Source: an uncultured Candidatus Saccharibacteria bacterium (GTDB taxonomy: Bacteria > Patescibacteriota > Minisyncoccia > Sungbacterales > SURF-37). Taken from it: a stretch of DNA of 32,463 nt. A program made the position numbers and the translations under genes. Under the pieces are notes generated by a model. It was given only the letters and a program-made list of their open reading frames with translations, was not told the origin of the DNA and did no database searches. The stretch covers positions 1 through 32,463 of the forward strand of contig CAYIBD010000004.1 in assembly GCA_964361655.1 (NCBI GenBank), written 5' to 3'. This document shows positions 1 through 32,463 of this stretch, piece by piece. The first letter of the stretch is position 1. Every line of letters starts with the position of its first letter.

Positions 1-402
1 GCTCAGGGCGAGCGTGCCGGCTGCGCCGTCACGCTCGACTGCAAGCTTGAACTGGAAATGGCCGAGATGACCGAGGAAGAGCTTGGCGAGCTAGGACTGA
101 AATCCCGGCTGGGCGAACTCATACAAAAGGCCTACGACGCCCTCGGCCTGATTACCTTTTACACTATTAAAGGCGGCCAAGAGCTTCATGCCTGGCCGAT
201 CAAGCGCGGTTCCAACGCGCCCGAGGCTGGCGGCGCGGTGCATACGGACTTTCAAGAAAAATTCATCCGCGCCGAGGTGATTCCCTTCGCCAAGCTGGTT
301 GAAGCCGGTTCTTGGCACAAAGCCCGGGAGCTCGGCTGGCTCCGGATAGAAGGGCGGGGGTATGTCGTCGAGGACGGAGATGTGATAGAATTTAGAATCT
401 AG
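1..402 (+). CDS. ychF: Redox-regulated ATPase YchF, C-terminal part (5' truncated by window edge)
   Basis: Frame is open from base 1. Motifs LGLITFYT, AGGAVHTDFQEKFIRAEV and EGRGYVVEDGDVIEFR match the YchF C-terminal TGS-like domain. Confidence 0.95.
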   Translation, partial: AQGERAGCAVTLDCKLELEMAEMTEEELGELGLKSRLGELIQKAYDALGLITFYTIKGGQELHAWPIKRGSNAPEAGGAVHTDFQEKFIRAEVIPFAKLVEAGSWHKARELGWLRIEGRGYVVEDGDVIEFRI

Positions 403-420
403 TATCTAGGATCTAGAAGC
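386..420 (+). repeat. Five tandem heptamers (TAGAATT TAGAATC TAGTATC TAGGATC TAGAAGC) spanning the ychF stop codon
   Basis: Read directly; the third unit supplies the TAG stop at 400-402. Confidence 0.85.
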
Positions 421-532
421 TTGCAAGACGACCGATGATTTGCTAGAGTTTGTGGGCATTCCACTTTGTCAATTTCTGCGATCCGAAGTATTCGCAATTC
501 GCGGATTGGCATAAGATTCGTTGATTGGCATC

Positions 533-994
533 ATGTCTGACGAAGTGAAATCCTACGAGATCGCCTACCTCATCAACCCCGATGTTTCCGAGGACGAGGT
601 GTTTGGCCAAGCCGGGAAGATCACGAGTTTCATTCAAGATACCCACGGCCTGGTGGGTCGAATTGAAGAGCCAAAGAGGCGCCGGCTCGCCTACCCGATC
701 AATAAATTTCGCGAGGCATATTTCGGCTGGACGGTCTTTGCGATTGCGCCGGAGCGCCTAGCTGAAATTGAGAAGCGAGTAAAAGCCGAGAAGCATGTGA
801 TCCGTTTCCTGATCGCTGAGGAGGTGAAACGGCCGATCCCCGAGTTCCGGCCGCCCCGCCCGCGTCGGGAGCCGCGGTTTGTCCGGCCGCCGCTGGGAGA
901 GATCAAACCGTTTGCCCCGCAGGCACCCAAGGAAGAGGATAAGACCAAGATCGAGGAGCTGGACAAGCGCCTAGAAGAGATTTTGGGGAAATGA
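533..994 (+). CDS. rpsF: 30S ribosomal protein S6 with Pro/Arg-rich C-terminal extension
   Basis: YEIAYLINP...RRLAYPINK...VIRFLI motifs; first gene of the rpsF-ssb-rpsR order; ATG at 533 preferred over TTG at 521. Confidence 0.93.
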   Translation: MSDEVKSYEIAYLINPDVSEDEVFGQAGKITSFIQDTHGLVGRIEEPKRRRLAYPINKFREAYFGWTVFAIAPERLAEIEKRVKAEKHVIRFLIAEEVKRPIPEFRPPRPRREPRFVRPPLGEIKPFAPQAPKEEDKTKIEELDKRLEEILGK

Positions 995-1540
<546 letters not shown>

Positions 1541-1545
1541 AGGGC

Positions 1546-1906
1546 TTGGCCCCCGCTTTCGAGCTGCAGGCGATGAAAGCGGAGCTGCCAAACTCCCGCC
1601 TATTCCTACGAGGCGAAGCCGAGTAGCTGAATGGGCGAGGATCCCGTACATATCATGCGTGGATATGATTACTTTCACGAATGGGCGGGATCGCGCACTT
1701 TAACCTCGTTCGCTTCCGGCGAACTCGGGATATGTGCGGGACTTCACCCGCCGTAGCCTCGGTGAAGGCGGGTTAGCATAAGGAAGTCCGCCTTCGCTCC
1801 CCCTTCGCCTTCGGCTACGGAAGGACACAGTAAAGCTTCGGCGGATGCTCATAATCGCAGCGAATTTTCTCGCTTACGATGTGAGCTCGAAAATTCGGCG
1901 ATTATG
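1546..1906. repeat. Array of about six REP-like hairpins between ssb and rpsR
   Basis: Stems 1553-1560/1575-1582, 1594-1605/1679-1690, 1704-1728, 1746-1773, 1787-1845 and 1861-1897 were read directly. Confidence 0.8.
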
Positions 1907-2119
1907 GCAGATCAAAAACAGTGCTTCTTTTGCACATCCAATCACAAGGTGGCCGACTATAAAGATCCTGGCCTGCTTTTGAAATTCATGTCGGCCAACC
2001 GCAAGGTCATCCCGCGCCGCCGGAGCCACCTCTGCGCCGGCCATCAGCGGGAACTCGCCAGGGCCATCAAGCGGGCGCGATTTTTGGCACTCGTGCCCTA
2101 CACGCTCCACCAGCGATAA
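1904..2119 (+). CDS. rpsR: 30S ribosomal protein S18 (Zn-ribbon C+ type: CFFC...HLC..HQ)
   Basis: CFFC, DYKD..LL.KF, HQRELARAIKRARFLALVPY signature. Confidence 0.96.
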   Translation: MADQKQCFFCTSNHKVADYKDPGLLLKFMSANRKVIPRRRSHLCAGHQRELARAIKRARFLALVPYTLHQR

Positions 2120-2138
2120 GAACGGGCATAAACAACTA

Positions 2139-2184
2139 ACCCCCTCCCGCGCCTAGAGCGTATGGCTGCGCAAGCGGAGGGGGT
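2139..2184. terminator. Inverted repeat between convergent rpsR and recA (possible bidirectional terminator or ACCCC-type element)
   Basis: ACCCCCTCC(2139-2147)/GGAGGGGGT(2176-2184) with an inner GCGC/GCGC stem; no clear U-tract. Confidence 0.45.
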
Positions 2185-2214
2185 GAATCTTCCGGCGATG
2201 ACGCCGAGGCGCGG

Positions 2215-3252
2215 CTAGGATTCAGGCGGCGCGGCGATGGCCTCCTTAATCTTCTTTACAATATCCTCGGCGAGCTTGGGGTTTTGCTTGAGAAACGTCC
2301 TGGCGTTATCAAAGCCCTGGCCGAGGCGCGTGCCCTCAAAGGCGAACGAGGCCCCGGCTTTCTTGACCACGCCGTATTTCTCGCCCAGGGTGAGGAGCTC
2401 CGCATCCCGCGAGATCCCCTCGTTGTAGAAGATGTCGAATTCCGCCCGACGGAAGGGCGGAGCAACCTTATTCTTCACAATTTTGGCGTTGACGCGGTTG
2501 CCGACGATCTCCTCCCCTTTTTTGATTTGGGCCGCCCGCCGAAGGTCAATCCTGACCGAGGAATAGAATTTCAAGGCCCGGCCGCCGGGCGTGGTTTCCG
2601 GATTACCGAACATAATGCCGATCTGCATCCGGATTTGATTCAAGAAGATGACGCAGGTTTTGGTTTTGGAAACAGCGGCGGTGAGTTTGCGGAGGGCATG
2701 GGACATCAGGCGCGCCTGCAACCCGATGTGCTGCTGCCCCATCTCACCTTCGATCTCGGCCTGGGGGGTAAGCGCCGCTACCGAATCAATGACGATCACG
2801 TCTACTGACGCGGAGCGGACGATTGATTCGACGATCTCGAGGGCCTGTTCCCCGGTGTCGGGCTGTGAGATCAAAAGATCGTTTATCATAACGCCGAGGC
2901 GCTTGGCGTAATCGGGATCAAGGGCGTGCTCGGCATCCACGAAGGCGGCAAGCCCGCCCTTCTTCTGGGCCTCGGCCACGATGTGTAAGGCCAACGTCGT
3001 TTTTCCGCTCGACTCCGGGCCAAAAATCTCAATCACCCGGCCGCGCGGCACCCCGCCCACGCCGAGGGCCATGTCCAAGGCCAGCGACCCCGACGGGATG
3101 ACATCCACGTCCACCCGGCGGGCCTCGCCAAGTTTCATGATGGCGCCCTCCCCGTACTTTTCCTGGATCTCCTTGACCGTATCCTCCAGGGTGCGCAGCT
3201 TTTCCTCGCGGAGTTCGGCTTTCGTGGTTGTGGGGTTTTCTTCCTTTGGCAT
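2215..3252 (-). CDS. recA: Recombinase RecA
   Basis: GPESSGKTT Walker [36 protein letters not shown]. Confidence 0.99.
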
Positions 3253-3258
3253 GGTGTC

Positions 3259-3343
3259 TCGATGCTAATATACGAATTCTACTAATGATACGAATGCCGG
3301 TTGGCGATTCGTATAATTAGTACCATTCGCATATTGGTATCGA
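3259..3343. repeat. 85-nt imperfect hairpin of TACGAAT/TACTAAT and ATTCGTA/ATTAGTA repeats directly upstream of recA
   Basis: TCGATGCTAATATACGAAT pairs with ATTCGCATATTGGTATCGA; inner repeats pair in register; same architecture as 995-1075. Confidence 0.8.
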
Positions 3344-3346
3344 TAC

Positions 3347-3715
3347 TTACTTTACCACGATATACCTTACGACCCTGGTGGTCTTCCCGTAGCGGTTTTT
3401 GGCTTCAAACTCGAGACGATTTACGCCTTTGAAGAGATATATGCGCTCGCTGAATTCACCGCTGCCGCCACTGTATAATGGCCGGCCGTTCAAGGTCAAA
3501 TCGGCGTCGGGGTCGGTCCGGCCACGAAGGTCGTAGCGCGTTGCCTCGGTTGCAATATCCCCCGGCGGCTCGAGGATCTCAAGGCCGGGCGCACGGAGGA
3601 ACTTGAATTCATAGGCGAAAAAACCAACGATGGCCGCCACGACCATGGCGGCGATCAGGAGCACAAAGTTCCGCTGGTTGATGGGGGCGTGTCGCCGTCG
3701 GAGGGGATGATCCAT
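3347..3715 (-). CDS. Membrane-anchored Ig-like domain protein (hypothetical)
   Basis: One N-terminal TM helix, then P.LEI..P...GRTDPDA.LTLNG...GVNRL.FEA.N.YGK beta-sandwich pattern; co-oriented between ftsK and recA. Confidence 0.8.
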   Translation of the reverse strand: MDHPLRRRHAPINQRNFVLLIAAMVVAAIVGFFAYEFKFLRAPGLEILEPPGDIATEATRYDLRGRTDPDADLTLNGRPLYSGGSGEFSERIYLFKGVNRLEFEAKNRYGKTTRVVRYIVVK

Positions 3716-3723
3716 GGATCTGA

Positions 3724-5889
3724 TTAGGCCGGCATATCCGGTCGGGTTTCGGTCGGCCCCTCCCGCACGAGAATCTCTCGCGGCTTCGCCCCTTCTCCCG
3801 GGCCGATCACTCCCCGCTCCTCCAGGAGGTCGAGGAGCCGAGCAGCCCGGGCGTAGCCGATTTTGAGGCGGCGCTGTAAGTACGAGGCCGAGGCCTTGCC
3901 GGCCTGGACCACGGTCTTTCGCGCTTCCTCGTAGAGCGGGTCATCGTCGCCGTCAAATTCATCCCCGGCGAGTGCGCTTGCGAGAGCGCCATCGGCCCGC
4001 ATCTCGAAAATATCTTCCCCGGTGCTCGCCGGTACGTCGGAGACCTGATCTCGGATAAACGCCACGATGCGTTGGACTTCTTCTTCAGAAACAAACCCGC
4101 TCTGGATGCGCCGCGGTTTGGCCGTGTCGCCGGCTAAAAAGAGCATATCCCCGTTGCCGAGGAGCTTCTCGGCACCGGCAACGTCAAGGATGGTGCGCGA
4201 ATCAACCTGCGAGGCAACCTGGAAGGCGATCCTGGACGTGATGTTGGCTTTGATTAAGCCGGTGATCACCTCGACTGACGGCCGTTGGGTCGAAACCACG
4301 AGGTGGATGCCGACGGCTCTCGCCATCTGCGCCAAACGAATGATTGAGCCCTCCATCTCGCGAGGGAAAGCCACCATGAGATCAGCCAGTTCGTCAATGA
4401 TGATGATGAGGTAGGGCATTGGCTCCGCCAGCTCCCCGCTGCCAGCCCCCAGCCGAGCGTTGTAGCTCGAAACGTCTCGGACGCCGGCGTGGGAAAGCGC
4501 TTCGTAGCGGCGCTCCATTTCCTTCACCGCCCAGCGCAGGGCCTGTATGGTTTTTTTGGCGTCGGTAACGGGCGGGGTAAGGAGGTGCGGAATGCCGGAG
4601 TAGATGGAGAGCTCGACGCGCTTGGGGTCAACGATGAGAAACCTCAAGAGTTCCGGCGGGTTCCGGTAGAGGAAGGCCGCGATCATGGAGTGGAGCATTA
4701 CGGACTTCCCCGAGCCGGTTGCGCCGGCAACGAGGAGGTGCGGCATTTTTGAGAGGTTGGCGTAGACCGGAGCGCCGGCCACGTCGCGGCCGAGGGCAAA
4801 GAGCAGCGGTGCTTCGGACTTTTGGAAAATTTCTTCATTGAATAAGCTCCGGAGGCCAACGAGGGCGATGGAGCGGTTCGGTACCTCCACACCGACGAGG
4901 GATTTCCCCGGGATCGGCGCTTCGATGCGGATCGGGTGGGCAGCCAAGGCGAGCGCCAGGTCGCTGGAGAGGGCCAGGATCCGGGAGAGTTTGACACCTT
5001 CGGCCGGTTTTAACGTGTACTGGGTTACGGTCGGTCCGACCGACACCTCCCCCATCTCAACGTCAATGCCGAAATTGAGAAGCGTTCGCCGGATGATGTT
5101 GGCGTTGGCCCGGATATCGCCGGAGGAAGGTGTGCCGCGATCATCGTCCAGGAGCGAGAGCGGCGGGATGACGTAGGCAAACTTCCGTATGCGCCGTTCC
5201 GCAACGGCGAATTCGTCGGCATCTTTGCCGGGCTTGGTCTCAACCGCTTCGACCACTACCGAGGCGGCGTTTGGCTGCGGCGCGGTTTCTTTTTTGGTGA
5301 TGGCGTCCGTAAGGCTCGATGCGGCTTCGGCCACGGCGTCCCGCAGCCGCTCTCTTGCCCCGGCCTCGGCCGTGGCTTCATCCGGTTCTCGCGGCCGCCA
5401 GAGGGGGACGTTGGCCATGATGAGAATGGAGACGGTGAAGAGCGCAACCTCAATCACGAGCGCTGCCCAGAAGTCAAAGAGGCGCTCGAGCGGCCAGTTC
5501 GTAAGGAAGCCGAGCCAGCCGCCGGTGCGGCCGTCGGAAAAGAGATCTATGATGGCGAGCGAAGAGATCAAGAAGAGCGCGCCGCCGATGAGGGTCGGCG
5601 CGAGCATGCGTCGGCGAATGGCCAAGAGCAGCGAGGAGCCGATGAGGATGAAGGTGAGCGGTGCGAGAAAATAGGCCTGGCCTACCGCCAGAGACAGCGA
5701 CCGAAATATGATATTGCCGAGAAAACCGGCCCGGCCCCAGTAGGCCAGAATCATAACCGCGGCGAGGGTAAAGCAGACGATTGCGAGAACGCTTTTTTTG
5801 GTTTCCGGAGCCAGGTCGTCATGCCATCTCCTGCGAACCTCGCCAGGATTGCTGCTACCGCGGTCCTTGGCTTTTTTACGTCGGGCCAT
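3724..5889 (-). CDS. ftsK: DNA translocase FtsK/SpoIIIE
   Basis: N-terminal TM segments, PHLLVAGATGSGKS, IIIDELADLM, TQRPSV, C-terminal gamma domain (LQRRLKIGYARAARL). Start placed at ATG 5889 behind TACAAT. Confidence 0.98.
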   Translation of the reverse strand: MARRKKAKDRGSSNPGEVRRRWHDDLAPETKKSVLAIVCFTLAAVMILAYWGRAGFLGNIIFRSLSLAVGQAYFLAPLTFILIGSSLLLAIRRRMLAPTLIGGALFLISSLAIIDLFSDGRTGGWLGFLTNWPLERLFDFWAALVIEVALFTVSILIMANVPLWRPREPDEATAEAGARERLRDAVAEAASSLTDAITKKETAPQPNAASVVVEAVETKPGKDADEFAVAERRIRKFAYVIPPLSLLDDDRGTPSSGDIRANANIIRRTLLNFGIDVEMGEVSVGPTVTQYTLKPAEGVKLSRILALSSDLALALAAHPIRIEAPIPGKSLVGVEVPNRSIALVGLRSLFNEEIFQKSEAPLLFALGRDVAGAPVYANLSKMPHLLVAGATGSGKSVMLHSMIAAFLYRNPPELLRFLIVDPKRVELSIYSGIPHLLTPPVTDAKKTIQALRWAVKEMERRYEALSHAGVRDVSSYNARLGAGSGELAEPMPYLIIIIDELADLMVAFPREMEGSIIRLAQMARAVGIHLVVSTQRPSVEVITGLIKANITSRIAFQVASQVDSRTILDVAGAEKLLGNGDMLFLAGDTAKPRRIQSGFVSEEEVQRIVAFIRDQVSDVPASTGEDIFEMRADGALASALAGDEFDGDDDPLYEEARKTVVQAGKASASYLQRRLKIGYARAARLLDLLEERGVIGPGEGAKPREILVREGPTETRPDMPA

Positions 5890-5895
5890 GCCGAT

Positions 5896-5901
5896 ATTGT
5901 A
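5896..5901 (-). promoter_or_regulatory. Putative -10 box TACAAT 6 nt upstream of the ftsK ATG (leaderless-type)
   Basis: Minus strand TACAAT-atcggc-ATG. Confidence 0.5.
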
Positions 5902-5937
5902 CGCAATATCAGTGCGGTCGGCCAATGAAAAGGCCCG

Positions 5938-6486
5938 CTAGGTTTTTCCCCTGGCGGGCAAGAAATGGGCCTGATCCGGCGGAACTCCGCGCAAGCACTC
6001 TAGGCCAAACTGGGTGCAGAAGGTGAGGCCTAGATGCTCAATCAGGCCGTCAACCTCGCGCTTCAGGAGCTCGAGGGTTATGGACGGGTCCCCCCAGCCG
6101 CGGTAGCCGATCTCAACCGCCTCGAAGCGGAGCCGGGCGGCTTCAATCAAGCGGCGGGCTATTTTGAGCTCGGCCTTGCTCCACCCATAGCGGGCCGCGG
6201 CTTTTTCCAGGCGCGGCTGGCGCCGTTCCCAGAAAAGAACATAGGCCTCGGCTTCGCCGAGCAGCCGGATTTCTTCGCTCATGCTGGGTGACACCGGCCG
6301 AGATTCGAGCCAGGCCATAGGGTCGGTTCGACCGGAAAGATAGGGCCCGATCCACATCCCGGCGCTAAAGAGCGCGAAGATGAGGATCAACACGACGATG
6401 GTAAGACACACGGCCACGATCTTGGCGTTGATATCGTTTTGTGTGGTGCTAACCAGCTGAAGTCCTCGCCGGCGCGAGCCATCCAT
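5938..6486 (-). CDS. Hypothetical protein with single N-terminal TM helix
   Basis: AGGAGG SD upstream, hydrophobic segment IVAVCLTIVVLILIFALFSAG, plausible promoter at 6557-6585; no family recognised. Confidence 0.65.
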   Translation of the reverse strand: MDGSRRRGLQLVSTTQNDINAKIVAVCLTIVVLILIFALFSAGMWIGPYLSGRTDPMAWLESRPVSPSMSEEIRLLGEAEAYVLFWERRQPRLEKAAARYGWSKAELKIARRLIEAARLRFEAVEIGYRGWGDPSITLELLKREVDGLIEHLGLTFCTQFGLECLRGVPPDQAHFLPARGKT

Positions 6487-6556
6487 TCATTCCTCCTTCG
6501 CCCATGGGGGGCGGGCGGGGTTTTGGGCTTAGGCCACCATGCCAAAGAGCGTCTGA

Positions 6557-6585
6557 AGTCTATACCAGTTTGTGGCATAAGTCAA
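6557..6585 (-). promoter_or_regulatory. Putative sigma70 promoter TTGACT-N17-TAGACT
   Basis: Minus strand ttgact tatgccacaaactggta tagact. Confidence 0.55.
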
Positions 6586-6590
6586 TATAA

Positions 6591-6611
6591 ACCGGTGGAT
6601 GATCCACCGGT
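6591..6611. promoter_or_regulatory. Perfect palindrome ACCGGTGGAT-G-ATCCACCGGT (operator-like)
   Basis: 10-bp arms with a 1-nt centre, immediately upstream of the -35 element. Confidence 0.5.
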
Positions 6612-6641
6612 GTTGGGCGACGAACGGCTATAAGAGCGAAG

Positions 6642-7348
6642 TCACTTTCGCTCTTCGGCCAGGCCGTGACGCCGGATTAATGCGGCGACGGTGCGGCGAT
6701 TGCGGCCGAGCCGAAGGCCGATTTTGGTTTTAGTCAGCCCTTGGGCCACGTAGCCGCGGAGGTACTGCAGGAGTGCCTGGGTGGCTGGCCTTGGCCCTCT
6801 TCGGCCGTCGGGCAGCTCATGGCTATACTGCCTTGCTTTTTTTATGAGCGTGCGCCGAGTGGCCCTGAACCTCCTCATTAGTTCGGAGACACTTGAGCTA
6901 ACCTTGATGGCGCCTGAGAGAGCGCTTGATGTGATGTCGGGTCTAGATACGAGATGAAACTGCGGCAGAGTGAGGCCGGCGCCTTTGAGACGACTGGAGA
7001 TGGTTTCTCGCTCGCATGCAGTTTTCTTGCCATTCCGCTTCGGCTCAATCCAGTGGCGGCAAGCTCCAGTATCAATTCGATCGTGATGTCAGGACGCTTG
7101 AGCCGGATGACCCGCGGCTTTGACTTGAGGCCGAGGTAGCGGATGACAAGCGAGGCGTTAGCCCGGGTGCCAAGGCCGAAGCGCTGGGCGAGCTCCTCCA
7201 AACTTTTTTTACCAGCCATGACCAGAATCTCGCGGCTGGCTCCGGGCCAGTGCTTTACGTCAAACCGCTGCCACCGAAGATCAAGGCGCATCGGACCAGG
7301 CGGACGGCCAGGGCCACGCTTTGGGGCAAGCACTCCTTTTGGGGCCAC
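6642..7348 (-). pseudogene. Tandem helix-turn-helix protein split by a -1 frameshift near 7004-7006 (about 235 aa if joined)
   Basis: Shifting at GAG AAA CC gives ...ARKLHASEK-TISSRLKGAGLTLPQFHLVSRPDITSS...SELMRRFRAT, continuous into ORF 6642..6878 and repeating the RPDIT motif. GGAGGTGA SD precedes the GTG. Confidence 0.75.
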
Positions 7349-7390
7349 GTTATCACCTCCCTGCTGGCGGGTTTAAAGGTTCTTGGATTA

Positions 7391-7399
7391 ATTATAGCA
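7391..7399 (-). promoter_or_regulatory. Extended -10 promoter TGCTATAAT for the HTH gene
   Basis: Consensus TGnTATAAT on the minus strand about 40 nt upstream of the start. Confidence 0.65.
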
Positions 7400-7416
7400 C
7401 GCCGGAGAAGTGTTGC

Positions 7417-7932
7417 CTAGCGGCACCCCTCGCCGTAGATGACTTTCATTTCGTGGCCGGGATTGACGTGGTTATGGAGGGTAACATCGGTAAGGCCGGG
7501 GTAGCGGACGTCGTAGATGCCAGACTCGTTCGGGGCAAGCTCGCCGTAGTCTGCGCCGGGGTCGCCAGTCGCGGCATGAGGGCTTACGCCGACGCGGATC
7601 GTATTGGTGGAGCTATTCAGGACGGTAATGAGGCACCCGATGGGGTCGTTGGCGCGGATGGTGAGGGTGGCTCGACTGAAGCCGCTCTCGCTATAGGTGA
7701 TCTGGCGTGGGTCGGTTACCTCGGCGTCAATAATATTGGTGCGGGGGCTGGCGTTCGGGTTTGGTCCTTCGAAACGAATTCCGGCATCGATCGGCGGGAG
7801 GTTCGGCGATGGTGGCGGGGGTTCAGCGGGGATGCGCTGTAAAATCGCGTTTGTGCCAAGGATCAGTATGGCCGCAAAGAGGCCGAGGCCGCCGAGAAGG
7901 AATGCAAGCTTTTGGTTCGGTGGAAGGCGCAT
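7417..7932 (-). CDS. Membrane-anchored extracellular protein, possibly cupredoxin-like fold
   Basis: N-terminal TM, Pro linker, ITYSESGFS..TLTI, C-terminal LHNHVNP pattern. Confidence 0.7.
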   Translation of the reverse strand: MRLPPNQKLAFLLGGLGLFAAILILGTNAILQRIPAEPPPPSPNLPPIDAGIRFEGPNPNASPRTNIIDAEVTDPRQITYSESGFSRATLTIRANDPIGCLITVLNSSTNTIRVGVSPHAATGDPGADYGELAPNESGIYDVRYPGLTDVTLHNHVNPGHEMKVIYGEGCR

Positions 7933-7935
7933 ATG

Positions 7936-8751
7936 TTAGCGTGGAATGAGAACGCGTTTGTCGCTCGCCGCGATGAGCCCTTCGCGAGCCATCTGCCGGA
8001 TGATGGCGCGAAAGGCATCTCGAGCTGTAGTCGGCGTAAGGGCGTGTTGTAACGCATTGATTGACCTTGGTCCATCGTGGACAACAGCGGCGAGGATTTG
8101 ACCGCGGAGCTCGCGCCGCGAGCCGGTAAAAGCCGGCTGCGTGGCATAGCCAGCGCTCCGGCGGTTCGGATTTTCGACGTGTTTCAGCGCAAGCGCCCCA
8201 TAGTCCATGAGCGCCCAGTACCACTGGTGGATAGAGCGGCCGGGAAGGGTGCGCTGGATTTCGTGGAGAATTTCTCGATCCTTCACACGGCGACGGCGCT
8301 TGAAGAAAAAGAGGATGTAGACGCGCCGAATGTTGGTCTCGAGAAACGCGACGCGTTTACGGAATGCAAATACGCCAATAGCCCCCGCCGTGGCCGGACC
8401 AATGCCGGGCAGGCGCCGCAGGACCGCCGGATCGCTCGGGATCTCACCACCATAGTCGCGCACGACCGCCGTGGCCAGCCGCTTGAGGTACACGGCGCGG
8501 CGATTATACCCCATTCCCTGCCAAACGTTCAGGATCTTTGCCAGTGGTGCTCGGGCAAGCGCAGGCATGTCAGGGAAAGCTCTCAAGAACTCTGGATACT
8601 TACGAAGGACGCGGGAAACCTGGGTCTGTTGCAGCATGACCTCGGAGACGAGGATTCTATAGGGATCGCGGGTTTTGCGCCACGGGAGGCCATGCCGGCC
8701 ATGATGTCGGTACCAGGCGCGGATGTGCGTTTGGAATTCGGAAGCGGTCAT
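7936..8751 (-). CDS. mutY: A/G-specific adenine glycosylase (HhH-GPD), short form lacking the 4Fe-4S Cys motif
   Basis: LPWRKTRDPYRILVSEVMLQQTQV, WQGMGYNRRA, LPGIGPATA HhH, ALMDYGA. Confidence 0.92.
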   Translation of the reverse strand: MTASEFQTHIRAWYRHHGRHGLPWRKTRDPYRILVSEVMLQQTQVSRVLRKYPEFLRAFPDMPALARAPLAKILNVWQGMGYNRRAVYLKRLATAVVRDYGGEIPSDPAVLRRLPGIGPATAGAIGVFAFRKRVAFLETNIRRVYILFFFKRRRRVKDREILHEIQRTLPGRSIHQWYWALMDYGALALKHVENPNRRSAGYATQPAFTGSRRELRGQILAAVVHDGPRSINALQHALTPTTARDAFRAIIRQMAREGLIAASDKRVLIPR

Positions 8752-8804
8752 GGTATAGTAGAGCTCGGTACTATCTTTCTCTAAGGCACTCTCACTCTAC
8801 TGGT

Positions 8805-9497
8805 ATGTGGGATAAGAATCAAAAGGCTGCGGTACTGGCGGAGGGCATTGGAACGCTGCTCTTCGTTTTCCTCGGGGCCGGGACAGTGGTCGTCACCGGC
8901 GGGCTCCTGGGTGAACAACTCACCGCGGCTCGGCTCATGGCGATTGCCTTGGCCCATGGCCTGGCCATTACACTCCTCGTGGCGGCCACTGCACGGATCT
9001 CCGGCGGGCACCTCAATCCAGCGGTCACGCTAGCAGCGTTGGTTACCGGCAAGATCCGAATCTCGAACGGTGCTGCGTATATCGCAGCCCAACTCGTTGG
9101 GGCAGCGCTCGGGGCGCTCCTCGTCTCCTGGGTTATCCCCGTGGCGGCCCACGGTAACCTCGGCGCCCATAGCCTTGGCCTCGGCATCTCGATCAACCAA
9201 GGGCTGTTGGCCGAAATCATCCTGACATTCGTCTTGGTGTTCGTGGTGTTTGGAACGGCGATCGACCCCCGTGGCCCGGGGCACCTTGCGCCGATTGCCA
9301 TTGGCTTGGCCGTGCTCGTTGATCACCTCTTCGGCGTTCCGGTCACCGGCGCTTCCATGAACCCGGCCCGGAGCTTTGGGCCGGCGCTGGTTGCCGGGGT
9401 GTGGGCGGGGCATTGGATCTACTGGATCGGTCCGCTCATCGGTGGGGTGCTGGCGGGGCTCGCCTACCAATTCCTCTTCCGACCGCGAGATACCTAG
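8805..9497 (+). CDS. MIP family channel (aquaporin)
   Basis: Two NPA motifs (SGGHLNPAVT, GASMNPARSFGPA), six TM segments, HWIYWIGP. Confidence 0.97.
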   Translation: MWDKNQKAAVLAEGIGTLLFVFLGAGTVVVTGGLLGEQLTAARLMAIALAHGLAITLLVAATARISGGHLNPAVTLAALVTGKIRISNGAAYIAAQLVGAALGALLVSWVIPVAAHGNLGAHSLGLGISINQGLLAEIILTFVLVFVVFGTAIDPRGPGHLAPIAIGLAVLVDHLFGVPVTGASMNPARSFGPALVAGVWAGHWIYWIGPLIGGVLAGLAYQFLFRPRDT

Positions 9498-9571
9498 CTC
9501 CGGCCTGCCGGCGTGGCTTGGCACGGGGATGGAGAGATGTGCAAAACTCGGTTTGGGCGGCCGCCGGCCGG

Positions 9572-9580
9572 TGCTATACT
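9572..9580 (+). promoter_or_regulatory. Extended -10 TGCTATACT
   Basis: Near-consensus element 57 nt upstream of ATG 9637. Confidence 0.55.
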
Positions 9581-9636
9581 GGAGGTGTAATCAAACCTCA
9601 TCCCAAAGGTCGATTAGTTCGTAGGCCTTCATTGCA

Positions 9637-10032
9637 ATGAATCCAAAGCAATTTTTGCAGATCGGCGGTGTGGTGCTCGTCTTGGTCGGCATCCTTGGGT
9701 TCGTCGGAGTCATCGGCCCCACCGCGGAGCGGAGCATCTTCAAGAGCGCGTGGTGGTTTGACAACCCCGAGAACTGGGCCCACCTCGTCTTGGGCATCGT
9801 AGCCCTCATCGCCGCCTACGCCATCGGGCGAAACCTCCAGCGGCCGCTCGTCATGGTCCTCGGGGTAATCGGGGTGCTGGTGGGACTCTACAGTTTGCTC
9901 GTCTCCAACATGTTCCTCGGCGCGAACCTCGAGAACCCGGCCGACTCGCTCCTGCATATTATTGTCGGCGCCTGGGCGCTTTGGGCTTCCTGGAAAAAGG
10001 AGTCAGCGCCGGCCATGGGCGGCGGCATGTAG
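9637..10032 (+). CDS. Four-TM membrane protein, DUF4383-like
   Basis: GVVLVLVGILGF, NWAHLVLG and DSLLHIIVG paired His motifs. Confidence 0.8.
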   Translation: MNPKQFLQIGGVVLVLVGILGFVGVIGPTAERSIFKSAWWFDNPENWAHLVLGIVALIAAYAIGRNLQRPLVMVLGVIGVLVGLYSLLVSNMFLGANLENPADSLLHIIVGAWALWASWKKESAPAMGGGM

Positions 10033-10055
10033 GCAGAGGATTTCTCGGCCCGCAA

Positions 10056-10086
10056 ACGAAACTCCGGCTTCCGGCCGGAGTTTCGT
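10056..10086 (+). terminator. 13-bp stem-loop, probable terminator
   Basis: ACGAAACTCCGGC/GCCGGAGTTTCGT with loop TTCCG, 24 nt after the stop. Confidence 0.7.
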
Positions 10087-10100
10087 GCTATGATGGGAGC

Positions 10101-10562
10101 ATGAAGGCGCTTCTCACCCTCTTCGTCATCGCTGGCCTCGGCTACGGGCTTGTCTACTTCATCCCATCTGAAGCCAAGAAACGGGCACTGGCGTCTCTCG
10201 GGTTAAGCCAATTCTTCGGTGAGACGCTGCCGCACTACCTCCGGGAAAAGTTTCGCATTCCGCCGGATCCAGCCAAGACCCGAAGGAAGCTCTTGGAGGA
10301 TCTTGCTACCACCATCACCTCGATTGAGCGCGAGCTCGAAGGCGTTGTGCCGGTAACGACGAACGGCGAGCCGGCAAAGCTGCCACGAGAAGAGGCGATT
10401 CGAGCCGGCGTGGAAAAATCGCGTGAACTCCTCGCAAAGTCGGAGGATGTGCTCCGCGAGCTGACCGAGGCCAATACCGGCGCTGGCGTGGTTCGCACCT
10501 TCGCCGGCCGGCTGCGCGACAAGGTCTTGCCACCTCCGGCTGAATGTCCAGTACCAGAGTAA
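10101..10562 (+). CDS. Hypothetical membrane-anchored helical protein
   Basis: MKALLTLFVIAGLGYGLVYF signal-anchor; ATG lies 6 nt after TGCTATGAT (10086-10094). Confidence 0.75.
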   Translation: MKALLTLFVIAGLGYGLVYFIPSEAKKRALASLGLSQFFGETLPHYLREKFRIPPDPAKTRRKLLEDLATTITSIERELEGVVPVTTNGEPAKLPREEAIRAGVEKSRELLAKSEDVLRELTEANTGAGVVRTFAGRLRDKVLPPPAECPVPE

Positions 10563-10574
10563 CGGTGAAAATTG

Positions 10575-10610
10575 AAAACAAAAGGAGGTCTAGTATCTGG
10601 TTGACCTCCT
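10575..10610 (-). terminator. Rho-independent terminator after the six-Cys peptide
   Basis: AGGAGGTC/GACCTCCT stem followed on the minus strand by TTTGTTTT. Confidence 0.7.
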
Positions 10611-10628
10611 GCGGCGAGTCGCTCTCCA

Positions 10629-10769
10629 TTAGCGGATGAATACCCGCGCGATCTCGCAGCCGCACTTGCGACTCGTGCAACGAGCGTACTCGTCGTCCTC
10701 GCACCGGGTGCAGGCGCGCCGGCACTCGGGATCAAGGGTCTGGCGGATTTCGTCCTGTCTTGGCAGCAT
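10629..10769 (-). CDS. 46-aa six-cysteine peptide (MLPRQDEIRQTLDPECRRACTRCEDDEYARCTSRKCGCEIARVFIR)
   Basis: AGGAGG SD just upstream of the ATG, downstream terminator, fills an otherwise empty intergenic gap. Confidence 0.65.
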   Translation of the reverse strand: MLPRQDEIRQTLDPECRRACTRCEDDEYARCTSRKCGCEIARVFIR

Positions 10770-10837
10770 CACTCCCCTCCTCTCATGGGCTTCCAGACGG
10801 GTCTTAGATACAGCATGGTTAAATTTGAAAGTCAAAT

Positions 10838-10846
10838 TGTGGATAA
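10838..10846. promoter_or_regulatory. Consensus DnaA box (TGTGGATAA = TTATCCACA)
   Basis: Exact 9-mer match in a divergent intergenic region; single copy. Confidence 0.35.
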
Positions 10847-10847
10847 G

Positions 10848-11693
10848 ATGCTTTTTTACGCCGCCATTTTCTTGCTCGGCCTTCTCCTCGTGGCCTTGTG
10901 GAGCGCCTGGATTACGGTGCGACCGACAAGGATTCGTATTCCCCTCACGCCACAGCACTACCACCTGCCGGCCGAGGAGGTGACGATCAGAACCAGTGAC
11001 GGGTTAGATCTTTCGGCCTGGTTCATCCCCCGCGAGGACCGTGCCGTGGATGCGCCGGTGGTCATCCTCCTCCACGGCTATCCCGCCGAGAAGGGCGATA
11101 TGCTCGGCATAGCGCAAGCACTCCACCCTTACCTGGCAACGTTAGTCATGGACTTACGCTACTTCGGCAAGAGCCAAGGCCGCTTCACGACGCTCGGGCT
11201 ACGCGAGCGGGACGATCTTTCGCGCGCCGTTGACTACCTCGAGGGGCGAGGGTTGCGTCGGATCGGCGTCTTTGGATTTTCCATGGGCGGTGCGGTGGGG
11301 ATGATGGCCGCCGCCGATGATTCCCGCATCCGGGCGGTTGCGACGTACGGCTCGTATTCGGATTTGATCACGCTCGGCCGCGAGGCCTATCGCAATCTCT
11401 GGATCCTGAAGTATCCCCTGGTGGAGATGATGCGCTGGTGGGCCGAGGCCATCCTCGGCGATGACCCAACGGCTATATCGCCGCTCGGGGCAGCCGGAAC
11501 GTTTGGGGTACCGGCGTTGATCACCCACAGCCGCGCCGATGAGCAAATTCCCTTCCACCACGCTGAAGCGTTGCGCCGGGCGCTCGGGACCAATCCGAGA
11601 GCCGAATTCTATTTCTTCGATCAGGGCCGCCATGGAGATCTCCCGGCGGACTACGAGGAGCGGCTCATTTATTTCTTCCTCCGCTCGATCTAG
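10848..11693 (+). CDS. Alpha/beta hydrolase with N-terminal membrane anchor
   Basis: LLHGY, DLRYFGKSQG, GFSMGG nucleophile elbow, HSRADEQIP, GRH. Confidence 0.92.
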   Translation: MLFYAAIFLLGLLLVALWSAWITVRPTRIRIPLTPQHYHLPAEEVTIRTSDGLDLSAWFIPREDRAVDAPVVILLHGYPAEKGDMLGIAQALHPYLATLVMDLRYFGKSQGRFTTLGLRERDDLSRAVDYLEGRGLRRIGVFGFSMGGAVGMMAAADDSRIRAVATYGSYSDLITLGREAYRNLWILKYPLVEMMRWWAEAILGDDPTAISPLGAAGTFGVPALITHSRADEQIPFHHAEALRRALGTNPRAEFYFFDQGRHGDLPADYEERLIYFFLRSI

Positions 11694-11700
11694 GGATGGC

Positions 11701-11744
11701 ATCCAGCCAAAACGCCCACCCTAGGGTGGGCGTTTTGGCTGGAT
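11701..11744. terminator. Perfect 44-bp palindrome between the convergent hydrolase and atp transcripts
   Basis: ATCCAGCCAAAACGCCCACCCT / AGGGTGGGCGTTTTGGCTGGAT, no spacer. Confidence 0.65.
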
Positions 11745-11768
11745 CAGTTTCCGTTGGGATCAAGACGG

Positions 11769-11927
11769 TTAGTGGTTAGCGTGCGGCTTGGTAGCTACAA
11801 GCGAGATGGACTTGATTCCATATTTCACCATCACGTCATCGTGGGTGAGGAATTGGTATTGGGGATTGTCCTTGTGGCGTTCAATCCGTAGGCCGGCCCC
11901 CTCGATTAAGCGGAAATATTCCCAATT
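11769..11927 (-). pseudogene. Start-less remnant resembling the C-terminus of a class I SAM methyltransferase (ArsM-like)
   Basis: Manual translation NWEYFRLIEGAGLRIERHKDNPQYQFLTHDDVMVKYGIKSISLVATKPHANH*, preceded by an in-frame TAA. Family assignment is from memory only. Confidence 0.45.
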
Positions 11928-11939
11928 TTAACACTGACA

Positions 11940-14526
<2,587 letters not shown>

Positions 14527-14553
14527 CTTGTGTCGAGCCACTAGTGGCTAGTG

Positions 14554-16122
14554 CTAATGTATGGCGCCGGTACGTTTGAATGCCTGGATGGCCGCTTTCA
14601 GCTTGCGTTCCACGGCCTCTTCCAGCGTGCCGGTTTTCCGAATCGGCCCCATGATATCTTTTTCGTGCCGCTTCTCGAGGTAATCAATGAGGCCGGCTTC
14701 AAAGCGCTTGACCTCGGCGAGCGGAACATCGTCCATGAAATCGTTTAGCGCCGCAAAGAGCCCTGCGATCTGGCGTTCGAAGGGCATCGGCTCGCCGTCA
14801 ACTTGCTTCAGGACTTCGGTCAGGAGCTCACCCCGCCGGATGCGCTTTTTCGTGGCTTCGTCGAGATCCGAGGCAAACTGCACGAAGGCGGCAAGCTCGC
14901 GGAACTGCGCCAGTTCAAGCCGCAGCCGCCCCGCCACCTGTTTCATGGCCTTGGTTTGGGCCGCGGAGCCAACCCGCGAGACCGAGAGGCCAACATTTAC
15001 CGCTGGCCGGATGCCCTGATAGAAGAGATCGGAAGAAAGGTAGATTTGGCCGTCGGTGATGGAGATAACGTTGGTGGGGATGTAGGAGGCGACGTCGCCG
15101 AGCTTGGTCTCAATGATGGGTATGGCGGTGAGCGAGCCGCCGCCGTTTCCCGTGTTCAACTTTGCGGCCCGTTCCAGGAGCCGCGCGTGGAGGTAGAAGA
15201 TGTCGCCGGGATAGGCCTCGCGGCCGGGCGGACGGCGTAACAGCAGGGCCAGCTCGCGGTAGGCATCGGCGTGCTTGGAGAGGTCGTCGTAGATGACGAG
15301 CGCGTCCCGGCCCTGATCCATGAAGTATTCGCCAATGGCACATCCGGCATAGGGGGCGAGGTACTGGAGGGAGGCCGGGGCCGATGCCGGTGCCGAGACG
15401 ACAATGGTGTAGGCCATGGCACCCCGCTCCGCGAGGAGCTTTACGATTTTTGCAATTTTAGAATTTCTCTGGCCGATGGCAACGTAGATGCAGATGACCC
15501 GCCTTCGCGCCGCACCGTGCGGTGCTTCGGCCGGCCGGGCGGCGTCCTGGTCTTGATTCAAAATTATGTCGAGCGCGAGGGCCGTTTTTCCGGTTTGGCG
15601 GTCACCGATGATGAGCTCGCGCTGCCCACGGCCAATGGGGATCATGCTGTCAATGGCCTTCACGCCGGTGTGGACCGGGGTGTTCACCGATTCTCGGCTA
15701 ACGACCGACGGTGCGACGCGCTCGAGGAAGTAGTCCTTAGCTGCGGCTGGATTTCGGAAGATCACCCCCTTGCCGTCAAGGGGCTCCCCGAGGGGGCTTA
15801 CCACCCGGCCGATCAGCTCCTCCCCTACCCGAATGGAGAGAACGCGGCCGGTTTTTTTCACGCGGTTCCCGGCGGCCACGGCACTGGCATCGCCGAGGAT
15901 GACAGCACCAATGGCGTTCTCCTCAAGATTGAAGGCGAGGGCAGCCACTTCACCCCGATCGGTCTCTACGGCGAGGAGTTCCTGGCTTGCCGCCTCGCGG
16001 AGCCCGGAGATCTTGGCAATGCCGTCGCCGGCCTCGGTGATAATGCCAATCGCGGCCAACGCCGGTTCGTCGCGGAATCCGGCAATTTCTTTTTTCAGTT
16101 TTTCGACGATCTCGTAAGACAT
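14554..16122 (-). CDS. atpA: ATP synthase F1 alpha
   Basis: [31 protein letters not shown]; start placed at ATG 16122. Confidence 0.99.
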
Positions 16123-16153
16123 CGTAAGAGACGAGGGACTGGCCACTCGCCAG

Positions 16154-16684
16154 TTAGTGGCTGGCGGAGGCAAACCCCGTTAGATCCTCGCCCTGAAGGG
16201 CGAGGCCTTTGTTTTGATTTGAAGATTCACCCTTTTTATCTCCGGCTGGCCCTGTTAGAAACTCTGTTTCTGACGGGGCTTGAAAGCCGTAGCGTCCAGG
16301 ATCTAACGGGGTAAACATTCTTGCCAGTTTCCGTTGGAGCGAATAATCGAGCTCGCGCTCGCCGTCAATGGTGATTCTGACGCCGGCGATGAGCGCTTGA
16401 CGCTCGGCGCTATCGATGTGATCGCGGCGCCCGAACCGGCGGGTCAGTGTTCCGAGGAGTGGGCGGGGCAGGGGACGCGCGACTTCGATCTCGACCCATC
16501 GGCCGCCGGCCTCTCGGACCAGGAGGCGCTCCACGGCGGCGATTATTTTTTCGGCCTCCTCGAGATCGCCGTTCTTTCGGATAACGGCCCAAAAGCGCTT
16601 CACGAGTAAGCCCTGCCTCTGCCGCGGGGTCTTGGCCAGTGCCTTAAGGAATGCCCGGCTATAATCGTCTGGAGCGTACTTCAT
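16154..16684 (-). CDS. atpH: ATP synthase F1 delta (short type) with a 47-aa element-derived C-terminal insertion
   Basis: [23 protein letters not shown] delta C-terminal motif; position between atpF and atpA. Confidence 0.9.
16174..16312. mobile_element. 139-bp MITE-like element with 15-bp terminal inverted repeats, inserted in atpH
   Basis: ACCCCGTTAGATCCT(16174-16188)/AGGATCTAACGGGGT(16298-16312); AA on both flanks; nested related palindrome at 16249-16279. Confidence 0.85.
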
Positions 16685-17187
16685 AGGGCCCGCTCGCGGA
16701 GTAGCCGCTCCGCCCCCTGGACCAACTTTGCATCTACGTCCTTGGGGTCGGCCGCGACCGCCCGCGAAATGGCGTCCCGGAGGAGAGCTCCGGCGTGGCT
16801 CGAAAGGCGCTCGAGCTCCTCTATTCTTCTTCTCTCGGCCACGGCCGCGGCATCAGCCAGGACCTCCTCCCGCTTCTTTTGCGCCTCGGCCATCATCGCC
16901 TGCGCCCGCACTTTGGCGTCTTTCTCGGCCTCACTGACAATGGCCAGGGCCTCGCGGTCGGCCGCGGCCAGGCGTTCGGATTTCAGGGTCTCTATCTCGC
17001 CGAGCCGCCGTTCGGCCTCTATCGCCCCTTTGAGCCCGAGCTCAATTTTGCGCCGCCGCTCGTCTAAGAGCTTAAGCAGCGGCCGGTAGAGGAAGAGCGT
17101 TAAGAGAATGAGGAGGACAAAAAAATTGACCCCTTGGGTGAGAAGGAGCCGCCAGTCAATGCCCAGTTGCCGGAAGAGATCCTGCAT
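16681..17187 (-). CDS. atpF: ATP synthase Fo subunit b
   Basis: LGIDWRLLLTQGVNFFVLL...YRPLLKLLDERRRKI followed by a coiled coil. Confidence 0.95.
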   Translation of the reverse strand: MQDLFRQLGIDWRLLLTQGVNFFVLLILLTLFLYRPLLKLLDERRRKIELGLKGAIEAERRLGEIETLKSERLAAADREALAIVSEAEKDAKVRAQAMMAEAQKKREEVLADAAAVAERRRIEELERLSSHAGALLRDAISRAVAADPKDVDAKLVQGAERLLRERAL

Positions 17188-17279
17188 GACACGAATTCGC
17201 GAATGGCGCATCCATCACACCAATCCACGGATCACGAAGGTACGGCGTTTAGCGCTCGTGTGGATTCGTGGCGCGGCGG

Positions 17280-17519
<240 letters not shown>

Positions 17520-18302
17520 TTAGGCCTTTTGGTGTTCGACCGATGGCTCGCGGTCATGGCCGAGGACGGCCATAGCCGTGAAGACGAGCGTCAACATGGC
17601 GAAGATTAATGCCTGGATGAAGCCGACGAAAATCTCCAAAAAAAGAAACGGGAGGGGTATGAGGTATGGGACGAGGAAAGTGACGACAACCAAGAGCACC
17701 TCTCCCGCAAACACGTTCCCGAAGAGCCGGAACGAGAACGACACTATCTTAACAAGTTCGGAGATGAATTCAAGGCAGCCGGTGAATAACTCCAGCGGAC
17801 TCCGGACGTTGAAGAATTTCCCGAAGTGCTTGCCCGCACCGATGGCAACGACGCCGAGGAGATTGACGGCCAAGACCGAGATTACGGCAAGAGCGATCGT
17901 GAAGTTGAGATCGGAGGCCGGAGCCCGGAAGAGCGGGATCAGCTGGATTGAACCGTGGCCGATCTCGGGAGCCGGAGGCACGATACCAATGGGGCCGACG
18001 CCGGGAAAGAGGCCGAGCCAGTTCGATGTCAGGACGAAGAGGAATATGGTGGCCACGAGCGGCAGGTATTTCTCGGAGAGCGCACGGCTGCCGAGGACCG
18101 CATCCATAATGCCGAGGGTTCCATCGAGAAACAGTTCCGCCACTGCCTGCAACCGCGCCGGGAGAAGGGCCAACCGCAACCGCAGCAGGAGCGCGCCTGC
18201 GGCCAGCAGCAAAACCGCAACGGTTGATAGCAAAACGGCGTTGGTCACCGGCCAGCCCCCAATGCGGAAGATTTCTTCAGCGCGGATGGAAATTTCGGTC
18301 AT
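17520..18302 (-). CDS. atpB: ATP synthase Fo subunit a
   Basis: NWLGLFPG, SFSFRLFGNVFAGE, GFIQALIF. Confidence 0.98.
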   Translation of the reverse strand: MTEISIRAEEIFRIGGWPVTNAVLLSTVAVLLLAAGALLLRLRLALLPARLQAVAELFLDGTLGIMDAVLGSRALSEKYLPLVATIFLFVLTSNWLGLFPGVGPIGIVPPAPEIGHGSIQLIPLFRAPASDLNFTIALAVISVLAVNLLGVVAIGAGKHFGKFFNVRSPLELFTGCLEFISELVKIVSFSFRLFGNVFAGEVLLVVVTFLVPYLIPLPFLFLEIFVGFIQALIFAMLTLVFTAMAVLGHDREPSVEHQKA

Positions 18303-18428
18303 CGGCCTCCACGCTACCACGTGAGCCCCTGAAATTCAATCCGCCCGCATGCACGGCGACTACACCTATTCTCATATTCTCAAGAATAGTGGGATGGCAA
18401 CGGCTTCGCGGTGGCGAGTGCTGTGGCA

Positions 18429-19394
18429 CTACGGCTGCAGGATGTCCTCGGTGCGGCCGTCTATGGAGATTACGACATCGCGGATACTCGGAAACTGCCT
18501 TAACGTTTCGATGATTTGGGCGCGGATTGCAGCCACGCGGCAGGAGCCGCCAACGTCACGATCAAGCGCCGCAGTGAAATCAACGCGCGCAATGCCCCGC
18601 TCGATCGCCAGGTGCTGTAGCGCAACACCGGCGTTCAACGTCGTGAAGTAGCCGGCCTTGATCTCGGAACCGGTTGGACCGATCAGGAGTTCTTGGAGTG
18701 CCGTGCGGGCCACGGCTTGCGACTTCGGCACCTCGCGATTCACGGGGAAGACCGTGGCGCAATCGGCTGCGCCGGAGCTTAGCCGTTGGTTCCCGAAAAA
18801 GATTCTGATGGTTATGGTTTCGCCGGCAGCCGGAGGGAGGCGGAGGGAGACCGGAAACGTCATCTCATCCTCATGCTCGGCCAGACCGGATGGATTTGAT
18901 TTCTTGAGGATGAGCATTCCCCTATCCGTGGTTGGCGGGTCGGCGTAAAGAGTGGCCCGGAACGGCACGAAATCCGGGGTCATCCACTCTCCCTCGGCAA
19001 AGGCGCTCGCCCACCCGAGCCCGTTGCCAAAGGCATCCACCAGCCGGATGGGAAATTCGGCTTCAAAATACCATGTTCCCCGCGCCTCACCCTCAATGAC
19101 GACCGGACTTTCGACCGTCTGATAGGGCTGAAGGTTTTTGATTCGAACCAGATCGCTCTTCTCGCGGAAGGTGCCGATCTCTTCCCGGAAGACCCGGCGG
19201 CCGGCCCAGCACTGCCGGGGGTAGGACTCTCCGACCGGAAACCCCAGCCGGATACAATCAGCAAAGCTCTCCACCCGCCGCGCCTTTTGCCAGTCGAAGT
19301 TGAGGCACCAGCTGGCATTGCAACCCAAGAGCAGCCAGCCAGCGCTAGCGATGCCGATCACGGCCAGGCCAAGAGCGATCGAACGGCGAGACAT
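18429..19394 (-). CDS. Secreted Gmad2 (Ig-like) + GerMN domain protein
   Basis: SFADC...GESYPRQC module, GEARGTWYFEAEFP (Gmad2), GGSCRVAAIRAQIIETLRQFPSIRDVVISIDG (GerMN). Confidence 0.9.
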   Translation of the reverse strand: MSRRSIALGLAVIGIASAGWLLLGCNASWCLNFDWQKARRVESFADCIRLGFPVGESYPRQCWAGRRVFREEIGTFREKSDLVRIKNLQPYQTVESPVVIEGEARGTWYFEAEFPIRLVDAFGNGLGWASAFAEGEWMTPDFVPFRATLYADPPTTDRGMLILKKSNPSGLAEHEDEMTFPVSLRLPPAAGETITIRIFFGNQRLSSGAADCATVFPVNREVPKSQAVARTALQELLIGPTGSEIKAGYFTTLNAGVALQHLAIERGIARVDFTAALDRDVGGSCRVAAIRAQIIETLRQFPSIRDVVISIDGRTEDILQP

Positions 19395-19413
19395 GGATCC
19401 TGTTAGATTTGGC

Positions 19414-19597
19414 AGCGTTGTTTACAAGGTGATGGATAAGGGGTATCGCACCGGGCACACGGGCTCTCGCTACGCGAAAATCCCCAGCGAGGATTTTCGC
19501 TGCACTTCGGCCTCGCTCGCCTCGGTTGCGCCTCGGCACCATGCCCGCTCGGCCTCAGATGCCGCTCGCAGCCCGTGTGCCCGGTGTAAACAATGCT
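19414..19597. repeat. Composite nested palindromic element
   Basis: Perfect 17-bp IR 19449-19465/19570-19586; alternative outer IR AGCGTTGTTTACA(19414-19426)/TGTAAACAATGCT(19585-19597); inner hairpins. Confidence 0.8.
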
Positions 19598-19619
19598 CGT
19601 ATTTCTTACAGATTACGAT

Positions 19620-20159
19620 TTACAATGCGTCGAGCCACCAGAAGAGGTGGCGCTTCAGGAAGATCCAGGTGGGGAATTCGGTGAAGTGCATGATGTATTC
19701 TTGGGCGATCTTCGGGATGGCGGCGACAGCGAGGAGGATGGTAATCCCCTTCCAACTGTCTAGCCGGAGCCGCGGGGCTACGGTTTTGGCTCCGGCGACG
19801 AGGAGGTAGAAGTTCTCAAACACGTTAGGGGCAAAGAAGATCATCTGGCGGCTTCCGGTGAGCTCGAAGGTGAGAACCCCGAGGAGCCGCCAGAAAAAGA
19901 GGATGCCCGCGACTCGTCGGAGGGATTTCTCTTGCCAGAGGTCTTGGGCCACGATGAGTGCGATCGCCAGGTAGTAAAGATCGAAGATTTTGTCAAAGGC
20001 GTGGTACCGCGCCGCGGTTCCGAATCCCCACCCGAGGGCATCCATGATCGGTACGTCGGCGGCGTCAGCGGCAATCGCAAGCAGCATCCCCCCGAACGGC
20101 CACCGGAGGATGGCAAGCGGTACTACCAGCCGAATCGCGAAAATCAGTGCGGGAGCCAT
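19620..20159 (-). CDS. Conserved membrane protein (hypothetical)
   Basis: Multiple TM segments; D..D, YHAFDKIFD, PNVFENF and KIAQEY motifs. Confidence 0.8.
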   Translation of the reverse strand: MAPALIFAIRLVVPLAILRWPFGGMLLAIAADAADVPIMDALGWGFGTAARYHAFDKIFDLYYLAIALIVAQDLWQEKSLRRVAGILFFWRLLGVLTFELTGSRQMIFFAPNVFENFYLLVAGAKTVAPRLRLDSWKGITILLAVAAIPKIAQEYIMHFTEFPTWIFLKRHLFWWLDAL

Positions 20160-20165
20160 TCGCAC

Positions 20166-20354
20166 CTAGCGCCGCAGCTGCCAGGCGGCGTAGGCGAGGT
20201 AGCCGGCGATGATGAGGCCCGCCCAGGAAAACCACATCGGCACAATGCGGCCCGCGATCGTCACCTCCCAGCCGTAGAGAATGCGGACGAGGTGGAGGAG
20301 TGCGATGAGGCCGAAGAGCACTCCCGCGATGCTCTGAAATGCTGGCTGTTGCAT
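20166..20354 (-). CDS. Small two-TM membrane protein
   Basis: FGLIALLHLVRILYGW...PMWFSW; tightly packed with its neighbours. Confidence 0.75.
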   Translation of the reverse strand: MQQPAFQSIAGVLFGLIALLHLVRILYGWEVTIAGRIVPMWFSWAGLIIAGYLAYAAWQLRR

Positions 20355-20361
20355 ATGCCTA

Positions 20362-21261
20362 TCATACTACGGCCTCGGGAGTCCTGGAATCACTGCCGAC
20401 TCCACCGAGGGCGCAGGCGTTATATTGTCCGACGGCGTCGTTGTAGCGTTCGACCAGGCGCCTCGTTTCATCAACCAGGGCGTTATACTGGACTAGAAGC
20501 GCGTTATAGGCCTCTACGTTCTTGCGGTAGGCCGGACCTCGCTTCGGCCGGCTCGCCTCGATGTCCCGGCGCCGCCTGTCCAGTTCCTCTATAAGGCCAT
20601 TCAATCGCGCCTGATTGGCTTCGATCGCGAGGTGCAGGTTTGCGTCCGGCTCGGGGCAGGCCGAGCGCGGCAGGCCAAAGATTTGTACGGCAAGCCACGT
20701 CGGCTTGCCCTCGAAAACCCCCTGCCCCACGGCGATGCCAATTTCCTGATAGCGGACGTCGAGGATGTTCGCACGGTGGCCCGGGCTCTCCATCCAGGCG
20801 CGGACGAGTGCTTGGCTGTTTTCGAAGTTCCCGAGCGCAAGGTTTTCGCCGATCATGATGAAGGCATAGCCGGCCTCGGCCGCGAGGTCGGCCGCATCTT
20901 CACCGCTGGGAGAAACATGGGCGAAGTACTGGCGATCGAACATATCCCTCACTTTTGCTGCGGCAGCCGCGTTGAGTTCGTTACTCTCCGCGAGCGGCGG
21001 AAGCCCGAGTTCGATGCGTTCGGCATTGGCGGCCGCCATGACACCCGACCGCGTGAGGAAAGAATGCGCGGCATCCGTTCTCGCACGGATCGGTTCCGGA
21101 GCGACGACCGCTCGTGCGATTTCTTCAAAAAGCGATTCGCCCGTTCGCGCCGGAATTTCGGCAAGCCCCCTTTGGAGGAGCGGGATTTCGTTGCGGAAGT
21201 AGAAAACGACCGCGGCGGCGATGCCGATGGCGAGAACGAGGAGCTTCAGGGGTTTCCCCAT
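20362..21261 (-). CDS. CAP (SCP/YkwD-like) domain protein with C-terminal coiled coil
   Basis: YFAHVSPSG, GENLA, WMESPGHRANIL, EIGIAV. Confidence 0.93.
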   Translation of the reverse strand: MGKPLKLLVLAIGIAAAVVFYFRNEIPLLQRGLAEIPARTGESLFEEIARAVVAPEPIRARTDAAHSFLTRSGVMAAANAERIELGLPPLAESNELNAAAAAKVRDMFDRQYFAHVSPSGEDAADLAAEAGYAFIMIGENLALGNFENSQALVRAWMESPGHRANILDVRYQEIGIAVGQGVFEGKPTWLAVQIFGLPRSACPEPDANLHLAIEANQARLNGLIEELDRRRRDIEASRPKRGPAYRKNVEAYNALLVQYNALVDETRRLVERYNDAVGQYNACALGGVGSDSRTPEAVV

Positions 21262-21302
21262 GGCGGCGTCGGGGGGCTGGCGGGCGAGCTACCCCGCGAA
21301 AG

Positions 21303-21731
21303 CTACGTCCAGGAAGCAAGGATCACGCCCATCGCAAGGAGGGAGAAGAGCTGGTAGCCGTTATTGAGGACCCAGAGCTTCCAGGACTTGCCTTCCCAGA
21401 GGACGATGCTGAGCGAGACCGGGGCGATGAAGCCGAGCCAGTTCCAGAAGCCGGCGGTGAGCCCGGCCTGGGCTCCTTCTACGTTGAGGTAGGCGCTGGC
21501 GAAGATGAGTGAGTGCGCCAGGACATAGGCCATGACGAGCGAGCCCAAGAAGGCGAAGAAGTAGGGCTTCTTTCCCTGTTGCTTCATGGCCTCGATCTTC
21601 TCGGGCGCCCACCCCATGAGAGCCGCCCACTGCTTCCCGAAGAGCGAGCCATACCACAGAGACCCGATGACCATGCTCGCCGCCGCTGCCGCAATCACCG
21701 CAAGGTAGTTGATGGGTACAGGTACTGACAT
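21303..21731 (-). CDS. DUF1761 family membrane protein
   Basis: INYLAVIAAA...GSLWYG.LFGKQW, WLGF, NNGYQL. Confidence 0.88.
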   Translation of the reverse strand: MSVPVPINYLAVIAAAAASMVIGSLWYGSLFGKQWAALMGWAPEKIEAMKQQGKKPYFFAFLGSLVMAYVLAHSLIFASAYLNVEGAQAGLTAGFWNWLGFIAPVSLSIVLWEGKSWKLWVLNNGYQLFSLLAMGVILASWT

Positions 21732-21753
21732 ACGTTTGTTTATACTCGGAAAT

Positions 21754-22362
21754 TTAGGGAGTTTTGACCTTTTGTGATTTCTGACTTATCTCGGCTGCCC
21801 GACCCATGAGCCACGAGGCGAGCCAGCTGTTCTTGGACAGAGTCAGGCCTAACAGGATGACGGCGATGACGAAACTCACGGCGTAGTAGACGCCGCTTCG
21901 GAACAGGAACCCGCCAAAGAAGAAAAAGAGAAACGTCCCTGGCAGGTTGCCGAGGAGGGACGAGAGGAAGAACCGCGCCGCACTGATGTTGAGGAGACCA
22001 GCGGCGTAGGAGAGGTAGTCAAATACGGCATTGGTGGGGAGCCGGAGGAGGACAAGGGCCCAAAAGGTTTTGGTTCTGCCGAGGGCGGCTTCCCATTCGG
22101 TGATTTTTTCGAGTGACGTGATGCGTCTGACAACCGGCTCGCGGAAGCGTCGGGCGATCCAGAATGAAACCATTGCTCCCAACATGAGGCCGGCCTCGCC
22201 CAGGATAAAGGCCTTGACCCAGCCGAAGGCCGCAATGCCGGCGATGTCAATGAACACACCCGGGATAGGCGGGATGATGATGGCGAGCGAGCGGATGATA
22301 ATAAAGAGGCCCGGTGCTGCGACCGGATAGCTTGAGAGGAATGCGGGGAGGGTCTCCAGCAT
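21754..22362 (-). CDS. TVP38/TMEM64 (VTT/DedA superfamily) membrane protein
   Basis: PPIPG, AFGW, F.IARRF, LLRL, D.LSYAAGL, SSLLG.LPGT. Confidence 0.9.
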   Translation of the reverse strand: MLETLPAFLSSYPVAAPGLFIIIRSLAIIIPPIPGVFIDIAGIAAFGWVKAFILGEAGLMLGAMVSFWIARRFREPVVRRITSLEKITEWEAALGRTKTFWALVLLRLPTNAVFDYLSYAAGLLNISAARFFLSSLLGNLPGTFLFFFFGGFLFRSGVYYAVSFVIAVILLGLTLSKNSWLASWLMGRAAEISQKSQKVKTP

Positions 22363-22369
22363 CGGTTGG

Positions 22370-23377
22370 TTACTGACCGAGAATCTCGTTCAAGAGCTCC
22401 CGGGTTCTGGGGCCAACGATGCCGGTCGCGGGGATGCCGTTTGCCGCCTGGAAGTTCGCCACCGCCTGCTTCGTGATGTTCCCGTAGTATCCCGTTACCG
22501 ACCCCGCGTCGGGGATTCCCCAGCCGTACGTGTGCAGGAACTCCTGGAGGATGAGGATTTCATTTCCGCGCATGCCGGGTTCAAGGTCGTGCGTGATTAG
22601 CCCGGCTGTGGGCTGACGAGACGGTGGGGGTGGCGGCGCCGGCAATGGGAGCTCCTGCGGCGACGGAGGCGGAGGGGCGGGCGCCCCCCCAAGCAGCGCA
22701 TTGATGAGGGTGCGGGCTTCTAGACCGACGATGCCGGTCGCCGCCAGCCCCTGGGAACTCTGGAAATTCATTACTGCCTTTTTGGTGACCGTTCCGAAAT
22801 AGCCGGTGACCGGCCCATTGTCGGGTATGCCCCAATTATGCTTTTGGAGAAATTCCTGAAGGGTTGTGACTTCTCCGCCTGACATCCCTTGGGCGAGCTC
22901 CTGGGTAAGCTTCGTGATGACGCCTCCGTGAGCCACGGGCGGCGCTGCTGGCGGCGGCACATTCTTTGCGGGCGGAGGCGGTCCGGTAGCTCGCGTGGTG
23001 GGAGGTGCGGGCGGGGGGATAGTACCGGTGCGGATGGAGAGATCTTTGACAAGTGCGGCGTCAATCCACCCTGTCTTGTTGTAGGTGGGTTTACCTTGCA
23101 CTTCCAGGAGGTGTCCGACGAGGATTTCCTCGAGCTGGATCGGGAGCCCGCCGGCGGACTCGACCTTCACGTACTGGTCAATGGGGATCGTCCATGTCTG
23201 GCCCCAGACATTCACGCTATAGAGATTGAGGGCGTGCTTGGTAACCACCGCCGCGTTCAGGAGGCGGACTTCGCCCGTTGCGGAGATATGAAGCTCCTGG
23301 CCGACGCTGGCGCGAGCGGTGAAGGCGCTTGCGAGGAACATTGCAAGAAAGAGGAAGGAGGTGTGGCGGCGTTTCAT
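22370..23377 (-). CDS. Secreted protein with two peptidoglycan-binding domains and Pro-rich linkers
   Basis: Signal peptide; duplicated LQEFL...WGIPD.G.VTGY.G..TK.AV.NFQ...G..ATGIVG...R modules. Confidence 0.9.
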   Translation of the reverse strand: MKRRHTSFLFLAMFLASAFTARASVGQELHISATGEVRLLNAAVVTKHALNLYSVNVWGQTWTIPIDQYVKVESAGGLPIQLEEILVGHLLEVQGKPTYNKTGWIDAALVKDLSIRTGTIPPPAPPTTRATGPPPPAKNVPPPAAPPVAHGGVITKLTQELAQGMSGGEVTTLQEFLQKHNWGIPDNGPVTGYFGTVTKKAVMNFQSSQGLAATGIVGLEARTLINALLGGAPAPPPPSPQELPLPAPPPPPSRQPTAGLITHDLEPGMRGNEILILQEFLHTYGWGIPDAGSVTGYYGNITKQAVANFQAANGIPATGIVGPRTRELLNEILGQ

Positions 23378-23402
23378 AGCGGTATTCGTGGGGAGCATCA
23401 TA

Positions 23403-24590
23403 CTACGCTTTACCGGCCGGAGGAAAGGGGCTCCTCATCGCGAGCCGCCGGAGGGCGCGGTCTTTGATCTTTGGCTCCCAGCGGGTGCGGCGGACTGCGG
23501 ATTCGAGGATGGCGATGGTTTTATCGTAGGTCATACGGTCAATGGGGTAGGGCGTGGCGTCTTTTCCGCCATGGGCAAAGGAGTAGCGGGCCGGATCTTC
23601 GTAGGAGGGTGCGGCGCCATAGATGACCTCGCCGACGAGGGCCAAGGCCCGCACGGTTTTCGGCCCCACGCCTTCCATGGCCACCAGTTCCTCGTAGGTG
23701 CGCGGCCGGATGCTCGTGACTCTGGCGAGAATTTTTTCGAGGTATTGGCTTTTTGAGAAATCTTCGTGAACAACCGGATGGCTCCTGAATTCAACATCCT
23801 CCAGCTTGAGCAGGGTCAGTTGCTCGCCGCTGCCACGGTGTTTGAGGGCGAGGACTTTAGATAGCGACGAGGAGTGTCGGCGCAGGATTTCAATATCCCT
23901 CATCAGCGAGCCGTAGCTCGAGTTCGCCATTTCTATTGAGAGGTCGCGTGTCGGGTCGCTTTCTCGGGCGACGAGATTCAGCACCGTGTCGTGTCGGGCT
24001 TGGGCGGCAATGCCGGTATGCGGCTCACAGACAAGGTCTTTGGCGTTCTCCGAGAACCAATGGTAACGCCGCGCCGTGCCGGCATCGGTATTCATTCCCT
24101 GCTGGACCACGGCCCAGGCGCCGTTTTCGGAAAAGAAAAAGATATGGTGATAGAGCTGGTAGCCGTCCTGGACAAGGCTGGAATCAACTTTAGCGCTCAT
24201 CTTGGAGTTGTAGACCAGGGCCTGGGTCTTGGCCTCACCGAGATCGAGCCGCCTCCCCCACTCCGTAATTTGGTCCGGCGTTTTTCGAGATGTCTTGCCC
24301 TTGCCGCCGGCAATGAAAATGCCGAGCGCCCGTTCCTCGCCCCGGACGGCTTCTTTCAAGGCCGCGGTCAGGATGGTGGTCAAGCCGCTTGCGTTCCAAT
24401 CGAATGCGAGCACCGTCCCGAGCGATTGGAACCATACTGGATCAGCGATGCGCTTGACAAACTCATCCGGCCCATACTCCTCAATGAGGATGCGAGTCAT
24501 GTCGCGGCCGAGCGTTACCATGCGGGAAAACAGCCACTTGGGGCAGCGGCCGGTATCGAGCGTCATGGTGGCGATACCGCGATGGATCAC
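23403..24590 (-). CDS. DUF763 domain protein
   Basis: DP.WFQSLG.VLAFDW.ASG.TT, AGGKGKTS, AKVDSS.VQDGY.LYHH, GVGPKTVRAL HhH, SFAHGGKD. GTG start lies 6 nt after TATACT. Confidence 0.92.
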   Translation of the reverse strand: MIHRGIATMTLDTGRCPKWLFSRMVTLGRDMTRILIEEYGPDEFVKRIADPVWFQSLGTVLAFDWNASGLTTILTAALKEAVRGEERALGIFIAGGKGKTSRKTPDQITEWGRRLDLGEAKTQALVYNSKMSAKVDSSLVQDGYQLYHHIFFFSENGAWAVVQQGMNTDAGTARRYHWFSENAKDLVCEPHTGIAAQARHDTVLNLVARESDPTRDLSIEMANSSYGSLMRDIEILRRHSSSLSKVLALKHRGSGEQLTLLKLEDVEFRSHPVVHEDFSKSQYLEKILARVTSIRPRTYEELVAMEGVGPKTVRALALVGEVIYGAAPSYEDPARYSFAHGGKDATPYPIDRMTYDKTIAILESAVRRTRWEPKIKDRALRRLAMRSPFPPAGKA

Positions 24591-24720
24591 GGACAAAGTA
24601 TACAAAAAAATCGCCTTGGCGGCTATTATTTCGATAGCGGAGCGCTGGTGCTCAATATGCCGGCGGAGCGTAGACGGTGAAAGAGCGGAGGGGTTCTTCT
24701 CGTCTCGTCCTCGCCCCAGT

Positions 24721-25005
24721 CTATGGAGCTATCCGCCCGAACCACCGCTTCAGGAGGTGCTCCTGATATATTTTTCGCCACCAGTATTTTCCTTGCCCGA
24801 AGCCGGCCAGCGCTCCGGCAAAGAAGAGAAGGATCGATCCGACGTGGTGGATGATATACCACTGCGCCCACGATAGCCCCAAGCTGTAAGCCGGGAAGTC
24901 CTTGAGCAGGAGTCCGATGTACCAAATTTCAAGCCCAGCGTGCAGCAGGAACTGGAGGAGGATCCCCAGCAGGGTAAAGGCGGTGAGGTAAATGGTGCGC
25001 TTCAT
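24721..25005 (-). CDS. Small membrane protein (hypothetical)
   Basis: ATGA overlap with the upstream gene; hydrophobic segments; G.YWW..IY tail. Confidence 0.75.
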   Translation of the reverse strand: MKRTIYLTAFTLLGILLQFLLHAGLEIWYIGLLLKDFPAYSLGLSWAQWYIIHHVGSILLFFAGALAGFGQGKYWWRKIYQEHLLKRWFGRIAP

Positions 25006-25385
25006 GCGCTCCGGCGCCGTCGTTCTTTCGTCCGTACGGCGGCCTCGTCCAAGCCGAAATGGTGTGCAATCTCGTGCCACACCGTGTCGCGGACAAGCTT
25101 ACGGATTTCTCCGGGCGACCGGGCATATTCGAGAATCGGCTTCCGGAAAATGGTGATCTTGTCCGGCAAAACCCAGTAGTAGTGGTTCCCGCGCCTTGTC
25201 TGCGGAATGCCTTCGTAGAGGCCAAAGAGAGTGTGATCGCGCCGCAGCCGGAGCTTTCGCCGCTGTTCCTCGGTCGGTTCTTCCTCAATAACAATGCCGA
25301 CGTTCTTCAAGCGTCGCAAAAACTTCTCCGGGATCTCGGCCAGCCCCGCCTCGACCAATGTTTTAAATTCCGACCGGCTTACCAT
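25002..25385 (-). CDS. Zinicin-like minimal metallopeptidase (DUF1025)
   Basis: LFGLYEGIP, PDKITIFRKPI, HEIAHHFG HExxH motif. Confidence 0.93.
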   Translation of the reverse strand: MVSRSEFKTLVEAGLAEIPEKFLRRLKNVGIVIEEEPTEEQRRKLRLRRDHTLFGLYEGIPQTRRGNHYYWVLPDKITIFRKPILEYARSPGEIRKLVRDTVWHEIAHHFGLDEAAVRTKERRRRSA

Positions 25386-25435
25386 CGGCGAGTGATTATG
25401 AGTCTCTCATAGAGATGAACCCCGGTGCTACATGT

Positions 25436-26344
25436 TCATCGCCATTCCAAAATGCTGGGATAGGAACTCGGCCGTTCGAGTTCGCGGCGGAGGGTTGCCG
25501 GATCCACGCCGAGGATATGCATCTTGGCTGGGTCAATCGGTCCCCAGCCCATGCCATCGAGGTGCACCAGGTAGCCGATGTCATGGGGCTCAAGGCCCAT
25601 CAGCCAGACCGCGAGGGCGTCTGCAGCCACGGGGCTCAATGAAGCAATGACCCAGCCGAGGTCAATGGTTCTGCCCGCGGCCGGTCCGTTGCCTTCCATA
25701 GCTTGAGTGCCGTCGATGACGGCAAGCTGGGCGGGGTGCTCGGCATAGACATCCGCCAGGGATCGGTGCGCGGGTTTGTATCCGGTATGGAGCCACGGCC
25801 AGCGGGCATGGATCCCAAACGGCGAGCGCTGCACGATCTGCGAGCCGACGATATGGGTTTTGATTGAAAGCGAGACGGTATAATAGGAATGCATTTTTGC
25901 GGGCACCACCGCGATGTTGAAGTCGGATTCGGCAACAGTTTTTGAAAACGACAGCGGCCGCTTCTCCATGCTGGCCGTATAGGCGAAAGACGGGATCGTC
26001 TCGTCGTCGTTCAGGTCAATGAGCCGGATACTGCCGGATCGCCGCAGGCTGTCGTAGCCGAGCTTGGTGAAGGCCTTTTTGGTGCCATGGAACGCGGCGT
26101 CCCCGACCAAAATTTCATCCCCGCGGAGGAGCGAGAGGTGATCTATCACGCCACGCACGGCCTCCACGTCGGTACAGGCCGCGCTTCGGAAATGGGTCAC
26201 CAGGTTCGGGTGGACGAAGATGCGCCGCGCCGCTCGGATGCGTTGGGTAAAATCATCACCCAGTCTTGAAATCGCCTCGCGTACCATCTCGCGGCGATCG
26301 TGGCCGGTGACGATAATGACCGAGTTTGCGGCCGGCATTGCCAT
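25436..26344 (-). CDS. DUF362 domain protein (no C-terminal ferredoxin domain)
   Basis: FVHPNLV, P.KMH...VSLSIK, VIDG..AMEGNGP, S.SPVAADA; start placed after TGGTATACT (26358-26366). Confidence 0.85.
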   Translation of the reverse strand: MAMPAANSVIIVTGHDRREMVREAISRLGDDFTQRIRAARRIFVHPNLVTHFRSAACTDVEAVRGVIDHLSLLRGDEILVGDAAFHGTKKAFTKLGYDSLRRSGSIRLIDLNDDETIPSFAYTASMEKRPLSFSKTVAESDFNIAVVPAKMHSYYTVSLSIKTHIVGSQIVQRSPFGIHARWPWLHTGYKPAHRSLADVYAEHPAQLAVIDGTQAMEGNGPAAGRTIDLGWVIASLSPVAADALAVWLMGLEPHDIGYLVHLDGMGWGPIDPAKMHILGVDPATLRRELERPSSYPSILEWR

Positions 26345-26417
26345 GGTCAGTGAAGGGAGTATACCATGCCGGGCATTGGCCGCAGGAGCCACAGAAGGTA
26401 ATCGGGGCTGATCTTTT

Positions 26418-26459
26418 ATCCCGCACCTTCCCAGAATACCCCGCAGGAAGGTGCGGGAT
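26418..26459. repeat. 42-bp palindromic element with 14-bp arms and TT flanks
   Basis: ATCCCGCACCTTCC/GGAAGGTGCGGGAT. Confidence 0.75.
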
Positions 26460-26493
26460 TTATTCTGCGCGGCCCCTCTAACCCAGCAACGGC

Positions 26494-27477
26494 TTATTGG
26501 CCGTAGCGAATCCGCAGATCTTCGATCACCTGGCGGAGCTGGAACGTGCGCTCGGAGAGTTCGGCCTGCCGCGAAAAGGTGCGAAAAGAGAGAAGGTCTT
26601 GAGCGCTGGCTTTTGCCAGTGTTTTATCGATGAGATCCGAAAACTTGCTGATGTCGCTAAAAGCGGCCTCGGAGCGCTTGAGCTCGGCCGGGGATATGTT
26701 TTGGGGCACGGAATTGATGGCCGCCAGAGCGCTTATCTTTCTTACGATGGCTAAGAGCAATGGCAGGCCCGGACCGGCCTTGTCCCATGCCGCTTCGAGT
26801 TCCACGTAGCTCGGATCGTCAAGTCCGGTGATTTTCTTTTTGAAGAGCGCATCCCCCAGCGACTGCATACGCGGGACGGTTGCTTCCCACACTGCTCGGA
26901 CCGCGCCGGCCGTTGGCGTAGGCGGCGGCCTCACCTGACCCGGCCTGGTCGGCTGGGGCTCGGGCTGGATGATGGTGATGAATTTTTTCATCTCGGCCCG
27001 ATAGTCGCTAGCGGTCTTAAAGAACTCGGCCTTGGGTTCGGTATCAGCGAACGCGGAGATGTTCAACTCCAGGAATTGCTCAAAGGTTTGCGAGATCCCG
27101 GCCATGGCCGGCGGCGGATCGAGCAAGGCCAGCTCGGTCTTGACCCGCTCGGCCAGCGTCCGCTGTTTCCGGATTGCTTCGAGCGCTCCGGCATAATCGG
27201 CCCCATCTTTCAGCGTGGTCTCATTGTAGGCCCGGCCTTGGGCCATGGCCCGATCGTATAGGCCAAGGATAGAGCGCGCGTAAATGGTCGGCCGGTAGAT
27301 TTGGAAATAGTAAAAACTGCCGCCGGCCACGCCAAGAACGGCCATGGTCAAGACGCCGATGACAGTGGTTTTTATCCAGCTTCTATGTTGGCGGGGCGGC
27401 AAGCCGGTTCCGGTTCCGGCTCGCATAAGGTCCTGTGCCATGGCCCGGAAATCTGGGTCGAGGGGCTTCTCCTCCAT
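26494..27477 (-). CDS. Hypothetical membrane-anchored alpha-helical protein
   Basis: 327-aa ORF, single TM near the N-terminus, 3 nt downstream of the preceding gene. Confidence 0.8.
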   Translation of the reverse strand: MEEKPLDPDFRAMAQDLMRAGTGTGLPPRQHRSWIKTTVIGVLTMAVLGVAGGSFYYFQIYRPTIYARSILGLYDRAMAQGRAYNETTLKDGADYAGALEAIRKQRTLAERVKTELALLDPPPAMAGISQTFEQFLELNISAFADTEPKAEFFKTASDYRAEMKKFITIIQPEPQPTRPGQVRPPPTPTAGAVRAVWEATVPRMQSLGDALFKKKITGLDDPSYVELEAAWDKAGPGLPLLLAIVRKISALAAINSVPQNISPAELKRSEAAFSDISKFSDLIDKTLAKASAQDLLSFRTFSRQAELSERTFQLRQVIEDLRIRYGQ

Positions 27478-27480
27478 GGA

Positions 27481-28083
27481 TTATCGCCCGTAATTCCGCT
27501 GGCAATCCTGGCGCATCCGGGGATCGGAAATCTCGCCGCACAAGGCCGGGTTGCGGTGAGCGGTGTTGAAGTAGCAGGAGTCGCGTTGGTTGACGTTAGC
27601 GACCTTGCGGCAGAGATTCGAATCGCCCAGGCGGCTTGCGGCATTGGCCAGGCAATTATCGCGCGGGTCAACGGCTTGAATTTTCTCGCAGGCCTCGACG
27701 CCGAGCTTTGTCGCGGCTTCGCTGTAGCATTTGTCGCGGGCTTCGGCCGGGGCCTTGGCGCAAAGATTACTATCGCCGAGCTTTACCGCCAGCATCCCGT
27801 AGCATCCGCCTTTTATGTCGGCGATTTTCACTTTATCGCAGATGGCCGGATCGCCTTTCTCCGAAGCAAACACCATCCGGCAAATGTCTTGAGCAATATA
27901 CGGGTAGGCCCCGAAGCCGCCCGAGGAATCGGAGGGCCCGGTGTAAAGCGGCAGGATATCGCAGATTTCTTTGGACGGCTCCGACCCAACTAGAATCGGA
28001 CCGCGCCTCGCAAAGTAAAACCCCCCGCCAACGCTGGCGAGAAGGAGTATAACCAGAATGACGATAAAGATGTCTTTATTCAT
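27481..28083 (-). CDS. Membrane-anchored Cys-repeat protein (12 Cys)
   Basis: N-terminal TM; about 24-aa repeats of the form C-x2-(I/V/A)-x4-5-(R)D-x-C(Y); LGDSNLC occurs twice. Confidence 0.85.
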   Translation of the reverse strand: MNKDIFIVILVILLLASVGGGFYFARRGPILVGSEPSKEICDILPLYTGPSDSSGGFGAYPYIAQDICRMVFASEKGDPAICDKVKIADIKGGCYGMLAVKLGDSNLCAKAPAEARDKCYSEAATKLGVEACEKIQAVDPRDNCLANAASRLGDSNLCRKVANVNQRDSCYFNTAHRNPALCGEISDPRMRQDCQRNYGR

Positions 28084-28139
28084 GTTAGTACCCGAGATAC
28101 GCTCCGCTATTTAATAATTGACCGAAGCCTAGGCGCTGT

Positions 28140-31100
28140 TTAGGGCAGTTGGTATTTGGCCAGGAACGCATCCAACCCGCCGGCATTGGTTTGGCCGCCC
28201 AGGCTGCCCCAGGTGTCGCCGGCGATATAGGCGCTTCGGGATGAGCGATCCACGGCAATGCCGCGGGCACTGTCCGTGGTGCCGGAGTCAAGGGTTCGCA
28301 TCCACGTTGAACTCCCACCCACTGCGTCATAGAACGCGGCAAAGGCGTCGGGCAGGCCGCCGGCACTCGAGGTGAGCTCGCCGGCCACCACTGCGTTCCG
28401 GCCATCGGAGGCCACGGCGTAGGCCACATCCTGTCCGCTAGCCCCGAACTGGCGCACCCACAAACGGTCGCCGGCAGGCGTATAGCGGGCCAGGTAAGCA
28501 TCCATGACTCCAGCGTTCACCTGGCCGGCGAGCGACCCGGTAGTGTCCCCGGCAACGTAGACGCTCGCACCATCGGCCGCAAGCCCGTAGCCGACCTCGC
28601 TCGCCGAACCACCCAGGAGCCGCGTCCATAGGCGGTTGCCGTTCGAGTCGTACTTGATGAGGAACGCATCCTCGCCTCCGGCGTAGGGCTGGCCGTCGAG
28701 CGAGTTCCGCACCCAGCCGGAAACGTAGAAGATATCGGTGCTCTCCGCGGCCACGGCCTCGGCTTTTTCACAATCGGGCGTGCCGAGAAGTTTCGTCCAG
28801 AGCTTTGCGCCGTCGGCCGCATACTTGGCGATGAGTATGTCGCAGAAGCCGGCATTGACCTGGCCATCAGGAGCGCCCTCGGTGTTTCCGACCGCATAGA
28901 CGCTGCCATTGACCGTGGGCTCCACCGCGATGCCGTAGAACTGATCGTTGGTAGCCGTGCCAATGGTTCTTGACCAAAGCTTGTTGCCGTTGGCGTCGTA
29001 CTTCACGATCACGGCATCGGTGTTCCCGCCGTGGGCATGGCCGTCAAAGGACTGGTAGGCCAGGCCAGCGGCATAGACGTTCCCGCTTACGTCAACGGTT
29101 ATGGCCTTATATGTGTCGTAGAATATGCTGCCGAGCTGGCGGGCCCAGAGGAAGTTTCCGTTCGGGTCATACTTGGCAATAAAAGCATCGGTCGAGCCAT
29201 AGCTCGTCTGGCCGGCTAGCGCACTCCCGACGTAGCCGGCGATGTAGATGTTTCCGAAGCTGTCCACGGCGGCAGCATCGGCCGAGTCGCCATACTCGAC
29301 CGCCGAAGTCCCCAATAGGCGCACCCAGCTCGGCGCCCCGCTGATTACCGGTGCCGCGATGCTGAACGGCGCGTCGCTCGAATCGGCGATGGCCTGGGCG
29401 TGGTTGGTGAAGAGCAAGCCGCCGCCCGACTTCATGTAGGGTTCAATCCGGACCACATAGGATCCGGTGCGGAAGCCGGCGGGGATGGACCAGTCAAACT
29501 TGCCGGCCTGCACCGGCGTGGTGGTCGAGAGCAGGGCGACGAGCGTTGAGGGATTCGCGCCGTCGCGGAGTTCGATTCGCGTCAGGCCGTCAAAGGGCAA
29601 TCCGGTTGATTTCCAGGTAATGGTTTGGTTGGAGCCAACCAGCCAGTTTTCACCTCCGTTCGCGGCGAGCACGGTGAGCGAGAGCGGTTCCCAGCTGAAT
29701 TGACTGCCGGAATATTTCAAGGCAATCGGTTTGCAGCCGTGGGCGAGCGGAAGCGAGGCGTAGGGGGAGTAAAAGGTCTTGTTATTGGCATCGGTCATGA
29801 GCAGCCGAGCGTTATACTCAAGCGGGATCAGGCCGCTCGAGGCGCCGGAGTAGACGAGACCCCCGATGCCGGCTGCCCGGCCTTCCTCCGGGTATTGCAC
29901 CATGTATTTCATGAGGACGTCGGAGTGCACATAGAGCATGTCCGCCACCGGCCAGATGACGAAATCACCAATATCAACCTCTGGTCCGAGGATTGAGTAG
30001 CTCGGCCGCGGGCCGCCGGCGTCAAATGGATCCACGCTGACCTTTAAGCTCCCGTCCAACCACCACCGGCCGATGGCAAATCCGTTGCCGAGGGTGAGGT
30101 AGCAGCCGCGGGAGGCAAACCATGACTGGGTGCCTCCGGCGATGATCGGCGCGGTCGAAGCCGAGACGGAGAATGTGCCGTCCGGCCCGGTAGTGAACGA
30201 GGTGCCGTTGGTTTGCGAGAAGCTCCGGATTCCGGTATTAGCCACGGGCTGGCCGGTCTTGATATCAATAATCCGGCCGCGGATGGTCACGGTCTCGGGC
30301 ATGGGCACAATAGTGAAGGTCGCATCGCTCGCGTCGCGGACGCTGGTATCACCGGCGTTTACGATTTCAATCTGGTAATCGATCCCTTGCGGGATGTCGG
30401 TCGGGATAGTCCAGACGTAGCTAAAGGAGGATCCGGTCGAGCTTGATTGGGGCGCTTGGCTCGCAATAGTGCGGTAATAGACCCCGCCTTTCAGCAGGTT
30501 GATGGTTACGGTATTGCCGGTGATGTTCGATGCGTTCCACTTGATGGTTGGTTTGGTTTGCTGCATCCAGGTTTCGCCGCCGTTGGGAGCCGTGACGGTA
30601 ACCACTGAGGTCGGCGCCGGGGGCGTCGGTGGCGGAGGCGGCGGCGTGGTTGCCACGATCGTGGTCGTTGACACCCGGAAGGTCACTGTTGAGGCGGCAT
30701 GGGAGAAGTAAGAGGTGGTGTCGTTCATGTAGGCCCGGCCAGAGACAAAGGCCATATAGCGCTTGGCAGGATCGAGCGCTGGGCCGTCATAGGTGAGCGA
30801 GCCGTCCCAGCTCCATTTTTGTTTGGCCCAGGTGGCCAGGTTCGTCCCCCACTGCGACTCATCAATAAGGTAGACGGTATGCGGCGGGGTAAAGGGCCAG
30901 CCCGTGGCAATGGTCCATTGGAAGGTTGGGGAAGTCGTGGCCACTATTTCATCCTGCTTCGGGGCAAGCACGCTGATCGCGCCCAGCCAATGTTCAGTCG
31001 CCGTTTCAGAGGCCGGGCTCTCGCCCAGGGAGTTTAGCCCGGTCACATACCAGCTATACGGCCCAACGGCATAGGACGTAGTGAGTTGGAAGTCCCATTC

Positions 31101-32463
31101 GCCCGCACTGTTTAGGCGATACCCGAACCAATCCGCGCCGCCCGAAGTGGCTTGAAGTTTCCATGAGCCGGAAACGGTCCGGGCGCTGCCGATGCCGCTT
31201 CCGGCAATCGGCAGGTCGGTGAATTCAGCCACCCGCGTGAACGAGGCCTCGCCCGGCAATTTGGCATAGAGCCGGAGGGTCGTTACCGCATACTGGGCAA
31301 TGGTCGTGCTCGAGTAGTTGAATAGAATCCGCGGCACGAGCTTGGTTGGGGCTCCCGGCGGATCGGAGCTCGTGAAGTCAGCGCGCATCCGCGTCGGAGA
31401 AGGCGGGATCATGGTGGGCGACGGAGGAGGTGGCGTGGACGAGATGCCAATGGGCAGTGCGCCGATGTTCGCAAAGCGAATATCCCGCTGGCCGTAGGGG
31501 TCGGTGGAGAGATTGGCAATATAAGTGAAAACAATACCAATCGCTCTATTAGACAGGGCTACGGCTTCGCCGCCAAAAGGCGTATCGTCGAGAATTTTCA
31601 GCGGCTGGGACCAGGCGCCGGTATCGAGACGGTAGGCATAATACGTGCTGAAGCCCATCCGCCCGAAAACCACCGGCTTTCCGGCGTACGCAATGAGATT
31701 CACTCCGCCGTGGTTCGATCCAAGACCGGCGATGAAGGCTTGGCGGATCCACGACCTTGCATCGGGGGAAGACATGATCACCAAGCCGCCCGAGTTTGCC
31801 GAGGATGGAAATACGTAGTAGGCAAGCCAAAATTTACCGTCTGGGGTTTGAAGGAGCGATGAATCATTTGATAATTCCAGGCCGGTGGTGACGTTCACCG
31901 GCGGCTCCCAGATAGCAAGATCGCGCGAGCGGGTGATCAGCGTGTCGGCCGCAGTAGTGGTTGTCCCGGATACCGAGGCATGGTAGCTCGCATAGTAATA
32001 GCCATCGGACGCATAGATAATGTCCCCCACAGAATTATTTATCTCGGTCGGAGCAACCTTGCGCTTGTTAGCCCACGCCAGGCCATCGCTAGAGGTATAA
32101 GTCACGAGGCCGGTCTCCCCTCCCGGCGCCCAGGCCAAGAGCACCAACTGGCCATTGACTCCCTCGGTAAGTGCCATGTCATCCCAGCTTTGGACCGCAA
32201 ACGCGGGAATAGTCCAGCTCGCGCCGTTGTCGTGTGAAACGGCTCCGCGGAGAACCGCAAGGTTATTCCCGCCGGAGTTGAATACGGAGACAAGATCGCC
32301 GTTCGCACGACGGTAAACCACTGGCTCCTGGTCCGAGCAGGTGTCATAGGTGATGTACGAGAGCGGTCGCGGCGCTGAGGTATCGCAGGGCGTTGGCGTT
32401 GCACTGGGGGGCGGCGGTGGCGGCGGAGGAGGTGGAGGAACTGCTTCAGTTGTGGTTGCAGTT
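28140..32463 (-). CDS. Giant multidomain surface protein (>1440 aa, 5' end outside window): Asp-box propeller, Ig-like modules, SBBP-type propeller
   Basis: Frame stays open from 32321 to the edge (TATTTEAVPPPPPPPPPPS...). Asp-boxes SHDNGASW and SSDGLAW; two NGGE.W Ig-like domains; C-terminal DAFIAKYD.NGN.LW repeats. Confidence 0.92.
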   Translation of the reverse strand, partial: TATTTEAVPPPPPPPPPPPSATPTPCDTSAPRPLSYITYDTCSDQEPVVYRRANGDLVSVFNSGGNNLAVLRGAVSHDNGASWTIPAFAVQSWDDMALTEGVNGQLVLLAWAPGGETGLVTYTSSDGLAWANKRKVAPTEINNSVGDIIYASDGYYYASYHASVSGTTTTAADTLITRSRDLAIWEPPVNVTTGLELSNDSSLLQTPDGKFWLAYYVFPSSANSGGLVIMSSPDARSWIRQAFIAGLGSNHGGVNLIAYAGKPVVFGRMGFSTYYAYRLDTGAWSQPLKILDDTPFGGEAVALSNRAIGIVFTYIANLSTDPYGQRDIRFANIGALPIGISSTPPPPSPTMIPPSPTRMRADFTSSDPPGAPTKLVPRILFNYSSTTIAQYAVTTLRLYAKLPGEASFTRVAEFTDLPIAGSGIGSARTVSGSWKLQATSGGADWFGYRLNSAGEWDFQLTTSYAVGPYSWYVTGLNSLGESPASETATEHWLGAISVLAPKQDEIVATTSPTFQWTIATGWPFTPPHTVYLIDESQWGTNLATWAKQKWSWDGSLTYDGPALDPAKRYMAFVSGRAYMNDTTSYFSHAASTVTFRVSTTTIVATTPPPPPPTPPAPTSVVTVTAPNGGETWMQQTKPTIKWNASNITGNTVTINLLKGGVYYRTIASQAPQSSSTGSSFSYVWTIPTDIPQGIDYQIEIVNAGDTSVRDASDATFTIVPMPETVTIRGRIIDIKTGQPVANTGIRSFSQTNGTSFTTGPDGTFSVSASTAPIIAGGTQSWFASRGCYLTLGNGFAIGRWWLDGSLKVSVDPFDAGGPRPSYSILGPEVDIGDFVIWPVADMLYVHSDVLMKYMVQYPEEGRAAGIGGLVYSGASSGLIPLEYNARLLMTDANNKTFYSPYASLPLAHGCKPIALKYSGSQFSWEPLSLTVLAANGGENWLVGSNQTITWKSTGLPFDGLTRIELRDGANPSTLVALLSTTTPVQAGKFDWSIPAGFRTGSYVVRIEPYMKSGGGLLFTNHAQAIADSSDAPFSIAAPVISGAPSWVRLLGTSAVEYGDSADAAAVDSFGNIYIAGYVGSALAGQTSYGSTDAFIAKYDPNGNFLWARQLGSIFYDTYKAITVDVSGNVYAAGLAYQSFDGHAHGGNTDAVIVKYDANGNKLWSRTIGTATNDQFYGIAVEPTVNGSVYAVGNTEGAPDGQVNAGFCDILIAKYAADGAKLWTKLLGTPDCEKAEAVAAESTDIFYVSGWVRNSLDGQPYAGGEDAFLIKYDSNGNRLWTRLLGGSASEVGYGLAADGASVYVAGDTTGSLAGQVNAGVMDAYLARYTPAGDRLWVRQFGASGQDVAYAVASDGRNAVVAGELTSSAGGLPDAFAAFYDAVGGSSTWMRTLDSGTTDSARGIAVDRSSRSAYIAGDTWGSLGGQTNAGGLDAFLAKYQLP

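Follow-up and report, generated by a model that had tools for sequence, protein, structure and literature searches.

The 32,463-nt stretch of DNA analysed here (the window), from a very small groundwater bacterium, carries ssb (1082–1540) and rpsR (1904–2119), both on the plus strand and both assigned from the list of open reading frames (ORFs) and from tblastn to relatives, with the sequence itself as further support for rpsR. The spacer between them measures 363 nt, unusually long for two housekeeping genes. No promoter-like or terminator-like site was found on the plus strand from 950 to 2250, so the gap is expected to be co-transcribed. Folding of 1541–1910 yields −174.2 kcal/mol on the plus strand against a mean of −133.0 for shuffled sequences (s.d. 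6.3; z = −6.5; none of 100 shuffles folds as well), and −160.6 kcal/mol on the minus strand (z = −6.3). A sequence-only reading had described the gap as tiled with hairpins bearing GA/GA or TC/TC internal loops; re-reading the sequence confirms these loops, the strong fold, and the coordinates and hairpin sequences given for them.

The gap divides into successive modules. M1, the left arm (1538–1603, plus strand), has the ssb stop codon TGA (1538–1540) as its first triplet and forms a long hairpin in which a basal stem, holding this codon, is followed by a middle stem, then a purine loop (GA/GAT), then an inner stem with its loop; in its core (1553–1582) GA stands opposite GAT, an asymmetric internal loop. 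M2 (1594–1645, plus strand), recognized from the fold, has outer arms CCCGCCTATTC and GAATGGGCG(A)GG around a core at 1606–1626, CTAC-GA-GGCGAAGCC-GA-GTAG, whose inner part reads GGC-gaa-GCC and whose GA/GA loop is a clean 2 × 2. In the two M2 homologues aligned (genomes G028 and G003), the GA..GA is kept and both stems are altered. An inverted repeat (I2) and the fold define a block at 1640–1741 (plus strand), where a 13-bp long-range stem (1642–1654 with 1729–1741) encloses inner hairpins, including one at 1704–1728 with a TC/TC loop (GA/GA on the minus strand) and an outer stem of only 2 bp; partial copies of this block occur at C47:1466–1552 and in G028. Positions 1742–1752 (CTTCACCCGCC) resemble the usual 3′ end of M1, as judged from the M1 consensus and from a related contig that joins 1551 to 1742. 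The hexamer CCCGCC is present both at 1595–1600 and at 1747–1752, around the block that this contig skips.

Two further forms, GTA/GAA and TTC/TTC, had been proposed from the letters. The first, CCCGCC-GTA-GCC..GGT-GAA-GGCGGG (1746–1773, plus strand), is a possible hairpin that goes unused in the minimum-energy fold; the second stands, as M6 (1787–1845, plus strand) reads CCGCC-TTC-GC...GC-TTC-GGCGG around a 33-nt inner part (1798–1830) and presents GAA/GAA on the minus strand. M6 has a 95% identical copy at C29:1459–1515, the genome holds 11 hairpins of its type, and copies in other genera retain 79–91% identity. A location of the long form of M6 inside tmRNA genes of relatives was considered and rejected, ARAGORN and Rfam finding no tmRNA in L005, L006, L012, L007 or L016. 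The right arm, M7 (1847–1909, minus strand), is an inverted M1-like hairpin defined by a match to the M1 covariance model and by inverted repeat I4. Its core (1861–1897) has a clean TC/TC loop on the plus strand, that is, GA/GA on the minus strand, and its basal stem CATAATCGC/GCGATTATG holds the rpsR start codon (1904–1906).

The GA loops had been taken to unite these hairpins in a single structure-defined family. An excess of GA/GA hairpins over shuffled sequence is seen in a loose scan (4-bp outer stem, 2 × 2 loop and 2-bp inner stem), with 105 GA/GA hairpins in the genome versus 45, 41, 48, 42 and 40 in five dinucleotide shuffles, but is weak in a strict scan (5 + 3 Watson–Crick pairs), where GA/GA has 11 sites versus 10 for the next classes and 5 of the 11 belong to one repeat family. 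GAA/GAA loops lie outside the ten commonest 3 × 3 classes genome-wide and are not enriched. A single family defined purely by its GA defect is not supported: the modules fall into several ordinary families defined by sequence, and 1553–1582 and 1861–1897 are homologous inverted copies, so their common GA/TC loop is shared by descent. When each hairpin is folded with DNA nearest-neighbour parameters, its two strands differ by 0.1 to 1.7 kcal/mol, in either direction, and by this measure the GA strand is indistinguishable from the TC strand; a strand-specific role of the GA loops in single-stranded DNA (ssDNA) is plausible.

M1 belongs to a dispersed and covarying family. A covariance model of M1 (R1), built from 19 copies that include 1538–1603 of the window, scores the window's copy, itself one of the building sequences, at 71.2 bits (E = 1.2e-17), and 33 independent loci match at 54–90 bits. 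Across the 19 copies 94% of cells are paired (32–47% in slid controls) and 14 of 24 pairs are compensatory, a level reached by none of 500 shuffles. Searching the genomes of the order with R1 finds M1 in 38 of 62, the richest carrying 47, 46, 32, 27 and 24 copies; the window's own genome (G000) has seven M1-type matches, one of them strong. An exact two-anchor M1 pattern occurs at 29 places in 185,579 species genomes, and 27 of these lie in records titled as Patescibacteria lineages.

The inverted arm recurs as well. The second-best R1 match in the window, and its best non-self match, is a weak one at 1855–1901 on the minus strand (16.4 bits, E = 0.018, model positions 10–53), and at 8 of 40 loci searched a strong M1 has, 48 to about 250 nt away, a weaker companion on the opposite strand that can be aligned to M1. 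In relatives, inverted arms also enclose a gene. The slot directly after M1 holds a GIY-YIG ORF in G010 (at the orthologous gap), G042, G026 and G017, and in G027 such an ORF follows about 300 nt after M1; the ORFs of these five relatives, 81–86 aa long and lying between inverted arms, match PF01541 with E = 1.9e-15 to 3.6e-12. Three of the 34 strong M1 copies examined have a GIY-YIG ORF, and the window's own element contains none. Terminal arms of the same kind, M1 and an inverted M1-like hairpin, bound ORF-less copies (the window and the eight loci) and ORF-bearing copies alike; in this feature the ORF-less copies resemble MITEs, the non-autonomous derivatives of elements with terminal inverted repeats.

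GIY-YIG genes flanked by similar hairpins, which the sequence-only reading had suggested looking for, are thus found in relatives, and they are found in G000 too. Its three small GIY-YIG ORFs lie on contigs C36, C18 and C43: those on C36 and C18 (101 and 96 aa) have GTCAT..GA..GCGAAGC..GA..ATC hairpins on both sides, and that on C43 is followed by an M7-like module. GTCAT-type units number 34 in this genome, 19 of them with CGTC at the 5′ end (hand tally). An NCBIfam search of the GIY-YIG ORFs returned no family, and their sole sequence match in the PDB is 1zg2, a UPF0213 protein (E = 7.5e-6).

The orthologous site is variable. In nine genomes the ssb–rpsR gap measures 363 (G000), 388, 162, 119, 110, 101, 96, 72 and about 5 nt, the last (G015) read by eye. 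Contents differ among the relatives, most of which lack the element at this junction, and every sub-hairpin of the gap matches scattered loci in relatives. Groundwater metagenome contigs of a co-occurring, ~90% identical relative join 1551 to 1742 and 1797 to 1831, and module content therefore varies between close relatives; neither a target-site duplication nor a clean empty/filled pair at base resolution was recognized here, the letters between the contig joints not being readable. Genome-wide, G000 has 306 repeated intervals totalling 32.8 kb, with short repeats ~4.4-fold enriched outside ORFs (32% of repeat bases versus 7.3% of the genome), a rough figure only, since 92.7% of this GC-rich genome falls under the crude mask used (six-frame ORFs of 90 codons or more). 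The dispersed copies and the inverted M7 arm agree with the earlier view of the gap as a hotspot where hairpins pile up in both orientations. Modules of the gap's kinds also apparently interrupt RNase P RNA genes (G000 and G005). The modular BOX elements of Streptococcus pneumoniae and the Rickettsia palindromic elements offer parallels to the element described here, both in modular order, with constant first and last modules around a changing middle, and in insertion into RNA genes that survive it; there is no relation in sequence.

We favour, as the probable explanation, that the gap is an ORF-less, nested copy of a GIY-YIG-associated palindromic intergenic element family of this Patescibacteria lineage. 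Its left arm, M1, begins on the stop codon of the gene before it, and its right arm, an inverted M1-like hairpin, ends on the start codon of the gene after it. In full-length copies of relatives the central slot forms a hairpin, and the loop of this hairpin codes for a single-domain GIY-YIG nuclease of about 80–100 aa; in the window the slot is filled instead by M2, the 1640–1741 block, the 1746–1773 hairpin and M6, some of them apparently nested in each other. The element probably multiplies as DNA: its imperfect hairpins, with GA·GA mismatches and GCGAAGC-type mini-hairpins, would form on ssDNA, where the element-encoded nuclease may recognize or cut them, as has been demonstrated by experiment for Ssn and the NTS/SRM repeats, and copies without the ORF would persist as passengers. 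The element may be tolerated inside an operon because each module self-closes in the mRNA, which would leave the stop and start codons a few unpaired bases apart.

In our reading, the gap element is closest to the Ssn/NTS system and to REP/BIME mosaics. Ssn is a 94-aa single-domain GIY-YIG protein that cuts ssDNA beside NTS/SRM hairpin repeats, the same repeats that border its own gene, and Chenal et al. (2025) liken the NTS-ssnA-NTS arrangement to insertion sequences and REP/BIME (available text of PMC11893778). The likeness to the system as described there lies in a single-domain GIY-YIG ORF of about 80–100 aa set between hairpin repeats, with many ORF-less copies genome-wide. ORFs with hairpin repeats on both sides are those of C36, C18 and the five relatives, all outside the window's element. 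The GTCAT family of G000, moreover, has GTCAT...ATC flanks as NTS does (CGTCAT..hairpin..ATCYRG in the same text) and stands at both ends of two of the genome's three small GIY-YIG ORFs. The gap hairpins differ in having no GTCAT tags, and the M1 arms, which are about 66 nt, multi-stem and stop-codon anchored, are unlike NTS in sequence. The published SRM pattern, in the form available from PMC11893778, has 4 matches in G000, whereas 20 dinucleotide shuffles average 5.95; by that definition, therefore, the hairpins of G000 are not SRMs. Patescibacteria terms are absent from the main text and from 12 of the 14 supplementary files of PMC11893778, and a 2026 preprint uses SsnA repeats as a benchmark only.

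Stop/start anchoring, co-orientation with genes and compensatory change would also be expected of a selected cis-acting RNA, and they count in this respect against a selfish reading. The modules, M1 foremost, could act in polycistronic mRNAs as a transcript-stabilizing intercistronic spacer, in processing or in termination–reinitiation coupling, with their spread secondary; we regard this alternative, which is compatible with the GIY-YIG-associated element, as unlikely but deserving of weight. It would fit the placement of M1, as 23 of the 34 strong copies open with the stop codon of an ORF in the same direction (at least 60 codons) and 12–13 of the 34 are followed, 100–160 nt on, by ..GGC-ATG of the next gene. 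It would fit, too, the pairing of the stop codon in the basal stem, where its second base covaries with its partner (A–U in 12 copies, G–C in 6, unpaired in 1), the conservation of an unpaired GC, an A and the purine loop, in which A and G are invariant, the expected co-transcription of the gap, and an rpsR before which no Shine–Dalgarno-like sequence is visible. Yet the right arm repeats this module on the opposite strand, so the mRNA there shows UC/UC rather than GA/GA, and the mismatches in M1 stems (17 G·U versus 13 A·C) reveal no RNA-strand bias. The lack of the element at the same junction in most relatives, the interruption of an RNase P RNA gene by the same kinds of modules and the location of GIY-YIG ORFs within the element likewise argue against an RNA function as the primary cause.

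The partner proposed by the sequence-only reading was an HUH enzyme, and REP/BIME-type elements mobilized by a Y1 transposase (RAYT or IS200/IS605 TnpA) would explain a mosaic of alternating orientation in an intergenic position; we consider this improbable. As REP, BIME and REPIN sequences are described in the available text of PMC2817692, PMC3116915 and PMC3733652, the gap resembles them in its short imperfect intergenic palindromes, often downstream of genes, in the alternating orientations of its mosaic and in inverted doublets that fold into larger hairpins. The genome does encode a Y1_Tnp ORF (C26:1902–2609, PF01797, E = 5.2e-9), but the hairpin flanking this sole Y1 gene, TTCAACATT(C/G)AATGTTGAA, is a different one, unrelated to any gap module, with four genome copies (three at the Y1 gene and one at C23:8622) and none in the gap. 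Nor was a GTAG-headed REP family seen. The partner gene here is GIY-YIG and not a Y1 HUH transposase; compared with REPs, the modules have greater length and several stems, their ends fall on stop and start codons, and the host genome measures about 0.7 Mb. CGTC-tagged REPs without a dedicated transposase have been described (Di Nocera et al. 2013, available text of PMC3733652); these are approached by the GTCAT family of G000 through its CGTC-bearing units, whereas the gap hairpins have no GTCAT or CGTC tag and share only the GA..GA/GCGAAGC-like core design. Among the literature matches listed, none joins Patescibacteria with REP/RAYT or deals with such palindromic intergenic repeats in CPR, and GTCAT-type motif strings matched, among those listed, unrelated primers only.

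It is very improbable that one large structured non-coding RNA, or a ribosomal-protein leader of rpsR, fills the whole gap. Such an RNA would suit the very stable nested fold and the sequestration of the rpsR start codon by the last stem, but orthologous sites vary in length and content, pieces of the gap are found separately at unrelated loci, and no Rfam family matches. Across the whole window there are zero Rfam matches at gathering level, and a search of 1400–2050 with E up to 10 gave two: one with E = 9 scores 14 bits (gathering threshold 90), the other, with E = 5.6, 11 bits (threshold 46.7). Both the earlier argument against a single non-coding RNA and the Rfam comparison proposed alongside it, which yields no full-length family match in the window, have held up. 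A TIGR-type, guide-RNA-like stem-loop array, or K-turn protein-binding sites on the tandem G·A pairs, has a negligible chance of being correct: variable stems with short conserved GA motifs would suit it, and TIGR stem-loop arrays are known in CPR bacteria (available text of PMC12045711), but neither a Nop-domain (PF01798) nor an L7Ae-family gene was found in G000 (93.8% complete), the GA loops are symmetric 2 × 2 without the 3-nt bulge of a K-turn, and the array period is not regular.

Returning to the GIY-YIG-associated element, a more specific account can be put forward tentatively and with limited confidence. The family may be an undescribed selfish element of Patescibacteria, composed of M1 arms and a small Ssn-like GIY-YIG ssDNA nuclease, that is specialized for two kinds of site, exactly the space from a stop codon to the next start codon within an operon and the helix loops of genes for structured RNAs such as RNase P RNA. 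Compensatory change would maintain its stems, and the host would read through it as a compact spacer that closes on itself and leaves translational coupling intact; ORF-less copies, such as the one in the window's gap, may now serve gene expression in genomes of 0.6–1 Mb.

These observations indicate that strongly reduced genomes too carry selfish-looking hairpin elements. Patescibacteria (CPR) are regarded as models of extreme streamlining, yet here genomes of 0.6–1.0 Mb hold up to 47 copies of one structured module together with several other hairpin families, and these modules sit where the genome has least room, at operon junctions and, apparently, within RNase P RNA genes. With its covarying ssDNA hairpins and their GA·GA loops, the family could serve as a natural test set for what such nucleases recognize, Ssn enzymes being site-specific ssDNA cutters of interest. 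Were the modules to act in RNA, they would constitute an abundant new class of intercistronic element with the stop codon in its basal stem. If instead the GIY-YIG link is causal, the recently discovered partnership of Ssn and hairpin repeats would extend to a new phylum and to a new and far larger hairpin architecture.

The 363-nt spacer lies between ssb (1082–1540) and rpsR (1904–2119), two genes located after rpsF (521–994), with recA on the opposite strand. Its host genome, G000 (668,566 bp in 47 contigs, 58.7% G+C, estimated completeness 93.8%), contains the window as contig C4, and the DNA sequencing runs that include it are groundwater metagenomes. Region 1541–1910 folds at −174.2 kcal/mol against a shuffle mean of −133.0 (sd 6.3; z −6.5; 0 of 100 shuffles as stable), and the complementary strand is almost as stable (z −6.3). 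The hairpins lie where the sequence-only reading had placed them, with the shared GA/GA or TC/TC defect: GA/GA at 1606–1626, GA/GAT at 1553–1582, TC/TC (GA/GA on the minus strand) at 1861–1897 and again at 1704–1728, where the outer stem has only 2 bp, and TTC/TTC at 1787–1845. Hairpin 1746–1773 is unused in the minimum-energy fold. The expectation that GA-loop hairpins exceed shuffled sequence holds in a loose genome scan (105 GA/GA hairpins versus 40–48 in five dinucleotide shuffles), whereas a strict scan leaves a marginal excess (11 sites versus 10 for the next classes, five of the 11 being one repeat family) and GAA/GAA loops as a class are not enriched in G000. Two aligned homologues of 1593–1646 (genomes G028 and G003) retain GA..GA with both flanking stems changed.

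The left arm of the gap, module M1 (1538–1603), has the consensus T(A/G)A-AGGGCTTGGCC-stem-TTTC-GA-GCC-loop-GGC-GA(A)-GAAA-stem'-GCTGCCAAACC-TT(T/C)A in relatives. Across 19 copies 94% of cells are paired (32–47% in slid controls), with compensatory changes in 14 of 24 pairs, equalled by 0 of 500 shuffles. The 5' side of the basal stem is the stop codon of the upstream gene, whose second base covaries with its partner (A-U 12, G-C 6, unpaired 1); the purine loop has two invariant bases, the A adjoining the inner stem and the G facing it, its two remaining positions being mainly G and A. A covariance model from this alignment matches 38 of the 62 genomes of the order, the highest copy numbers being 47, 46, 32, 27, 24 and 20, compared with 7 in G000. 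A scan of 185,579 species genomes for the two conserved anchors as an exact pattern gave 29 sites, 27 of them in records titled Patescibacteria, Parcubacteria, Sungiibacteriota, Jorgensenbacteria, Portnoybacteria, Brennerbacteria or Saccharibacteria; one other record has no lineage in its title, and the last, a Bordetella-titled MAG, looks like a chance match because its interior appears non-palindromic on inspection. For 23 of 34 strong copies inspected, the start coincides exactly with the stop codon of an ORF in the same orientation and 60 codons or longer, and 12–13 have ..GGC|ATG of the next gene 100–160 nt further on. Three of the copies retrieved from relatives are instead preceded by a promoter-like TTGnnn-N17-TATAAA, judged by eye. 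On G000 contig C29, an M1-like module (808–874, or 109–175 of locus L041; 37.7 bits) abuts the 5' end of the 16S rRNA gene (Rfam SSU match on L041:1–116, minus strand). Genes after these elements, rpsR included (window 1890–1906 and the M1 loci inspected), show no Shine–Dalgarno-like sequence, their ATG directly following ..GGC or ..CGC; genome G002, with no element at the ssb–rpsR junction, has AAGGAG before the rpsR ATG.

The strongest rival to a DNA element is that M1 is a selected RNA element: it is anchored exactly on stop codons, its orientation is uniform with the genes, its unpaired bases are conserved, and neither promoter nor terminator was found in the gap. Against a purely RNA role, G.U pairs (17) are not above A.C (13) in M1 stems. 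The right arm (1847–1909, minus strand) weighs against it too, being the same module on the opposite strand. In the window the M1 model has its second-best match at 1855–1901 of the minus strand (16.4 bits, E 0.018), where the alignment runs through the TTTC-GA-GC ... GC-GA-GAAA ... GCT core. Of 40 loci searched, eight pair a strong M1 with a weaker match to the model, located 48 to about 250 nt further on and on the other strand. These partners read CAAT-GTTGT-...GAGC...GCGAA...-ACAAC-A-TTGAGCAC in the model alignment, a design that is clearly that of M1. This makes the whole unit a long imperfect palindrome, in which a central slot separates the left arm from a right arm ending 0–2 nt before the start codon; in the window, the basal stem of the right arm (CATAATCGC/GCGATTATG) includes the rpsR ATG. 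It follows that the GA/GA loop of 1553–1582 and the TC/TC loop of 1861–1897 are alike by descent and not independent instances of a structural rule; the proposal of a single structure-defined family is not supported.

The central slot can hold a gene, a further point against an RNA-only view. In genome G010 the orthologous gap carries M1, an 85-aa GIY-YIG ORF (PF01541, E 1.9e-15) between inverted arms CCCCCACACTCAAACGCC / GGCGTTTGAGTGTGGGAG, a right-arm-like module and then rpsR. The order M1, arm, GIY-YIG ORF of 81–86 aa, arm', right arm, ATG recurs in three other genomes, downstream of infC (G042) and upstream of a PrgI-like gene (G026) and of nusA (G017), with a looser version in G027; a check for GIY-YIG genes flanked by such hairpins, suggested from the sequence, thus found them. 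Every one of the 62 genomes of the order has PF01541 matches, between 1 and 16 of them, and one per genome is expected to be uvrC. Of the three small GIY-YIG ORFs in G000, two have (C)GTCAT-stem-GA-GCGAAGC-GA-stem'-ATC units on either side, members of an abundant hairpin family whose core design matches gap hairpin 1606–1626 (CTAC-GA-GGCGAAGCC-GA-GTAG); the third (contig C43, locus L023) is followed by a right-arm-like module, AATTTTGCAGC...GCAAAATTCGC (C43:414–452). This module ends directly at the 5' end of an apparent tRNA gene; elsewhere such modules end at start codons.

RNase P RNA genes apparently also contain such sequences. The G000 gene appears to span about 690 nt (C8:19032–19721; loci L040, L113, L116), matches Rfam RF00010 in two pieces (18.3 and 57.8 bits, under the gathering score of 100) and is seemingly interrupted by a ~200-nt block (about 19080–19290) and an 87-nt insert, both composed of CCGCC-GAA/TTC hairpins and a right-arm-like module. 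In G005 (C19:10575–11233, locus L109) the RNase P RNA match encloses a GIY-YIG ORF (10875–11087; PF01541, E 8e-15) flanked by inverted arms CCCCCCACCACTTTTAT / ATAAAAGTGGTGGGGGG as if in a helix loop; RNase P matches in this family span 430–659 nt, eight of ten under the gathering score.

The element is missing from the same junction in most relatives, which again disfavours an RNA-only role. The orthologous spacers of eight genomes are 363, 388, 162, 119, 110, 101, 96 and 72 nt long, and that of G015 about 5 nt, with mostly unrelated contents and other palindromes in the short ones. Rfam gives no gathering-level match in the whole window and two matches in the gap, both at chance level; with this variable spacer, the claim that the gap is not a single ncRNA is upheld. 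So is that of a dispersed, DNA-level, hotspot-forming hairpin repeat: when 1400–2000 was searched in 41 related genomes, each ~55-nt sub-hairpin matched dispersed sites, several per genome. A co-occurring relative whose ssb is about 90% identical has contigs that align over 1475–1551, jump to 1742, continue to 1797 and jump to 1831, on into rpsR; both joints recur in three of four metagenome runs from two studies, and the first has about 41 unaligned letters, the length of an M1 interior. We infer a simple form for the relative (M1, 1742–1797, a short CCGCC hairpin, right arm), compared with which G000 would have an extra 148-nt block (1594–1741, with ends TCCCGC...GCGGGA) and, in the loop of module M6 (1787–1845), 33 nt more. 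Two contigs joining 1541 to 1913 would mean absence of the element and may come from other organisms, their sides being just 23–27 nt.

Repeats occupy 306 intervals of G000 (32.8 kb, mostly 50–100 nt). TACGAAT heptamers arranged as a nested palindrome make up the commonest repeat, which has window copies at 989–1076 and 3255–3347 and a copy or relative at 488–534 (at most 21 blast partners per copy); one such copy occupies the rpsF–ssb gap from the stop codon to 6 nt short of the ssb ATG, and another is located upstream of recA. The long form of M6 (also C29:1459–1515 and loci L005, L006, L012 and L007) keeps 79–95% identity between genera and between families, seemingly a high value when SSB reaches only 56–66% in the genomes of other families. 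At L005, L006 and L012 it is part of a larger block with common flanks (..aaattgtca / caagtcgg..), and since no tmRNA or Rfam family was found around it there, it could represent either an RNA that has escaped recognition or one more composite repeat.

Mobilisation by an HUH/RAYT-type enzyme, the partner first proposed, fails because the sole Y1 gene is flanked by its own, different hairpin. This 235-aa Y1_Tnp ORF (IS200-like/RAYT-like; within C26:1864–2616, locus L043) is accompanied by TTCAACATT(C/G)AATGTTGAA at three positions, one ahead of the ORF, one internal and one at the stop codon; a fourth copy at C23:8622–8638 completes a very small private REP-like family. TIGR-like or K-turn readings fail on the lack of Nop and L7Ae genes and the symmetric loops.

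A closer parallel is SsnA of Neisseria meningitidis, a 94-aa single-domain GIY-YIG protein that Chenal et al. 2025 (PMC11893778) showed to cut only single-stranded DNA, beside the NTS hairpin repeat CGTCATTCCCGCGMAVGCGGGAATCYRG; in that study, Ssn genes are typically flanked by such repeats, a layout likened to an insertion sequence and to REP/BIME. The GTCAT...ATC flanks of the G000 GTCAT-type family match those of NTS, but the degenerate SRM pattern given in that text is not enriched in G000 (4 matches versus 5.95 in shuffles). Patescibacteria terms are absent from the paper's text and 12 of its 14 supplementary files, and our literature searches by topic found no account of such elements in CPR. 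For CGTC-tagged REPs, Di Nocera et al. 2013 (PMC3733652) state that they 'apparently lack a dedicated transposase'. The sequence-only reading was half right, with the wrong enzyme and no single 'structure-only' family. DNA-element and RNA views can both hold, since selection would favour closed hairpins in an element that has to live between the genes of an operon. As the best reading, the gap belongs to a Patescibacteria family of palindromic elements associated with GIY-YIG genes, of which it is a nested copy with no ORF, and represents a novel variation on the REP/BIME and Ssn/SRM theme; its mobility, the role of the nuclease and any RNA function are putative.

Follow-up and report, generated by a model that had tools for sequence, protein, structure and literature searches.

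The atpH gene of an uncultured Candidatus Saccharibacteria bacterium from groundwater encodes an ATP synthase delta subunit in which 47 residues near the C-terminus are bounded, at the DNA level, by perfectly inverted ends. This raises the question of where the 47 codons came from and whether they are translated or somehow removed before the protein is made. The host genome comprises 668,566 bases (0.67 Mb), and the window analysed here is a stretch of 32,463 nucleotides (GCA_964361655.1, CAYIBD010000004.1:1-32463). The atpH product matches the Pfam OSCP family (PF00213) over residues 10-123 with 29.2 bits (cut-off 22.3), and its neighbours in the atp operon are ATP-synt_B, alpha, gamma, beta and subunit a. 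The features of the locus are as follows.

16154..16684, minus strand: atpH (ATP synthase delta / OSCP) ORF, 176 aa including the 47 inserted, 129 aa without the insert
16174..16312: composite hairpin element with inverted ends, 139 bp, consisting of a subfamily copy of about 106 bp and a nested mini element
16174..16188: left 15-nt inverted end, starting with the 11-nt terminus common to the family, ACCCCGTTAGA
16298..16312: right 15-nt inverted end, fully complementary to the left one
16172..16173: 2-bp flanking duplication, copy 1, AA on the plus strand and TT on the coding strand
16313..16314: 2-bp flanking duplication, copy 2, AA on the plus strand; on the coding strand within the TTT codon of the conserved F124
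16249..16279: nested 31-bp mini element, slightly decayed, arms 16249-16262 and 16266-16279, 86% complementary
16186..16205, plus strand: internal hairpin with a 9-bp stem followed by a T-rich run, terminator-like only on the plus strand, which is antisense to the atp operon
16172..16312, minus strand: the 47 added codons, residues 125-171, TPLDPG...DLTGF, a low-confidence unstructured tail in the predicted model
14554..16122, minus strand: atpA (alpha), ATG at 16122-16120, 31 nt past the atpH stop and 52 nt past the element
17523-18320, minus strand: ATP synthase subunit a, atp operon
16681-17211, minus strand: ATP synthase subunit b, atp operon
13582-14541, minus strand: atpG (gamma), atp operon
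12176-13585, minus strand: atpD (beta), atp operon

The inverted arms are complementary in 15 of 15 nt (100%) and have 109 nt between them, giving an element of 139 bp that lies 15 nt (5 codons) ahead of the atpH stop codon. On the coding strand the junctions read ...ATG TTT / ACC CCG TTA GAT ... CTA ACG GGG T / TT GCC TCC GCC AGC CAC TAA. The insert on the minus strand amounts to 141 nt, or 47 codons with no stop among them, and excising these 141 nt leaves a delta subunit of 129 aa that ends in ...LARMF-ASASH. Each strand of the element has one open frame out of three. Folded as RNA, the element forms a long stem at -62.3 kcal/mol compared with -37.7 +/- 4.2 for 200 shuffles (z = -5.9). The measurements given in the first-pass annotation (perfect 15-bp TIRs, 139 bp, a 2-bp AA/TT duplication, 141 nt and 47 in-frame codons) are confirmed on the sequence, and its description of the element as MITE-like and non-autonomous agrees with the inverted ends, the 2-bp duplication, the further copies described below and the lack of enzyme-coding capacity. 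At 139 bp the atpH copy lies within the size range of MITEs, which are shorter than about 300-500 bp, its sole open frames are the two that read through it, and neither of them has the capacity to encode a transposase.

The delta subunits of the whole clade are short, 120-134 aa in the window and in the relatives (L011-L031). The delta in the window covers only positions 54-168 of the 172-position OSCP profile, and the usual N-terminal part seems to be missing.

A protein search in 40 related genomes (41 with the present genome, G000) gave some match in 23 of the 40. There are 21 full-length delta matches, in 21 of the 40 genomes, and the alignment ends at query residue 124-131 in all of them. 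When the ORFs of these relatives are read out, 19 of the 21 end 1-5 residues past the conserved F and one ends after 10; the delta of G002 has an unrelated tail of 34 residues past the same F. An atpH site empty of the element is present in 21 of 21 relatives, and neither of the two circumstances named in the first-pass annotation as fatal to an insertion, a TIR unique in the genome and a stretch of 47 aa conserved in relatives, obtains. For query residues 114-173, a stretch made up of the end of the delta core and the insert peptide, there are further matches in translated DNA at other positions of G008, G010 and G002, and the insert is therefore present at other loci in other genera. A search of protein databases with the 47-aa peptide returned only its own protein among longer proteins, although a word-based search is weak for a short and variable query.

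The DNA of the G002 tail (L012:1870-1935, at the 3' end of atpH) is an imperfect palindrome of about 50 bp with a CCCCGCAGC...GCTGGGGG core. This tail may stem from a further hairpin insertion that took place independently at this position.

It could be argued that delta inherited the 47 residues from an ancestor, or that the join is an assembly error, but nothing speaks for this beyond the open frame and its probability is practically negligible. The stretch is absent from the delta of 21 of 21 relatives, the element DNA recurs at unrelated loci, and the contigs of other runs agree to the base. These runs come from two studies, and over the element and its junctions their contigs show 0 differences; the range 15700-16687 is contained in a single contig of X2, and both junctions are crossed by contigs of X4 and X5. 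An identical atpH with the insert is also found on a separate metagenome contig (L279), the sole metagenome-contig relative found. A contig of run X6 from the second study is identical over 16173-16667 and then continues leftwards with different sequence, which could be a strain variant or a repeat-induced join.

The exact 15-mer end occurs three times in the genome, as the two ends in atpH and at C3:9232. The same subfamily is represented in this genome by a further copy of 98 bp at C24:10392-10489 and by a remnant of 40 bp at C3:9207-9246, and the three copies are 82-95% alike. With a 143-bp DNA query, matches are obtained in 5 of the 11 other genomes of the family (two other genera), with 11 matches in G002. 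An alignment of 8 copies from four genomes shows a conserved interior of about 106 bp and a block of 33 bases that is private to the atpH copy. These extra bases are present because a mini element of 31 bp is nested in the larger one. The mini hairpin has the same kind of ends and sits in the loop region of an internal hairpin of the larger element. It is free-standing in this genome (C3:19406-19436) and in L040, L052 and L053, it is nested at a different point in another subfamily copy (G010 C29), and in L037 and L042 it occupies the middle of shorter elements. The length of 139 bp is thus explained by nesting, which is a behaviour of mobile elements. Both increments, 106 + 2 and 31 + 2, are divisible by three.

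The 11-mer terminus is far more widespread than this subfamily. It is found in 53 of 62 genomes of the order, with up to 77 occurrences per genome (~1 Mb) compared with 0-2 for a reversed-pattern control, and in 117 of 201 sampled genomes of the class, with up to 155 per genome. The present genome has only 3+3 exact 11-nt termini. Matches to the plus and minus terminus pair at distances of about 90-140 bp. In G038 there are 22 paired elements in 20 loci, belonging to subfamilies with unrelated interiors and with lengths of 70, 101-107 and 136-140 bp, together with two composites of 207 and 210 bp. A scan for paired ends was made with one genome per species, and the matches listed (L098-L177) carry the labels of at least eight phyla. 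Among the matches listed are many Patescibacteria-type MAGs, Saccharibacteria, Omnitrophota, delta-proteobacterial orders (Desulfobacterota-type) and Planctomycetota including Brocadia, and also MAGs labelled Thermodesulfovibrionia/Nitrospirota, Edwardsbacteria, Stahlbacteria and Gammaproteobacteria. Only the ends are common to the copies from other phyla, as in G038. The breadth in terms of phyla is provisional because MAG labels and binning can err. The paired-ends pattern has 0 matches in 2.9 million viral contigs.

The family has been mobile in recent time in other genomes. G038 carries a species-private insert in a helicase gene, and G255 has three near-identical copies of 96 bp at three loci (L103, L104, L130) as well as six termini within about 125 bases of contig starts. 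The first-pass annotation went further and took the system to be active in the present genome, and this does not follow from what is seen there, namely copies that are 82-95% alike, 3+3 exact termini and no empty allele in the contigs of four runs or in L279. The missing empty allele says little either way because contigs drop rare variants.

The insertion site was characterised from 105 non-identical elements with exact ends. A 2-bp direct repeat flanks 71 of the 105 (6.6 expected; 15 and 16 in one-base-shifted controls) and a 3-bp repeat flanks 1 of 105. The duplicated pair varies, with TT/AA in 29, CA/TG in 21, GA/TC in 14, others in few and TA in 0 of the 105 copies. The repeat is itself framed by T and A in 138 of 142 symmetrised cases, and the target is therefore T-NN-A. 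The atpH site, T-TT-G on the coding strand, fits this target on one side. The 2-bp repeat is missing in 34 of the 105 elements, and many of these have TTY...RAA flanks; a simple staggered-cut model leaves them unexplained.

Insertion also appears to be directed by sequence, as supported by independent insertions at one helicase site. A DEAD/Helicase_C gene (Pfam) is occupied at the same V/D codon junction, between helicase motifs II and III, in G000 and in G038. The copy in G000 is 64 bp (C12:11670-11733) and the copy in G038 (L246) is 103 bp with a different interior, and the two genomes belong to two families of the order. The junction is empty in 27 of 30 orthologues, including the nine family relatives that were read and G060, which belongs to the genus of G038. 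The helicase of G057 has an insert of 24 residues at the V/D junction, without recognisable ends.

In L057 (G038 C1:102645-102854) two head-to-tail elements share a single TG (...CGGGGT-TG-ACCCCG...). This arrangement is as expected if the end of an element, together with its flank, is itself a preferred target.

Most copies of the family are intergenic. When an element is counted as in-gene if an ORF is open for at least 75 codons on both sides, 6 of 100 elements with at least 250 bp of flanking sequence are in genes. All 6 have a length that is divisible by three when 2 is added, and the other 94 are split 35/31/28. The three in-gene copies of the present genome add 141, 66 and 42 bases and are all open, so that the total of in-gene copies that keep the frame is 9 of 9. 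The smallest of the three is the remnant at C3:9207-9246 (L240:78-782, minus strand), by which the leader of a pilin-like protein is lengthened by 14 residues. The prepilin N-methylation motif of this protein is weak, scoring 18.4 bits where the cut-off is 21.2. This remnant regenerates the G-F ahead of TLLE, and the cleavage-type motif is kept. The family ends leave the frames TPL[D/E]...LTG and PVR...SNGV open on either strand and have a stop in the third frame only.

The 9 of 9 in-gene copies that keep the frame argue that such copies are translated. A filter on both length and stops is expected if the ribosome reads through the element and is not expected if the element is cut out first, and the two open frames of the ends also favour read-through. 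The atpH copy on its own is weak evidence, as it would fit in frame by chance in about 1 of 3 cases (given an added length of 141, which is divisible by three, and 2 open frames among 6). With the insertion only five codons from the stop, an insert bearing a stop might also be tolerated at this position.

The observations on frame also bear on the suggestion that the element is removed, either from the mRNA in the manner of an intron or intervening sequence or already at the DNA level in most cells, so that a normal delta of 129 aa is made. The ends can pair into a long stem that brings the junctions together, and taking out the element and one duplicated pair does give a delta of normal length. 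However, copies removed in this way would be under no constraint on length or frame, and yet 9 of 9 in-gene copies add a multiple of three bases and are open, while the other copies have no bias in length. Rfam, ribozymes included, has no family that matches the atpH copy or 20 others: the region 15900-16600 gives nothing at the gathering score (best E 0.16, 15 bits), and none of the 20 copies from other phyla gives a match at E <= 0.01. No contig joint skipping exactly 141 bases is found in the four runs, which speaks against removal. Removal is therefore highly improbable.

The explanation that we prefer, with a probability of roughly 0.8, is that a MITE-like hairpin element has been inserted in frame in atpH, where it is translated as a probably disordered tail and persists as a survivor of selection. 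The insertion of a non-autonomous hairpin element would have separated the codon of F124 from the five terminal codons of atpH, with duplication of two bases of a T-NN-A type target in a coding sequence that probably read ATG-TTT-GCC before the insertion. The element would consist of a subfamily copy of about 106 bp and, in the loop of one of its internal hairpins, a second family member, the 31-bp mini element. Since the 139 + 2 = 141 added bases make up whole codons and the frame used is open, the ribosome would read through. The delta subunit would gain a probably disordered tail of 47 residues followed by the native ASASH and the stop, and the downstream start of atpA would be left untouched. 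The atpH copy would be what selection has let through and not a designed addition. The enzyme that moves the family is presumably of a cut-and-join type with a 2-bp stagger.

The consequence for the protein was considered with a predicted model of delta based on an alignment of 20 sequences. Residues 1-110 have a pLDDT of 85-97, the last helix (114-123) is at about 62, and residues 131-176, which make up most of the insert and the native tail, are at 48-59 and without secondary structure. By this model a tolerated and disordered C-terminal tail on delta is the likeliest outcome. Transcription of the atp operon should not stop at the element, because the terminator-like hairpin is on the antisense strand. 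As a speculation, a very stable stem located 52 nt ahead of the atpA start could affect the handling of the mRNA.

It is conceivable that the tail has been co-opted, for example in contacts of the stator or in regulating or assembling the small F1Fo of this lineage, and that it is now under selection and not just tolerated. The inverted ends are still perfect (15/15) in spite of the decayed mini element nested between them, the insertion is present in all contigs that cover the site in runs of two studies, and G002 has independently gained a different tail of 34 residues past the same conserved F. Perfect ends are, however, equally compatible with a young insertion, and 20 of 21 relatives manage with 1-10 residues past the F. 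The tail is also predicted, with low confidence, to be unstructured, and no other protein with the tail peptide was found. We consider co-option to be quite improbable and retain the reading of a tolerated insertion.

Repeat-derived peptide had been proposed in the first-pass annotation for four of the eight ATP synthase subunits. This number can be reduced to one firm case, atpH, and one possible case, atpA, with no support for atpG and atpD. A blastn-short comparison of 12100-18400 with the whole genome gave convincing repeats for the atpH element only. In atpG and atpD there is no indel private to the present genome in comparison with 4-5 relatives of the family, and only the first ~20 residues of atpD are unaligned. 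The atpA gene has a private insert of 10 residues at about 15505-15534 (minus strand) that is absent from the atpA of 8 aligned relatives. Its DNA contains a 6+6 palindrome resembling the ends of the CCCCGCAC-type hairpin family of this genome and has no repeat match with blastn-short. This is suggestive of a repeat-derived insert, which appears weakly repeat-like from its sequence.

A 32-bp repeat match in atpG (E = 0.003) turned out on inspection to be a low-complexity match of the GCTGGTAGCTGG type.

The statement in the first-pass annotation that the mobiliser is not in the window stands, as no transposase or recombinase family was found in the other 29 ORFs of the window or in the 5 atp ORFs. 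Searches for candidate enzymes were made in genomes rich in elements: Y1_Tnp, DDE_3 and DDE_Tnp_1 in G130, G070, G038, G122 and G026, and rve, Resolvase and the TnpB zinc-ribbon in G255, G130, G070, G038 and G002. DDE_3, DDE_Tnp_1 and the TnpB zinc-ribbon are each present in 0/5 of these genomes, rve in 2/5, Resolvase in 3/5 and Y1_Tnp in 4/5, and none of the six families is present in all five genomes searched. Element ends do not adjoin the rve or Y1 genes that were inspected. In G038 no long copy bounded by the ends, as would be expected of an autonomous parent, was found; of the 20 unpaired termini examined in this genome, most have a partner with one mismatch at a distance of about 100 bp, and the others adjoin ORFs of ordinary appearance. 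In G255 two inverted copies flank an ORF of 693 aa with a signal-peptide-like start, which is not an enzyme. No autonomous parent with the same ends, of the kind that supplies the transposase of a MITE, came up in this non-exhaustive search.

The distribution of Y1_Tnp calls for a comparison with REP/REPIN systems, in which single-stranded hairpin DNA would be moved by a RAYT-like Y1 (IS200-type) tyrosine transposase and the 2-bp repeat would be a cleavage-site motif carried by the element and not a duplication from a staggered cut. Y1_Tnp is the sole common family of the six tested, with 1-5 copies and ORFs of about 230 aa in the four genomes that have it, and Y1 is present in 125 of 201 genomes of the class, with one gene in the present genome (C26:1893-2606). 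A single hairpin of 31 bp as the smallest family member, and a repeated pair framed by a fixed T...A, would also suit such a mechanism. The association with the elements is nevertheless not real: in a hand tally Y1 occurs in 37 of 53 genomes with at least 6 termini (70%) and in 88 of 148 with fewer (59%), and 16 element-rich genomes are without Y1. One of the genomes without a match to the Pfam Y1 model is G038, with its 77 termini and species-private insertion, and the Y1 protein of the present genome used as query finds nothing in the element-rich G038, G100, G153, G188 and G004. Around the four Y1 genes inspected, no element ends occur for about 1.5 kb, and the ends are not short palindromes, unlike REP units. 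A Y1-driven system is therefore unlikely, and insertion by a cut-and-join enzyme with duplication of the target remains the preferred reading.

The likeness to REP/REPIN-RAYT systems lies in hairpin repeats that are mostly extragenic, and in genomes that have a single or few Y1 (IS200-like) genes outside the repeats. The differences are the missing association with Y1, ends that are not self-palindromic and a flanking duplication of 2 bp.

The closest analogue by behaviour is the Rickettsia palindromic elements (RPE). Passages of a 2024 review (PMC10969869, citing Ogata 2000 and 2002) present these as the extreme case of in-frame fusion of MITEs and place them mostly in ORFs. As far as those passages go, the two have in common that palindromic repeats of about 100-150 bp are in frame in unrelated housekeeping genes of a reduced genome, adding peptide, and that for neither is a mobilising enzyme known. 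In contrast to the RPEs, which by the same passages are mostly in ORFs, about 6 of 100 sampled copies of the present family are in genes. The hosts also differ, a groundwater genome of 0.67 Mb and many other phyla compared with Rickettsia, and the likeness is one of behaviour. The clear 2-bp duplication, the T-NN-A target and the nesting are further differences from RPE.

The Correia element of Neisseria is small, with inverted ends and a 2-bp flanking duplication, and has many copies that are mostly intergenic with occasional disruption of or fusion to genes. The present family resembles such classical bacterial MITEs in size, inverted ends, 2-bp duplication and many mostly intergenic copies. 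Unlike in Correia-type MITEs, the duplicated pair is not fixed (TA 0/105) and the interiors are unrelated between subfamilies. Compared with classical MITEs, only 11 nt per end are constant, and this across at least eight phylum labels, and no parent insertion sequence was found. In filamentous cyanobacteria there are very small, nested and dispersed hairpin repeats of tens of bases that share ends, insert into each other and occur in genes without a break of the frame. The units are similar to those described here; the sequence and the hosts differ. Strain-dependent disruption of coding sequences by the Correia element is described in passages of the review cited above (PMC10969869).

Stretches of 7 nt inside the ends of the element fit consensus words of the integron attC site. 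This candidate was rejected because the order is opposite on both strands to that of attC sites, which have the inverse-core site 5' and the core site 3' of an imperfect palindrome. A 77-bp inverted repeat in Porphyromonas, the subject of PMC3969353, came up for the terminal 10-mers and no link is claimed.

The open literature yielded no description of such elements in candidate phyla radiation, Patescibacteria or Parcubacteria; subscription journals and preprint supplements were outside this scope. The family behind the atpH insertion may be a more interesting object than the single insertion. We put forward tentatively, and with the odds somewhat against it, that this is an undescribed hairpin family of many phyla, characterised by invariant 11-nt ends, a 2-bp duplication in T-NN-A, nesting and independent insertion at the same codon junction. 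It would be moved by an enzyme other than the usual ones, possibly a conserved host-encoded structure-specific nuclease or recombinase, and would be a recurrent source of peptide in essential proteins (ATP synthase, SF2 helicase, pilin leader) of ultra-small genomes, which have next to no intergenic DNA. If true, this would be a second and independent case of the 'protein-coding palindrome' phenomenon of the Rickettsia type. To judge from passages of PMC10969869, selfish palindromes that sit in frame in essential genes have until now been regarded as peculiar to Rickettsia, and the same behaviour is now seen in a minimal groundwater genome. If it holds, the family would offer a tractable system for how essential proteins tolerate and recruit inserted peptide and a marker of recent genome change in uncultured lineages, and the hunt for the mobilising enzyme would be opened.

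The present genome has further hairpin families, one with CCCCGTTACAA-type ends (51-112 bp, flanked by TC/TC) and one with CCCCGCACCAATTTTGC-type ends (~146 bp), and both share the tip ACCCCG with the atpH family. The loci of the two families are C1:30624, C3:20942, C7:13272 and C7:16175; and C5:24950, C23:10918, C28:227, C30:7392 and C42:17. In an aldolase-like ORF (G000 C26:1321-1410) that adjoins the only Y1 transposase gene of the genome there is a CCCCGCACC...GTACGGGG stretch, read through as ...EAPHQSKLGTGQAG..., which is possibly another in-frame hairpin insert.

For annotation, unusual extensions or insertions in the proteins of these genomes should be regarded as possible products of mobile elements. 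In the window, the HhH-GPD protein (7939-8751) and the DUF763 protein (23406-24605) match their Pfam profiles over a length that exceeds the corresponding part of the profile by about 28 and about 27 residues, respectively, and these are possible further inserts.
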